Shown here: one piece after another, positions 1 to 64,000 of the stretch
How the letters are laid out: the number at the start of each line of letters is the position of its first letter
Position numbering within the stretch: the stretch's first letter is position 1
DNA from: Phormidesmis sp.
Lineage (GTDB): Bacteria; Cyanobacteriota; Cyanobacteriia; Leptolyngbyales; Leptolyngbyaceae
Reading direction: 5' to 3'
Assembly (NCBI GenBank): GCA_965248535.1
Contig: CBDFJR010000002.1
Location: 1,120,001-1,184,000 of the forward strand
DNA length: 64,000 bases
Notes under the pieces: model-generated
What the model was told of the DNA's origin: nothing
Seen by the model: only the letters and a program-made list of their open reading frames with translations
The model's database searches: none
Translations under genes and position numbers: made by a program

Positions 1-987
1 GCTCACATCACAACACGTAAGCGCAGTGTTACTTGACAGTATTTCCACTAAAAGTAACAAAAGACTTGTTTTAGTGACCGTAATATTGCTGACAATGAAT
101 TAGATGGAAAGGACGGCTCTAAGTGATTACATAGACTCCTATAAAGTGCGGAGAAGACATTAGGGATAAGGACTCAGGGCCTTCTCTGTGATGAAATGAA
201 CCTAACAAAGACAATGATCAGAACTGTCCGGCAAGGTATCCGAACAACCAAAAACAGGAAAACCAAGTGACTTTTCAGAGTTCGTGAAAGCTTTACTGAG
301 AGAGATTTTTAGGAATTTATTTGTCAATTCAGTTGCCTGATCAAACAAATTGGCGTTAGAAGTTATTCCTAATTACGTCTCAATAAACCACTCAATAAAA
401 CCCTGTCAGGTTAAGACCATCCCGATTAAGAGAGTCTTTAGTTCAGTTGGGGACGACTACCAATCAGTGGACTACTTCTACAAGTTAGGTAATGATTGTG
501 ACAAACTCGTGAAAAATTTTGCTGAGTTTCAAAAAACACATTGAATGTTGCCTGATCTAGAAATATTCAACGTTTGACATGCCCAATAGCTACCAAGTTC
601 GCGATCTGCAATAGGTGAGAGAAGTAACAATAGTTGTCTATTGCTAATGACCTAAATCAAAAACGTTTGTTTATGCTTATGGACATAGAAAAGCTATTGT
701 GAATCCACGTAAATTACAGGTAAATGTCCGGTTTGCAGATTGCCGTAACACCTACTGAAGTAAGTTCAAGGTCTAACCTATTTCGAGAAGACGTTTCATC
801 CTGTTGCCTTTTGATCACTACAGGGTTGGGAATGTTTTGGCAGTGACTCTCAGCGCAATGGGTAGTGGGTATTTAACAACGGTCGATCGCTGCCTAAAAC
901 TGTCCGGAGTGCTGGTTTTAAGATGCGAGAAAGACTTGCTTGAAATCGATTCAGTTTCTAGCCACAGCAGAAATCTTAGGAAATCAC

Positions 988-1044
988 TGGACACAATTGT
1001 AATATGTGTGTAGTATATGGATAAGGCGTACTACACACACTACA
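988..1044 (+). promoter_or_regulatory. sigma70-like promoter overlapped by TGTA(G/A)TA operator-like repeats
   Basis: TGGACA(988-993)-17 bp-TAGTAT(1011-1016); TGTAATAT 998-1005, TGTAGTAT 1009-1016, inverted copies GTACTACA 1028-1035 and ACACTACA 1037-1044. Confidence 0.55.
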
Positions 1045-1049
1045 CTGCT

Positions 1050-1190
1050 ATGACTTACGGCTTTTTCTCACTCGATCGAACTCATTGCCGCCCCTACTCA
1101 GGGTTGAAAAGTGCGTGCGTGTCAGAAACCTGGCTGAAAAATCATCGCGTCAAAAACGGGCGAGACAGGGTAGTCCTGCTCTCAACATAA
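1050..1190 (+). CDS. putative 46-aa leader peptide (MTYGFFSLDRTHCRPYSGLK...)
   Basis: ATG 1050 to TAA 1188-1190, between the promoter and a terminator upstream of the HNH gene. Confidence 0.35.
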   Translation: MTYGFFSLDRTHCRPYSGLKSACVSETWLKNHRVKNGRDRVVLLST

Positions 1191-1209
1191 GGGCACATGC
1201 TTCACCCTG

Positions 1210-1247
1210 ACCCCGTTTCTGACTTAGCAGAAGCGGGGTTATTTTTT
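1210..1247 (+). terminator. intrinsic terminator/attenuator directly upstream of the HNH gene
   Basis: ACCCCGTTTCTG-acttag-CAGAAGCGGGGT followed by TATTTTTT. Confidence 0.7.
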
Positions 1248-1251
1248 AGGA

Positions 1252-1806
1252 ATGAATGCTATGCAGTCAACAGAGCCTCATATACTACAAGCGTCGATCG
1301 TGGTTTTTTCTAAAAACTATTTACCGATCGCCCGCATCAGCATCAAACGTGCGTTTACCCCGAAGGGGGAACTGCTTCGCACCGTGCTAATCGTCACCGG
1401 ACAAGCCGAAACGCTCGAATTTGAGGATGCTCATCAGTGGGAAGTCCGCTCACCCAGCATCGTACTACACGTTTCTGAACACATCCGCTTAACCGGAGCC
1501 AACCCAGAACGCTATTGGAAAGTGCCCCCTGTCAGCCGTCGAGAAATTTTGCGTCGAGACAGCCACGCTTGCCAATATTGCGGCAGCACCAAACATCTGA
1601 CGATCGACCATGTGATTCCTCGATCAAAAGGCGGAAGCCACACCTGGGATAACGTAGTCACGGCTTGCACGACCTACAACTCCCAGAAAAGCAACCGCTT
1701 TCTCCACGAGATCGGCATGAAGCTGAAATCAAAGCCCCGAACACCGATTCATCCTGCCGTTGCCTTTGCCGAACAGTTTTGGAAAGCCACTGAAAAAAAC
1801 TTGTAG
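1252..1806 (+). CDS. HNH endonuclease (McrA-like), possibly decaying
   Basis: CQYCG...LTIDHVIPRSKGGSHTWDNVVTAC motif; second CxxC reads CTTY; 9-codon in-frame insert at 1354-1380. Confidence 0.85.
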   Translation: MNAMQSTEPHILQASIVVFSKNYLPIARISIKRAFTPKGELLRTVLIVTGQAETLEFEDAHQWEVRSPSIVLHVSEHIRLTGANPERYWKVPPVSRREILRRDSHACQYCGSTKHLTIDHVIPRSKGGSHTWDNVVTACTTYNSQKSNRFLHEIGMKLKSKPRTPIHPAVAFAEQFWKATEKNL

Positions 1807-1859
1807 TATGCCCTTGACGGCCTTGTATTACATAATGTAGTATTAATGTAATACAAGGC
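1802..1859 (+). promoter_or_regulatory. tRNA-array promoter with palindromic operator
   Basis: TTGACG(1814-1819)-18 bp-TAGTAT(1838-1843); perfect 14-bp inverted repeat GCCTTGTATTACAT(1820-1833)/ATGTAATACAAGGC(1846-1859); TGTAGTAT at 1802 and 1836. Confidence 0.7.
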
Positions 1860-1881
1860 GAGGCGAACCGGAGGCGACGAC

Positions 1882-2067
1882 ATGATTCTATTTTTAAGAC
1901 ATCCCCGATCGCGCTTCCGTGCGAGGGCATCGGACTCCTGGAAAAATTCAGACAGACGCGATCAACCATCCGAATCGCAACACAAACGTCAGTGTCAACA
2001 CAATCAAATTAAATCGCTAGAAGATCTAAGAAGCAAATACTTTTTAGAGCGACGAGCAATGCTTTAG
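1882..2067 (+). CDS. small basic ORF in the leader of the tRNA array
   Basis: GGAGG Shine-Dalgarno 7 nt upstream of ATG; 61 aa; no recognisable domain. Confidence 0.45.
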   Translation: MILFLRHPRSRFRARASDSWKNSDRRDQPSESQHKRQCQHNQIKSLEDLRSKYFLERRAML

Positions 2068-2135
2068 CCAACACTTCATTTATCAGTACCATGAAAACTC
2101 AATAGTCACGATCTTAAACAGGCGAGATTGTATTT

Positions 2136-2210
2136 GTCCGGGTAGCCAAATGGGAAGGCAGCAGTTTGCAAAACTACTCAGCAGGGGTTCGATTCCCCTC
2201 CCGGACTCCA
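2136..2210 (+). tRNA. trnC: tRNA-Cys(GCA), CCA encoded
   Basis: GTCCGGG/CCCGGAC acceptor, loop TT-GCA-AA, GTTCGA T-loop, U73, CCA. Confidence 0.85.
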
Positions 2211-2213
2211 AAA

Positions 2214-2287
2214 TGCAGTGTCCTGACGGTCAGGATCTCGGCTCATATCCGAGACGATTCGGGGTTCGAGTCCCCGCACTGCAACCA
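2214..2287 (+). tRNA. trnM: tRNA with CAT anticodon (Met, fMet or Ile2 not resolved), CCA encoded
   Basis: TGCAGTG/CACTGCA acceptor, CTCGG-CT-CAT-AT-CCGAG, atypical short D-arm. Confidence 0.75.
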
Positions 2288-2290
2288 CTC

Positions 2291-2364
2291 GTAGGGATGG
2301 TGTAACGGTAGCATTTCGATCTCCAAAATCGACGATTTGAGTTCAAATCTCAGTCCCTGCGCCA
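2291..2364 (+). tRNA. trnW: tRNA-Trp(CCA), CCA encoded
   Basis: GTAGGGA/TCCCTGC acceptor, TCGAT-CT-CCA-AA-ATCGA, G73. Confidence 0.85.
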
Positions 2365-2378
2365 ATCAAATTAGACAC

Positions 2379-2455
2379 GGTGCTGTAGGCAAATTGGTAA
2401 AGCCACAACGCTTTCAACGTTGCGTTTGCGGGTTCAACTCCCGTCAGCACTGCCA
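2379..2455 (+). tRNA. trnE: tRNA-Glu(TTC), CCA encoded
   Basis: GGTGCTG/CAGCACT acceptor, CAACG-CT-TTC-AA-CGTTG. Confidence 0.85.
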
Positions 2456-2579
2456 CATCGTTAGCTCGAATTTGGAGCGATCGCCATCGGCAAAGCAAAT
2501 CGTTTGCTAAACGAACACCTTCGGTGAAGCGAAGCTACCGGGGTTTATGCCTCTGTGGGTTCGACTCCCGCTCTCCACC
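2456..2579 (+). pseudogene. degenerate or chimeric tRNA-Ser(GCT) interrupted by a ~23-nt double-hairpin insert
   Basis: TCGT-TT-GCT-AA-ACGA anticodon arm, long variable arm, GTGGG-TTCGACT-CCCGC T arm, broken acceptor; insert at 2514-2536. Confidence 0.6.
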
Positions 2580-2580
2580 T

Positions 2581-2653
2581 GGGACTGTAGCTGAGTTGGT
2601 TTTAGCGTCAGGTTGAAGCCCTGAAGACGCGGGTTCGATTCCTGCCATTCCCA
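2581..2653 (+). tRNA. trnF: tRNA-Phe(GAA)
   Basis: GGGACTG/CATTCCC acceptor (one mismatch), TCAGG-TT-GAA-GC-CCTGA. Confidence 0.8.
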
Positions 2654-2674
2654 TCTCGATTGTTCGAGAATCAT

Positions 2675-2748
2675 TGCCGAGTGGACGAACTGATCAGTCG
2701 TTGTCATTCAGAGTGATAACGATGTTGGTTTGAATCCAACTTCGGCAT
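2675..2748 (+). tRNA. trnL: atypical tRNA-Leu(CAG) with short variable arm
   Basis: TGCCGAG/TTCGGCA acceptor, TGTCA-TT-CAG-AG-TGATA, T-loop TTTGAAT. Confidence 0.6.
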
Positions 2749-2756
2749 CTCGCCTT

Positions 2757-2827
2757 TGCCCTGTGGTGTAGTGGTAGCATTTCTCACTCTGAATGAGAAG
2801 AGTCAGGTTCAAATCCTGGCGGGGCAG
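2757..2827 (+). tRNA. trnQ: tRNA-Gln(CTG)
   Basis: TGCCCTG/CGGGGCA acceptor, TCTCA-CT-CTG-AA-TGAGA. Confidence 0.85.
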
Positions 2828-2885
2828 TCGGGAGGCATGAAATGTGATTGGGTCAACATTTCTATCCTCCTGTTCCTCATATTTA

Positions 2886-2959
2886 GGGTTCGTGGCTCTC
2901 ACAGGGAGAGTACTTGTTTTCCACACAAGAGATTGTGGGTTCAACTCCCACCGAATCCA
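2886..2959 (+). tRNA. trnG: tRNA-Gly(TCC)
   Basis: GGGTTCG/CGAATCC acceptor, CTTGT-TT-TCC-AC-ACAAG. Confidence 0.75.
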
Positions 2960-2961
2960 CT

Positions 2962-3038
2962 GTGACTGAACTCGAAGTCGTGGAGAGGCTGATTTGTGAA
3001 ATCAGTGTTAGCGAGTGCAACTCTCGTCAGTCACCCCA
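2962..3038 (+). tRNA. trnH: tRNA-His(GTG), atypical, CCA encoded
   Basis: GTGACTG/CAGTCAC acceptor, C73, CTGAT-TT-GTG-AA-ATCAG; T rather than G at -1; T-loop TGCAACT. Confidence 0.7.
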
Positions 3039-3048
3039 ACTAAGTTAT

Positions 3049-3131
3049 GGAAAGTATCGCTGAATGGTCGGCAACTCGTCTAGAAAACGAGGACTGGGTA
3101 ACACCTGGGGGTTCAATTCCTCTACTTTCCG
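3049..3131 (+). tRNA. trnS: tRNA-Ser with AGA anticodon
   Basis: GGAAAGT/ACTTTCC acceptor, G73, long variable arm, CTCGT-CT-AGA-AA-ACGAG. Confidence 0.75.
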
Positions 3132-3160
3132 TCAATGCTATAACGATCGGAGGTGAGGAG

Positions 3161-3226
3161 ATGCAGCGTAAATTAGTTTCTGTTCAGGCGATCGGGCAAC
3201 TCCGGCCGATCCCCAACGCCGATTAA
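3161..3226 (+). pseudogene. N-terminal stub resembling DRB0094-family RNA ligase
   Basis: strong SD GGAGGTGAGGAG, then MQRKLVSVQAIGQLRPIPNAD*; resembles the M-RKLxS...IPNAD start of this family as I recall it. Confidence 0.55.
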
Positions 3227-3239
3227 CGCGATTCGGAAA

Positions 3240-3271
3240 GACCTCCGATTTTTTGAAAAAATCGGAGGTCT
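3240..3271. repeat. REP-like palindrome, related copy at 24652-24684
   Basis: AGACCTCCGATTTTTT-GA-AAAAATCGGAGGTCT versus AGATCTCCGACTTTTT-AAAAAAGTCGGAGATCT. Confidence 0.6.
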
Positions 3272-3488
3272 GTTGGGCGAGACTGGGGCATCTAGGAAAT
3301 TCCTTTCGGTAGATCTTTGAAAGTAGGCTTTTCGGTATACCTAAAGTGGGAACGCAACGGGATCATGGAAGGAGCAGGGAAAACAAGTTTTCTTTGCTCC
3401 TTCTAAATGATTTAGGCTTGAAACACTCCTGTAAGCAATTTCAGGCGATCGCTGCTTCAGACTTGCATCTATTAGGAATTGAGAATCT

Positions 3489-4475
3489 ATGTCTACGATC
3501 GTGGTCGAACATCTCAGCAAGATCTACCCTGTCGCCGTTAAAGAATCAAGTCTCAAAGGAACATTGACCCATTTCTTTAAGCGCAACTATCGTCAGGTAA
3601 ACGCTGTTCAAGATATCTCATTTACGATCGAGCCGGGAGAAGTCGTCGGCTTTTTGGGCGCAAACGGAGCCGGAAAAACCACGACTCTAAAAATGCTCAC
3701 AGGCTTGATTCATCCCTCAGCAGGGCGCGTCACCGTTGCAGGACACATTCCCTTCGATCGCCGTGCAGCGTTTCTCAAACAAGTGACGCTAGTGATGGGG
3801 CAAAAGCAGCAGTTGATCTGGGATTTGCCTGCGGTTGATTCGTTTCGCATTAACGCAGCCGTGTATGGAATCTCGGATAATGCTCTCGATCGTCGCGTCG
3901 GCGAACTCAGCGAAATGCTGTCTCTAGAGGGCAAACTGACGCAACCTGTTCGCAAACTCTCTTTAGGCGAACGCATGAAAGCCGAACTGCTCGCCGCCCT
4001 TTTGCACCAGCCCCAAGTTTTGTTTTTAGACGAGCCAACATTGGGATTAGATGTCAACGCCCAGGTTGCGGTGCGGGAGTTTTTGCGCGACTATAATCAG
4101 CGATATCAGGCAACCGTGCTGTTGACGAGCCACTACATGGCAGACATTACGGCATTGTGTAAGCGAGTGTTGATGATTCACCAAGGGCAATTGATTTATG
4201 ACGGCAGCCTAGAAGGGTTGGTCGATCGCTTCTCACCGTGTCGCGAAGTCAGCATTGAGTTTGCTCAAAATTATTCTAAAGATCGCCTGATGCTCTATGG
4301 CGATTTGCAAGAATCAGATCACCATTCAGCCCGGTTTCTTGTGCCCCAAGAAGCGCTGACTCGCACAGTTGGCAAGCTTTTAGGAGATTTAGAGATTTTA
4401 GATTTGACGGTGATTGACCCTCCGATCGAGGAAGTCATTGGGCGAGTCTTTCAAGCCGGAACCGTATCAACCTAG
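3489..4475 (+). CDS. ABC-2 type exporter ATP-binding protein
   Basis: Walker A GANGAGKTT, LSLGE signature, LFLDEPT. Confidence 0.9.
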   Translation: MSTIVVEHLSKIYPVAVKESSLKGTLTHFFKRNYRQVNAVQDISFTIEPGEVVGFLGANGAGKTTTLKMLTGLIHPSAGRVTVAGHIPFDRRAAFLKQVTLVMGQKQQLIWDLPAVDSFRINAAVYGISDNALDRRVGELSEMLSLEGKLTQPVRKLSLGERMKAELLAALLHQPQVLFLDEPTLGLDVNAQVAVREFLRDYNQRYQATVLLTSHYMADITALCKRVLMIHQGQLIYDGSLEGLVDRFSPCREVSIEFAQNYSKDRLMLYGDLQESDHHSARFLVPQEALTRTVGKLLGDLEILDLTVIDPPIEEVIGRVFQAGTVST

Positions 4476-4518
4476 ACATAAATTAAAGCCCCTAGATCAG
4501 CACCCAGAGACTTGGCGA

Positions 4519-4590
4519 TGGGGGTTACTGGACTTGAACCAGTGACATCTTGCTTGTCGAGCAAGCGCTCTACCACTGAGCTAAACCCCC
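4519..4590 (-). tRNA. trnV: tRNA-Val(GAC), housekeeping
   Basis: reverse complement GGGGGTTTAGCTCAGTGGTAGAGCGCTTGCTC-GAC-AAGCAAG...GTTCAAGTCCAGTAACCCCCA. Confidence 0.92.
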
Positions 4591-4786
4591 GATTTTGAGC
4601 GTTCGATCGAGACAACAATCGAATCTCTGACCTTATCGCCTATGTGAGCATAGCATAGGGTTCACGATCGATGCAAATCTCTATTTTCCCTTCAGCAACA
4701 CCCCTATCTCAAGAATGATTAAAGTTCATTACGAACACCTTAAGCAATTCTAAGGTCTGTGATAATTTCAGGAGAGTGAATCACCC

Positions 4787-5014
4787 ATGCAGCATTTAGG
4801 AGAGGAGAACACTTTGGAATCGCGCTCACACCAAACCCCCAACCCTGCCACTAGAGAAGACTTTAGCGAATATGTCGCCCATCTTCAGCTTCACATGGCG
4901 CTGCAAGCCCGCAACCTGATGCCCAAACTCACCAACACTGCTGACAGCCGTGAGCAATTGCTGCATCAAACTCAAGCCACCGTCGAAAAACTGGTGTCTC
5001 GCCAAGGCTTCTAG
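4787..5014 (+). CDS. small hypothetical protein
   Basis: AGGAG SD, 75-aa ORF followed by a terminator. Confidence 0.6.
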   Translation: MQHLGEENTLESRSHQTPNPATREDFSEYVAHLQLHMALQARNLMPKLTNTADSREQLLHQTQATVEKLVSRQGF

Positions 5015-5042
5015 ATCAAGGTTTCTAGATAAAATTATTTTG

Positions 5043-5090
5043 AGAAGTGGGTAGCCGACGAGTCTCGATCGCTGGCTACCCACTTCTTTT
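5043..5090 (+). terminator. intrinsic terminator
   Basis: AGAAGTGGGTAGCC...GGCTACCCACTTCT followed by T run. Confidence 0.65.
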
Positions 5091-5109
5091 AAAGCAGCGT
5101 TAGCCAAAG

Positions 5110-5139
5110 ATTAATCGCCCATTAACCTCTCAACAAACT
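5110..5139 (+). promoter_or_regulatory. candidate cyanobacterial Pho box (SphR site) upstream of phoD
   Basis: TTAATC(5111) and TTAACC(5122) with 11-bp period, resembling PyTTAAPyPy(T/A) repeats. Confidence 0.5.
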
Positions 5140-5192
5140 GCCCTTGGTAGCGTGAAGCCAGTCTTCTAATCTGTGGTAGCGGTCGAGCCTCT

Positions 5193-6776
5193 ATGACCTA
5201 CCAAACCAACCGTAGGCAGTTTTTGATTCGCTCAACTTTGGCCAGCGGCGGTGTGATCGCGGCTAACCTGCTCGGAAAAACTGGGCTAGCCCGATCGTTC
5301 CCCGCGATCGTCGCATCTGACAAAATGCGTCCTGGCATTCCCTACGGCGTAGCCAGTGGCGATGTCACCCAGGGCAGTGCTGTGATTTGGAGCCGCAGCG
5401 ATCGCCCTGCCCGCATGGTGGTGGATTATGCGTTTGATGAATCTTTTCGCAACGCCAAGCGCATCGTCGGCGCACTCGCTTTAGAAACCAGCGACTACAC
5501 CGCCCGTCTCAATCTGACTGGGTTACCCGACGAGCGGCAGATATTCTACCGAGTCAGTTTTCAAGACTTAGATCACGAAACTACTGTCAGCGCACCCGCT
5601 TTAGGATCGTTTCGCACGGTTCCTAAAGCGGGAAAAGACATCACCTTTGCTTGGGGCGGAGATACGGCGGGTCAAGGCTGGGGCATCAACCCTGACTTTG
5701 GCGGCATGAAAATTTACGAGACGATGCGGCAACTCAAGCCAGATTTCTTCATTCACTCTGGGGATAATATCTACGCTGACGGCCCCATCAAATCTGAGGT
5801 GACATTGCCCGATGGCAAAATCTGGCGCAATCTAGTCACCGAAGAGAAGTCCAAAGTAGCGGAAACGCTGAAGGAATTTCGCGGCAATTATCTTTATAAC
5901 TTGATGGATGAAAACATCCGGCGATTCAACGCTGAGGTGCCGCAGATGGTGCAGTGGGATGATCACGAAACCCGCAATAACTGGTATCCCCATCAGGTGA
6001 TTGGCAACGACGATCGCTACACCGTCAAAAATGTCTCCCTGCTTTCGACCCGCGCTAAACAGGCGTTTCTAGAATACGTCCCGATGCGGCTGAACGGCAG
6101 TGACCCTGCCCAGATTTACCGATCGTTTAATTATGGCCCCGCCCTAGATGTTTTCATGCTAGATGAACGCAGCTATCGGGGCGATAACTCTGCCAATCGG
6201 CAGCCTACTCTCAGTGCAGAGTCGGCTTTTTTGGGCGATCGTCAACTGCGGTGGTTAAAACAACGGCTGTTAGCGTCTCAGGCAACCTGGAAGGTGATTG
6301 CCAGCGATATGCCGATCGGGTTAATGATCACCGACGGGCCCAAAGCGTTTGAGGCATTTGCCAACGGCAATGGCGCACCGCTAGGACGAGAACTGGAGCT
6401 TGCTGATCTGTTCCGATTTATCAAACACAACCAGATTCGCAATGTCGTTTGGCTCACCGCCGATGTTCATTATGCGGCCGCCCACTATTACGACCCTAAC
6501 CGGGCCCAGTTCCAAGATTTTCACCCCTTTTGGGAATTTGTTACCGGGCCGCTCCACGCGGGCACCTATGGGCCTAATGAGTTAGACAACACGTTTGGGC
6601 CGCAGGTTAAGTTTTCTAGTGTGCCGATCGGGAGTCCTCAAAATATTCCTCCCACCGCCGGGCTGCAATTTTTTGGGCTAGTGCGAATCGATGGCGAAAG
6701 TCAAGTGATGACGGTGATGCAATACAACATTAACGGTAAACAGGTTTATAGCGTCGATTTACCACCGAAACATTAA
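5193..6776 (+). CDS. phoD: alkaline phosphatase D, Tat-exported
   Basis: NRRQFL Tat motif; GVASGD, HSGDNIYADG, WDDHE, ADVHY motifs. Confidence 0.92.
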   Translation: MTYQTNRRQFLIRSTLASGGVIAANLLGKTGLARSFPAIVASDKMRPGIPYGVASGDVTQGSAVIWSRSDRPARMVVDYAFDESFRNAKRIVGALALETSDYTARLNLTGLPDERQIFYRVSFQDLDHETTVSAPALGSFRTVPKAGKDITFAWGGDTAGQGWGINPDFGGMKIYETMRQLKPDFFIHSGDNIYADGPIKSEVTLPDGKIWRNLVTEEKSKVAETLKEFRGNYLYNLMDENIRRFNAEVPQMVQWDDHETRNNWYPHQVIGNDDRYTVKNVSLLSTRAKQAFLEYVPMRLNGSDPAQIYRSFNYGPALDVFMLDERSYRGDNSANRQPTLSAESAFLGDRQLRWLKQRLLASQATWKVIASDMPIGLMITDGPKAFEAFANGNGAPLGRELELADLFRFIKHNQIRNVVWLTADVHYAAAHYYDPNRAQFQDFHPFWEFVTGPLHAGTYGPNELDNTFGPQVKFSSVPIGSPQNIPPTAGLQFFGLVRIDGESQVMTVMQYNINGKQVYSVDLPPKH

Positions 6777-6804
6777 AAACCACAAATTCAATCAACCCAA
6801 AATC

Positions 6805-6833
6805 GTAGGGGCACGGCAGTGCCGTGCCCCTCA
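6805..6833. repeat. GTAG-type REP-like palindrome, related copy near 8974-8999
   Basis: GTAGGGGCACGGCAGTGCCGTGCCCC; GGGCACGGCGGTGCCATGCCCGTAC. Confidence 0.55.
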
Positions 6834-6893
6834 CCCACCCAATCAACCCAAAGATTTAATCCACGATCGCACCCAGTTATCCCCAACCCTTGC

Positions 6894-7349
6894 CTAATGT
6901 TTAGGTTCTTTATGTTTAGGAAACGTGCGAACGAGATACCAAAAAACCGCCCCATTCAAAACAAAAACGACAAACTTTAGCACCGAAAATCCTTTCGTCA
7001 ACTCATAGACTTCTGGCGGAATGCTAATTCCTACGAGACCCAACACTAAGACGTGGGCCCAGCGCTTTTCAAACCATAGACCGACCGCTTCGATCGCCGT
7101 CACGATCGCATAAGCCGCCGCCCCAATGCCGCTAAATTGCAGCGTTCGTGGATTGAGATTGAGAATTTTATCCAAAATCCAGTCGATGATGCCAGTTTTG
7201 CCTTCGAGTTCATAATTACTCGAAAAATCTTGCAGTCCTTCGTAGTTTTTCATGGCTAATAACAGGGCGATCGCTGTCACCATCAGCAGAGAAGCCACAA
7301 AAGATTTATAAACTACGATCGCAATCAAACCAAACGGACGCTTTCTCAA
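6894..7349 (-). CDS. DUF2127-like membrane protein
   Basis: hydrophobic, EAVGLW...W...PPEVYEL pattern. Confidence 0.7.
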   Translation of the reverse strand: MRKRPFGLIAIVVYKSFVASLLMVTAIALLLAMKNYEGLQDFSSNYELEGKTGIIDWILDKILNLNPRTLQFSGIGAAAYAIVTAIEAVGLWFEKRWAHVLVLGLVGISIPPEVYELTKGFSVLKFVVFVLNGAVFWYLVRTFPKHKEPKH

Positions 7350-7467
7350 CAGACCTCCCTCCCTAAGTTTTGGATACCCTTATTATTTAGGCTGCATCCA
7401 GCGATGGGCACCTCTCAAGGTATGATATAGCCCGCAGTCTTTTCAGCCGCAACTTTATTAAACGCTC

Positions 7468-8552
<1,085 letters not shown>

Positions 8553-8565
8553 AGACTATTTTTTC

Positions 8566-8886
8566 GTGCCAATTTCGATTTTTGCAATAGGATACAGTCG
8601 GAACATCAATCGAGGGGGAGTGCTGGTGGTTAACACGATCGAGCAAGCAGGTGCAGGTGTGGATGATGAACATGAAACGGCGTATCTCGATCCGGCGGTG
8701 GTGCGATCGGCGCGCCTGATCTATCAGACTTATTATGAAGTGCATCCCGAACTGACGGAGCCGCCTTTAGGGGTGGCGATCAACCGACTGACGCATCGAG
8801 GCAAACTGATTTTCACGGGCAAGGCGATTTTGCTGCCGCAGGAGTGCTTTGTGCCGTTTGAATGGATTGAGTCAGAGGCTTATTAG
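8566..8886 (+). CDS. hypothetical protein
   Basis: 106-aa ORF; start codon uncertain. Confidence 0.6.
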   Translation: MPISIFAIGYSRNINRGGVLVVNTIEQAGAGVDDEHETAYLDPAVVRSARLIYQTYYEVHPELTEPPLGVAINRLTHRGKLIFTGKAILLPQECFVPFEWIESEAY

Positions 8887-9055
8887 CCAACCTTGGGGTT
8901 GAATGACTGGTTGTGGAAGGGGTAGGGAAGATTAGAATCGTGGATTGGATGAGATCTGTTTTTGCCTGGGCCATGGGCACGGCGGTGCCATGCCCGTACG
9001 GGAGATTGAGTTTTCGTTTAATGTGCGATTTTTGGTGCTATCAATGCTCTGACTG

Positions 9056-9901
9056 TTGACCTCTGCCCCTCGACCCCGCATGGATTTTCTATTTGCTCTG
9101 CCCGTAGCTCTGATTGTGTTTTGGCTGGGAGCCTCGATCGGGAGCTTTCTGAACGTTGTGGTCTATCGGCTGCCTGCTGGGTTGTCGCTGCTCTATCCGC
9201 CGTCTCGCTGCCCCCATTGCCTAACTCGCCTTAGAAAACGAGAAAACGTGCCTGTGCTGGGTTGGCTGTGGCTTAAAGGGCGGTGTGGTCACTGCAAAAG
9301 CTCGATTTCGTCTCGCTATCCGCTCGTCGAAGCATCGACTGGACTGCTGTTTTTGCTGACGTTTTGGGTGTTTGGCTTCTCGATCGCCACGATCGGCTAC
9401 TGGCTCTTTTTAAGCTGGCTGCTGGCGCTGTCGTTGATTGACTTAGACACGATGACGCTGCCAAACCCGCTCACCCAGTCAGGCTTGATTTTAGGATTGG
9501 CATTTCAGGCTCTCTCAGGATTTTTGATCACTTCTAGCCTGGCAGGTGCAATTCAATATTTCGTTGCAGGCGTGATCGGCGCAGTCCTGGGAGTCTGGCT
9601 GCTCGATGCTATCTCGTTTGGAGGCACGATCGCGCTAGGGCAACCCGCAATGGGGGCAGGCGATGCCAAACTAGCGGCGATGATGGGCGCTTGGCTGGGC
9701 TGGAAACTGCTGCTGATCGGCGGATTTTTGGCCTGTGGAGCCGGAGCACTGGTAGGCGGAGGCGCGATCGCTTTGGGACTGATCAATCGCCGCCAGCCGA
9801 TCCCGTTTGGCCCGTTTTTAGCTCTAGGAGCCGCTTTGAGCCTCTTTTACGGCGAGGCGTTGCTCTCAGGCTATCTGAGGCTGTTTTTTCCTACGATTTA
9901 G
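9056..9901 (+). CDS. pilD: prepilin peptidase/N-methyltransferase (likely ATG at 9080)
   Basis: [12 protein letters not shown], CxxC pairs, [15 protein letters not shown]. Confidence 0.92.
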
Positions 9902-9941
9902 CCTTTATCGTGAGAAAAGCAGTCCCAATCCTTTCGTCATC

Positions 9942-10841
9942 ATGAATCCTATTCAGCGCGTCGCGATCGTAGGTGGCACCCACGGCAATGAGTTCACCGG
10001 AGCTTATTTAATCAAAAAGTTTGAGCAATATCCAGAGCGGGTGCAGCGATCGAGTTTTTCCACTCAAACATTACTTGCCAATCCTCAAGCGTTTGCAGAC
10101 ACTCGTCGCTATATTGATCGAGACCTAAATCGATCGTTTCTCTCTCAAGATTTGCAAAACCCAAATCTTTCTGGCTATGAAGCGCAGAGAGCCAAAGCCA
10201 TTGCTCAACAGTTAGGGATCAAGGGCAGCGCTCAAGTCGATGTCGTGCTCGATCTCCACTCGACAACTGCCAACATGGGGCTGTCTCTCTTGATGGCAAA
10301 CCGAAGCGCTGCCAGCTTGCAGCTAGCCAGCTATGTGAGTGAAGCCAATTCGCTGGTCAAGGTGTGTTTAACGCAGCCCGACTCAGCCACGGGATTGCTG
10401 CGATCGCTCTCTGAGTTAGGCGTGGTGATCGAAGTCGGCCCAGTCGCGCAGGGAGTGCTGGATGCTTACTGGTTTCAGCAGACAGAGGCTTTAATTCACA
10501 CGATTTTAGATTATTTGCACGACTGCAATCAGGGCACGGTGGCGATCGCTGATCGTCCCCTAACTTTTTATGAACCCATTGGCTCGATCGACTATCCCCG
10601 CAATAAGGCTGGCGAGATTCAGGCGATGATTCACCCTGAGTTGCAGGGCAAAGACTATCAGCCGCTCAAGCCGGGTGACCCCTTGTTTTTGAAATTGGAT
10701 GGTTCCACGATCGTCTATGAGGGCGTTTCGACGGTCTATCCCATTTTCATCAACGAAGCCGCCTATTACGAGAAAGGGATTGCGTTAACGTTAACTCACA
10801 TCTTGCACCTATCTCAGGAGGATTTATTGCGATCGGTCTGA
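9942..10841 (+). CDS. aspartoacylase-family protein
   Basis: [33 protein letters not shown]. Confidence 0.9.
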
Positions 10842-10916
10842 CTGAGAATGCTGCAAGATTTTAGTTAGGGAGCGTTTCCTAAACGGGGATATTGACCACT
10901 CCCTAACCTCAACTTC

Positions 10917-11288
10917 CTACAGTTGAATCGTCGTTTTGTTGTGCAACTCCTCTACTTGAATCAGTGCACCATTACCCAGAACAATGTTGAACTTCATTAA
11001 AGAACGTTCAACCTGATAACCAGGCAACACTCGAACAACTTGATACTCTGTGGTCAAATCACTCGTGCCATCCCACTTCAGAAACGCTAGTTGATTAGAC
11101 GCAATCTCACTCAGTTCTGAGACAAACTCTTCAATGCTGTCGCCAACATTCACGAGAATGCCAGACGGCACAAAGAGATAACGCTCTTGTAAATCTAAAG
11201 TCACACTCACTCGATAACGTTTTTCGATTGAGCAACGCAACTCAATGGTGAACGAAATCGAGCTAGGAACGATCGTCCTAACTGCCAT
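10917..11288 (-). CDS. hypothetical protein
   Basis: GAGG SD, 123-aa ORF downstream of intI. Confidence 0.55.
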   Translation of the reverse strand: MAVRTIVPSSISFTIELRCSIEKRYRVSVTLDLQERYLFVPSGILVNVGDSIEEFVSELSEIASNQLAFLKWDGTSDLTTEYQVVRVLPGYQVERSLMKFNIVLGNGALIQVEELHNKTTIQL

Positions 11289-11577
11289 GTTTTTTGTCCT
11301 CTCGATTAATTCAAAGAGGACAAAAACACGGATCTCTCAGACATTCGGTTGGGGTGAAATCTGTATGCAGGATCTTGATTCCAGCCTTTCAAGATCCCAT
11401 AGCAAAGCCGACGGTGTACAATCATGAACGCCTCCTGAGTTATCAGTGCTAACTAGGGATGGAAGTCCTCGGAGTCTGATCTGAGAAATCAGGCTTCGGG
11501 GCACAACTCCATCACTGCGGTGTATTGTACTAGAGTTTTTTGTTTTTTGGAATGGTGAGTTTTTGAGGGAGGAGCGA

Positions 11578-12543
11578 TCAAGCATCCAGTGGACTAATGA
11601 CACCTCGACTACCCCGATTGAGCACATGCGTATAAATCATTGTCGTTTTGACATCTTTGTGTCCTAGTAGTTCTTGCACCGTACGAATGTCGTAGCCATT
11701 TTGCAGCAAGTGAGTCGCAAAGGAATGACGGAAAGTATGACAGCCAATTCGCTTAGTTATTCTTGAAGCCCGAACTGCTTGCTTAAGAGCTTTCTGAAGC
11801 CCACTTTCATGCAGGTGAAAGCGTTGCCAGATGGTGGTATCTGGGTCTTGAACCCGACGACTAGAAGGAAAGATCCATTGCCAAATCCACTGCCGATCGG
11901 CGTTAGGATACTTACGTGCCAGAGCAAACGGTAGCCAAACCGAGCCGAATCCCTGGTCTAAATCCTGTTGATGCAGGGTCTTTGCTTGTTGGAGATGAGT
12001 TTGGAGATCGGCGATCAGGCGCTCTGGCAGCATCGTAACGCGAGCTTTCATCCCTTTAGCGTTACGCACCATAATTTGATGTTGGTCAAAATCTAAGTCT
12101 TTGATGCGTAGAGAAAGTGCTTCATTGAGACGCATTCCACTGCCATACAGCAGTTGAATTAATAGACGATAGGTGCCGTTCATTTGGGCAATCACCGATC
12201 GTACTTCCTGGGGTGTTAGAACTGTGGGCAAGTAGGTCGATCGTTTAGCCCGAACTGCTTGAATGTCAAAGTCTAGCGTTTGATTTAGCACATCACGATA
12301 GAGAAAAAGAATCGCGTTGAAGGCTTGATTCTGGGTTGAGGCAGCAACTTTGCCTTCTACTGCCAGATGTGTCAAGAATGCTTCAATTTCTGCTTGTCCC
12401 ATTTCCCGTGGATGTCGCTTGTTGTGAAAAGCAACGTATCGCTTAATCCACTGAACATAGCTTTTTTCAGTTTGATAGGAGTAATGCTTGAGTCGAATGG
12501 TGTCCCGCACCACTTCCGATAGCATCTTGGGACGTTCATTCAT
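11578..12543 (-). CDS. intI: integron integrase (tyrosine recombinase)
   Basis: [22 protein letters not shown]...TTMIYTH catalytic residues; integron-specific insert ([16 protein letters not shown]...WQWIFPS); [15 protein letters not shown]-terminus. Confidence 0.95.
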
Positions 12544-12613
12544 AAAAGTTTATAATTCTTCAACAAGATAATGAGTGTGATCTCATAGAATCAGAATATC
12601 TAATGAAAAGTGA

Positions 12614-12771
12614 GGGGAGATACACCGAAAGTTTCCGGGTATCTGCCCAAATCGGGGAGATATATAGAAAGTGTCGGGATATCTACCCAAATCAGGGAGA
12701 TATGCAGAAAGTGTCGGGGTATCTGCCTAAATCAGGGAGATATACGGAAACTTTCCGTATAATCAATAGTT
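12614..12771 (+). repeat. four tandem ~40-bp imperfect repeats ending in the candidate attI
   Basis: units at 12614, 12654, 12694 and 12734: RGGGAGATA-N4-GAAAGT..C.GG.TATCT.CC.AAATC, each with internal dyad symmetry. Confidence 0.85.
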
Positions 12772-12775
12772 CCAC
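12739..12775 (+). mobile_element. candidate attI site (crossover G/TT at 12769-12771)
   Basis: TATACGGAAACTTTCCGTATA palindrome, then ATCAATA-GTT; downstream GTTCCAC nearly complements R'' GTAGAAC of the first attC. Confidence 0.6.
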
Positions 12776-12827
12776 GAGAACTGGATATAAATGTTACCCA
12801 TTGGGAACACTACATCCACCCAGTTCC

Positions 12828-12941
12828 GTAGAACATTTCGTTGGAACCGACACGCTACAAATAGTCGTAAGGTTAACCGCACTACCAACTAAAGTTGGTG
12901 TTGCTTGATTGATTTGGTGCGGTTCAACTCAATCGTTATGC
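12828..12941 (+). mobile_element. attC site 1
   Basis: R'' GTAGAAC, L'' GTTG[G]AACCG, L' CGGTTCAAC, R' GTTATGC. Confidence 0.7.
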
Positions 12942-13215
12942 CGCCAGCCCGACAAGCAATCAATTCGGTCTTTCAGAGTTGTCGTTCAACCGAACATCAA
13001 CGGTATTGAGAACGGGTTAGTGAATACGAAAGTCAACGTAATGCATATAAGCGATCGCGCCGACTTATCGGTGTTGACTTTAGCAAAGATACTTCGTTGA
13101 GAGTGGGAGGTGACAGGTCGCATAGGATTTAAATCCGTCCGCGAATGCCGAATTCTTCGTCTTTTGAGATGTGCGGTCTGGCGAAGTTGCGAAGCGATCG
13201 GTTGAGACGAGCAAC

Positions 13216-14002
13216 GCATAATCGGGTAACCAGGGGATTTTCTCCCCCAGTCCCCACGGCACCCCGCGTGCGGCTCCGCACGGGGCGCGTCCCCAGAAAA
13301 GTTTTAGACAAGCCAGTTCAATAGAACTGAATATCCAGGGCTGGTTGTGCAGTTAAGCGCCGACAAAATAGCTCCCCCGTTCGGGTTCATCGCCCAGTCG
13401 AGCTTTGCAACTCCTCCCTGCTTTCTAAGGTTCAGCCCTTCACCCTGTCTCACCCATTACGGTGAGTGTTTGGCTACTATGACCTCTGCTGACTTCTGCT
13501 CAATCATGAGTCCTGTTGCCATGACTCACGCTGCCTGAATGTCCTTAGGGTTCCGTGGCTCCCTAGCCGTTTCCCGCTAGACCTCAATCAGACTCCCGTA
13601 GACCCTCAGACCGCCCTTTGAGCAGATCTCCCCAGATAAGAACGTGAACTGTCTCTGCACAACTGCGTCATTTACTGTGTTCCCTGAACCAAAAGGCTTC
13701 ATGATGTTGTGCTCACTTGCCACAGGAATCTCAGCCTTCTATGACGTTTCTGTCCGTCAGCTCGCAGATTTGCCGCTGGCTTCCTTCAGACCCTTCCTCG
13801 CGGAAACGCCCTTACCTTAAGCTAGTCGTTGTCGTCACTCGGATCTTTTGGGATCATTTGGACGTTGGTTCTCCGACAGGGGACTTTCACCCCATTAGTT
13901 CACACCCATGCTGGGCGTACACAACCCGATTGGAGCGGACTGTTGTCAGATCTGGGTGAGGCTGCAAAAATCATTTACAGCCGCTCAATCGGAACGTTAT
14001 GC
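13216..14002 (+). mobile_element. attC site 2, interrupted by group II intron copy A
   Basis: removing 13221-13920 restores GCATA|AC-AACCC-GATTG[G]AGCGG...CCGCTCAATC-GGAAC-GTTATGC. Confidence 0.9.
13221..13920 (-). mobile_element. ORF-less group IIC-attC intron, copy A (700 nt)
   Basis: minus strand starts GTACGCCCAGCATGGGTG; short IIC-type DV with CGC triad (CGCCCCGTGCGGAGCCGCACGCGGGGTG); DVI ending TTACCCGAT; inserted at TTGT/T of the attC bottom strand; DIV about 140 nt with no RT ORF. Confidence 0.9.
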
Positions 14003-14061
14003 CGCTCATCTCCTGGTGGGAACGCAGCCAGAAGCTAGTTTTTGGTGTTTAAGGTAAATAC

Positions 14062-14535
14062 ATGAACTTACAAAGCCTGAAGTGGACAAAGAACATAAAA
14101 CCAGCAGGACAAGAACCGTGGGCTTATCAGCCCTTTGAGGTTGGGAGTCTCTTTAAGTTGGCATGGAAAGATGATGAAGGTAACGCTAGCAAACCTCAAC
14201 GAGCAGACCTAATTTTGCTTAGACAGGGTGGTTATGTTACGCATCTTGTAGAAGTACTCGACGGAAAGACAGGGCGTGAAAAATGGCAAGGTAATTTCAA
14301 TATCTACCGAATTGTTGAAGTGCTCTGGGTAATTGATTGGACAAATCTGCCCATTTCTGCAAAAGCGGATGAGGTATTTGGATATTCGGTTAAAGGCTAT
14401 CAGGGCGGGGATGTGATGTTTTTGGAAACGATGCCCACTTTTCAGCAGCATTGGCAGAATCAGGGTGATTTAAGCGCATTTCAAGCGCATGTGCGGAGCC
14501 TGCTCAATCTGCCTGAAAGCGACGATAATGGATGA
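14062..14535 (+). CDS. cassette-borne hypothetical protein
   Basis: AAGGT SD, 157 aa, first gene of cassette 13997-15140. Confidence 0.75.
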   Translation: MNLQSLKWTKNIKPAGQEPWAYQPFEVGSLFKLAWKDDEGNASKPQRADLILLRQGGYVTHLVEVLDGKTGREKWQGNFNIYRIVEVLWVIDWTNLPISAKADEVFGYSVKGYQGGDVMFLETMPTFQQHWQNQGDLSAFQAHVRSLLNLPESDDNG

Positions 14536-14567
14536 AGTGTAGTTTTAATCTTCTGAGTGGGGTAGCG

Positions 14568-14786
14568 ATGACTGAGTTACTAGAGTGCGCTATTGCTAGG
14601 CTGCAAGCCTTGCCCGAAAGCGAACAGAACGCGATCGCTTCAATAATCTTGGATGAGATTAAAGACGATCGCCGCTGGGATGAAGCATTTTCGCGTTCGC
14701 CAGATATTCTTGCAAAACTTGCAGCTTCCGCAATGGCTGAGTACCGCGCAGGTAAGACTGAAGAACTTGACCCAGAGACATTGTGA
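14568..14786 (+). CDS. putative antitoxin
   Basis: small acidic MTELLE...; GTGA overlap with the downstream toxin. Confidence 0.7.
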   Translation: MTELLECAIARLQALPESEQNAIASIILDEIKDDRRWDEAFSRSPDILAKLAASAMAEYRAGKTEELDPETL

Positions 14787-15052
14787 AGTCACGCACTACT
14801 AAAGAGTTTCGTAAATTATTCGCCAAATTACCCAAACAGGTTCAAGAGCAAACCCGTACGGCATATCGTCAGTTTAAGGAAGACCCAAGCTACCCAGGTC
14901 TTCGTTTTAAGAAGGTGCATCCAGAGTTGCCAATTTACTCTGCTCGCATTAACAAAAGCTATCGAGCGGTAGGTCAATTGGATGAAGATACAGTGATTTG
15001 GTTTTGGGTTGGTTCACACGCAGAGTACGACAGGTTGCTAGAGCAGTTATAG
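14783..15052 (+). CDS. RelE/ParE-like toxin
   Basis: basic 89 aa; F..LP...DPSYPGLRFKKV...YRA...WFWVGSHAEYD. Confidence 0.75.
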   Translation: MKSRTTKEFRKLFAKLPKQVQEQTRTAYRQFKEDPSYPGLRFKKVHPELPIYSARINKSYRAVGQLDEDTVIWFWVGSHAEYDRLLEQL

Positions 15053-15059
15053 TAGCGCG

Positions 15060-15146
15060 GCATAACAATTCAAATGCAGCGGACGGTCGAGAGTCGCTGA
15101 CGCTGAGTTCAAGGGTATCTGCCGCCGCTGATTTGAGCCGTTATGC
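15060..15146 (+). mobile_element. attC site 3 (intact)
   Basis: GCATAAC-AATTC-AAAT[G]CAGCGG...CCGCTGATTTGA-GCC-GTTATGC. Confidence 0.9.
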
Positions 15147-15246
15147 GGCTTGCTTTGTTGGTTATGGCGGGGTTTAGAGGTGATCTGTGAGACGATTGAG
15201 CATCAGCGCGTTCAGGTTAACGAAGTGGTTGCTGAGGTTGAAATCA

Positions 15247-15519
15247 ATGCTTTATATGGTCATCGAGTATTTCAATGCAGGAGCGGCTGTTGATATTTAC
15301 CGTCGTGTCCGCGATCGGGGTCGTCAATTGCCACCCGGTCTTGAGTATGTAGACAGTTGGGTAGATTTAGACTATTTCCGGTGCTTCCAACTGATGCGAA
15401 CGGATGACCGAGACTTGTTCGAGGTTTGGATCGAAGCTTGGAGCGATCTCGGTCATTTTGAAATCATTCCAGTGAGGACTTCGGCAGAGGCTGCTCAACA
15501 TATTGCGGATAAACTCTAG
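15247..15519 (+). CDS. DUF3303-like protein
   Basis: MLYMVIEYF...GRQLPPGLEYVDSWV...RCFQLM...W.DL..FEIIPV. Confidence 0.65.
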   Translation: MLYMVIEYFNAGAAVDIYRRVRDRGRQLPPGLEYVDSWVDLDYFRCFQLMRTDDRDLFEVWIEAWSDLGHFEIIPVRTSAEAAQHIADKL

Positions 15520-15592
15520 AAGTATTCTCTGTCTGCGGCAGAAAGAGGTTTCGGTATAATGTTAGGTAGATATTTTTCCCTCATAGCCTTTT

Positions 15593-15817
15593 ATGAATTA
15601 TCAAGACATCATTACGATCGAGCCTGGAAAGCGCAGTGGCAAGCCATGTATTCGGGGAATGCGAATCACCGTGTACGATATCTTGGAATATCTGGCAGGT
15701 GGAATGACCGAAGCAGAAATTCTGGAAGATTTTTCTGAACTCACCTCAGAAGATATCAAAGCTTGTCTTGCTTTTGCGGCCGATCGTGAGAAGAAGTTGT
15801 TTGTGCCATCGCTGTGA
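15593..15817 (+). CDS. DUF433 antitoxin
   Basis: PGKRSGKPCIRGMRITVYDIL...EDIKACLAFAA. Confidence 0.85.
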   Translation: MNYQDIITIEPGKRSGKPCIRGMRITVYDILEYLAGGMTEAEILEDFSELTSEDIKACLAFAADREKKLFVPSL

Positions 15818-16146
15818 AACTGCTTTTGGATGAAAATCTCTCAGACCGGATTGTTTACAAGATTATCGATTTGTATCCTAGTTCTGAGCATGTCAAAACC
15901 TTGGCACTTACGAATACTGATGATGGCATCATTTGGCAATACGCAAAAGCAAATGACTTTGTGATTGTTTCCAAAGATTCTGACTTTCATCAGCGTAGTT
16001 TGCTGTATGGTCATCCACCCAAGTTTATTTATCTTCAGGTTGGTAATTGTCCAACATCAAAAATTATTCAGATTTTGAGAGACAATTTTGACACGATTAG
16101 TCAGTTTGGAGATCGAGAATCAGAAAGTATATTAGTGTTGGCGTAG
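15814..16146 (+). CDS. DUF5615 PIN-like toxin
   Basis: MKLLLDENLS...D..IW.YA...IVSKDSDF; GTGA overlap with the antitoxin. Confidence 0.85.
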   Translation: MKLLLDENLSDRIVYKIIDLYPSSEHVKTLALTNTDDGIIWQYAKANDFVIVSKDSDFHQRSLLYGHPPKFIYLQVGNCPTSKIIQILRDNFDTISQFGDRESESILVLA

Positions 16147-16158
16147 TGTGAAACCGCA

Positions 16159-16944
16159 GCATAATCGGGTAACCAGGGGATTTTCTCCCCCAGTCCCCAC
16201 GGCACCCCGCGTGCGGCTCCGCACGGGGCGCGTCCCCAGAAAAGTTTTAGACAAGCCAGTTCAATAGAACTGAATATCCAGGGCTGGTTGTGCAGTTAAG
16301 CGCCGACAAAATAGCTCCCCCGTTCGGGTTCATCGCCCAGTCGAGCTTTGCAACTCCTCCCTGCTTTCTAAGGTTCAGCCCTTCACCCTGTCTCACCCAT
16401 TACGGTGAGTGTTTGGCTACTATGACCTCTGCTGACTTCTGCTCAATCATGAGTCCTGTTGCCATGACTCACGCTGCCTGAATGTCCTTAGGGTTCCGTG
16501 GCTCCCTAGCCGTTTCCCGCTAGACCTCAATCAGACTCCCGTAGACCCTCAGACCGCCCTTTGAGCAGATCTCCCCAGATAAGAACGTGAACTGTCTCTG
16601 CACAACTGCGTCATTTACTGTGTTCCCTGAACCAAAAGGCTTCATGATGTTGTGCTCACTTGCCACAGGAATCTCAGCCTTCTATGACGTTTCTGTCCGT
16701 CAGCTCGCAGATTTGCCGCTGGCTTCCTTCAGACCCTTCCTCGCGGAAACGCCCTTACCTTAAGCTAGTCGTTGTCGTCACTCGGATCTTTTGGGATCAT
16801 TTGGACGTTGGTTCTCCGACAGGGGACTTTCACCCCATTAGTTCACACCCATGCTGGGCGTACACAACCCCAATGCAGCGGACGAACAGAATCTTCGCGC
16901 TTCGTTTTAATCATCTCTATCGCCGCTGATTGGGAACGTTAGCC
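16159..16944 (+). mobile_element. attC site 4, interrupted by group II intron copy B
   Basis: removing 16164-16863 restores GCATA|AC-AACCC-CAAT[G]CAGCGG...CCGCTGATTG-GGAAC-GTTAGCC. Confidence 0.9.
16164..16863 (-). mobile_element. ORF-less group IIC-attC intron, copy B (700 nt)
   Basis: appears identical to 13221-13920 (offset 2943 bp; overlapping spurious ORF translations match); same TTGT/T insertion point. Confidence 0.9.
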
Positions 16945-16951
16945 TGCTTCG

Positions 16952-17536
16952 TTGAGAGTTACAGCTTTCATTTGCATACTTTTAAGCTTCATGAATGATC
17001 GTCAATTAACCAAAGCCGATTTAATCGCACTTCTAAATTCATACCTACAGTTACTTCCACCTAGATATCAAAGCCTGCAAAGTCATATTAGTATCTACGT
17101 TACGCTTGTATCAGGAATCTTCGCGGTTACAGTAGCAGGTGTAAAGGACTTCAAAACTTTCCCAGTTAATATTTTTCTGCTAACTGATCCGATTCTTATC
17201 GTTATGTTGTCCCATTACGCAAAAGTGATAATTAGAAAACAGAACGCACACATCAAAGAATTAGTCGTTTTGACTGCGAAATTAGAATATCAGCTAGGAC
17301 TTTACGACAACTCTCAGGAAAGGACAGATCTGCTTGCTGATAAGCCTTGGTCAGAAGATGACAGTCTCCTCCCGCCAAAATGGGTAAACTCGCGCTTAAA
17401 AAGTGGCAAGAAATCAATAGAGTTTATCGAAGAGTTTCAGCCCAGCAGCTCCTCAACTTACTACAGCGTATTCAGCATTTTTCAGGGCATCGCGCTGATT
17501 CTTGCCGTGTTGATTATTATCTTTCCATTCATCTAA
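16952..17536 (+). CDS. cassette-borne hypothetical membrane protein (likely ATG at 16991)
   Basis: AT-rich ORF with 2-3 hydrophobic segments, first gene after attC4. Confidence 0.7.
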   Translation: MRVTAFICILLSFMNDRQLTKADLIALLNSYLQLLPPRYQSLQSHISIYVTLVSGIFAVTVAGVKDFKTFPVNIFLLTDPILIVMLSHYAKVIIRKQNAHIKELVVLTAKLEYQLGLYDNSQERTDLLADKPWSEDDSLLPPKWVNSRLKSGKKSIEFIEEFQPSSSSTYYSVFSIFQGIALILAVLIIIFPFI

Positions 17537-17612
17537 AATGTTTGGAATGACAGGTACGGCGGGCACGGCAGGGTAAAATAGTAGAGGCGAGTCTTTTGGC
17601 GAGGAAACGGTT

Positions 17613-17819
17613 ATGAGGTTCAGCGTAACGCTTGATCGAGATGAAGATGGAGTTTGGGTTGTGGAGTGCCCTAGTATTCCGGGTTGCGTGAGTCAAGGTC
17701 AGACTAAACAAGAAGCTCTTGAAAACATCAAAGATGCGATCGCAGGTTGTCTACAGGTTCGGGCAGAGCGTGGAATGCCTCTGACTGTGGAAACCTACCA
17801 AGTTGAGGTCGTAGCCTAA
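17613..17819 (+). CDS. hicB: HicB-family antitoxin
   Basis: DEDGVWVVECPSIPGCVSQGQTKQEALENIKDAI. Confidence 0.85.
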   Translation: MRFSVTLDRDEDGVWVVECPSIPGCVSQGQTKQEALENIKDAIAGCLQVRAERGMPLTVETYQVEVVA

Positions 17820-17862
17820 AGGAACCTTGCGAAGTTTAATCCGCAATGCTGAGTTATCGATT
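17818..17862 (+). pseudogene. C-terminal remnant of HicA toxin
   Basis: translates KGTLRSLIRNAELSI, like the HicA C-terminal GTLRSI..AGLS motif; N-terminus missing. Confidence 0.6.
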
Positions 17863-17912
17863 GGCTATCACAGAATACCTCTACCACACATTAACGCTAC
17901 GCTATCAAAGCG

Positions 17913-17998
17913 GCATGACAACCGCAATGCACCGAACCTTCAAAGTATACTGGTTTATGGCTAGGTTTATCTGAGTCCGGTGATTGCGACCATTAGGT
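17913..17998 (+). mobile_element. attC site 5, degenerate
   Basis: GCATGAC (AAC to GAC)-AAC-CGCAAT[G]CACCG...CGGTGATTGCG-ACC-ATTAGGT (GTT to ATT). Confidence 0.7.
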
Positions 17999-18024
17999 GG
18001 CAACCCAAGCGCCTTTCCCGAAAA

Positions 18025-18975
18025 CTAGATTAGACGATCGCGACTTCCACTCAAGAATGAACCTATCGGCATGATGAGCATAGCAATGCCTGCTGCCACG
18101 AATAACCTCGTTAAATTTATTTCCATTAATACCCCAGAAATCGCCTGGGAAAATGGGTCGAGCGCCACAGAAGCAAACATAACTAAACTCATCATGCGTC
18201 CTTGCATATGTGTTGCCGTTTGTTGTTGTAACCAGGTGATGCCAAGTACTCCAATGATGCCTCCACTCAACCCCATCAGCGCAATGACAACGCCCGCCAT
18301 CCAAGCTTGTTGCATAAATCCCAGGGCGATCAGTCCTGCACCTAGCAAAGCAGAAAGCAGCGCTAAAGGCATTTTCAAATCTTTAATGGCGCTGAGTCGG
18401 CTGGCAACGACCACGCCCAATAGCGCACCGATTCCGTAGGCGGATTGCAAGTAGCCAAAAGTCGTCGCACTGCCGTCAAAGCGTACCGTCACCAGTTCCG
18501 CCACACCAATCATAATCGGTTCCAAAACTGCAAAATTGATCATGGCAATCAACTGTAAGCTAATCCGAATAGCGGGTTGTTTCCAGGCATAGTATAGCCC
18601 CGCCATAATCTCCCCACTCAACGAAGCGGCACTAGATGAAGTGACAGGCGGTGCAACAGGATGCGATCGCGTCTTCACCAAGGCAATCATCCCGCTACCG
18701 ATCGCAACCAATCCAATCAATGTGGTGTTGATGGCGGCAGCGATCGCGGCGACAAAGTGGGTCGGCAAGCGATCGCTGATTGCCTCGCCGACTAACATGA
18801 ACAGCCCCCGTGGAATTACTGCGGCCATTAACACACTCCCCAGAGCAAAACCCGAACCTGTCTTTTGGAGGATGAGCCAAGTTAATGCGACAAACCAAAA
18901 CTGTGACGCGCACAGAATAAAAGTTTGCCCGAACCAAAGCCAACAAAAGCTAGGCAGTTGTAACAGTGATTTCAC
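18025..18975 (-). CDS. MFS efflux transporter (DHA3/MefA-like), probably internally deleted
   Basis: LWFGQ...VALTWLILQKTGS, MQGRMMSL motifs; only 316 aa. Confidence 0.7.
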   Translation of the reverse strand: MKSLLQLPSFCWLWFGQTFILCASQFWFVALTWLILQKTGSGFALGSVLMAAVIPRGLFMLVGEAISDRLPTHFVAAIAAAINTTLIGLVAIGSGMIALVKTRSHPVAPPVTSSSAASLSGEIMAGLYYAWKQPAIRISLQLIAMINFAVLEPIMIGVAELVTVRFDGSATTFGYLQSAYGIGALLGVVVASRLSAIKDLKMPLALLSALLGAGLIALGFMQQAWMAGVVIALMGLSGGIIGVLGITWLQQQTATHMQGRMMSLVMFASVALDPFSQAISGVLMEINLTRLFVAAGIAMLIMPIGSFLSGSRDRLI

Positions 18976-18981
18976 AACAAT

Positions 18982-19626
18982 TCACCCCTGAATCGGTTGA
19001 ATATTTAACTCCGCTTGCCATTGGGTCAGTGGCTTATCCCATTCCTCTTCCCACTTTTGACCGAATAAAGCCTGAGCTGTTTCACCCATCCGCCAACCTT
19101 GTGCAATCGCCGCTAGCAAGGATGGCAACTGCGTGGAATCGAACAAAGTCGCAGCGATCAAACTATTGGCAATCACCATTGTTGCCAGTGGGTAAGAAAA
19201 CTGAGGAAGATGAAACGCCTGTAATCCGATTTCACCATTTTCCGACGTGTTAAATCCAGTTAAAATATGCCAGATATCGTGGGTTTGGCTAAGTCGCAGT
19301 TCGACATAATGAGCATCCGATTTGGCAGTCATACCCGCATGTAGATTGGGGTCATATCCTGACTCTTTCATGGCTTTGGCACAAATGTAGCCCAATGAAT
19401 TATCAGGATAGGTGAGTAATCGATCAAGGTCATGAGCCGGGGGAATATAGCGATCATTAATCAGTGCAGCACAAGCCGGATCGCATTTTAGCTGTTTCAC
19501 CACCAAGTCAAAAGCCGAGGTGTCTAACAAAGCCGATGACATCTCAAAGACTAATTTCAGGCTGTCATCAGCGATCAACATGGTCATAAAAGACTTGAAA
19601 ATCAGCATTGCTTGAATAATTTTCAT
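18982..19626 (-). CDS. Coq4-family protein
   Basis: P.NSLG, HDIWHILTGF.T...GEIGLQAF (HDxxH-x11-E motif). Confidence 0.8.
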   Translation of the reverse strand: MKIIQAMLIFKSFMTMLIADDSLKLVFEMSSALLDTSAFDLVVKQLKCDPACAALINDRYIPPAHDLDRLLTYPDNSLGYICAKAMKESGYDPNLHAGMTAKSDAHYVELRLSQTHDIWHILTGFNTSENGEIGLQAFHLPQFSYPLATMVIANSLIAATLFDSTQLPSLLAAIAQGWRMGETAQALFGQKWEEEWDKPLTQWQAELNIQPIQG

Positions 19627-19666
19627 GACAAGATCTCCAGAAAATTCAGCAGAATCAGGTTAATAT

Positions 19667-19739
19667 ATGAGCAACGCTCATGATTTCAATATATGAGCGT
19701 TGCTCATATATTGTCAAGCAAAACATGAGTTATACTCAT
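19667..19739. promoter_or_regulatory. three palindromic operators, probably TetR sites
   Basis: ATGAGC-AAC-GCTCAT 19667-19681, ATGAGC-GTT-GCTCAT 19693-19707 (extends to a 25-bp palindrome), ATGAGT-TAT-ACTCAT 19725-19739. Confidence 0.8.
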
Positions 19740-19765
19740 TTATTTTTCAAGCAAAGCGAATTCCC

Positions 19766-20452
19766 ATGGCTATAGACCCACAAAAATCGATTGGGATGCG
19801 GCGACAGCCCCGACAGGCTCGGAGTCAGGAGCGGGTGAAGCAGATCTTGGATGTGGCGGAGCAAATGTTCATTACTGAGGGCTACGGTGCGACGACTACG
19901 AACGCGATCGCCGCTCGTGCAAAGGTATCGATCGGGTCGCTCTATCAGTTTTTCCCGGACAAAGAGGCGATTGTGCAAGCGTTAGCGATGCAGTATATGA
20001 AGCATCTATACCAGCGATTGGTGGCACTCAATGCTGCTGATATGACTGATCTGCCGTTGTCTACCTATGTCGATCAGATGATTGATGCGACGGATCAATT
20101 TTTCACGGACTATCCGGGCTACCATGCCATCTTCATTCAGGTGCAAGGAATTGTTCCGGAATTAGCCGAAATCGAAGATGCGGCTGATGCCCAACTCATT
20201 CAAAATTTTGCAACGTCGTTGTCCCAATATTATTCAGGCTTGGACTCCACGGATTATGAGGCGATCTCGTTTGTGTTGGTGAAGGTGATCGGAACTTTGC
20301 TCTGGTTGTCCCTCAGTCAAGAGAAACGTTTTCGGCAACGCCTAGTTACAGAAACAAAACGATTTACCTTAAGTTACCTACAAAGCTATTTTCCGTTAGA
20401 ACAAAAGCCACCTAACAACGCCCATGCACACCGATCGTATAAAGGTTATTGA
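19766..20452 (+). CDS. TetR/AcrR-family regulator
   Basis: PRQARS...ILDVA...GYGATTTNAIAARAKVSIGSLYQFFPDKEAI; ORF ends inside attC6. Confidence 0.9.
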   Translation: MAIDPQKSIGMRRQPRQARSQERVKQILDVAEQMFITEGYGATTTNAIAARAKVSIGSLYQFFPDKEAIVQALAMQYMKHLYQRLVALNAADMTDLPLSTYVDQMIDATDQFFTDYPGYHAIFIQVQGIVPELAEIEDAADAQLIQNFATSLSQYYSGLDSTDYEAISFVLVKVIGTLLWLSLSQEKRFRQRLVTETKRFTLSYLQSYFPLEQKPPNNAHAHRSYKGY

Positions 20453-20498
20453 TTGAGTCCACAAAGTCACTAGCGGCGGTTGATGGGCACCGTTAGCC
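20410..20498 (+). mobile_element. attC site 6
   Basis: ACCTAAC-AAC-GCCCAT[G]CA.ACCG...CGGTTGATGGGC-ACC-GTTAGCC; ACCTAA matches TTAGGT at the cassette start (17993). Confidence 0.8.
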
Positions 20499-20563
20499 TG
20501 CTTTTCACAATCGAGATGGGCAATAAAATACAAACCTTAGCTGCCATAGCGGGTATTTTCGGT

Positions 20564-20781
20564 GAGAAGCATCCAGATGGATAGGTTGCTTATCCCATTG
20601 GTGTCGTGGGTGCGATTGTTGGACAGGGAGACACCTACGAAGAGGCTTTATCGGATGTGAAATCTGCGATCGCTTGCTACGCAGAAGTCTTTGGCAAAGA
20701 AAGGTTAGATGATACTCCCTATATTGAGGTTTTCGTTGCTGAGGCACGAGTTGCGGTTTAATGCCGAAGTTTCCGGTTGAT
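20564..20781 (+). pseudogene. decayed hicB-hicA pair
   Basis: EKHPDG*VAYPIG...VGQGDTYEEALSDVKSAI (internal TAG at 20582) ends in TAATG overlapping MPKFPVD, a HicA-like start that is then lost. Confidence 0.65.
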
Positions 20782-20799
20782 GGAACTATAATTCTCAAT

Positions 20800-21200
20800 A
20801 TGACCGAACACAGTGTATGGCGAATTTCGTTAGCTCACAAAATCGCTCCGGCTTTCACTGTTAATGCCAAAGTTGAAGCGCGTTTTGTGTTTGGCTCGGC
20901 AGCATTAGGAATCTCAGATCAGTATTCAGACCTTGAGTTGGCTTTTATCTGATCACAACTCCCGTCTACTGAAGAATTACATCAACATGCTGCTCAGGCT
21001 AAACCGCATTTATCATCCCGGCTTCAAATGGACACGCTACTGGATTGAAGAAATGAACATCAAATCGCCTGAGTTTTTTGCGCGGTTGGAGCGCGTTTTT
21101 CAATCTGATGCTGCAAGTGGAACCCATGAATTGTGACAACTCTCGGAGGAAACGTTCAACCTTGTAGAGCAGCACTTGCCGCAAGTTGACTTCAAGCAGC
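20800..21200 (+). pseudogene. fragmented nucleotidyltransferase-domain gene
   Basis: FVFGSAALGISDQYSDLE (GS-x-DxD-like motif) followed by stops and other-frame fragments. Confidence 0.5.
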
Positions 21201-21251
21201 AGCTATTAGTCATAATAAGAATTGCTGGTGAGCGATCGCCAGATCTGAGTT

Positions 21252-22550
21252 TCACCCGAAGCTATCAGCCGTGTAGAGATAGCCTCTAGAGGTGCCGTCG
21301 TCGAGCCAAATAATCGCGCCATCGCTTTCGAGGGTTTGGCTCTGAGAGATGCCTTGATTGATGATTCTAATTAATCGCTGTGGGCTAAAGGATTCTAGCT
21401 CGACAAAGTTTCCTTGATCGAGCCAGGTTAATTCATCGGCTGATAATGTTTGCCGTATCTCGATCGGCAGTTGTTTTGAGGCTTGAGCCGATGGGTCTGA
21501 AGACTGGACTAATAAGTGACGAGCCGATAAAATCTGGCGAGGCAACAGCCCCAAATCAATCAGTTGCACGGGGCTGTTTTGAAACCAATTAGGACTGGTC
21601 TTTAGTTGATTAATGAGGCGCATTCCTTGGGGGGTGCCGTCATGAAGCCCATAGACTTTTAGATCGGGGTTGCGCTTCAGCATGGTCATTACGGTGGTAA
21701 AAATGCTTTGCGGATAGCCTGTGATGCTGAGAACGGCACAGTTGTTTTCAAAGTGAAAGTTGTTGGCGATCAACAATTGAGCGATTTTGGCGCTATCACA
21801 CACCACCGCCCGATCGAAGCTATAAGCGCTTACGTCAGGGTCAACCAGTTGAGCAGTTTGTTCTTCGCTCGGTGGCGGCAAAAGTTTGGGAATTGCCCCA
21901 TTGATCAAAGTCCAGCGATCGAGCCAAGTTTTGAATTGAGCTTGTTCAAATAGGGGAACTTTAGCGATCGTAGCCTGCCGTTTTTTTTGCCAGATGCCGA
22001 GCACGATCGAGACCATGCCCAACAGCACAGCTAGAAAGTAGATCAGAGCAGAATGCGAGACAAGACCCCAGAAAACCCCACTAATCAGAATTAAACCCCC
22101 TAGGATTTGTAACTTTCTAGCGTTGGCTCTGCGAATGGCATAGCTAAATTGATTAGACTTGCTAAGTTGGAAAAATTGAATAATAAAGATTACATTGATC
22201 ACAACCCCAAAGATCAGATAAAGCAGGGGAATTGCCCGCGTAATTAGGGCTATCCAAACGCTGATTACAACATAGACAACCAGCAACGCAGTCCCTATTG
22301 AAGCCGATCGCGCTGTCAACCGTTTGTCTAACAGATAATAAAGCTGCTTAGGCGTAAAAAATAGTGTGCCGTCAGACGAAATATCGGCGATCGCTTTAGC
22401 AAAAAATGGGTCAGTAATCAGCAATCTTTTGTCGGTGACGGTAGTTGGCTCAAAGGCAAACGGATGGTTGCAGCTTTTGCAGCGACCTGAGTGATCAGTG
22501 CGATCTTTTAGAATATTGTCAGTTCCACACTGAATACATTTCATACCCAT
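21252..22550 (-). CDS. hypothetical membrane protein with N-terminal CxxC zinc ribbon
   Basis: 432-aa ORF; CIQC...CKSC; four hydrophobic segments. Confidence 0.75.
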   Translation of the reverse strand: MGMKCIQCGTDNILKDRTDHSGRCKSCNHPFAFEPTTVTDKRLLITDPFFAKAIADISSDGTLFFTPKQLYYLLDKRLTARSASIGTALLVVYVVISVWIALITRAIPLLYLIFGVVINVIFIIQFFQLSKSNQFSYAIRRANARKLQILGGLILISGVFWGLVSHSALIYFLAVLLGMVSIVLGIWQKKRQATIAKVPLFEQAQFKTWLDRWTLINGAIPKLLPPPSEEQTAQLVDPDVSAYSFDRAVVCDSAKIAQLLIANNFHFENNCAVLSITGYPQSIFTTVMTMLKRNPDLKVYGLHDGTPQGMRLINQLKTSPNWFQNSPVQLIDLGLLPRQILSARHLLVQSSDPSAQASKQLPIEIRQTLSADELTWLDQGNFVELESFSPQRLIRIINQGISQSQTLESDGAIIWLDDGTSRGYLYTADSFG

Positions 22551-22571
22551 AAATTAAATGCTCCCAACAGT

Positions 22572-23771
22572 TCAAAACGGACTCGGATCAAAAATCTGAT
22601 TGTCTAGCAAAACTCGATAATCTTCTCGCTTGCGAATCAGAGAATGGTGTGTTCCTGTTAACAAAACCTCTGCGGGTCGAGGGCGATGCAGAAAATGCGA
22701 AGACATCGCATAGCCATAAGCGCCCGTGTCGAGAATGGCGATCGTGTCTCCACTATTTAACGCTGGAAGCGGACAATTGCGCCCTAAATAATCGCGAGAA
22801 TAAGTTGTGTTGCCACACACATCGGTGGAATATTGAGACGCACCTTTAGCCCAAGTGACAATCTGCCGATAGCCCCCATGCACAGACGGAACCGAGAGAT
22901 TTCCAACGGTGGTATCGACTCCAACAATTTGTTTCTCGGTTTGCCATTTGGTTGAGACAACCTGGGTCAGCAGCGTGCCACAGTGGGCGATCGCGGCCCG
23001 TCCCGGTTCAACCATCAACTCAATCTCTGGCTGAATCGCGGTTAGCTTTTGGCTCAAGGCGGCTCCAAACTCTGACCAGTTAAACGCGGCTCCGTCTGGC
23101 TGATAGGGATAGCCAAAACCGCCGCCAAAATCAAGCGATCGCCAGTCGGGGAGTTGTTGAGCAATGGCAATAACATCATCTATCACTTGAGTAAATGCTT
23201 TTGTGGCGTTCGTTCCAGTCCCGCGATAGAAGTGTAACCCCGTGATGGCCAATCCTGATTTTTTAGCAATCATCAGCGCGTCTTCAAACTCTTCTAACCG
23301 GATTCCTATTCTGCTATCTCCTGTGATCTCTGGCGCATTTAACCGGATGCCTAACTTGATTTTAGAAGACGTTGGCTTTGATTGCAGTGTTGTGCACAAC
23401 AAGTGTAGCTGAGACGTGCTGTCTAAATTCAGTTTAGTAATCTTCCAGTCTAATAATTGTTCTAGATCAGCACGGTTTAAGTTACTGCCGCTATAGACGA
23501 TTTGCTCTGGGGCAAAGCCTGCGGTTAAGCCTAAATAAGCGTCTCCTGGCGTGTTGGCATGAAGCCCCCAGCCTGCATCACGCGCTATCTGCAACAGAGC
23601 AATGTTGCCATTGGTGACGCTGGCAAAGTGAAAGCGCGTTTGAGGATAAGGAATCGCTTGAGTGATCTGGGCAATGGTTTGCCGGAAGCGATCGCCGTCA
23701 TAGACATAGAGCGGTGAGCCGTAAGTCGCAATCAATTCCTGCATTAAAGACTCAGAAAAGGGCAGATTCAT
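22572..23771 (-). CDS. diaminopimelate-decarboxylase-like protein (group IV PLP fold), atypical active site
   Basis: YGSPLYVYD, DFGGGFG, EPGRA, D.GAYG..M motifs; FASVTN where YAxKAN is expected. Confidence 0.75.
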   Translation of the reverse strand: MNLPFSESLMQELIATYGSPLYVYDGDRFRQTIAQITQAIPYPQTRFHFASVTNGNIALLQIARDAGWGLHANTPGDAYLGLTAGFAPEQIVYSGSNLNRADLEQLLDWKITKLNLDSTSQLHLLCTTLQSKPTSSKIKLGIRLNAPEITGDSRIGIRLEEFEDALMIAKKSGLAITGLHFYRGTGTNATKAFTQVIDDVIAIAQQLPDWRSLDFGGGFGYPYQPDGAAFNWSEFGAALSQKLTAIQPEIELMVEPGRAAIAHCGTLLTQVVSTKWQTEKQIVGVDTTVGNLSVPSVHGGYRQIVTWAKGASQYSTDVCGNTTYSRDYLGRNCPLPALNSGDTIAILDTGAYGYAMSSHFLHRPRPAEVLLTGTHHSLIRKREDYRVLLDNQIFDPSPF

Positions 23772-23928
23772 CCTTAATTCTTTATTTTTTAGCAAAGGTA
23801 ACCCTCATGGCTTGGGGCGAAAAATCTTCATCACTCATGGGAGGGTCACAGACAGATAGTATTAATGATGAACAGGAGTCGCCCGTTGACCCCTCACCCA
23901 TTAAACGAATTGTTTAGGACTTTTGATC

Positions 23929-24639
23929 ATGAGTGTAGAAACTGACCCCGCAAAAATCATGAAACAGCAGGTGGGCATTGCGGCCGCCGCTAGAGTAAAG
24001 TCTGGTTCTATTGTAGGGCTGGGCACCGGGTCAACCACGGCCTACGCGATTCAGGCATTGGGCGATCGCCTTAAATCAGGCGATCTCAAAGATATTAAGG
24101 GCGTTCCCACCTCGTTTCAAGCGATCGTGTTGGCGCGGCAATATGGCATTCCCCTCGTGACGCTGGATGAAATCGATCACATTGATGTGGCGATCGATGG
24201 GGCCGATGAGGTCGATCCGCACAAGAATTTGATCAAAGGGGGCGGGGCAGCCCATACTCAAGAAAAAATCGTGGATTCTCTCGCCGATCAGTTTATTGTC
24301 GTGGTCGATAGCGGCAAACTCGTCGAGCATTTAGGGTCAACGTTTTTGCTGCCTGTCGAGGTGATTCCGATGGCGGTGACTCCGGTGATGAGAGCGATCG
24401 TCAAACTAGGCGGCAAACCCGAACTGCGGATGGGCATCAAAAAAGCGGGCCCCGTGGTCACCGATCAGGGCAATCTCGTCATCGATGTGAAGTTCGATCG
24501 CATTGACAACCCGGCTGATCTTGAGAAGACGCTCAACAACATTCCGGGAGTGTTAGAAAATGGCTTGTTTGTCGGCGTGACTGATGTGGTGCTGGTGGGC
24601 GAAATCAAAGACGGTCAACCCTCAGTGCGGGAGTTTTAG
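23929..24639 (+). CDS. rpiA: ribose-5-phosphate isomerase A
   Basis: [27 protein letters not shown]. Confidence 0.95.
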
Positions 24640-24698
24640 GTTATCAAATACAGATCTCCGACTTTTTAAAAAAGTCGGAGATCTTGGGGTCGGGGAGT

Positions 24699-25463
24699 CT
24701 ACTGCTGCTGATAGGCCAAATATATGGCTTCTAGAAAGAGATCGGGAGTCATTTGAAACGGCAAATCTTGCAGCCCGATTATCTGTCGGGTCTGACGGGC
24801 TAACTGCAAACTTAAGTCCGATCGTGCCTTCGTTTCCATTAGCGATCGCCGCTGCAAATATTCTCGAATCACCGCAAAATCATCGGGCAATAGCTGACTG
24901 ATATTAGCCGTCGCTAAAAGCTCAGTTGCCAAAAGCGTTGATTGCTGCGAGGTTTGAAACGTTGCAGACACCACAGGACGGTCATTTTGAACCACGATCG
25001 TTCCGGCAACCCAATCTCCTAAACGTTTTTCTCGTTTTCCTAGAATAATGAATAACATCCCGATCGACAAAAAATCATCGATCGGGCGCAGCAGCGATCG
25101 CAGCAGCGCTTGCGAGACTCCGGCGGGTTGACCATCTTCTCTAATCACCCGAATCTTGGCATAGCGCTTGCCGGGGGTTTGCCCATGCCAGAGGGTTTCA
25201 AAGACAACAAAATAGCCCACATAGATGGCAAAGCCGAGGACGATCGAGATAGCAGTCAGCCAGAGTTCTAAGTTTTTAGACTGGATGTAGTTGGGCAATT
25301 GGCTGGCCAGAACGCCCCACACCACTAAGAACACAAATAAAATACATCCCCAAACGACGTAATCAACTAGCAGCGCCAGAGCGCGATTGCCAATGCCTGC
25401 CAGAGTAAATTCTAGCTCGACGCTTTCGGGCGTTTGAACTTTGATTTGATTAAAAAAGCGCAT
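24699..25463 (-). CDS. RDD family protein
   Basis: R..ALLVD, GQTPGK, KRLGDWVAGTIVV. Confidence 0.85.
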   Translation of the reverse strand: MRFFNQIKVQTPESVELEFTLAGIGNRALALLVDYVVWGCILFVFLVVWGVLASQLPNYIQSKNLELWLTAISIVLGFAIYVGYFVVFETLWHGQTPGKRYAKIRVIREDGQPAGVSQALLRSLLRPIDDFLSIGMLFIILGKREKRLGDWVAGTIVVQNDRPVVSATFQTSQQSTLLATELLATANISQLLPDDFAVIREYLQRRSLMETKARSDLSLQLARQTRQIIGLQDLPFQMTPDLFLEAIYLAYQQQ

Positions 25464-25474
25464 AGGTAGGGAGA

Positions 25475-26296
25475 TTAACGATCGCGTAACTGCAAGCCCA
25501 GACCTTCACGCCGAGCGCGCAGATCATAATAAACCACTGCCTTGATCACCTGCCAGTAGGGCATAATGAGCGCCGACAGCACAATTCTGACCGCTATATC
25601 GACAAATCTTAAAAGCACCACCAGTCCAGGATTTTCGTTTCTAATAGTCAGAGCCGTTATTAGCCCAAAGAGCATGATCGCAGGCAAGTAAACCAGCAGC
25701 GTGACTAGGAAGGCAACAAACAAAATCCATTGAATTCGCCCGACCGATCCCTTCGTCAGACTCCAACTGCGGCTGATCGACGTGGTGCTGTCAACGTTAT
25801 CTTCGATCGCCATCGGCAGATCAAAAACAAACAGCCGAGAACCAAATCGAATCAAAATAATCAACGCTGCAATGAAGATAGCAATATACAAAATCACAGC
25901 CAGCGGTAGCAATGGCCGACTTGTAGCCGCCGCGATCGCGCCAACGCCACCAATTAGTGAACCTCCAATCACGACTCCAATAATCACCCCGATAAAAATC
26001 AGACCGACCAAGAGATGGGTGACAAAAAATTGCCAGAGGCGCGGGCTGGTGTGTCTGCGCGCATCGGTCACCGTTTCAGGCTGATCGACCAGTTCACTAT
26101 AGGCAAGGCGAGCGATCGCCCCTGCAATCTCGGCGAACTTTGCGGTTCCATAGATCGGCACAATGGCCCACAGAGAGGCTCTCAGCGACAGCGTAAGGTA
26201 TTGCTTCAGATGGGAACGATAAATTCGCACACCTGCATTGACAACATTGCCAACACTGAGCGGGCCGAGCGGATTGGCGGGACTAATATTTGACAT
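25475..26296 (-). CDS. membrane protein (glycerophosphodiester phosphodiesterase membrane-domain-like)
   Basis: SRSWSLTKG, YYDLRARREG; typical neighbour of RDD/SpoIIM/MoxR genes. Confidence 0.7.
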   Translation of the reverse strand: MSNISPANPLGPLSVGNVVNAGVRIYRSHLKQYLTLSLRASLWAIVPIYGTAKFAEIAGAIARLAYSELVDQPETVTDARRHTSPRLWQFFVTHLLVGLIFIGVIIGVVIGGSLIGGVGAIAAATSRPLLPLAVILYIAIFIAALIILIRFGSRLFVFDLPMAIEDNVDSTTSISRSWSLTKGSVGRIQWILFVAFLVTLLVYLPAIMLFGLITALTIRNENPGLVVLLRFVDIAVRIVLSALIMPYWQVIKAVVYYDLRARREGLGLQLRDR

Positions 26297-26386
26297 AATG
26301 AATGGTGTCCAACAGCATCCCCTATTAGGATGACTATAGAGTTGACGCTATCTTAGGCGACCTAACACCGAGTGCTCTAAAATTTT

Positions 26387-27361
26387 ATGAATGTTAAACG
26401 TTGGATTGCCAGACGAGAACCCGATTGGAAGCAGTTAGACGCATTGCTGACTCAGATAGAAAAGCGGGGGCTGCGATCGCTGCAAACCGACGAGATTAGA
26501 AAATTAGCGAGTTTATATCGATCGGTGTCGGCAGATTTAGCGCGGGCGAGAACAAATCAAGTGGCGATCGGCAATACGCTGGTGCATGATTTACAGCAGT
26601 TGACGGCGCGGGGCTATAGTCAGGTTTACCAGGGTTCGCGGCGACAAGAGTGGCGATCGGTGCTCGACTTTTATCAGTGGGGCTTTCCGGCGGCAGTGCA
26701 GCAGACGTGGGGCTATATTGCTCTCTCGACCGGATTGTTTTTGCTCGGTGGCTTGATTGGCTGGTGGTTTGCTTGGGGTGACCCGTCGTTTGTGGCGCTG
26801 GTTGTGCCCGAATCGATGATTCACATGGTGCGCGACGATCACAAGCTGTGGATGGGGTCTATTTTGGGCACCGAACCTGTGGCATCCAGTCAGATCATGA
26901 TCAACAATTTAGCGGTTTCGTTTCGAGCGATCGCCGGGGGCATGACCCTAGGAATTTTGACGGTGCTTCTGTTGTTTTTTAATGGGTTGATGATTGGCAC
27001 GATCGGGACGTTGGTCGGTCAAAATAATCTAGCTTTTTCTTTCTGGGCGTTTGTGTTTCCCCACGGGGCGTTAGAGCTTCCTGCGATTTTCTTAGCAGGG
27101 GCGGCAGGGTTATTAATTGCAAGAGGAATTCTGTTTCCCGGTCAGTTTCGGCGACCTGATGCCCTCAAGTTCTACGGGCTACAAGCGGCTCAATTGGTTT
27201 ATGGAATCGTGCCGATGTTGGTGATCGCAGGCACGATCGAGGGCTTTTTCTCCCCCAGCCCAGCCGTGCCCGAATTGCTTAAATACACCGTTGGTATTGC
27301 ATTGTTTACTTTACTGATCATGTATTGCAGTCTAAAAAGTCCCAGTAAAAAACTGGCGTGA
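26387..27361 (+). CDS. stage II sporulation protein M-like membrane protein
   Basis: INNL, FPHGALELPAIFLAG, IEGFFSP. Confidence 0.85.
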   Translation: MNVKRWIARREPDWKQLDALLTQIEKRGLRSLQTDEIRKLASLYRSVSADLARARTNQVAIGNTLVHDLQQLTARGYSQVYQGSRRQEWRSVLDFYQWGFPAAVQQTWGYIALSTGLFLLGGLIGWWFAWGDPSFVALVVPESMIHMVRDDHKLWMGSILGTEPVASSQIMINNLAVSFRAIAGGMTLGILTVLLLFFNGLMIGTIGTLVGQNNLAFSFWAFVFPHGALELPAIFLAGAAGLLIARGILFPGQFRRPDALKFYGLQAAQLVYGIVPMLVIAGTIEGFFSPSPAVPELLKYTVGIALFTLLIMYCSLKSPSKKLA

Positions 27362-27496
27362 GGTATTATTCAACGAATGGTTTTAGCAATACAACGATGA
27401 AAGCATCGTAGATAAATTGAACACTACTCAAAAAACAACACAAATCAATGGGTGCAGAGAGCGATCGGGTCAACTTCTCATGGGGCAATGAGTTGC

Positions 27497-28366
27497 TTAA
27501 CGATCGCGCAATCCTAGTCCAAATCCCTCTCGACGACTCAGCAGACTATAGTAACTGGCAGCCTTCACCGCTTGCCAAAGAGGCATGGTTAAAACGCTAA
27601 AAACCAATACTAAAACGATTGAAAGAATTGAACTCAAATTTGAATAAGCTTGATAAGGGTTTGCTGAAAATCTAGTAGAAAACCAAGCGATTAGAAACCC
27701 AAACGATTGAATTGATATGAACAAAGAAGTCACCAATACAAAGGTTACTGTCATCACTCCTGGTAAATAAAAGGTAGAGCCTTTTGTAAGCTTCCAACTG
27801 CGACGGATAGCAGCGATTAGCCCAGATCCTTTCTCACTTCCCAAGAGAAGCTCAGTTAAGAAAAAACGGGAATAAGTCCAAAAAATCGTCAAAGGAAACA
27901 GCACAAATATTGCTATGCCAAGCAACACCCCAAGCAAATGACCCACTGCTTCTAAGTCACTGTGGGGTAGTTTCAAAATACCCACCGTGAAGGCAGTTGC
28001 TGTAGCCGCCATAATGGTTAAGAGCAGTAGGAAAACGATCGTCACTATTGTCGAGACCAACGACAGCAGAAACACTAGAATATTCGTGACTAAAAATCTC
28101 CAACTCTGACACTTAACCTGACGAAATATCGTTTGATAACTTTCAACCTGCTCTGTTAGTTCGTTAAATGTCAGTCCAGCAATAAAAGCCGATATCTCAA
28201 AGAATTGAATCCAGCCATAAACGGGAACCACGAGCCAGAGATGAGCAGTCAGCGCCAGACTTAAATAGCGGCCAAAATTTCTACGATAAATTTGCAATCC
28301 AGCGCTAACGACATTTCCGATGCTTAAAGGTCGGCTTAGGCGAGACGGAAAGACGTTTTCAGTCAT
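27497..28366 (-). CDS. membrane protein, paralog of 25475-26296
   Basis: shares LS.GNVV.AG start and RREG.GL.LRDR end. Confidence 0.7.
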   Translation of the reverse strand: MTENVFPSRLSRPLSIGNVVSAGLQIYRRNFGRYLSLALTAHLWLVVPVYGWIQFFEISAFIAGLTFNELTEQVESYQTIFRQVKCQSWRFLVTNILVFLLSLVSTIVTIVFLLLLTIMAATATAFTVGILKLPHSDLEAVGHLLGVLLGIAIFVLFPLTIFWTYSRFFLTELLLGSEKGSGLIAAIRRSWKLTKGSTFYLPGVMTVTFVLVTSLFISIQSFGFLIAWFSTRFSANPYQAYSNLSSILSIVLVLVFSVLTMPLWQAVKAASYYSLLSRREGFGLGLRDR

Positions 28367-28377
28367 GAGTCAAATCT

Positions 28378-29688
28378 TTAGAGTTGATTTTTGGCTTTGA
28401 GGTGCAGATAGCGATCGACGAGTTGTTCGGTGATCTGATTAGCAGGCGCATCCAGCACCAACACCCCTTTTCGCTTCAACTCAGCAAACGCAACTTGACG
28501 TTGAGCCAACAGATCCAACGCCACCGCACGAGCATAAGTAGACGGCACATCTTCCGTAACAGCATTGGCTTGACGATCGACTTGGGGATCACGAAGCGTT
28601 ACACAAAATGGCAAATAGCGCGGCGTTAAGCGACCGAGGGCAGCCAACAATTCAGCCGATGCCGTAATATCTACGATATCAGTGATGAGAACGACTAACG
28701 CACGGCGAGTTTGCTGATTTGCTAACGCTGTGACCGCGCCCAAATAATCAGGTTCGATAATCTCTGGCTGAATGGGAGTGAGACGCTCAATTAAATGGGT
28801 TAAATGCGATTGACCACGCTCTGGCGGAATCCAAGTGTGAATTTGACGATCGAACACCCCAACTCCCACCCGATCGCCGCGATGCAGTCCCGCTAAAGCT
28901 AAGGAAAGAGTCGCATTCAGCCCCCAATCAAATCGAGATAATCCTTTAACGTTGGCGGTCATTAAGCGGCCTCGATCGAGCAAAATAATCAAGGTTTGCT
29001 CTTGTTCTGGCTCTAACACCCTCACCAACGGCTGCCCGCGTCGTGCCGTCGCCTTCCAGTCGATAAAACGTGGATCGTCCCCCACACCATAGTCGCGCAG
29101 TTCGGCAAACTCGGTGCCCATGCCCAATCGTCTCGCCCGTCGAATCGACCCTGATGATTGCAGCGTCAGCCGAATGGAGAGCGATCGTAGCCCAATCAAG
29201 TCGGGATACACCGCCACTTTCTGAGGTTGCGGAACCTTCCAATCTTGCCACGCCAACCGCCAGGGACTCAATTGCCGCACCTGAATCGCGCTCCACAAAT
29301 ACTCGCCGCGATGGGTGGGATGCACCGTGTAGAGCAAGTTTTGAGCACTATCGCTTGACAACTTTGCCGAGAGGGGCATCTGCGACACCCCAAACTCGAT
29401 CGGATAACTGTCGTAAATCTGCACTTCGGCCGCCTGCCCAGCTTCGACCGAGAGGCTGACGACGTTATCGCGCCCGATCGAGAGCTTTGACAACGCCGAT
29501 CGCTCAACCCGAACGCGACTAACGCGGCTGCTGTCCCAGATCACCAAACCGAGCAATAGCCCATCCCAAATCAGCAGGGTGATCAGCCAAGCAGCAACGC
29601 GAGTGCGATCGTCCCAAATCGTGGCGACAATGGCCGCGATCGCCATCCCCAAAATTAATAATCCGTAAGTCTGACGAGAAGGAATCAT
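28378..29688 (-). CDS. DUF58 domain protein
   Basis: GTEFAELRDY..GDD.R.IDWKATAR. Confidence 0.88.
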   Translation of the reverse strand: MIPSRQTYGLLILGMAIAAIVATIWDDRTRVAAWLITLLIWDGLLLGLVIWDSSRVSRVRVERSALSKLSIGRDNVVSLSVEAGQAAEVQIYDSYPIEFGVSQMPLSAKLSSDSAQNLLYTVHPTHRGEYLWSAIQVRQLSPWRLAWQDWKVPQPQKVAVYPDLIGLRSLSIRLTLQSSGSIRRARRLGMGTEFAELRDYGVGDDPRFIDWKATARRGQPLVRVLEPEQEQTLIILLDRGRLMTANVKGLSRFDWGLNATLSLALAGLHRGDRVGVGVFDRQIHTWIPPERGQSHLTHLIERLTPIQPEIIEPDYLGAVTALANQQTRRALVVLITDIVDITASAELLAALGRLTPRYLPFCVTLRDPQVDRQANAVTEDVPSTYARAVALDLLAQRQVAFAELKRKGVLVLDAPANQITEQLVDRYLHLKAKNQL

Positions 29689-29694
29689 GAAGCG

Positions 29695-30645
29695 CTATCT
29701 AGGAACAGGAACTTGAGTCAAAACAGAAGCAATCACAGCATCGACATTGACCCCATCAAGTTGCGCTTCGGGGCGAAGAATGAGGCGGTGTCGCAATAGC
29801 GGCGGAGCAATGGCTTTAATATCGTCAGGGGTGACAAATTCGCGCCCTGATAACCAGGCTTGAGCTTTGCTAGCTTGCAGCCAAGCGACCGCCGATCGGG
29901 GTGAAGCCCCCAACACTAAATCAGGGTGATTGCGCGTTTTTTGCACCACCCCTAACAAATAATCCAGCACTGATTCTTGAACCGCGATCGCGCTCACTTC
30001 TTGTCGAGCTTGCAGAATTTGCTCGACTGTTGCCAAAGGCTTAAGCTTGACCAAATCTAATCGCTTGGCTTGAAAGCCGGCCTCACTGTTTAACAACATC
30101 CGCTTTTCGGCGGCCGCATCGGGGTAGGGAACAATCAGTTTGAACAAGAAGCGATCGAGTTGCGCTTCGGGTAAAGGATAGGTGCCTTCAAACTCTAGAG
30201 AATTTTGCGTAGCAATTACCCAAAACAGGGGTGAAAGCGGCAGACTTTCGCCATCTAGCGTGACTTGCTGTTCTTCCATGGCCTCTAGCAACGCAGACTG
30301 CGTTTTAGGCGGCGTGCGATTGATCTCGTCGGCCAGCAGAATTTGAGTAAAAATCGGCCCCTTTTTAAGGGTGAACTCGCGGCTGTTCAGGTCAAAAATA
30401 GTTGTCCCTAAAATGTCAGAGGGCAAGATATCAGGCGTAAGCTGCACCCGACGAAAATCTGCCTCAACCAATCGCGCCATCACCTTGACGAGCAGGGTTT
30501 TACCCGTTCCTGGCACCCCTTCTAAAATCACATGCCCCCCCGTCAATAGGGCGATCGTTAGCTGCTGCACGATCGTAGACTGCCCCACCACAACTTTATC
30601 AAGGGCTTGTCTAAGACGAGTAAAAACGGCGTGGAGGTCTGACAT
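29695..30645 (-). CDS. MoxR family AAA+ ATPase
   Basis: EGVPGTGKT, LADEINRTPPKTQSALLEAM, YPLPEAQLDRF. Confidence 0.92.
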   Translation of the reverse strand: MSDLHAVFTRLRQALDKVVVGQSTIVQQLTIALLTGGHVILEGVPGTGKTLLVKVMARLVEADFRRVQLTPDILPSDILGTTIFDLNSREFTLKKGPIFTQILLADEINRTPPKTQSALLEAMEEQQVTLDGESLPLSPLFWVIATQNSLEFEGTYPLPEAQLDRFLFKLIVPYPDAAAEKRMLLNSEAGFQAKRLDLVKLKPLATVEQILQARQEVSAIAVQESVLDYLLGVVQKTRNHPDLVLGASPRSAVAWLQASKAQAWLSGREFVTPDDIKAIAPPLLRHRLILRPEAQLDGVNVDAVIASVLTQVPVPR

Positions 30646-30785
30646 AGATTCAAAGATGAAGGTGAACTGTAGATAGGGTTAGTATCGACAAACAGCACAT
30701 TCATCTTACGGGCTGATCTGCAAATTGGGGCACCCGGTTTCAAAATCCCGTCGTTTCCTCAGGAGATCTCCCGCTTCAACATCTT

Positions 30786-32342
30786 CTAAAATGCAAACGT
30801 AGTCCGAATGACACCCACCACAATATCTTTATTGTCTTGATTATGGTTGGGGGCCGTTAACCAAATGATTCCGGGAGTGATTGAGATATTGTTATTTAAC
30901 GCATGGCGATAGAATCCCTCAATGTGCAGACCCGTATCACGATCGCGTCTCGCAGACAGCCCACTCAGCAGCGCCGTCGTGCCTGTGAGCTTAGGCTGCA
31001 TGCCGACAATAATCCCGCCTAGGTTTCCTTTTTGACCCAAATCTGGAAACGCCAGCGTCACCGCATAGTTCCAAACATCTCCATCACCGCGCACCGTTCC
31101 AGTTAACGCACGAGCCTTTGTGTAACCCACCCATCCACCTGCTTGCAACCCACTGCTGATTTTAAAATTGGCTTCAACGCCATAGGAGTTAGAAGCAACG
31201 GCTCGACCAGACAAATTAGACAAGAGGCTGCCTGTTCCTGTGTTTAGCCCGTTGTCACTATAGGCATTGACATAGGTGAGGGCGATCGTGCCAAATTTGG
31301 GCGTAAAAACCACTTGACCCAACGCCGCATAGTTGCCATTAAACAACCCCGCGCCCCGACCGGGACTGCTAGCTTCGTTGGCGAGATAGGCAACCTCCAA
31401 CTTTAAAGCTGAACTCAGCTTGATATTGGCAGATCCGCCCGTGTCAAAACCTAAGCGATAAATGGGATTGTAGCGCCCAAAGCGAGAAATGCTGGCCTGT
31501 GCATCACTGGCTAGCGGGTTGATGATATCGTCGAGCACGTCAATAAAGCCAATATTAAAGCCTGTGGCCGCCGTCAATTTAACGCTTTTATTCAGAGGAA
31601 AGCTGTATTTGAGCAGGCTGAGAAATCCGGCGTTTGACGTGTCGCTGCCTGACTGAAAACTGAGCCGAGCTTCGTTACCAGGAGCCGTATTGGTCGTTGA
31701 ACGAGGATCAATAACGTTAGTAGCTTGAATGCGCGTGGTGAGCAGGTCTTTGCCTGTGAAGCTCGTGTTTAAATTGAGCCGAACGCGATCGGACACGGTG
31801 GCATTATAGTTATCATCTTGACCATTGCGACTTGCGCCTCCAAAGGCATCGGTGACGGCAAAGATCACCTGCCCACTGAGTTTAGTCGTGGTCGAAAATT
31901 GCTGTCGTTCTAAGGTGGTTGTTCGCGCTTCTAAACCATCTACTCGTCCCCTTAAGGTGGCTAACTCTGCTGCAAATTCTGCTTGCAGCTTTTGCAGTGT
32001 GGCTAAATCTTCTTTTTTGACTAACTCTGTGGTTGCGGCCGCGATGAGTTCATTAACGCGATCGAGACACGCATTCAGTCCGGCGGCAAATTCATAGCGC
32101 GTTAACGCCCGGTTGCCTCGATAGGTTTTGTCGGGGTAGCCTGCAATGCAGCCATACCGTTCGACTAGCGATTGCAAAGCCTGAAATGCCCAATCAGTCG
32201 GCTTTACATCCGAAAGCTGCGAGACCGAAGTCACTTGCTCGATCTCGATTGGATTGGGTTGCGTCTCGGTTTCTAATGGTTGAGCGATCGCTGGAGTGGC
32301 TACTAAAATAAACGCTGGAAACAATGACCACCCAATTTTCAT
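30786..32342 (-). CDS. cyanobacterial SLH-domain OprB-type porin
   Basis: QVTSVSQLSDVKPTDWAFQALQSLVERYGC, QFSTTTKL, C-terminal RTTFAF. Confidence 0.9.
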   Translation of the reverse strand: MKIGWSLFPAFILVATPAIAQPLETETQPNPIEIEQVTSVSQLSDVKPTDWAFQALQSLVERYGCIAGYPDKTYRGNRALTRYEFAAGLNACLDRVNELIAAATTELVKKEDLATLQKLQAEFAAELATLRGRVDGLEARTTTLERQQFSTTTKLSGQVIFAVTDAFGGASRNGQDDNYNATVSDRVRLNLNTSFTGKDLLTTRIQATNVIDPRSTTNTAPGNEARLSFQSGSDTSNAGFLSLLKYSFPLNKSVKLTAATGFNIGFIDVLDDIINPLASDAQASISRFGRYNPIYRLGFDTGGSANIKLSSALKLEVAYLANEASSPGRGAGLFNGNYAALGQVVFTPKFGTIALTYVNAYSDNGLNTGTGSLLSNLSGRAVASNSYGVEANFKISSGLQAGGWVGYTKARALTGTVRGDGDVWNYAVTLAFPDLGQKGNLGGIIVGMQPKLTGTTALLSGLSARRDRDTGLHIEGFYRHALNNNISITPGIIWLTAPNHNQDNKDIVVGVIRTTFAF

Positions 32343-32433
32343 TAACTCTATCCTCACACACAATAACCCGGCCAAAAAATCTAGTAGAAGCCGATGATGA
32401 ACGCTTCTACCAACCGATGGGGATTGATCAATG

Positions 32434-33222
32434 CTAATGCAGAATTTGTGATAGAAACTTGCGAGTGCGATCGTTGGTTGAATTGTTAAAAAACTTGTCG
32501 GGCGTTGTGTCTTCAACCAGCAAGCCCTCGGCTAAGAAGATCACACGATCGGCAACTTCCCGCGCAAACCCAACTTCATGGGTGACACAAACCATCGTCA
32601 TGCCTGATTGCGCCAGTCCTCGCATCACGTCTAAGACTTCGCGCACCATTTCGGGGTCGAGGGCAGAAGTCGGTTCGTCAAAGAGCATGACCTTAGGCTT
32701 CATCGCTAAAGCACGAGCGATCGCCACTCGCTGCTGTTGCCCCCCCGAAAGCTGACCCGGATATTTGTTTGCCTGCTGATCGATGCCCACTCGCTTTAAC
32801 AGCGTCATTCCTAACTCTTCGGCCTCAGCTTTAGACAACCCTCTCAGGTGAATGGGCGCTAGGGTGACGTTGCCTAAAATCGTGAGGTGCGGGAAGAGAT
32901 TAAACTGCTGAAACACCATTCCCACTTCTCGTCGCACTAGCTCGATATTTTTAGCGTCGTGAGCGATCAGCGTTCCGTCAATCTCAATGCTGCCTTTTTG
33001 GTAGGGTTCTAGCGCATTAAACGTGCGGATAAACGTGGATTTTCCCGAACCAGATGGCCCCATTAAGACGACAACTTCGCCTTTATTAACCGTTAGACTC
33101 ACGCCTTTGAGAACGTGAAATCCGTTGTCGTAAGTTTTTTCGACATCTTTAGCGACAATGATCGGCTGTAGCTCCGCTGTGCTGCCGCTACTGTGAGCCG
33201 TTCCCGATTGAGAATAAGACAT
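32434..33222 (-). CDS. polar amino acid ABC transporter ATPase
   Basis: [38 protein letters not shown]. Confidence 0.92.
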
Positions 33223-33282
33223 GTCTACTGGTCTCCTTGACTGCAAATTAGTGATAACTTTGGCGTATCGTTGTCTAACCAT

Positions 33283-34179
33283 TTAGGCGGGCGGAGTTAA
33301 ATCAGGAAGCGGTTCGTTAAACCATTTCAATGAGAGTTCGTTGAGTTTTCCAGACTGTTTCATCGCTGTAATAATGGCATCAACTTTGACCACTAACCTG
33401 GCATCACCCTTGCGGATTCCGACATAGCAAGGAGAATTTTTCATGATGTATTTTTTCTCGATCTTTTTGTCTGGATTATCTTTGGTAATTTTGGCCGCAA
33501 CAACGTTTCCCGTCGCAATCAACGGAACTTGACCCGACACGAGCGCGGCAGCCGTTAGACTGTTGTTTGCAAATCGTTTTATCGTTGCAGTTCCCGCAGG
33601 GAGCTTAGAGAGTTCTAAGTCTTCTAAAGATCCTTGAGCAACCCCGATCGTTTGCCCCTTGAGATCCGCCGCAGAGGCGACAACGGCTTCTGGGATGCCG
33701 TAAACGCCCGAAAAGAAGGGGGCATAGGGCTGAGAAAAATCGATAATCTTAGCGCGGTCTTTGTTTTTGCCGAGGCTGGAAATCACTAGATCAGCCCGAT
33801 CGGTTTGCAAGAATGGCACCCGGTAGTTACCAATCACAGGAATCAACTCTAGTTTGACGTTCAGCCCTTTTGCAATCTCACTGGCAACGTCAATGTCATA
33901 GCCCCGCAAATCCATTTTGGGCCCCATTGAACCGAAGGGCGGAAAATCGTCGGGCACCGCCACTCGCACCGTTCCAGCCGCCATAATCTTGTCGAGGGTT
34001 TTACCGCGTTCTCCCGCAGGGGGCACGATTTCAGACGCGCTGATCAGTGCCAATTTCGTTACAGAGGTGGATGGCCCAGAACAGGAAGCCACGCTCACCG
34101 TAACCAGCAGACTGGCGAAGAAGAGGACGATCGCCCGGTGTAACCGATCGGGAAAGAATTCCTTCAATACTTTCATCAT
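33283..34179 (-). CDS. polar amino acid ABC transporter substrate-binding lipoprotein
   Basis: VASC lipobox, FPPFG, GYDIDVA, IDFSQPY. Confidence 0.88.
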   Translation of the reverse strand: MMKVLKEFFPDRLHRAIVLFFASLLVTVSVASCSGPSTSVTKLALISASEIVPPAGERGKTLDKIMAAGTVRVAVPDDFPPFGSMGPKMDLRGYDIDVASEIAKGLNVKLELIPVIGNYRVPFLQTDRADLVISSLGKNKDRAKIIDFSQPYAPFFSGVYGIPEAVVASAADLKGQTIGVAQGSLEDLELSKLPAGTATIKRFANNSLTAAALVSGQVPLIATGNVVAAKITKDNPDKKIEKKYIMKNSPCYVGIRKGDARLVVKVDAIITAMKQSGKLNELSLKWFNEPLPDLTPPA

Positions 34180-34183
34180 TTTT

Positions 34184-34843
34184 TTATGCCTTGTAGCTCA
34201 GTTTCTTCTCTAGTTGTTGACTCCAAGCCGAGAGCGGATAGCAGAGGGCAAAATAGAGCAAACCTGCTAATGAAAAAACCAGCAGGGATTTCAAGGTGAC
34301 GTTGTTAATCTGGGTCGCAACACGAGAAATTTCGGCAAACCCAATCACTGATGCTAGAGATGTGCCTTTAATGACTTGTACTAAAAATCCCACGGTCGGC
34401 GCGATCGAGAGCTTTACCGCTTGCGGCAAAACCACGAGCCGTAGCTGTTTAAAATAGCCAAATCCCAGCGCTGAAGAGGCTTCCCACTGACCTCTAGGAA
34501 TCGCTTCGATCGAGCCTCGCCAAATGTCTGCCAAAAACGAACTAGTGAAGGCAGTTAACGCTAGCGTTGCGGCTACGAGGGGAGATAAGTTAATGCCAAA
34601 CACAACAGAGATGCCAAAGAAGGCAAGAAATAGCTGTAACAGAAGCGGAGTGCCTTCAAAAAACTCAATGTACACCAAACTGAGAAACTTGACCCACTTG
34701 ATTGACGAGATTCGCATCAGGGTGATTAAAAAACCGACAATGCCGCCCACCACGAAGGCGATCGCGGACAAGATAATCGTCCATTTAGCAGCAACCAACA
34801 AATTGATTAAGATTTGCGAGACGGTAAATTCATCCATTTCCAA
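34184..34843 (-). CDS. polar amino acid ABC transporter permease
   Basis: GTPLLLQL, GQWEASSALG, IKGTSLAS. Confidence 0.9.
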   Translation of the reverse strand: MEMDEFTVSQILINLLVAAKWTIILSAIAFVVGGIVGFLITLMRISSIKWVKFLSLVYIEFFEGTPLLLQLFLAFFGISVVFGINLSPLVAATLALTAFTSSFLADIWRGSIEAIPRGQWEASSALGFGYFKQLRLVVLPQAVKLSIAPTVGFLVQVIKGTSLASVIGFAEISRVATQINNVTLKSLLVFSLAGLLYFALCYPLSAWSQQLEKKLSYKA

Positions 34844-34855
34844 CGTCCTAAAAAG

Positions 34856-35539
34856 CTAGCGGCGATATTTAGCAAACTCAAAAAACCGTCGTTCAATCAA
34901 AAATGCCATCGCTTTAATAATCCAAACAAGGGCTAAATAAATTAGCGAAATTGTAAAGTAGATTTCAAAGCTTCGGAAGCTGCGAGCGTTGAGAAAATCG
35001 CCGACAAATGTTAAATCTTCGGTCGCAATTTGAGACACGACGCTGGTAAATAAAACTGCTAGGATCACTTGCCCAACTAGCGCAGGATAGATATTAGCTA
35101 AAGCGGGAAGCAAAATAATATGACGAAAAATAGACAATGGCTTGAATCCAAGCGCCATTCCTGCTTCGACCTGTCCTTTATGAATGCTTTCAACGCCAGC
35201 GCGGACAATCTCCGTAGAATAAGCGCCAAAGTTCACCGCTAATGACAGAATTGCCGCTTGTTCGGCAGTTAATTTAATGCCTAAGTTTGGCATTCCAAAA
35301 AAGATAAAAAATAGCTGAATCAGATAAGGAGTGTTGCGAATAACCTCGACGTAGGCCAGCGCGATCGCATCTAAAATCTTGTTTTTTGACGTTCTAAAAA
35401 TGGCCCCAATGATGCCAATCACTAGACCAAACGCGATCGCTAACAGCGATATTTTAAAGGTTAACCATGCACCTGCCAGCAGCAGTCCAATGTTATCCCC
35501 AATAATCGAGAACTGAAACGAATATCCCATAGTCTTCAA
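34856..35539 (-). CDS. polar amino acid ABC transporter permease
   Basis: RNTPYLIQLF, GQVEAGMALG. Confidence 0.9.
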   Translation of the reverse strand: MKTMGYSFQFSIIGDNIGLLLAGAWLTFKISLLAIAFGLVIGIIGAIFRTSKNKILDAIALAYVEVIRNTPYLIQLFFIFFGMPNLGIKLTAEQAAILSLAVNFGAYSTEIVRAGVESIHKGQVEAGMALGFKPLSIFRHIILLPALANIYPALVGQVILAVLFTSVVSQIATEDLTFVGDFLNARSFRSFEIYFTISLIYLALVWIIKAMAFLIERRFFEFAKYRR

Positions 35540-35720
35540 CGCTTATAGCGAGTAGAAAACAATCAGCGTATTCTGGGTACAGTAGTTAATTTAATAGATT
35601 AAGTTTGTGTTTGAGAGTACACTTTTAATTCAATTTTGTCTTTGCCAAGATAAACTATTAGCATCTCAATTAGGGCAAGGTTACGCATCTCGCTAACTAC
35701 TCAGTCTCTATCTGAATCGT

Positions 35721-37064
35721 CTACTTTTTCGCGGGTTTAAACCGCTCTTTTGCGGCTGCAAACGACTCTCGCATCACGGTCTGAATTCGTTTGGGGTCAG
35801 GCGTGTTGCCGCCCAACAGATCTCCAAAATAGACGCAGGCTGTTTCTCCCAATGCCCACGTGTAAGTGGTTGCCCAAGATGCAGCAATCACACTGCCAAA
35901 ACCAGGGATGAATTTGATTAGCTCACGCCCGATCGCTTGGGCGACAAATCCCCCGGCGATCGCGCTGACCAGCCCCCCCGCCTGAGACGGACTGAGGGTT
36001 TGCCCATAAATTTGCCCTAACAAACCCACCATTGAGGCTTGCAGCGCCGTCAGCACAGGCATCGTTGCTAAAGGGAGTGGCACCGCAGCTAACGCCCCCG
36101 CCATCACCGAAAAGGGCAAAATGTAGCGCCGTCCGGCTTCTCGGTAGAGGTTGCTGATTTGTTTTCCGGCTTCTCGATCGCTCAATAACTGCGATATCGT
36201 CCGAGACTCTGCTTCGGGCAGCAAGTCTGCAAGGGCATCAGCCAGCGCGTCTAAGCCATAAAACACGGGAGTAAAGCCATCGTCTTCTAACGTGAAATCG
36301 ATGAGGACGGTGCGATCGAACAATCCTTCAAATCCGCGCTGCAACTCCACAAAGGCTCGACTCACGTCTTCAAAGCTAGGCGGATAGGCAGGATGATCTT
36401 CAACCTCTGCCGGATAAAGCTCGTGGAGACAGGTCACCGCCAATAAACAAGGCACTTCAGGATGCTGTTGCCGGATTTGATCAGCGACTTGTTTCAGCGT
36501 ATCGGTCGCAAAGTCAGTAATCTTCACCGTTAGGATGAGGATTTTTGCCTGAGTTTCTCCTCGCCCCTTAATAGACTTGCCCTCAATCTCGCCCACAAGC
36601 TCTCGAATGACTTCGGTCGTTTCTTGAGTGCCATCGCCCAAACCCACGGTGTCTGTAAAGACCAGCAGCGGCAAATCATCGGTCGGATAGCTATAGCGTT
36701 GGGTATATCGCGTGTGGGGTCGAAACCCTTGACCAATAATCTCTGTCGAAACGCCTGTTAAACCACGCACGATCGAGCTTTTGCCCGCCTGGGGCTTGCC
36801 AATTAACAGGGCTTCGGTGGTCGGCAACTCTGCCCGAATCTTCTTGAGAATCTCAGCAATTTCGGCTTCGTCAACCCTAAACCATCCGGTGACGGTCTGG
36901 GCAACCTGCTGCACTGGCAGAGCCTGACTTAGATTTGAGGTGACATTCCCCCAAAAATCTCGCGTTTTGTCGAGCCAATGCTGAGTGACCTGCGCCTGAG
37001 ATGGCGCATCAGCGGTTTGAGGCGTGCTAGAAGATGGATGGTTGTCTTCGGGTTGCTCGGCCAT
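35721..37064 (-). CDS. GTP-binding protein with DUF697/YcjF-like C-terminus
   Basis: GKPQAGKSS, DTVG, AAVPLP...LIKFIPG. Confidence 0.75.
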   Translation of the reverse strand: MAEQPEDNHPSSSTPQTADAPSQAQVTQHWLDKTRDFWGNVTSNLSQALPVQQVAQTVTGWFRVDEAEIAEILKKIRAELPTTEALLIGKPQAGKSSIVRGLTGVSTEIIGQGFRPHTRYTQRYSYPTDDLPLLVFTDTVGLGDGTQETTEVIRELVGEIEGKSIKGRGETQAKILILTVKITDFATDTLKQVADQIRQQHPEVPCLLAVTCLHELYPAEVEDHPAYPPSFEDVSRAFVELQRGFEGLFDRTVLIDFTLEDDGFTPVFYGLDALADALADLLPEAESRTISQLLSDREAGKQISNLYREAGRRYILPFSVMAGALAAVPLPLATMPVLTALQASMVGLLGQIYGQTLSPSQAGGLVSAIAGGFVAQAIGRELIKFIPGFGSVIAASWATTYTWALGETACVYFGDLLGGNTPDPKRIQTVMRESFAAAKERFKPAKK

Positions 37065-37162
37065 GATCGTCTAGAAGTTCCACAACGGGCGACTTCTCAA
37101 ACTTACCGCAGCTTGCTCTGAGTTAACAGAGCAGGGAACCGAACCCAGACGATCGCCGCTTT

Positions 37163-37471
37163 CTAAGCCTCTTCACGCGGGTCGCCGCCGGGAGACGACC
37201 GATAGAGCGCGTCTAGCTGCTCGCGGGCATCTTCGACGGTCATCGATCGCATAACTAACAGTGGCTCGTTGATCAGCTTACCGTTGTTGTCTAACAATTC
37301 GGGGTGGGGCACTCGGATGCGAGAAGACATCGGGCGAGCCGGGTCATAGCTTCTCGGCGCATAGTGTCGCTGCGACTCAGCCCCTAGAGTCAACAGGTTG
37401 CGAATCAGGTTACCGATCGCTAAAAAAGCAAGCAAGGTAAACGCGAAAATGTAAATCAAATGCAATATCAT
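37163..37471 (-). CDS. DUF2973-like cyanobacterial protein
   Basis: N-terminal TM, PHPELLD..G...EPLLVMR. Confidence 0.7.
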   Translation of the reverse strand: MILHLIYIFAFTLLAFLAIGNLIRNLLTLGAESQRHYAPRSYDPARPMSSRIRVPHPELLDNNGKLINEPLLVMRSMTVEDAREQLDALYRSSPGGDPREEA

Positions 37472-37662
37472 AGCGCCTCTTTAACGGAACCACGCCGACT
37501 TAAATGGATGGAAAACCAGGGCTGCTCTAGCCTTGAGGCAACCCTGCCTGCTGATAGGTCGTGGGGACAACCCCTTCAATTCCAAAAACTTTAGGCAGAC
37601 TGTTTAAAAATTAATCTTTATATCTAATCATCGCTCATAGTCTCTCAGATTTCTCACTCTCG

Positions 37663-37992
37663 TCACATCTCTTTTTGAATGGACGGATTAGAGCGTAGTC
37701 GCATACTCACCTGCCAGCATTCTGTGACGATTTGATGCCAAGTCATCAGCATCGAAGTCTCAACCCCTACCTGCCCATCAGTCACTTTTAGGAGAGTTTG
37801 TGTCGTTCTGACTTCTTGCTGGGCCTGGGTTACTCGTGCGAGTAGGGCGGCTTGCTGCTCGGCTTTGAGAAAAGAGATGGGTGCTGACTCAAAGAGGGAG
37901 CGCGATCGCTCAAACCAATATTGAAAATCGTCTAACAATGGCTCTAAAACGGTCTTTAGCAGATCTGGGTCTGGCAAATTAGAGTTAAACAT
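37663..37992 (-). CDS. DUF2605-like cyanobacterial protein
   Basis: LL.DFQYWF.RS...WH..VTECW. Confidence 0.7.
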   Translation of the reverse strand: MFNSNLPDPDLLKTVLEPLLDDFQYWFERSRSLFESAPISFLKAEQQAALLARVTQAQQEVRTTQTLLKVTDGQVGVETSMLMTWHQIVTECWQVSMRLRSNPSIQKEM

Positions 37993-38148
37993 GCATCTAA
38001 ACTATCTTGGAAATTGTCAGGAATCTCTAAAACTATTTACATTTCGCAATGCTTTCTCATCTTACCCCCAACTGGTGACTCTGCGACATTCATCCCATTC
38101 ATCGCGATCGGATCGGTAAGATGGATAGAGTTATATCCAGCACGACCC

Positions 38149-39966
38149 ATGCCTGCCGAAGAATCTTCTAATCAGCCCGAAAAAATCTATTTGCCGCGCA
38201 CCAGCGAATCCGATGCGTTGAAAAAAATTCGCCATACGGCTTCTCACGTCATGGCAATGGCGGTGCAGAAATTGTTTCCCAAGGCGCAAGTGACGATCGG
38301 GCCGTGGATCGAGAATGGCTTCTACTACGACTTTGACAGCCCCGAACCGTTTACCGAAAAAGACTTGAAGGCAATCAAAAAGGAGATGATCAAGATCATC
38401 AACCGCAAATTGCCCGTGACTCGCGAAGAAGTGACTCGCGAAGACGCTGAACGCCGCATCAAAGAGGCAAACGAACCCTACAAGCTAGAGATTTTAGAAG
38501 GCTTGCAGGAGCCGATCACGCTCTATCACCTTGGCGATCAGTGGTGGGATCTCTGCGCCGGCCCGCATTTAGAAAACACTGCCGAATTGAAAGCCGACGC
38601 GATCGACCTAGAAAGCGTCGCCGGAGCCTATTGGCGCGGAGACGAAACCAAAGCCCAGCTTCAGCGCATCTATGGCACGGCTTGGGAGACTCCTGAGCAG
38701 TTGACTGAATATAAGCGTCGCAAAGAAGAGGCTCTCAAGCGCGATCACCGCAAACTGGGTAAAGAACTCGGACTGTTTATCTTCTCAGATCTCGTCGGCC
38801 CCGGTTTGCCGATGTGGACTCCCAAAGGCACCGTGCTGCGATCGACTCTCGAAGATTTTCTCAAGCAAGAGCAAACTAAGCGCGGCTATCTGCCTGTGGT
38901 CACGCCTCACATTGCCAGAGTTGATCTGTTTAAGATGTCTGGACACTGGCAAAAATATCAAGAAGATATGTTTCCGCTGATGGCGGAAGATGATGAATCT
39001 CGCGCCGCAGAACAAGGCTTTGTGATGAAGCCGATGAACTGTCCGTTTCACATTCAGATCTATAAGAGTGAGTTGCGATCGTATCGAGAACTGCCGATGC
39101 GACTGGCAGAGTTTGGCACCGTCTATCGCTATGAGCAATCGGGCGAGTTGGGCGGCTTGACCAGAGTGCGCGGCTTTACGGTCGATGACTCGCACCTGTT
39201 TGTCACCCCCGAACAGTTGGATGCAGAATTTCTCAACGTGGTGGATTTGATTTTGTCGGTGTTTAAGAGTCTGCAACTCAAGAACTTTAAGGCGCGGTTG
39301 AGTTTCCGCGATCCGGCTTCTGACAAATATATTGGCTCTGATGAAGCGTGGGAAAAGGCCGAAGGGGCGATTCGCCGTGCGGTTGAGACGCTGGGAATGA
39401 ACTACTTTGAGGGCATCGGAGAGGCAGCGTTTTATGGCCCTAAATTAGACTTTATTTTTAGCGATGCCCTCGATCGTGAGTGGCAGCTTGGCACGGTTCA
39501 AGTCGATTACAACTTACCTGAGCGGTTCGATCTGGAATATGTCGCAGAAGACGGCACCCGCAAACGTCCCGTGATGATTCACCGTGCGCCGTTTGGGTCG
39601 CTAGAGCGGCTGATCGGCATTCTGATCGAAGAATATGCAGGAGATTTCCCGGTGTGGTTGGCTCCGATTCAAGCTCGGTTGCTGCCTGTGAGCGAGGAGT
39701 TTATGCCCTTTGCCCAACAGGTGGTTGAGCAGATGAAGGCGATCGGCATCCGGGCTGAGGTTGATTTGGGGGGCGATCGCTTGGGCAAAATGATCCGCAA
39801 TGCTGAGAAGGAAAAGATTCCTGTCATGGCGGTGGTTGGGGCCAAAGAGGTCGAAGCCAATGCCTTGAGCATTCGGACTCGCGCATCGGGTGAGTTGGGT
39901 TCGCTGCCCGTCGCCGAAGTGCTAGAGCGGATGAAGGGGGCGATCGTGAACTACACCAACTTTTAA
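38149..39966 (+). CDS. thrS: threonyl-tRNA synthetase
   Basis: IRHTASHVMA, RDHRKLG, KPMNCPFH, FYGPKLD, IHRAPFGSLER. Confidence 0.96.
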   Translation: MPAEESSNQPEKIYLPRTSESDALKKIRHTASHVMAMAVQKLFPKAQVTIGPWIENGFYYDFDSPEPFTEKDLKAIKKEMIKIINRKLPVTREEVTREDAERRIKEANEPYKLEILEGLQEPITLYHLGDQWWDLCAGPHLENTAELKADAIDLESVAGAYWRGDETKAQLQRIYGTAWETPEQLTEYKRRKEEALKRDHRKLGKELGLFIFSDLVGPGLPMWTPKGTVLRSTLEDFLKQEQTKRGYLPVVTPHIARVDLFKMSGHWQKYQEDMFPLMAEDDESRAAEQGFVMKPMNCPFHIQIYKSELRSYRELPMRLAEFGTVYRYEQSGELGGLTRVRGFTVDDSHLFVTPEQLDAEFLNVVDLILSVFKSLQLKNFKARLSFRDPASDKYIGSDEAWEKAEGAIRRAVETLGMNYFEGIGEAAFYGPKLDFIFSDALDREWQLGTVQVDYNLPERFDLEYVAEDGTRKRPVMIHRAPFGSLERLIGILIEEYAGDFPVWLAPIQARLLPVSEEFMPFAQQVVEQMKAIGIRAEVDLGGDRLGKMIRNAEKEKIPVMAVVGAKEVEANALSIRTRASGELGSLPVAEVLERMKGAIVNYTNF

Positions 39967-39993
39967 CAGGATGAATGTCGTTGAGTTGGGACG

Positions 39994-40839
39994 GTGGTAG
40001 ATCCGCAGGATGAGCGGGAGAGCACGCTAGAGGGCACAGCAGGACATGCCCTCTGGCTGTCATCGTCTGATCAAATTTATGTCGAGATTCAGGGCAACAG
40101 GAATAATCCTGTGGTGCTGTTTTTACACGGATTTTTAGGGAGTTGTCGAGAGTTTGACGCGATCGTGCCTCACCTCCTCGATCGATTTTGCTGTTTGAGG
40201 GTTGACTTACCGGGTCACGGTCAGACTCAGGTTTGTGCAGAAACTTACACGATGCCCAACACGGCAGCATTAATCATTCATCTTCTTGACTATCTCAAGA
40301 TTTCTCAATGCCATTTAATCGGCTATTCAATGGGCGGGCGGTTAGCGTTATATTTAGCATTGCAGTTTCCCGATCGTTGTCTCAAAACAGTGTTGGAGTC
40401 TGCATCACCCGGACTGAGAACTGAGGCAGAGCGCCTGGCCCGAAAACAACACGATGCCACGCTTGCCGATCGCTTAGAGCATGATTTTCCAACGTTTCTG
40501 ACCGCGTGGTATGAACAACCGTTGTTTCGATCGCTGCGGCAGCATCCAGATTTTGAGCAGATTTTTCGGCAGCGATGCAACAATCGACCGTCAGATCTGG
40601 CCCGATCGCTGCGTTATTTGGGCACAGGTGAGCAGCCAAACTTGTGGAATCGGCTCAAGAGTCATCAAAATCCGCTCTTGCTGTTGGTAGGAGAGCACGA
40701 TCGTAAGTTCGTCTCAATCAATCAAGAAATGGCTCATCTTTGCAAAGCGGCTCAACTCAAAATCATTCCAACCACGGGACACACTATTCACGCTGAAGCG
40801 CCTCAAACGTTTGCCCTGCAAATTCGTAGATTTTTGTAA
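39994..40839 (+). CDS. menH: SHCHC synthase-like alpha/beta hydrolase
   Basis: LHGFLG, GYSMGGR, LESASPGL, W Y.QPLF. Confidence 0.8.
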   Translation: MVDPQDERESTLEGTAGHALWLSSSDQIYVEIQGNRNNPVVLFLHGFLGSCREFDAIVPHLLDRFCCLRVDLPGHGQTQVCAETYTMPNTAALIIHLLDYLKISQCHLIGYSMGGRLALYLALQFPDRCLKTVLESASPGLRTEAERLARKQHDATLADRLEHDFPTFLTAWYEQPLFRSLRQHPDFEQIFRQRCNNRPSDLARSLRYLGTGEQPNLWNRLKSHQNPLLLLVGEHDRKFVSINQEMAHLCKAAQLKIIPTTGHTIHAEAPQTFALQIRRFL

Positions 40840-41026
40840 ACCGTAGATTTTTGTAAACCCTTTCAGGACTATCCCGATCAGCGATCGGGCTGGGCGAATA
40901 GTGATCCAGCTATATAAGCATGTATTAAATCGAACTAAGTAATTAGGATCGATAAAAACAAGCTCTTTATATAGTACAAATGATCTATTTTAGGAATAAG
41001 CGCTGGTTGCTCGACAGCCGGGAGCT

Positions 41027-42109
41027 TTGACAAAAAAGATTCTGTCCATCCCTAAACCCTCAACGCTGGAAGCCAAAATCATGCCGTTGAAACTCTTTGC
41101 CTGTGCTGCACTGCGCTACCCCATTTTGACCAGAGTTCTTCTGATCACTAGCATCTTATTGGCTGCACTGCCAGCTTGGGCGCGTCCGGCAGTGCTAACC
41201 GCGAGTCTTGCCACCAGCCCGATCAACGTGCGAGTGAGTCCTTCTAGCCAGTCGAGTCTGGTCTATTCTGGCTATGCGGGCGATCGGGTAGATGTGCTTA
41301 AACAGACCCAAGCCGCTGATGGTCACACCTGGGATTATGTGACGTTTGATCACTTTGGAGCAAAGGGTTGGGTGAGAAGTGATTTGGTTAGCCCGATCGC
41401 CAGTGCTCCGTCATCGTCACCCGTGAAAAGTCCGGTCGTCTTAGGGCCACCTGAACCGACTGGGGTAATTTCTAACCCTCCCTCAGTTCAGCGTCCTCAA
41501 CAGGAAGTCACGTCAGAGCAAATCAGCTATTTTCTAGAAATCGCGTTGGGGGCAGAGTTTTCTCAGGCGGGCGGCGTTCCGGTGATCCACAAATGGCAAG
41601 GAGACGTGACCATTCAACCGTTGGGGTCGCCCACGCCTGAAGATTTGACCACGCTGAAGTCTGTGATTAGCGAGGTCAACGACTTGACCAAGGGTGAGAT
41701 TCATTTACAGTTGGTTGACCATAACCCGACTATCACAATCCATTTTTCACCTGAATCGCAGTTTAGCCAGATCGAGCCAAACTATCGATCGGGCAACTAT
41801 GGCTATTTTTGGACTCAGTGGGACGAACATAACCAGATTCGCAGCGCCAACATTTTGATCACCACCACAAAAGTCACTCAAAAAGAGCGATCGCACCTGA
41901 TTCGAGAAGAACTCACCCAATCTCTAGGGCTGATGAAAGACTCGTTTAAGTATGCTGACAGCGTGTTTTATCAACCGTGGACTAGTGTGACGCAATATTC
42001 AGCGATCGACCGATCTCTGATCAAACTCCTCTATGATCCCCAAATTTCGCCGGGCATGACTCAAGCGCAGGTCAAAAATGTGCTGACCATCCGTCAGGCT
42101 CACTATTAG
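41027..42109 (+). CDS. exported protein with SH3 and DUF2927-like domains
   Basis: signal peptide, INVR...GWVRSDLV, IREELTQSLGL..D. Confidence 0.7.
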   Translation: MTKKILSIPKPSTLEAKIMPLKLFACAALRYPILTRVLLITSILLAALPAWARPAVLTASLATSPINVRVSPSSQSSLVYSGYAGDRVDVLKQTQAADGHTWDYVTFDHFGAKGWVRSDLVSPIASAPSSSPVKSPVVLGPPEPTGVISNPPSVQRPQQEVTSEQISYFLEIALGAEFSQAGGVPVIHKWQGDVTIQPLGSPTPEDLTTLKSVISEVNDLTKGEIHLQLVDHNPTITIHFSPESQFSQIEPNYRSGNYGYFWTQWDEHNQIRSANILITTTKVTQKERSHLIREELTQSLGLMKDSFKYADSVFYQPWTSVTQYSAIDRSLIKLLYDPQISPGMTQAQVKNVLTIRQAHY

Positions 42110-42291
42110 TCCGCCAAACTAACTCCGAGGAGTCATATCGAACTCCTTACCAAGATTTCGCTTGCAGGGGGTTTGGGGAAGGCAACCGTCCCCCAATGGG
42201 GTTTTGGGGGCACGTCCCCAAGGGTCGGCAGCCCAAGACCATCGCTTCATCGCCAAAGATCTGGACTAGTCAAAGTTAAGTTGGTGAACTA
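42107..42291. mobile_element. candidate MITE-like element
   Basis: imperfect terminal inverted repeats TAGTCCGCCAAACTAACT/AGTTAAGTTGGTGAACTA (14 of 18 match); internal GGGG..CCCC hairpins. Confidence 0.4.
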
Positions 42292-42358
42292 CCAGCCATC
42301 AACGCTAAATGCCGAAAAGAAATCAGGGGGAGCCAGAACTCCCCGGTTGCTTTCGAGC

Positions 42359-43390
42359 TTAATCTTCAGCAAAGATATATTTATACAAATCGGCTGGGTC
42401 GGGTTCGGGGCTGCCTAGGGCAAACTCAACCGCCTCATCAATCTCAGCCTGAATTTCTTTCTCGATATCCTTGAGGGTTTGTTGGTCTGCCAGATTTTGC
42501 TCTAGCAGATAAGCCGCAAACTTTTTGATCGGGTCACGAGCCAGCCAGGCCTCTTTTTCGTCTTTCGATCGTAGCTCGTCGGGGTCTGCCAGCGAGTGAC
42601 CTCTAAAGCGATAGGTCAGACACTCAATCAGCGTTGGGCCGTCTCCTGCACGGGCACGAGCTACGGCTTCTTGGGCGATCGCTCTCACAGCCAGCACATC
42701 CATGCCATCCACTTCATAGCCTGGCATCCCAAACACGCTGGCTTTTTTATAGATTTCTTGCTGAGAGGTGGCGCGCTCGTGGGCCATGCCGATCGCCCAT
42801 TTGTTATTTTCAACCACAAACAAAATCGGCAGCTTCCACAGGGCCGCCATGTTGAGACACTCAAAAAACTGGCCGTTGTTGGTGGTGCCGTCGCCAAAGA
42901 ACGCCGCCGTGACCTGATCAAAGCTTGCATCGCCCAAGGCTTCGCGACGATATTTTGACTGAAACGCGGCACCCAACGCGACCGGAATGCCTTCTCCAAT
43001 AAAGGCAAAACCACCCAATAGCTTGTGCTCTGCTGAAAATAAGTGCATTGAGCCACCGCGCCCCTGGCTGCAACCTGTGGCTTTGCCAAATAACTCTGCC
43101 ATCACGTTGCGGGCCGGAACGCCAGCGCTAAGAGCATGAACGTGATCGCGGTAAGTGCTGCAAACATAGTCTTGACCGGGACGCATCGCCTGAATCACCC
43201 CGGTGGAAACGGCTTCTTGCCCGTTGTAGAGGTGAACAAAGCCAAACATTTTGCCTCGATAATACATCTCGGCGCACTTGTCTTCAAAAAAGCGACCTAA
43301 GATCATGTCCCTATAAAGGATCAGCCCTTCTGGTTGGGTGATTTGGGCAGACATTGATTGAATTGTTGGAAACGTTCTTTCCTGTACCAT
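42359..43390 (-). CDS. pdhA: pyruvate dehydrogenase E1 alpha subunit
   Basis: [36 protein letters not shown]. Confidence 0.96.
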
Positions 43391-43835
43391 GCGCTTTTAG
43401 ATCCTTCGCTGCAATACCCAAACTGGACAATGACCCGAACCCTGATGGTTGCGATCGCCAAGCAAATGCTTTTAAAATCGGTCTGATAAACCCTCTTTGC
43501 CAGCGCTCTCTGTCAAACGCTAAAAATCACTTCACGATCGAGGGCACTACAGAGTTCAACAACAATAATTTAGTCTAAAATACCGTTCTGATGGGTTAAA
43601 GATCAAATTATAAAGGGTCGAACCTGCTAACAGAGACTTGCAAAACTCAAGAATCTATTTTTTCATGAAGTGATGAGGCTTTCATGACTGTTGAGAAATA
43701 GCTGCGGAAAACACTGAACGCTGAGTTTTTCTTGAGGGGACTGCCGACTTTGCATCTACAGGGTATGATGGCACTCAACCGATTAGTGTCCGGGTTCTCG
43801 TCATTTATTATTGCTCACTGCTGGGGAAGTCAACC

Positions 43836-46035
43836 GTGCGTATTCCGCTCGATTATTATCGGATTCTGGGTTTACCCATCCAGGCGACTGCCGACCAACT
43901 AAAGCAGGCGCATCGCGATCGCACCCTGCAACTCCCTCGCCGTGAATATTCTGAAGCAGCGATCGCGGCGCGTCGTCAGTTGCTTGATGAAGCCTACGGA
44001 GTGCTGTCAAAAATAGATCATCGCCAAAGCTATGATGCCAGCTTTTTGGCCAGCCCCTACGAGTCCGATCGCAGCCAGATAGACTTGGTGCAGCCTGATG
44101 CAGATCGTGCCCCCAGACCCCCGATCGCCCAGCATTGAGATCCATGACAAACAACTGATCGGGGCGCTGCTGATTTTGCAGGAGCTAGGCGAATATGAAC
44201 TAGTTTTGAGATTAGGTCGCCCCTATCTCAGCAGTGGCAACGCCAACTTAAAAGACGGTCGCTTTGGTGATCCCAGAATTGTGCTGTCTGATATTGTCTT
44301 GACAGTGGCATTATCCTGTCTTGAGCTAGGTCGCGAGCAGTGGCAGCAGGGGCAATATGAAAACGCAGCCGAAGCGTTAGAAACCGGGCAAGAGCTTTTG
44401 CTGAGAGAAGGGCTATTTACCAGCGTTCGAGGTGAGATTCAGTCCGATCTCTATAAGCTGCGCCCCTACCGAATTTTAGAACTCCTCGCCTTGCCTGATG
44501 ACACCTCGATCGAGCGGCGCAACGGGATGAAACTGCTGCGCGATATGCTGCGAGAGCGCGGCGGCATTGATGGCTCAGGCAATGATCAGTCTGGGTTAAG
44601 CATTGATGACTTTTTGCGGTTCATTCAGCAGTTGCGCGGCTATCTCACCGCCGAAGAGCAGCAGACCTTATTTGAAGAAGAGGCGCGTCGCCCGTCAGCA
44701 GTGGCCACCTATTTGGCGGTTTATGCCCTGATGGCACGAGGCTTTGCAGAGCAGCAGCCCGCGCTGATTCGCCGGGCAAAACTGATGCTGATGCGCTTGG
44801 GCAGTCGGCAAGATGTGCATCTAGAACAGGCTGTCTGTGCACTGCTTTTAGGGCAAACCGAAGAAGCCAGCCGGGCCCTAGACCTCAGTCAAGAATATGA
44901 ACCGCTCGTGTTTATTCGCGAAAATTCTCAAGGGGCACCCGATTTATTGCCAGGGCTATGTCTATATGCCGAGCGCTGGCTGCAAGATGAAGTGTTTCCG
45001 CACTTCCGGGACTTGTCAAAACAGCGCGTCTCGCTCAAAGACTACTTTGCTAACGAGCAGGTGCAAGAATATCTCGAAGAGTTGCCCGCCGAGTCTGAGT
45101 CAGCAGAGTGGACGGCTCAACAGCACTGGAACCGACGCAAAGCCGTTTCTCAAACGATCGCGCCTCAGCCTTCTAACCTCACCCCTTCTAATGGGCGAAC
45201 CATCCGATCGGCTCAGGTTCACGAAATGGATGCCGATCGCTCGTCTCGCGCTGCCACGGCCACGCTGACCGGAGCCGCCGCCAGCGTCGCAACCCTGCCT
45301 GATGCTCAGGAAATAGCCAATCTCTCGCCCGAAGGAGGCTTAGACGCTTCGGGTCAACGCGGGCGATCGGGCGGCGATCGCCCGCGCAGAAATCTCGACA
45401 ATGGGCATCGCGTCCCAGACGCAGACGATTTGCCGCCTCGTCGCAGTGAAGGGCAGCCTGCAAAAGTCAAGCGCCGCCGGGGCTTGCCGCTACCGCTGAT
45501 GCTGTTGGGAATTTTTGCGGTAGGGGCAGTGGGCTTTTTGCTGTTTCGATCGCTGAAGTTTCTGGCGGCTAAATCCACTGACGATCAGCTATTGGTGCAG
45601 CTTGACCAGCCTGTGATCCCGATTCCTGTGCAAACTGCCGCGTCTCCGCTCTCTGGCGAGATGAACCAGGCAATGGCCCAACGAGTTTTAGAGCTTTGGC
45701 TAGATGCCAAGAAAGACGCAATGGGGCAATCTCACACGGTTGAAAAACTGACTCAAGTTTTAGCAGAACCCAAACTGGCTGAGTGGCGCAAAAACGCTGA
45801 AGACGCAAAGCGAGAAAACTGGCACAAACAATATGAGCACACCGTCAAAGTAGAGGCGGTTGAGGCTAGCCCGGCCAACCCCGGCCGAGCAACGGCGACT
45901 GCTACGATCGCTGAAGTGACCAAATATTACGAAGGCGAACAACTCGCCGACACCAAAACCGACAATCTGCAAGTCCGCTATTCACTGGTGCTGCTAGACA
46001 ATCAGTGGCGCATTAAAGACTGGCAAGTCTTATAG
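43836..46035 (+). CDS. ftn2: cell division protein Ftn2/ZipN (ARC6 homolog), one frameshift near 44120
   Basis: MRIPLDYYRILG J-like domain in one frame, continues in the 44098 frame to a C-terminal IMS domain (WRIKD). Confidence 0.88.
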
Positions 46036-46168
46036 TGTTGAGTCCGTAACGTCAACGTTAATCAATTCATCACGATTTCTTGCAGTGGATTGAGCAAAGA
46101 AAATCTAAAATCAGAAAGTAACGATTCTAGGGGCATCTCTGGGGAGATCTTCCCCTGGGTGATTTGGC

Positions 46169-47155
46169 ATGATCGAAACTCTGCTCCACGCCTACACGCC
46201 TCTGATTCTTTGGACGGGCCTAGGGATTCTATCTTTTCGATTTGTGCCGCAAACGCTCCCTCGCCTGATGGGTCGCACTCTATATTGGGTTGGCGTTCCC
46301 TGGCAGCTTTTTGCGCTGGCGCGGCAAACTGACTTTTCTCACCAAGTGGGGCTGGCTCCGGCTGTGACCCTAGGAACGCTGGGAACTGGACTGCTCCTAG
46401 CCTGGTCGGTGCTGCAACTGCTCGGTTTTTGGCTCAAGCAAGACGGCTTTCAAGAGCATGAAGAGCAGGGAAAACGGTTGCGATCGTGGCTTCCTCCCCT
46501 CGATCGCCCCCATCAAGGCACCTTTGCGATCGCGAGTATGCTCGGCAACACAGGCTTTGTAGGGTTGGGGATCATTCCCTCACTGCTCACCACAGGCGAC
46601 ATGAGTTGGGCGATTTTCTTTAGCGTGACCCAAAACCTCGTCGGCACCTACGGCATTGGGGTGTTAATCGCCAGTTATTATGGGCGGCTAGAACAACCCA
46701 ACCACTGGTGGCTACTCGGTCGTGATGTGCTCCTAGTGCCATCGCTTTGGGCGTTTACGATCGGCTACTTTACCCAGTCCATTCCCTTTCCTGACGTGGC
46801 AGAAGTCGTGATCGACTCCTCGCTGTTATTTGTGATTCCCGCCGCCTTTTTGCTGATGGGAATGCGCCTGAGCCAGCTTCAGGGCTGGAAAAGTTTGAGA
46901 GTCGCCCTGATTCCAGTGACCCTCAAAATTATGGTGCTGCCAAGTCTGGTCGCCTTGGGAACCACCTTTTTAGGACTCTCTGGTGATCCTCGCTTGTCTC
47001 TTGTCTTAATGGCAGGAATGCCCAGCGCCTTTGCCAGTCTGATTTTGGCCGAAGAATATAACCTCGATCGCGACCTAGCTTCTAGCAGCATTGCCTTAAG
47101 CACAATCGGACTGTTGCTCGTGATCCCGCTCTGGCTATTCCTTTTGGGGGGTTAA
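46169..47155 (+). CDS. AEC family transporter
   Basis: GNTGFVG, AGMPSAF...LAEEYNLD. Confidence 0.85.
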   Translation: MIETLLHAYTPLILWTGLGILSFRFVPQTLPRLMGRTLYWVGVPWQLFALARQTDFSHQVGLAPAVTLGTLGTGLLLAWSVLQLLGFWLKQDGFQEHEEQGKRLRSWLPPLDRPHQGTFAIASMLGNTGFVGLGIIPSLLTTGDMSWAIFFSVTQNLVGTYGIGVLIASYYGRLEQPNHWWLLGRDVLLVPSLWAFTIGYFTQSIPFPDVAEVVIDSSLLFVIPAAFLLMGMRLSQLQGWKSLRVALIPVTLKIMVLPSLVALGTTFLGLSGDPRLSLVLMAGMPSAFASLILAEEYNLDRDLASSSIALSTIGLLLVIPLWLFLLGG

Positions 47156-47175
47156 CACGCTTAAAGACAAAAAAA

Positions 47176-48039
47176 ATGTATCAATCCATACTAGGGATGA
47201 GATTAGTGCTAGGATTTACTGGAAAAGAATTTGCCTCCAGCACTCCTATGCCAATCGCGTTAACGGCAGAAGCTAAAAGCGCTCAATCCAGCATGAAGCT
47301 AGGTCGAGTGCTCATTGTTGAAGATGAAGATTTGATTCGAGACACGATCGCGCTGACCCTAAGCGAAGAAGGCTATGAAGTGCTGACCGCAGCCGACGGG
47401 CGCAGCGCTCTAGAAGCCATCCAAAATGCAACGGGCAAAAGCCACCTCTCGTCTTTCTCAAGATTCCCCAATCCGCCAGATTCTATCAAGCTCGATCTGA
47501 TCATTTTAGATCTGATGCTTCCCTACATCAACGGACTCGACCTCTGCCGCCTAGTGCGTCGAGAAGGCAACAGCATTCCCATTCTGATGCTGAGTGCTAA
47601 GGGAACCGAAACCGATCGCGTGGTCGGGCTAGAAGTCGGTGCCGATGACTACTTGACCAAACCCTTTGGAATGCGAGAACTCGTCGCCCGATGCCGGGCC
47701 CTGCTGCGACGGCATCAGCAGTTTCAAACCTCTGGGCAGGCTCCTACCCTCAAGTTTCAAGACATTACCGTCTTTTCTCAAGAGTGTCGCGTCACCGTGC
47801 GTGGAGAGGAAGTTAATTTCTCACCTAAAGAATTTAAACTGCTAGAGCTATTTATGGGCCACACCAAGCGAGTTTGGTCACGCGATCAGCTACTCGAAAA
47901 GATTTGGGGGCCTGATTTTATTGGCGACAGCAAAACCGTCGATGTCCATATCCGATGGCTGCGGGAGAAGTTAGAAATTGACCCCAGCAACCCTGAATAT
48001 TTGGTCACCGTGAGAGGATTTGGCTACCGCTTTGGCTGA
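47176..48039 (+). CDS. sphR: OmpR/PhoB-family response regulator (SphR-like); start probably further downstream
   Basis: receiver LDLMLP, GADDYLTKPF, KTVDVHIRWLREK. Confidence 0.75.
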   Translation: MYQSILGMRLVLGFTGKEFASSTPMPIALTAEAKSAQSSMKLGRVLIVEDEDLIRDTIALTLSEEGYEVLTAADGRSALEAIQNATGKSHLSSFSRFPNPPDSIKLDLIILDLMLPYINGLDLCRLVRREGNSIPILMLSAKGTETDRVVGLEVGADDYLTKPFGMRELVARCRALLRRHQQFQTSGQAPTLKFQDITVFSQECRVTVRGEEVNFSPKEFKLLELFMGHTKRVWSRDQLLEKIWGPDFIGDSKTVDVHIRWLREKLEIDPSNPEYLVTVRGFGYRFG

Positions 48040-48072
48040 AATGCGCGAAAATTGAAAGGTTGAAATTAGAGA

Positions 48073-49473
48073 TTGCAGATCGTCACACATTTCCAGTCTT
48101 TGACTTCTATTTTTCATTCTTTTTTGCCTGTGAAACTTCTATGGTTTCTAGCGGGGCTTGCTCTGGGGCTGTTGCCACTGATTTGGTATCGAAATCGTTT
48201 GAGTAGGCAACTCAAGCAGATCACTCAACGTCTGGACTTGCCCGATCGGGGAAATCCCTTTTCTATCTCGTCTCAGTTGACGCTGGCGATCGCCAATTAT
48301 CGGCAAGTCAATCAAGACTTAGAGCGGCAGTCAGAAACCTGGCAGCAAATCGTCAACTGCTCGCCCGTGGGCTATTTGCAGGTAGATGAAGACAATCAAT
48401 TGACGTTGTGCAACCCCCAAGCCTGTCAACTCTTGAGCATTCCTAACTGCACCTCCCTTCAGCCACGACTGCTGTTAGAGTGGGTGCGCTCTTATGAGCT
48501 AGACCTTTTGATTGAGCGAGCCAGAGAAGCCGAAAAGCCCTGTCAACGAGAGTGGATGTTTTATCCCACCTCGGTCGATGCGGCTAATTTGAGCGATCAG
48601 CGCACCACGCCGCTGCGGGGATATGCCTTTCCATTGACCGATGACAATGTGGGGGTGTTTTTAGAAAACCGCCAAGAAGCTCTGACCTTGGTGCAACAGC
48701 GCGATCGCTGGGCCTCAGATGTGGCTCACGAGTTAAAAACCCCCCTCACCTCGATTCGGCTGGTGGCCGAAACGCTGCAATCGCGGCTAGAGCCACCCAC
48801 CCGCAATTGGGTCGATCGCCTGCTCACAGAAGCGATTCGATTGAGCACGCTGGTGCAAGAACTGCTCGATCTCAGTCAGCTAGAGGTCAACCCAGTTCAG
48901 CGACTGCATGTGAAGTCGATTGATCTGATCAAACTGATTCACATTGCCTGGTCAGGTTTAGAGCCGCTCGCCAGTGAAAAAAGCTTAACCCTAGACTATG
49001 AAGGGCCTAGCCACTTGCTCATTCAAGCCGACGAGCCTCGACTACACCGAGTCTTGCTCAACTTATTTGATAACGGGATTAAATACAGTCCTCTCAAAGC
49101 CGGGATCAGAGTCCGGGTGAGCCTGCACCATGATTCATCGCCTCTCTCCGGCAGACCTGCTCAGAGCATCCAGATTGATATTGTGGATGCAGGGCAGGGG
49201 TTTCCAGAAATGGCGCTGCCTCATGTTTTTGAGCGGTTTTATCGGGCTGACCCGTCACGATCGCGGCACCCTGATCCCCAACGAGATTTGGCAAGCGCCA
49301 CTCAACCGATTCAGTTAAGCAGTGGCAGTGGGTTAGGGCTGGCGATCGTCCGGCAAATTATCGAAGCTCATCAAGGCTCCGTTAGCGCAAGTAACGATCC
49401 CAACACAGGAGGAGCCTGGTTACAGATTCGGTTGCCGTGCTCTGAGGTTGAAGATTTGAGCAAAAAGGCCTAG
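48073..49473 (+). CDS. sphS: PhoR/SphS-like sensor histidine kinase
   Basis: VAHELKTPLTSI, NLFDNGIKYS, FERFYRAD, GSGLGLAIV. Confidence 0.75.
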   Translation: MQIVTHFQSLTSIFHSFLPVKLLWFLAGLALGLLPLIWYRNRLSRQLKQITQRLDLPDRGNPFSISSQLTLAIANYRQVNQDLERQSETWQQIVNCSPVGYLQVDEDNQLTLCNPQACQLLSIPNCTSLQPRLLLEWVRSYELDLLIERAREAEKPCQREWMFYPTSVDAANLSDQRTTPLRGYAFPLTDDNVGVFLENRQEALTLVQQRDRWASDVAHELKTPLTSIRLVAETLQSRLEPPTRNWVDRLLTEAIRLSTLVQELLDLSQLEVNPVQRLHVKSIDLIKLIHIAWSGLEPLASEKSLTLDYEGPSHLLIQADEPRLHRVLLNLFDNGIKYSPLKAGIRVRVSLHHDSSPLSGRPAQSIQIDIVDAGQGFPEMALPHVFERFYRADPSRSRHPDPQRDLASATQPIQLSSGSGLGLAIVRQIIEAHQGSVSASNDPNTGGAWLQIRLPCSEVEDLSKKA

Positions 49474-49599
49474 TTTTGTAGTAGCTTGTGCTGAGAGCAG
49501 TTTTGTGTAATAAATGTACACATTAGTATTTATACAGAGGTTTATTCAGCAAAAAACGCCGAGTTCCGCAAATTTAAGGATGTATTGGGCGCATAGGCC

Positions 49600-50391
49600 A
49601 TGCCTGAACGAGTGCAAAAAGTTCTATCTCAGTGGGGGATCGCCTCCCGCCGTCAAGCGGAACAAATGATCCTAGACGGGCGCGTGCGTCTCAACGGCGA
49701 AGTGGCCCACCTGGGGCAAAAAACAAACCCAGCCCTTGACGAAGTGGCAGTAGACGGTAGAATTGTGAAGCCGATTGCCCGCCCTCAACTGCTCTACTTA
49801 TTACTCAATAAGCCTGTGGGCGTTGTTTCTACATGTGATGACCCTCAAAACCGATCAACGGTTTTAGACCTCCTTCCTAAAAAGATTCGTCAGGGTCAGG
49901 GGCTTCACCCCGTAGGGCGCTTAGATGTAGAATCAACCGGAGCACTCCTCTTAACCAATGATGGTGAGATGACCCACTCTCTGACTCACCCTCGCTATCA
50001 CGTTCCTAAAACCTATCAGGTTTGGGTTAAAGGGGTAGCCTCAGAGCAGATGTTAAGGCAGTGGCGGCAGGGAGTTTTGTTAGAAGGTCAGAAAACCCTA
50101 CCCGCTCAAGTTAGAGTGGTTTACCGTGCTGAGGCTAAAACCCTCTTAGAAATCATTCTTCACGAAGGGAGAAATCGACAGATTCGTAAAGTGGCCGATC
50201 AACTGGGGCATCCCGTCCTTCAGCTTCACCGCACCGCGATCGACTCCATTCAACTCAATTCTCCCGGCAAGCCTTTCTTGCCCAGCGGCACTTATCGCCC
50301 CCTAGAAAATTTTGAGATCCAGTGTTTAAAAGACCGAATCGACCTGACACCTATCGGGTCATCAGCAGAGATCCAGGAGCACAGCGGATGA
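49600..50391 (+). CDS. RsuA/RluB-family pseudouridine synthase
   Basis: S4 domain, HPVGRLD, EGRNRQIR. Confidence 0.9.
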   Translation: MPERVQKVLSQWGIASRRQAEQMILDGRVRLNGEVAHLGQKTNPALDEVAVDGRIVKPIARPQLLYLLLNKPVGVVSTCDDPQNRSTVLDLLPKKIRQGQGLHPVGRLDVESTGALLLTNDGEMTHSLTHPRYHVPKTYQVWVKGVASEQMLRQWRQGVLLEGQKTLPAQVRVVYRAEAKTLLEIILHEGRNRQIRKVADQLGHPVLQLHRTAIDSIQLNSPGKPFLPSGTYRPLENFEIQCLKDRIDLTPIGSSAEIQEHSG

Positions 50392-51236
50392 ATAAGCAAC
50401 CCCTCCAAAACAACCAAGACCAAGCAAAACGGCTAGCCGAAATGGGATTGCAATTGTGTGAATTGCGACAGCAACAAGGGATCTCTCTAGAACAAATTGC
50501 CAGCCAAACTCGAATTCAGCCACGTCTGTTACGGGCGATCGAGCAGGGCGACCTAAAGGGCTTACCTGAATCGGTTTACATTCAAAGTTTTATTCGACAA
50601 TATGCGGAGGCGATCGGGCTAGATGGGGTCAAATTTGCAAGTACTTTTCCCACCTCCCACTACAGCCTGCCTGATCCCCGTCCGTCTTGGCGGAGTCTAC
50701 CAGGGGCGCAGCTTCGCCCGGTACATCTCTATCTGCTCTACATGCTCTTGATCGTCTCCGCTGTGAATGGGCTATCTTATTTTCTCAATCGCTCTTTGGG
50801 TCAGACCCAGCTAGCCAACGCAGAAATGAAGATGCAGCCGATGGCTCCGGCTCCGATCGGGCCAATCAATCCTCTACAAAACGTGGCAAAGGCAACTCTG
50901 GCTCAAAAACAGCCTGGAAGCCAAAAGGCCGTCAGAGTCGGCGTGATGCTCACTGCCCAGTCTTGGGTGCGCGTGGTAGCAGATGGCAAAACCGAGTTTG
51001 AGGGCGTGCTTTCAGAGGGCACTCAGCGCGCTTGGGCTGCTAACCAGCAGGTGGTTGTCAGGGCTGGCAACGCAGGTGGGGTGATGGTGTCATTTAATGA
51101 TGGACAGTCTAAAAAGCTTGGAGAGCCGGGCGCGATCGAAGAAATGTCGTTTCCGCCTGACCCTCGCTTTGCAACCTTGCCCAATGCAGTTCACGAGATG
51201 GGCGTTGAGTCATTAGCGCGGGCAACATCTCACTAA
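50388..51236 (+). CDS. RodZ-like HTH/DUF4115 protein
   Basis: N-terminal HTH, TM segment, SWVRV..DG...GNAGGV. Confidence 0.8.
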   Translation: MNKQPLQNNQDQAKRLAEMGLQLCELRQQQGISLEQIASQTRIQPRLLRAIEQGDLKGLPESVYIQSFIRQYAEAIGLDGVKFASTFPTSHYSLPDPRPSWRSLPGAQLRPVHLYLLYMLLIVSAVNGLSYFLNRSLGQTQLANAEMKMQPMAPAPIGPINPLQNVAKATLAQKQPGSQKAVRVGVMLTAQSWVRVVADGKTEFEGVLSEGTQRAWAANQQVVVRAGNAGGVMVSFNDGQSKKLGEPGAIEEMSFPPDPRFATLPNAVHEMGVESLARATSH

Positions 51237-51262
51237 AGCCTGTGGGTTACCAAACTCAACGT

Positions 51263-51943
51263 TTAAGGCGCGATCGATTCCACAAGGGGTGCTGTGCAGT
51301 CTGGCGTGTCGTGCAACGGGCTGTTGACGCTTAGGCTTACGGGGTAAGCCGTCATAGAACTGCCCCCATAAGGGCGCAAAAGTGCCTGAAGTGATGCCGA
51401 GTCGAGAGTTGGATCAAGCCAGCGATCGTAGCTCTCTGCTGTCAAAATCACGGGCATTCGATCGTGCACTTGAGCAACGGTCAGATTAGCCTCAGTGGTC
51501 AAAATGGTGCAAGTCTCCAGTCCGTCTGCTTGTGAGGGGTGCCAGCGCTCCCACAGGCCCGCAAATGCAAAAGGACTACCGTTCTCTAATCGAAAATAAA
51601 AGGGCTGCTTTTTGCCTGGCTGCTTGCGCCACTCATAAAAGCCATCTGCCACAATCAGGCAGCGACGCTGCTTAAAGGCAGATCGAAACGACGGCTTTTC
51701 GGCTACTGTTTCTGACCGGGCGTTGATCAGTTTTGCCCCGATCGCTGCATCCTTTGACCACGAAGGAATCAGACCCCAGCGAAGCGGCTTAACCTGACGA
51801 TCGCCGCTCTCGGTTGCCACGATCGCCAAAACCCTCTGAGTGGGCGCAATATTATAGCGAGGTTGCCAGTCAGGAGCCTCGGTGAGTTGGAAGGTGAGCG
51901 CGATCGCTTCACCGGGTAGACTTTGGCTAAATCTTCCACACAT
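51263..51943 (-). CDS. SOS response-associated peptidase (SRAP/YedK)
   Basis: MCGRF, RYNIAPTQ, INARSET, HDRMPVIL. Confidence 0.9.
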   Translation of the reverse strand: MCGRFSQSLPGEAIALTFQLTEAPDWQPRYNIAPTQRVLAIVATESGDRQVKPLRWGLIPSWSKDAAIGAKLINARSETVAEKPSFRSAFKQRRCLIVADGFYEWRKQPGKKQPFYFRLENGSPFAFAGLWERWHPSQADGLETCTILTTEANLTVAQVHDRMPVILTAESYDRWLDPTLDSASLQALLRPYGGSSMTAYPVSLSVNSPLHDTPDCTAPLVESIAP

Positions 51944-52029
51944 CGCAAAAATAACCTCCAAAAATGGGCAATGGATCATTCTAATCACCCACTGCCCATT
52001 CAACTAAAGGATCTGAGGCTGGTTCCGAG

Positions 52030-52527
52030 CTACTTGATAAAGTTGAGCTTCTGAGTCTCTTTGTGGTGTTTCACTTGAGAAACCACGTTGTAGGCGTGTT
52101 CTCCTGGCTCTTGACGAGCATCGACTGCCCCCTCAGTCGAACCACCGATCGCCTTCCATTCCGTCAAGCCACCTTTAAGCTCTGCGATTGCTCGAAACCC
52201 CGCTTCGCGCAGCATCGCCGCCGCCTGGGCAGTCTCCGGCTCACTGGCACCATAGACGTAAATATCTCGCTCAAACTCTAGGCTACTCTTCGCTAGAGCC
52301 ACCAAGTCACTGAGCGGAAAATCCATCGCGCCCATAATATGACTGTCGTTAAACAGGTCACGAGGACGAACATCCAAAATGGTGAGGGCAGGCTCGCCCC
52401 ACTCCAGGCGAGATTTGAGATCATACACAGAAGATTGAGTCTTTAAGCCAGGAGGAGTCGGCGTAACGTTTGGCAGTGCCTCTTTAGCGTTTTGAATCAA
52501 ATCGTCGATGGCCATAGCTATCCTCAA
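52030..52527 (-). CDS. rhodanese-like domain protein
   Basis: ILDVR...HIMGA, LKGGL.EW. Confidence 0.8.
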   Translation of the reverse strand: MRIAMAIDDLIQNAKEALPNVTPTPPGLKTQSSVYDLKSRLEWGEPALTILDVRPRDLFNDSHIMGAMDFPLSDLVALAKSSLEFERDIYVYGASEPETAQAAAMLREAGFRAIAELKGGLTEWKAIGGSTEGAVDARQEPGEHAYNVVSQVKHHKETQKLNFIK

Positions 52528-52651
52528 CTTTTTTAATACATCTGTGCCGTAAATGTAATCAAAAGCGGAAGTGAGCTAATCTTTCTCAGGTCAGAGGCGG
52601 CGATCGTCTTGAGGCATAAAACACAGAGGAGGTACGGCCGTTTCACCCCAT

Positions 52652-53590
52652 TTACTGAAGACCCTCATAGCGCCAAGGGGCTGGGTCAACCGATAGTCCT
52701 TGCACATATAAGCCCCAATGCAGGTGAGGCCCGGTTGCCGCGCCTGTGCCGCCTAGAGCACCGATCGTTTGTCCCGCTTTGACGACATCGCCCTCTTTGA
52801 CATCAATGCGGCTGAGATGCAGAAAAATGCTCAAGACTCCTTGCCCGTGGTCAATGCCGATGCAGTTTCCGTGGATTTTAAAGCCCTGAGATTCACGACC
52901 TATTAGGGCAACCCGTCCGGCTGCGGGGGCAATAATGGCCGAGCCATAGTCTCCGGCATAATCAACGCCGCGATGATAATAATCTTTGGCAAACTCGCCG
53001 TTGTAGTAGCGACGCACTCCATAGCCTGTGGTGAGTTCACCCGCATTGGGTCGCAGCAATTTTCCTTGCCAGAGCTTTTGAGGGCTGACAATTTGCTTAA
53101 AGGCATCGACTTTATCAAACTCTAAATCCGTCCCGTTATCGCCCTTGCCGGGGGGAAGCCAAATGCTTTGGGTCGGGAACGATCGGGCTTTTAAGGTCAC
53201 CGTTAGGTCTTGCGCGTCTTGCCCGTCGTTGACCCGCAGCGTCAGTTTGCCAGGGTGATCGAGGGGCGTGGTGGGCAAAAGGGCCCGAAACCGATGATTC
53301 CCCTGCTCAAACGTTGCATAGGTTTTAGCCCCCATGGTTACAGTCGGGTTATTACTAGACTGAACCACGATCGAGAGGGTGTCGCCTAGTTGAGGAGACA
53401 GGGGCGCGATCGTAGCTGTCAGCGCCAGAGAGGGATAAGCCAGCGTGATCAGCGCGATCGCCACCAGCGCGGCCAGCCCCAACTGCCAGAGTAGCGATCG
53501 TCTCATCAAAGCACCCACGGTCCAGATTGCCGAAACTAAGCGATTGCGCGATCGTAAGCGTGGGTCAAAACCCCGGCGAGGAAAGGTCAT
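52652..53590 (-). CDS. M23 family metallopeptidase
   Basis: HRGVDYA, TGPHLHW. Confidence 0.88.
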   Translation of the reverse strand: MTFPRRGFDPRLRSRNRLVSAIWTVGALMRRSLLWQLGLAALVAIALITLAYPSLALTATIAPLSPQLGDTLSIVVQSSNNPTVTMGAKTYATFEQGNHRFRALLPTTPLDHPGKLTLRVNDGQDAQDLTVTLKARSFPTQSIWLPPGKGDNGTDLEFDKVDAFKQIVSPQKLWQGKLLRPNAGELTTGYGVRRYYNGEFAKDYYHRGVDYAGDYGSAIIAPAAGRVALIGRESQGFKIHGNCIGIDHGQGVLSIFLHLSRIDVKEGDVVKAGQTIGALGGTGAATGPHLHWGLYVQGLSVDPAPWRYEGLQ

Positions 53591-53791
53591 CGTGAATAGA
53601 ACTCCTTGACGATTTTGGACTTTGGATCAACGAACCGAACCAACAAGTTAACCCCACCCCTCGTGGGAAAAGGGCACCACCCTGTTCTCCCCTCGCCGTG
53701 GCCCTTGGAAAGCAAATGTGAAATTCGGCTCAATCATTCTAGAGGCGTTTGCTCACAAAAAACCTCCGTCCCCCAAGATCCAAACCTCTCA

Positions 53792-54985
53792 TCAGGCCGT
53801 TTTACCAATCACCCCTTCTACCAGCCAGTTCATCGCTTCAAGCTCAGGTGCTTTCTGGGCAAACTCTTTTCCTGAAGGCAATAAAACTTTGCCCGCGTTA
53901 TCCTTAAGTTCACCTTTGTAGATCGCTAAAGAGCCATCCATAAATTTAGCTTTCGCGGCTTCTGCATCTTTCTTAGCAGCGTCATTTACCGCCGGGCCAT
54001 AGGCAGCCAGCTTGACAAACCCATCTTTTAACCCGCCGCGCAGAAGATGAGGAATCCCGCCATTCATCAGAGTTTTGCCCTCTTGAATCATTTTGGCGTA
54101 GTTGGTGTAAACGCTCGTCCAATCCCATTCGGCCCCGGTTAAATAGCCCTTGGGCGCAAGCGAAATCTGGTCAGCGTGGTAGCCACTCGAATAAACGCCG
54201 CGCCGTTCTGCTGTCTCGATCACGACTTTGGGGCTGTCTACGTGACAGGTGATCACATCAATGCCTTGATCAACCATGCTATTAGTGGCTTCGGCTTCTT
54301 TGACTGGAACTGACCAGTCACCCGTAAAAACAACTTGCGTCGTGAGGGTGGGTTTGACACTGCGGGCCCCTAGCGTGAAGCTGTTGATATTTCGCAGCAC
54401 TTGCGGAATCGGCTTGGCCCCGACAAACCCCAGTTTGCCCGTCTTGCTCATGTGGGCAGCCACAATGCCTGAGAGATATTGCATCTCGTCGATATAGCCA
54501 TAATAGCTGCCGATGTTTTTAGGATGTTTGCCTTCGACATACATGCCACCACAGTGAAAGAACTGCACGGCGGGATATTCGGCCGCGAGTTTGAGAATGT
54601 GCGGGTCAAAATAACCAAACGAGGTCGGAAACAAGACGGTGGCTTTGTCTTGCTCAATCATGTTTCGCATCACTTCTTGCACTTCGGTGGTTTCAGGAAC
54701 ACTCGCTTGGTCGATCGTTTTAACTCCGGCCACTTTCGCCAGTCCTTCCTTGCCTTGAAAGTGAGCCTGGTTATAGCCAAAGTCATCTTTGGGCCCAACA
54801 TAGATAAAGCCCATCACCAAGTTTGCCGATGCCGAAGAAGTCCCTGGCGAAGCGTCGCCGCTAGCGCTGGGTTTAGCAGCCGTGCAGCCTGTCCAAAGCC
54901 GCGAGGTTGCACCAAAGGCACCAGCCGCTAGCAGCCCACGAATCACTTGACGACGAGACAGAGATGAAAAAGGTTGATGACTCAT
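53792..54985 (-). CDS. BMP family ABC substrate-binding protein (Tat lipoprotein)
   Basis: SRRQVIR, FIYVGP.DD.GYNQAH. Confidence 0.85.
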   Translation of the reverse strand: MSHQPFSSLSRRQVIRGLLAAGAFGATSRLWTGCTAAKPSASGDASPGTSSASANLVMGFIYVGPKDDFGYNQAHFQGKEGLAKVAGVKTIDQASVPETTEVQEVMRNMIEQDKATVLFPTSFGYFDPHILKLAAEYPAVQFFHCGGMYVEGKHPKNIGSYYGYIDEMQYLSGIVAAHMSKTGKLGFVGAKPIPQVLRNINSFTLGARSVKPTLTTQVVFTGDWSVPVKEAEATNSMVDQGIDVITCHVDSPKVVIETAERRGVYSSGYHADQISLAPKGYLTGAEWDWTSVYTNYAKMIQEGKTLMNGGIPHLLRGGLKDGFVKLAAYGPAVNDAAKKDAEAAKAKFMDGSLAIYKGELKDNAGKVLLPSGKEFAQKAPELEAMNWLVEGVIGKTA

Positions 54986-55205
54986 GGCTTCCTCCTGGTG
55001 GTTCTTAAACGTAGGATTTATAACTTAAAAGTCTCTGGCTACGAATTGAAGCATCACTCTTTAGGGTGAATTTGTATCGTAAATTACGTTTAGAGATTGG
55101 GCTTGATCAAGGCTGGCGCGTCCCGATGGCGAAATGTTAGGAATAGACGATCGTTCCCTGCCTTCACCCCCTAAACTGTCCCTAGTTTCAAGTCTTTAAA
55201 GCCTT

Positions 55206-56382
55206 ATGACGACTCATGATTGGATAGTAGTGGGCGCTGGAATCACGGGGGCTGCTCTGGCCTACGAGCTAGCAAACCAAGGCTTTTCGACCCTGTTGTT
55301 AGACCAACAAAACCCCTTGACGGGGGCGACTCGCTATAGCTATGGCGGCATTGCCTATTGGTCAGGCACCACCGCGCTGACTCGTCAACTGTGCGCTGAA
55401 GGCATTGAGCGCCATCGGATTCTTTCAGATGAGTTAGCCGCAGACACCCAGTTTCGAGAACTGGATTTGCTATTGACCATTGCTGCCGACCGCGATCCGC
55501 AAGAACTTGCCCAGCGCTATCTCGGCTTTGCAATTCCGCCCCGGTTGCTGAGTGTCAAAGAAGCCTGCGAGTTGGAACCGTTGCTGAATCCAGCGGCGAT
55601 CGCCGGGGCATTAACCGTTCGGCATGGTCATATTGAGGCCGAATTGACGACGCAGGCCTATTGTCAAGCCATGCAGCGCTTAGGCGGCGACCTCAAAACT
55701 GCTCAGATGACAGGATTGGTCAAAGATGCTAATCGAGTAACAGGGGTGACAACCACGATCGGCACCTTATACGCCGCTAACCTGGCTATTTGCACCGGAG
55801 GAATCACCCGCCAACTGCTGCAAGCCGCTGGGATTCGGGTCAAACAATATTTCACTCACGCCGAGATTATCGAAACACCTCCTACCGATTTAAAGCTGAG
55901 TACGTTAGTGATGCCAGCCGAGGCTGACCGATTTCAGCTAGAAGCCGACGCAACTCAACCTCTAGTCGAAGCGCTGTGGGACGAACCCGGACATGAACCT
56001 GCGCCAGCGATTTTGGATGCCGGAGCTATCCAATTTCTAGACGGCAGACTTCGGATCGGGCAGACCAGCCGAACGCTTGACTGACCCCAACGCGACGATC
56101 GATGCGGCTCAAAGCGAAGCCGATCTGCGAGCTAAAATCAGTGTCGTCTTGCCCAAAGTCGGCAACCTACCCGGCACCTGGCATCACTGCACGATCGCGT
56201 TTAGCCACGATCGTCTGCCGCTCGTGGGCGCAATTCCCTCTACTCCAGGTCTTCACCTGTTTTCAGGGTTTAGCAATCCACTGGCGATCGTGCCCGCGAT
56301 CGCTCGACGATTTGCCGCCAGCCAAACAGGAGCCAACGACGAAATCATCGAGCAATTATCACCGAGTCGAGACAGAAACTAA
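55206..56382 (+). CDS. FAD-dependent oxidoreductase (DAO family), frameshift near 56080
   Basis: VVGAGITG; C-terminal part in the 56077 ORF (LPLVGAIP...FSGF). Confidence 0.75.
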
Positions 56383-56385
56383 ACT

Positions 56386-58365
56386 CTAGAAACTAAACTG
56401 AGTTCGCAGGCTGCCCACAAAAACCGTGGGATTGCTGCTGAAGTTGTTGGCGTTGAAAATGGTGTAGAACGTCGGCACCACGGCAATGTGAGGATTGAGC
56501 GGATAGAAGTAAGAGGCTTCTAGCTCATATTGCGTGCCGCCATCGCCCGCCCCAGACGCAAAATAAGTGCGCCCCTTGGTGATATCCATCGGCATCAAGA
56601 AGGTGAGGGTGCCCAGCGCGCCTTTCTTGCCCAAGTCAGGAAAGCCAACCCCCACTTGGAAAGACTGAGTTCTCACCTTTTGGTCGATCGGGTTGAGCTT
56701 TGTGGTGGCAAAACTATAGCGCCCAAACACCCCAAACCCCGGCTTTAGCATCCAGTCGAAGTTAACCCCAAACATATCAGCAGTGGCATATTTCAGCCCC
56801 CCACCGACGACCCCATTTGAGAAGCCGGGCCCGGCATCTAAATAGCCGTAGGGAATCGGTTCTCCGATCGCGCCCCCCACTTGCCCCCCATAGGCTTGAA
56901 TCCGAGTGCGGTTATATTGCAGCCGTAGGTTAATGGTGCGAGTGGGCGAGAAAGTCAGCTCGGCTGAGGCGGTGTTAGTGCCGCCAAATAGACCAAACTT
57001 TGGATTGCTGGAGGTGTTGTAGCCAAACTCAGACGGCAAGAATTCGGTGTTTTCGCCCAGATAACCAACGGTCAGGCGAAACTGCTTGCTGAGAGTGACA
57101 TCGATCACCGCCCCTGACCCGCGATCGACCGCATTTGACTGAGCGCTGTTGGAGGTATCGAAACTGGCTCCTGAGTTAAAGACAAAGTTAAAGCGGTTGG
57201 AATCAAAGTGACGATACCAGTTGATGCGGGGCCCGACGGTCACCTTCACCGCATTGTTGAGCGGAAAGCTATAGAAAAGATCGTGAATCACCACATCAGG
57301 GACACCATTGTTGGTGCCGCCTGATTGGTCGAGAAACGGCACCCCCGCCGAGTTAAAAAAGCCAGCCGACGCATATTGGTTATAGGGAGAAACGCCGTTT
57401 CCAGCCGCCAACTGCGTCACCAACTGATCTTTGCCCGTGAAGGAGGTTGAAAGCGTCAGCCAAGTTAAAAAGCTCTCGGTGATATTAGGGTCTTTAGCCG
57501 TCAGAACCGTGGGTCTGCCCGTGATCGGACTGCGGGTTGCAAAGAACCGTCCGAGAGCATCGCCTTCGCTGCCTGCCGGGCCTTCAAATCGCACTCCTCT
57601 GCTGGCGGTTGCCCCTGTGACGTTGATCCAAACGCTGCCAAACAGCTTGGTGGTGGTTGAAAACTGCTGCTTTTCGAGGGTGGTGGTGCGCGCTTCGAGG
57701 ACATCGACGCGACCACGCAAAGTGGCTAGCTCGGCCGCAAATTCTTCTTGCAGCTTTTGCAGGGTAACTAAATCTTCTTTTTTAACGAGATTGGCGGTGG
57801 AGGCAGCAATTAACTCGTTGACGCGATCGAGACACGCATTCAGCCCGGCCGCAAACTCATAGCGGGTCAGCGCCCGATTGCCGCGATAGGTCTTGTCGGG
57901 GTAGCCCGCAATGCAGCCATAGCGCTCAACCAGCGATTGCAATGCCTGAAAGGCCCAGTCTGTGGGTTTAACATCTGTTAGCTGCGAGACTGAGGTGACT
58001 TGCGCCAATGCCGCATCAGCATCGGCTTCGGGCTTTTCAAAGTCTGCTACATTCTCTACTGAGTCTAAGCTGAGACGGGTGTCAAGGCTAGTCTGAGCCG
58101 GGGTTTTCTGGGCGATCACAATCGCTCGGTTTTCAACCGCCAAGGGGACAGCAGGAACAGCAGCCACCTGGTGAGAAGACAACTCGACGCTTTTCAAGTT
58201 AAGGGCTGCGGGGGGTGAAACTGCCGGGGAAGTCGTCGCGAGTTTCAGGGGGTTTGGAGCCGATTCTGCTCGACCGATGAGTTGAGAGTTGACCCCGTAG
58301 AGCACTGTCCACGCGATCGGAGACAGCAGTAGAGACTTCCACATCTTGGACTGGCTAAACATCAC
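56386..58365 (-). CDS. cyanobacterial SLH-domain OprB-type porin
   Basis: same SLH/coiled-coil block as 30786-32342; C-terminal RTQFSF. Confidence 0.9.
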   Translation of the reverse strand: MMFSQSKMWKSLLLSPIAWTVLYGVNSQLIGRAESAPNPLKLATTSPAVSPPAALNLKSVELSSHQVAAVPAVPLAVENRAIVIAQKTPAQTSLDTRLSLDSVENVADFEKPEADADAALAQVTSVSQLTDVKPTDWAFQALQSLVERYGCIAGYPDKTYRGNRALTRYEFAAGLNACLDRVNELIAASTANLVKKEDLVTLQKLQEEFAAELATLRGRVDVLEARTTTLEKQQFSTTTKLFGSVWINVTGATASRGVRFEGPAGSEGDALGRFFATRSPITGRPTVLTAKDPNITESFLTWLTLSTSFTGKDQLVTQLAAGNGVSPYNQYASAGFFNSAGVPFLDQSGGTNNGVPDVVIHDLFYSFPLNNAVKVTVGPRINWYRHFDSNRFNFVFNSGASFDTSNSAQSNAVDRGSGAVIDVTLSKQFRLTVGYLGENTEFLPSEFGYNTSSNPKFGLFGGTNTASAELTFSPTRTINLRLQYNRTRIQAYGGQVGGAIGEPIPYGYLDAGPGFSNGVVGGGLKYATADMFGVNFDWMLKPGFGVFGRYSFATTKLNPIDQKVRTQSFQVGVGFPDLGKKGALGTLTFLMPMDITKGRTYFASGAGDGGTQYELEASYFYPLNPHIAVVPTFYTIFNANNFSSNPTVFVGSLRTQFSF

Positions 58366-58398
58366 TCACACCTATATCTAAAGACACACTAAAGTGTG

Positions 58399-58441
58399 AG
58401 TTTATAGGAGTTAGAGCGCCATTTATGTAGCTTCTAGTACA
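58399..58441 (-). promoter_or_regulatory. canonical NtcA-activated promoter of the porin gene
   Basis: TGTA-N8-TACA at 58426-58441, then 22 nt, then TAAACT (TAN3T) on the minus strand. Confidence 0.65.
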
Positions 58442-58489
58442 ACTTGTATCCCAAGAGACATCAATCTATGGGTCTAGGGCAAAGAGCGC

Positions 58490-61060
58490 TCAAGCCTTGG
58501 CTTCCAGACTTTCTAGGCGGCTTTTGAGCGTCTGATTATCTTTTTTAAGCTGATCGACTTCTTCACGCAGTTGCTTGACGGACTGATCAGATCCCGCTCT
58601 CTTCTGCACGGTTTGCACCGATTCTTCGGCAATGCGACGCACTCGACCATCGGGAGTTTGGTCAGCCAACGATTGCAGAATGCCGATCGCTTTGGTCGTC
58701 TCCATTTGTCCTAAGGCGACGGCCACTGAGACCTGAGTTAAAAAGAATGTCTCTCTTGACAATTCTTGCAGTCGCTCTAAGATCTTCTCTAAATTGACGT
58801 TGGTCTGCCCGCTAGAGATGGCTCCGAGAGCACGAATGGCCGCCAGACGCAGTGGTTGCGGAACGCCGATCGGGGTATAGTCCAAAATCACATCTAAAGC
58901 GGCCTCGGAGGTTTTGAGATGGCTGAGGGCCCCGATCGCGCCCGATCGCACCACTTCGTTCCAGCCCTGCCGCTCTTTGAGTACGCTTTTCAGCAGCTTC
59001 AGCACTTTTTCGGTTTTAGGGGCATCGCTTAACCCGGATGCCGCGACTTTACCCAGGCTCCGCAGGGCAGACGCTTCGACATAATAGCTAGCATCGCCTT
59101 TTTCCACCACAGACTTGAGCGCTTTATAGCTTTCGGGGGTTTTGACCTGCGAGAGAGCTTCGACTGTGGCGCGCCGAACTCGCGCTTCGGGATCTTTGAG
59201 ACCCAACAGCACGCCTGCGATCGCTTGATCGAGCTTGACGGTGACTAAATTTCGGCTGATCTCGGCCCTGACTGCCCAAAAACTATCGGTTTGCAGCGCT
59301 GCCGACAGGATCTTGACGGCTTCTAATCCGCCTTTTTTGGTGATCGCTTCCACGGCATAGAGGCGAGAAATCGGGTCTGGATCGTGCAGAAGTTGGGCTT
59401 TGAGTTCGGGCATTGCGTAGTCAAGCACCACGGTTTTGAGGTGATGATTGCCGACATCAAAGCTGACAAACTCCGGTTTTTGGTCAAGCGGAAAGTAGAA
59501 ACTTTGCTCACGATCGTGGACGCGCACCGTGAAAATCTTGGCGGCAGTTTCAGCAAAGCCAAACCCGATCGGGATCTTCAGATCAAATAAATCTTTCAGA
59601 TTGGTCTCGCTGACTTGGGTTTGAGTGACGGTGACCTTAGCGAGATTGCTGTCTGCATCCCACCCATAAGCCACTTTATAGTCGGGGTGTCCGCCGCGAT
59701 AAACATACTGATCAAACAAGAACATGAGATTGCGTCCGGTGGCTTTCTCGATCGCTCTCAGCAAATCCACCGTTTCGACCGTTTTGTGAGCATTGTCTGT
59801 GAGAAAGGTGGCGATCGATTTCCAAAACAACTCGTCGCCCAACTCCGCCCGAATCATGTGATAGACACAGGCTCCCTTCTCATAGATGTGACGATCGTAA
59901 AGCTCGATCGCTTCTCGATAAACGTGGGTCACCAGCGGGCGACGATAGCGAGACGCATCTTCATCTAAATAGCTGCGGGCTTCACCGAGGAGATAATAGG
60001 CGGCATCATCAGAGCCATATTCTTGCTCAAACCACAGCACTTCAGCATAGGAGGCCATGCCCTCTTTGATCCACGCGTGAGACCAGTGCTTGATCACGAC
60101 TAAATCGCCAAACCATTGATGAGCCAACTCGTGAGCCACTAAAGACTCAGTGCTGCGGTTGTCGATCGCCGCTCGTTCATCCAGCAAACAGCGATCGGTC
60201 AACAGCGTCGTTGAGGTGTTCTCCATGCCGCCAAAGATGAAGTCATCGACGCAGACTTGAGCATATTTGGGATAGGGATAGGGATAGCCATATTTTTGAC
60301 TAAAAAACTCAATCATCTGGGGCGTTTTGCCCATGCTGAGGCGGGCTTGCGCCTCTCGTCCCTTCTCAACGTAGTAGGTGACGGGCTTGCCCTGCCACTC
60401 GTCTTTTAGCTCGGCAAAATCACCCACCGCCAAGGTCATCAGATAGCTGGGGTGAACCTGCTTTTGCAGCCAGTGATAAATCTTACGATCGCCCTTCGTT
60501 TCGGTAGAAATCAACTCGCCGTTTGAAACCGCCATCAGTGACTTAGGCACGCTGACCCGAATCTCAGAGGTGGCCAACTGCCCCGGATAGTCGAAACAGG
60601 GAAACCAAAAGCGAGAGTCTTCATCTTCGCCTTGAGTCCAGACTTGGGTGGGCTTGTCGGGGTAGTGCTGGTCAGGCGCAACGAAATAGATCCCACGCTG
60701 GGGCTTTTCGACTTGGTAAGCGATCGCCAGTTCGATCACGTCTCCGATTTTAGTCGGCTGCTGGAGACGGATGTGAAGCTGCTCGCCATCATAGTCAAAC
60801 GCCTGGTCAACCTCGTCAACTTTAACCGATTGAATGTCGAGATTAACCGCGTCTAGGGTTAAGCGATCGAGGTCATTGCGAACTGGGTTAAGCCTCGTCA
60901 GACAAGTGCCGCTATAGCGTTGATTGGGGATATCCAGACTCAGATCGAGAAAAATATGCTCAACTTGACCCGGACGATCGGGCACATAGTGAGGCCGCGC
61001 CCCCGGCAGTTCAAAAGACTTGTGACCGTTGTTGTCAGGATCAAGATGAGAATGCAGCAT
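58490..61060 (-). CDS. pepN: M1 aminopeptidase with HEAT repeats
   Basis: GGMEN, HELAHQWFG...WIKEG. Confidence 0.88.
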   Translation of the reverse strand: MLHSHLDPDNNGHKSFELPGARPHYVPDRPGQVEHIFLDLSLDIPNQRYSGTCLTRLNPVRNDLDRLTLDAVNLDIQSVKVDEVDQAFDYDGEQLHIRLQQPTKIGDVIELAIAYQVEKPQRGIYFVAPDQHYPDKPTQVWTQGEDEDSRFWFPCFDYPGQLATSEIRVSVPKSLMAVSNGELISTETKGDRKIYHWLQKQVHPSYLMTLAVGDFAELKDEWQGKPVTYYVEKGREAQARLSMGKTPQMIEFFSQKYGYPYPYPKYAQVCVDDFIFGGMENTSTTLLTDRCLLDERAAIDNRSTESLVAHELAHQWFGDLVVIKHWSHAWIKEGMASYAEVLWFEQEYGSDDAAYYLLGEARSYLDEDASRYRRPLVTHVYREAIELYDRHIYEKGACVYHMIRAELGDELFWKSIATFLTDNAHKTVETVDLLRAIEKATGRNLMFLFDQYVYRGGHPDYKVAYGWDADSNLAKVTVTQTQVSETNLKDLFDLKIPIGFGFAETAAKIFTVRVHDREQSFYFPLDQKPEFVSFDVGNHHLKTVVLDYAMPELKAQLLHDPDPISRLYAVEAITKKGGLEAVKILSAALQTDSFWAVRAEISRNLVTVKLDQAIAGVLLGLKDPEARVRRATVEALSQVKTPESYKALKSVVEKGDASYYVEASALRSLGKVAASGLSDAPKTEKVLKLLKSVLKERQGWNEVVRSGAIGALSHLKTSEAALDVILDYTPIGVPQPLRLAAIRALGAISSGQTNVNLEKILERLQELSRETFFLTQVSVAVALGQMETTKAIGILQSLADQTPDGRVRRIAEESVQTVQKRAGSDQSVKQLREEVDQLKKDNQTLKSRLESLEAKA

Positions 61061-61199
61061 GGTGAATGAGTCGCTCTGTCAAAGCGCATGGGGAGCAGAA
61101 ATAGAAAAGATTAACGAGGGCTTTTGCAAACTCGTTATGACTATGGATAATACCAAAAAGAGAGCCAGACCGCACTATTTATATCCATCACAACATTTT

Positions 61200-62132
61200 C
61201 TAAACCAACCCCAGCAGGCTGGCCATTAGCGCTTTTTGAGCGTGCATCCGGTTTTCGGCCTGATCCCAGATTTTAGATTGAGCACCCTCCATCACGCCAT
61301 CGGTGATTTCTTCGCCCCGATGGGCCGGGAGACAGTGCAGCACGATCGCGTCTTTGGCTGCGTGAGTCATCAACGCCTCATTTACCTGATAGGGCTGAAA
61401 GATCGGAATGCGAGAATCTGCCAGATCTTCTTGCCCCATGCTGGCCCAGACATCGGTGTAAAGCACCTGAGCACCTTGGGCAGCGGCGATCGGGTCACTC
61501 GTCAACATCACCTCCGACCGTCCGGCGGCGATCGTCTTGGCTTGCTGCACGATCGCTTCATTGGGCTGATAGTCTGAGGGCGAAGCAATGCGAATATTCA
61601 TGCCGACGAGGGCACACCCCAGCAAAAGAGAGTGAGCAATGTTATTGCCGTCTCCTAGATAGGTCAGCGTCAAGCCTGAAAGTTTGCCAAAGGTTTCTTG
61701 AACGGTCTGCAAATCTGCCAAAATTTGACAGGGATGCTCTAAGTCAGTCAGGGCATTGATAATCGGAATTTTGGCATATTCAGCAAAGGTTTCGAGATCT
61801 CGCTGCTCAAAGGTGCGAATGGACAAAATATCGACGTAGCGATCGAGCACTCGCGCCGTGTCAGTAATCGGCTCACCCCGACCCACCTGAGTTGCACTCA
61901 CCGCTAGATCGATCACCTGCCCACCAAGTTGAGCCATCGCCACCGTAAAGCTGACACGAGTGCGGGTGGACGCTTTATAAAACAGCAATCCTAGTACAGG
62001 AATGTGCCCATTTTTAGGAGCCGCCGTCACCTTTCCGGCCTTCATTTGGGCTGCGAGGTCAAGCAGCGCCGTGATTTCCTCTGCGGTGAGGTCTGCCAAA
62101 CTCAATAGATCTCGTCCTTTTAATCCACCCAT
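61200..62132 (-). CDS. argF: ornithine carbamoyltransferase
   Basis: STRTRVSF, HPCQ, WASMGQE, HCLP. Confidence 0.95.
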   Translation of the reverse strand: MGGLKGRDLLSLADLTAEEITALLDLAAQMKAGKVTAAPKNGHIPVLGLLFYKASTRTRVSFTVAMAQLGGQVIDLAVSATQVGRGEPITDTARVLDRYVDILSIRTFEQRDLETFAEYAKIPIINALTDLEHPCQILADLQTVQETFGKLSGLTLTYLGDGNNIAHSLLLGCALVGMNIRIASPSDYQPNEAIVQQAKTIAAGRSEVMLTSDPIAAAQGAQVLYTDVWASMGQEDLADSRIPIFQPYQVNEALMTHAAKDAIVLHCLPAHRGEEITDGVMEGAQSKIWDQAENRMHAQKALMASLLGLV

Positions 62133-62426
62133 GCTGATCCTCGATCGCTGCGCCTAAACAACTGAATGCAAAATTTTCTGTGCTTGAGCAGTTAAGAGGC
62201 TCAATCTGCGATCGCACAGGCAAATATCATAAGACCCTACCAAATTCAAAAGCGTTAGCCTAGTGACCGACCCGTTTAAATTGCGGGTTGCCGTTGTGGA
62301 GATGTTCCCATGTCCGAGCAATCTGGCTGACGATTAGGGATTAAATCACCTCGGTGACTCGCAATCGGTTGAAGCACAGCAACCCCGTGTTCCGATGCAA
62401 ATCACCGATCGTGGACATCTATAGCC

Positions 62427-63638
62427 CTAGCCTGCGTTTTTTAACTCAGCCGTCTTGACCGCAAGCTGTTGAGTTTGCTCGCCGCGTCTCAGTTGCAGCT
62501 TGAGGGTCTGTCCTAAGTGACTGCTCTCCACAACGGCTTGTAGCTGCTCGGCTTTGGTGACCGCTTGCCCATCGATTTGAGTAATCACATCGCCTCGACG
62601 CAGCCCCGCCACTGCCGCAGGCGTGTTGGGCAACACCCGAACCACGATCACTCCATTCACTTCGGGCACCATAAACGCCGAGTTGGGATCGCTGTTATTT
62701 TGCTGGGCAATTTCTGGAGTCAGCGTCGTCATCTGCACCCCCAGATAGGGATGGGGAATCGTTTCACCTCGCGCCAACTGATCTTTAATCGACTTAGCCT
62801 TATTGATCGGAATCGCAAAGCCAATCCCCATTGCATCGGCTCGAATGGCAGTGTTAATGCCAATCACCTCACCCCGATCGTTCAACAACGGCCCGCCAGA
62901 ATTGCCCGGATTAATCGCCGCATCGGTTTGAATAAAGTCGATCCGCTTGTCAGGAATGCCAACTTGGGCGCTCGATCGCTTCAAAGTGCTGACGATGCCC
63001 AGGGTCACCGTGTTGTCTAAACCGAGGGGATTGCCAACGGCGATCGCCCAATCACCCACCTGCACCAAATCTGAGTCAGCAAGCGGCGCGACGGGCAAAT
63101 TAGTGCCATTGATCTTGACCACCGCCAGATCAGTGACCTCATCAAAGCCTCGCACTTTGCCCTCAAAGACGCGCCCATCTTTGAGGGTCACCGTCACTTT
63201 GTCTGCCCCGTTGATGACGTGAGAGTTGGTTAAAATCTCGCCAGTTTTATCAATCAAAAAGCCAGAACCCTGACCCCGCAGCCGCTCTTCTCTGGGGCCT
63301 TGAGGAATGGCCTCATCACCAAAAAAGCGCCGAAAGAGAGGATCTTCATAGATGGGATCAACCGTTGCTCGACGAGTCACCGTCCGTTCGGTGTCAATGC
63401 GAACGACGGCTGTTCCGACCAGCTTGACCGCTTCAGCGACAAAGCTCCCTGACTGAATGGCCTTTTTGGGAGGCAAAACTGCGGCTTCTGGAGCAGGTTG
63501 AGCCGGGGTTACAAGTCCCCAAAGCGAGACAGCCTCAGACGGCAGCGGAAAGGAGAGGGTCAACCCCAAACCCAGCAAAATCGACAGCACGCTTCCTAAG
63601 ACTCGACGAAGAAATTTAGAAGATTGGTGGCATTGCAT
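62427..63638 (-). CDS. HtrA/Deg serine protease with PDZ domain (HhoA-like)
   Basis: [24 protein letters not shown]. Confidence 0.92.
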
Positions 63639-63832
63639 AGCGTCAACTCATAACGTTCAAAAACCCGATCGACCGCACAACCGTCGCGATCGTCCATTCT
63701 GCCTAAGACAGTTAACCCTATTCTGCCAATTACTCGGCAAACCCGTGTGGCTCAAGCGGTAACCTCATAAACCGCGATCTATGGTTTAAGATCGTCAACA
63801 CCCCTAGAAAGCCACTTCAGAGGCGCTATGTC

Positions 63833-64000
63833 ATGACAACCTCCGATCGTCCCCGCAGTCAAGAGCTAGACACCCACGACCCTGATCACTCTCATGCTCA
63901 TGACTCTGCGGCTCATCCGCACGTTCACACCGAGGAGTCACAGCGCAAAGTGATCAATCGCCTCTCTCGGATCGAGGGGCACATTAGAGGCATCAAGACA
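63833..64000 (+). CDS. CsoR/RcnR-family metal sensor (InrS-like), 3' partial
   Basis: His-rich N-terminus, then NRLSRIEGHIRGIK. Confidence 0.8.
   Translation, partial: MTTSDRPRSQELDTHDPDHSHAHDSAAHPHVHTEESQRKVINRLSRIEGHIRGIKT

Follow-up and report, generated by a model that had tools for sequence, protein, structure and literature searches.

A gene-less group IIC-attC intron found in several cyanobacterial genera and probably multiplied in trans in a Phormidesmis genome

Two identical 700-nt group II introns, both devoid of a reverse transcriptase (RT) gene, interrupt two attC sites of an integron in the window analysed here, that is, the whole 64,000-nt stretch of Phormidesmis sp. contig CBDFJR010000002.1 from position 1,120,001 to 1,184,000. 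The explanation that we favour, and consider likely, is that they belong to a non-autonomous group IIC-attC retroelement that was copied by the RT of a related intron, supplied in trans, and that multiplied in a recent burst.

Results

Two identical introns split two attC sites

Both introns lie on the minus strand, copy A at 13221-13920 (5' GUACG at 13920, 3' ..ACCCGAU at 13221, as placed by pairwise alignment, Rfam and genome matches) and copy B at 16164-16863 (100% identical to copy A, and placed by Rfam and a whole-genome RF00029 search). Group II introns have the consensus ends GUGYG-like at the 5' side and AY at the 3' side, and the ends found here, 5' GUACG and 3' ..GAU, include a variant of the 5' consensus. 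In an alignment that included 100-nt flanks on each side, the two copies showed 0 differences across 700 nt, and outside the intron only the GGGTTGT of the 5' flank (7 nt) and the TATGC of the 3' flank (5 nt) were still identical, both belonging to the conserved attC core, beyond which the flanks diverged. Since the flanks are unlike beyond this core, the pair is not a tandem duplication. The same observation rules out an assembly artefact, as does the distribution of the copies over 8 sites of two large contigs, each site with unique flanks. An earlier note, made from the letters of the window alone, had described two identical 700-nt minus-strand elements that split the R'' of two different attC sites at one base (..TTGT/TATGC), and the alignment bears out both points; the extension of identity into the flanks, which the note had considered as an objection, stops at the attC core.

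The integron is genuine, as its integrase gene intI (321 aa, minus strand, 11578-12543) scores 466 bits with TIGR02249, well above the cut-off of 265, and the host is cyanobacterial judging by PsaA/PsaB. On the minus strand, the attC of cassette 1 has its bottom-strand part 5' of the intron at 13921-14009; this part comprises R', L', L'' and the first GT of R'', while the rest of R'' (TATGC) lies beyond the 3' end of copy A at 13216-13220. This attC scores 72.6 bits and was among the sequences used to train our attC model R1. The attC of cassette 3 is divided in the same manner, with the part 5' of copy B at 16864-16951 (64.2 bits, also an R1 training sequence) and the remaining TATGC of R'' beyond the 3' end of copy B at 16159-16163. 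Between them, the minus-strand attC of cassette 2 (15061-15153, 81 bits, again an R1 training sequence) is uninterrupted, and empty despite a perfect ..TTGT/TATGC target. The body of cassette 1 (plus strand, 12942-13220) is 89% identical to DNA beside a full-length intron with an IEP pseudogene in the same genome (C2:1675016-1675291), and 86% identical to a third paralogue (C2:2140389-2140603) that lies beside an uninterrupted attC-like site. Taken together, these results support the view of the earlier note that an ORF-less intron of the group IIC-attC kind sits at TTGT/T in the bottom strand of attC, and hence antisense to the cassettes.

A compact ribozyme with the remains of a lost gene

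At the Rfam gathering threshold, both copies matched RF02001 with 127.8 bits and RF01998 with 63.7 bits. The DV/DVI model RF00029 matched copy A at 13221-13290 in a rescan at an E-value threshold (43.5 bits, cut-off 40), and in the whole-genome search it matched copy B with an equal score at 16164-16233. Thus all three models recognise both copies, and the group II fold that the earlier note had suggested is confirmed, including its short IIC-type DV with a CGC triad and a DVI that ends in ACCCGAU. On the minus strand, Domain V spans 30 nt at 13259-13288, with the CGC triad at 13285-13287 and a 2-nt (AC) bulge, as read from the Rfam alignment and from helix 36, which has 12 pairs, 2 of them with a compensatory change. 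The Rfam alignment gives it a 4-nt deletion relative to the 34-nt consensus, i.e. the shortened DV of class C. Domain VI (minus strand, 13224-13257), placed by Rfam and by helix 37 (13 pairs, 5 with a compensatory change), has an unpaired A at 13227, 7 nt from the 3' end. By its short DV and its insertion next to a hairpin with short pairing, we would class the element as a compact class C (IIC) ribozyme.

Direct reading of the sequence also places the candidate EBS1, ACAA at 13707-13710, where it had been proposed before, in the DI loop GCACAACA (13705-13712, minus strand), and it is complementary to the TTGT of the 5' exon. The loop is unchanged in 11 of 12 diverse aligned family members, the remaining one having GCACACCA, and among the family members we saw no covariation of EBS1 with the variable IBS1 (TTGT, GTGT, TAGT, ATGT).

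By comparison with a full-length relative, DIV is reduced to a remnant of about 140 nt (13291-13434, minus strand) that holds a Shine-Dalgarno-like GGGAGGAG at 13411-13418 on the same strand. Of the earlier description of this domain, its length and its want of an RT ORF stood, as we found no RT frame within the element and the largest open frames on either strand are 58-80 aa. The TTG beside GGGAGGAG, which had been taken for a start-like codon, did not hold up; the retained IEP start is an ATG at 13388-13390 (MNPNGG.., against MNPDGG in a related IEP). The domain also keeps a deletion junction and, around the stop codon, a 3'-terminal stretch of the ORF (..GCGCTTAA..).

Across an alignment of 12 diverse ORF-less members of the family, paired cells make up 97.4%. 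Compensatory changes occur in 61 of 208 pairs as compared with 33.5±3.4 in shuffles, none of 500 shuffles reaches 61, and a control in which the partners were slid gave only 8-16 such pairs. The DIV helices are the least variable, with 17 of 22 pairs invariant in helices 27 and 29-31. Compensatory changes thus maintain the ribozyme fold across genera, and hardly anything varies in the DIVa region, which holds the start of the lost enzyme gene.

Copies in the genome and across genera

The earlier note knew of two copies and called for a search of the genome, which returned 10 matches: eight ORF-less copies, one full-length relative that is 79% identical over positions 1-447, and a 130-nt fragment (L010). 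Six of the ORF-less copies are 100% identical over 700 nt, one is 98.6% and one 84.9%, so that a second sub-lineage, 85% identical, is present in the genome as well. One copy (L007) is decayed, with small deletions and an altered first base. The six identical copies and a decayed one would be the product of a recent burst. In another genome, G010, nine copies differ pairwise by 0-4 nt, and full copies number up to 9 or more per genome.

The same deletion derivative is found in several cyanobacterial genera (Leptolyngbyaceae, Oculatellaceae), where all ORF-less copies share one deletion junction, ATGAACCCGRAYGGGGGAGC..GTCGGCGCTTAA. A 260-nt probe, running from the end of DIII to the 3' end of the ORF-less form, matched 15 of 90 family genomes, the match spanning the junction in 12 of these. 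The common junction points to a single origin of the ORF deletion, with which the ribozyme tree is compatible, and the ORF-less form thus appears to be an old lineage common to several genera and not a local accident.

The copies might nevertheless be immobile fossils, inserted at a time when a helper existed and identical either through recency or through gene conversion among 700-nt repeats. Decay of the kind seen in L007 and L010 would fit this. It is harder to reconcile with six copies that show 0 differences per 700 nt and whose identity breaks off precisely at the two ends of the intron, the flanks being unrelated, with the star-like spread of 0-4 differences in G010, or with a fold and a DIVa that have been kept by selection across genera.

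Outside the assembled genomes, exact joints that skip the 700 nt occur in contigs from one run of unspecified kind and from one RNA library. Their flanks are 5-7% different from those in the window. Such joints may stem from allelic or paralogous sites that are empty, and not from ligated exons, and are therefore no evidence of splicing. Intron-like contigs are also present in two ice metatranscriptomes and, being contigs only, which carry neither strand nor level nor RNA ends, give no sign of transcription.

The target is a structured recombination site

All eight ORF-less copies in this genome, and the full-length intron, sit after an attC-type bottom strand (..YTAACG..AGCGGCGG..GTCCGC..NNGT/intron/T..), the target being a 3-4 nt match to ACAA plus a T at +1, just past the attC hairpin. 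In other genomes, nearly all intact copies examined show the attC pattern; the exceptions among 25 further loci are two without a 5' end, two after unrelated hairpins and one with a degenerate flank.

The attC covariance model R1, which was trained mostly on occupied sites and has its own training sequences as 9 of its 44 hits, found 44 attC-like sites genome-wide, 8 of them intron-occupied, and two of the three strong attC sites adjoining intI carry an intron. Such occupancy is consistent with an element that is kept for its service to the integron or host, in that the split R'' would immobilise cassettes, or in that identical copies would act as recombination handles joining genes to attC, as in the cassette-formation model of Leon and Roy that is summarised in PMC7923331. 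The position of one family member (L074), behind a hairpin that is not an attC and has a T-run after it, could be read in the same way. On the other hand, no benefit is visible here, and selfish retroelement behaviour suffices for the conservation of ribozyme and DIVa. Nor did we find a sigma-70-like outward promoter inside the intron, in a scan that is uninformative for cyanobacterial promoters and that yielded, over 12500-17100, 4 promoter-like sites where 5.4 were expected. We regard maintenance for such a service as highly improbable, while insertion as such may lock the cassettes that it hits.

The only possible helper gene in the genome is broken

In this genome (99.76% complete, 5 contigs) we found no intact group II IEP among the hits to PF00078 (2), PF08388 (1) and TIGR04416 (3). 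The RT-type loci resolve into one broken IEP and one retron-type RT. The former, the sole group II RT/maturase gene, is a pseudogene with an imperfect 79-nt tandem duplication and small indels; its intron is 79% identical in DI-DIII, belongs to a different ribozyme clade and has a DIVa stem-loop unlike that of the ORF-less form. A hidden helper was rejected, since this second RT is retron-type and an additional RF00029 match (DV/DVI) in the same genome, at C5:1439336, comes from an En-containing intron of which a 3' fragment with an HNH remnant, and no RT, is left.

Related introns encode RT+X proteins of 447-457 aa that have no En domain (447 aa with RVT_1 + GIIM and no HNH), and the related IEP is 53% identical to ltrA genes that lie, in a class 1 integron, antisense between the cassettes. 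The other DIVa type was seen in each of 10 full-length relatives examined, so that an autonomous parent sharing the ORF-less DIVa was not found among them, and the ORF-less DIVa looks derived. Apparently intact cognate-type IEPs occur in 5 of the 90 family genomes, and only one of the 90 (G035) combines one with ORF-less copies, a count to be read in the light of the many draft assemblies, in which repeats assemble poorly. In G010 the IEP is split into two pieces, separated by 9 kb, and contains a TGA.

The earlier note had proposed recent retrohoming with an IEP supplied in trans. Identical copies in unrelated attC sites agree with this proposal, while its helper part is weakened by the finding that the sole cognate-type IEP is a pseudogene, which also means that the copies are probably stranded at present. 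Because this single IEP is dead and of another clade, and an intact cognate IEP is absent from most genomes with ORF-less copies, the scenario of present-day fossils stays live. We nonetheless consider it unlikely. All that separates it from our preferred explanation is present-day activity of the element, as past mobilisation in trans would be common to both.

Could the element have moved with no group II IEP at all? Recent bursts in two near-complete genomes with a broken cognate IEP, this one and G010, might hint at self reverse-splicing into single-stranded attC followed by copying by a retron-type RT, of which this genome has one, or by a host DNA polymerase. The near-invariant DIVa argues instead for binding by a cognate protein, and we know of no precedent for group II intron mobility without a group II IEP. 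We find it the least probable of the alternatives, and very unlikely.

Discussion

We thus favour mobilisation in trans, which may be pictured as follows. One old internal deletion took almost all of the RT/maturase gene out of domain IV, leaving the ribozyme (DI-DIII, DV and DVI), the Shine-Dalgarno/start region of DIVa, known from other group II introns as the high-affinity IEP-binding region, and the final bases of the ORF. Transcription of the element would run antisense to the cassettes, and splicing would be aided by the IEP of a related, ORF-containing intron. The RNP would then reverse-splice into the single-stranded attC bottom strand, guided by the attC hairpin, 3-4 bp of EBS1-IBS1 pairing (ACAA with TTGT) and the T at +1, which would place the insertion between GT and TATGC of R'', and the IEP would finally copy the inserted intron into DNA.

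Two known kinds of intron come closest, the TeI3 introns, which are ORF-less, and the IIC-attC introns, which contain an ORF. Among the latter, the S.ma.I2-type group IIC-attC introns were reportedly the subject of work by Quiroga in 2008 and by Leon and Roy in 2009 and 2010, and we know of no described IIC intron aimed at attC that lacks an RT/maturase of its own in DIV. PMC7923331 places IIC-attC introns antisense to cassettes, within the bottom strand of attC, with the consensus TTGT/T, and according to this paper and to PMC3001079 they share with our element the attC bottom-strand TTGT/T insertion, the occurrence in integrons and CALINs, a small IIC-like ribozyme and a short DV. The resemblance extends to the full-length cyanobacterial relatives, with their En-less RT/X proteins and the 53% identity to class 1 integron ltrA. 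In contrast to IIC-attC introns, the element described here has no RT/maturase ORF, measures 700 nt as opposed to about 1.9-2.0 kb, is present in 8 copies per genome on cyanobacterial chromosomes, and forms a multi-genus lineage of its own.

The TeI3 introns of Thermosynechococcus elongatus are described by Mohr et al. (2010; PMC2882425) as mobilised by driver IEPs. In that account they are likewise cyanobacterial and share with our element an origin by a single ancestral deletion that spares N- and C-terminal ORF remnants, a DIVa that has been modified, groups of identical copies and an excess of ORF-less over ORF-containing copies, the proposed model again being trans-mobilisation by a driver IEP. 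They differ, by the same account, in their class, their sequence-defined sites, and the intact, experimentally active IEPs of the same genome (PMC2882425), whereas the element here is of the IIC-attC type, targets a structured recombination site, belongs to a multi-genus lineage and has a dead local helper gene. A review (PMC4424553) calls bacterial group II introns that have no ORF rare, counting only a few among 225 genomes, and cites work from 2008 on ORF-less intron(s) that, as here, have a related intron in the same genome. This rarity contrasts with our ORF-less probe, which within a single cyanobacterial family matched 15 of 90 genomes, 12 of them across the junction, and with the 9 or more full copies that a genome may hold.

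More speculatively, the ORF-less element might be a long-lived hyperparasite of IIC-attC introns and integrons, spreading between cyanobacterial genera on cassettes, outnumbering and outlasting its RT-encoding helpers and perhaps contributing to their extinction, while its copies in attC, and occasionally at other hairpins, would serve as Leon-Roy handles for new cassettes, yet freeze the arrays they occupy; we put this forward as a possibility that is more doubtful than probable.

In reviews, ORF-less group II introns of bacteria are described as rare and short-lived. Here a gene-less derivative persists across genera, with its ribozyme fold and protein-binding region preserved, and occupies about one fifth of the detectable attC sites in a genome whose helper gene is dead. 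It offers a natural system for the cycling of non-autonomous retroelements and their helpers in bacteria, and for asking whether intron insertion freezes integron cassettes and whether intron copies join in cassette formation. The element itself is a naturally minimised IIC ribozyme with a structured single-stranded DNA target.

Two identical introns in a cyanobacterial integron

The integron of the window is headed by an integrase gene at 11578-12543 on the minus strand (TIGR02249, 466 bits; cut-off 265), and the plus-strand cassettes downstream of intI include a ParE-like toxin, DUF3303 and DUF5615. An earlier note had described two identical 700-nt introns on the minus strand of this array, copy A (13221-13920) and copy B (16164-16863). 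Indeed, pairwise alignment gave identity at 700/700 positions, and the sequence shared beyond the intron ends is limited to the conserved attC core (GGGTTGT before the 5' end, TATGC after the 3' end), after which the flanks diverge. The attC sites of the window have the usual R''-L''...L'-R' layout, and both introns lie antisense to the cassettes and split the bottom-strand R'' between GT and TATGC, bearing out the insertion site that had been proposed. Of the three strong attC sites in the array, those at 13922-14009 and 16865-16951 are occupied, while the one at 15066-15153 is empty and has a perfect TTGT/TATGC target. Toxin-antitoxin-like cassette genes are found at 14532-15052 (an 84-aa frame and the ParE-like toxin), 15593-16146 (a 74-aa frame and DUF5615) and 17613-17819 (a HicB-like antitoxin).

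The stretch from intI to the first weak attC-like site (12833-12948) holds, at 12614-12773, a tandem array of three to four 40-nt units that are each a small hairpin (GGGGAGATAC..GTATCTGCCC..). A 101-aa frame over these units had no family match, and they may belong to attI or form a first, ORF-less cassette. The window also contains tRNA genes, six clustered on the plus strand and one on the minus strand (2136-2959 and 4519-4590), and a pair of 300-nt direct repeats with 80% identity (31879-32178 and 57644-57943).

Both copies match the group II intron models RF02001 (127.8 bits) and RF01998 (63.7 bits) at the Rfam gathering thresholds, and the DV/DVI model RF00029 at 43.5 bits (cut-off 40), in a more permissive scan for copy A and with equal score in a whole-genome search for copy B. 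Every anatomical detail noted earlier is present: following the GUACG 5' end, the DI loop GCACAACA holds the EBS1-candidate ACAA (13707-13710, minus strand), DIV is about 140 nt long and contains GGGAGGAG, the 30-nt DV has a CGC triad, and DVI has an unpaired A 7 bases from the ACCCGAU end. The reported lack of a reverse transcriptase ORF also holds, as no frame of more than 80 aa was found overlapping the element.

Copies across the genome and choice of target

The genome, which is cyanobacterial (PsaA and PsaB are present), is assembled to 5.03 Mb in 5 contigs and is 99.76% complete. The search for further copies that had been suggested yielded ten matches, eight of them ORF-less copies: six with 100% identity over 700 nt, one with 98.6% (small deletions, first base altered) and one with 84.9%. 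The 85% copy falls together with one from another organism, so two sub-lineages of the element coexist in this genome. The other two matches are L013, a full-length relative with 79% identity over positions 1-447 only, and a 130-nt fragment from the DIII end to the DIV junction (C2:378132-378261), with an attC-like site some 900 nt away at C2:377171. In each of the eight ORF-less copies, as in the 79% relative, an attC-type bottom strand comes before the intron and a T after it. A covariance model built from the attC half preceding the introns found 44 attC-like sites at E <= 0.01 (9/44 being training sequences), spread over two integrons, the second with its intI at C2:161487, and several integrase-less clusters. 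Introns occupy 8/44 of these modelled sites (7 ORF-less, 1 full-length), and the eighth ORF-less copy is in a degenerate site missed by the model.

Insertion sites were also inspected at 25 more loci; one of these was another copy in the host genome, and the other 24 came from other genomes, with one listed under two locus ids. Two lacked the 5' end, and 20 of the other 23 showed the attC pattern, with the intron placed between NNGT (TTGT, GTGT, TAGT or ATGT) and T; the exceptions were two insertions after unrelated hairpins (L074 among them) and one degenerate flank. Because L074, from a Leptolyngbyaceae metagenome-assembled genome, is inserted after a long non-attC hairpin and then a T-run (TTTTGTGT), the lineage can also make use of other hairpins. 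Such insertion has already been reported for IIC-attC introns. Since IBS1 varies against an unchanging EBS1 loop, the EBS1-IBS1 pairing is short (2-4 bp), and no covariation supporting it was seen at the inspected loci.

At the level of contigs, joints skipping exactly 13221-13920 turned up twice, in a run of unspecified kind with flanks ~95% identical and in a metatranscriptome contig with flanks ~93% identical. We rejected these as evidence of splicing: given this flank identity, and since the host also carries a cassette paralogue next to an attC-like site that is uninterrupted, empty sites in paralogues or relatives are the simplest explanation. The joints are consistent with clean presence or absence at the intron ends.

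A probable single deletion and a conserved RNA

Relatives of the element occur in 22/61 related genomes, the host included. The near-complete genome G010, from another genus, has nine full copies, with 86-87% identity to the element and 0-4 nt of mutual differences, plus fragments. An exact-pattern scan detected the DIV deletion junction, in which the IEP start (ATG AAC CCG RAY GGG GGA GC) is joined a few bases on to the last ORF bases around the stop, at 11 loci in cyanobacteria (Oculatella, Kovacikia, Stenomitos, Pantanalinema, two Leptolyngbya species and metagenome-assembled genomes). That all these ORF-less copies have the same junction points to one ancestral deletion. In a DI-DIII tree they cluster with two full-length introns at an unresolved node, compatible with a single origin, and L013 is placed in another, well-supported clade. 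In two genomes, an ORF-less copy (L017, G007:C509; L079, Leptolyngbya sp. Cla-17) has a second group II intron inserted directly behind its DV hairpin. This inserted intron starts with GTGCG and encodes a 546-aa IEP with only 30-33% identity to the IIC-attC type; the arrangement resembles a twintron with DV used as hairpin target.

Selection on the RNA was examined with an RNAalifold structure on 12 diverse ORF-less sequences, in which 97.4% of cells were paired. Compensatory change was seen in 61/208 pairs, including 2 in DV and 5 in DVI, against 33.5+-3.4 in shuffles (0/500 reached the observed value) and 8-16 with slid partners. In DIV, the helices that surround the retained SD/ATG are nearly invariant (17/22 pairs constant in helices 27 and 29-31), a pattern that would be expected of a protein-binding site kept for the IEP. 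DIVa is an established IEP-binding region in other group II introns, according to PMC2882425.

The search for a helper

A full-length IIC-attC intron with RT, which the earlier note had proposed to look for, does exist in the genome, but its IEP frame is broken. This intron, L013 (C2:1673018-1675015, 1998 nt), is inserted in the attC of a paralogue (89% identical) of window cassette 1 and holds the sole GIIM domain and sole group II-type RT of the genome. Compared with intact homologues, its frame has an imperfect tandem duplication of ~79 nt, in which the first repeat has gained 3 nt and the second has two deletions (3 nt and 5 nt). Two other candidates were rejected: the second RT is retron-type, and the DV/DVI match at C5:1439336 is the RT-less 3' fragment of an En-containing intron. 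In this region (C5:1439000-1439412; L084 ~2750-3113), DV/DVI (RF00029, 45.9 bits) come after an HNH-like remnant, and both RT and DI-DIV are missing. No intact IEP was thus found on this assembly, and with the helper gene dead, present-day activity of the element in this genome is doubtful.

A search of the host's family (90 genomes) with the IEP's C-terminal 329 aa gave matches in 21 (E <= 1e-60), apparently intact in five only (G018, G035, G102, G074, G016); the others had stops, frameshifts or truncations, or were distant relatives at 38-46% identity. An intact 447-457-aa frame was present in 3/10 inspected full-length relatives. A probe diagnostic of the ORF-less form, from the DIII end to the 3' end, matched in 15/90 genomes and spanned the junction in 12 of these. 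Only G035 among the 90 combines an ORF-less copy with an intact cognate IEP. The cognate IEP of G010 (C1:2201130-2211016; L056, L068) is in two pieces ~9 kb apart with an in-frame TGA, and something large appears to be inserted; it is flanked by ORF-less copies (2197868, 2212091).

Comparison with described introns

The IEP of intact relatives has RVT_1 and GIIM and no En domain (TIGR04416, 397 bits). The best plasmid matches of a related IEP are ltrA genes (53% identity), two of which, in the one record inspected, are found between class 1 integron cassettes in antisense orientation, the setting of described IIC-attC introns (PMC7923331, PMC8876359). The element is real, ORF-less and apparently a member by descent of this kind; described members, in contrast, all carry their own RT, and full-text literature searches on ORF-less, IIC-attC and cyanobacterial-integron introns found no description of an ORF-less IIC-attC intron. 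According to the review PMC4424553, ORF-less introns are uncommon in bacteria and mostly occur together with a related IEP. The closest working precedent is Thermosynechococcus, where 17 ORF-less introns, seven of them identical, stem from a single deletion and are mobilised by driver IEPs (PMC2882425); our element appears to behave alike, but is aimed at integron attC sites.

The earlier proposal of retrohoming with an IEP supplied in trans stands in part: trans-mobilisation with a recent burst is the best-supported mechanism and a probable one, but the only group II IEP of this genome is broken. The distribution of helpers and dependants in the family, drawn from many draft assemblies and from kin that are not independent, fits boom-and-bust dynamics. 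Insertion may lock the cassettes, and the element may have a role in cassette formation.
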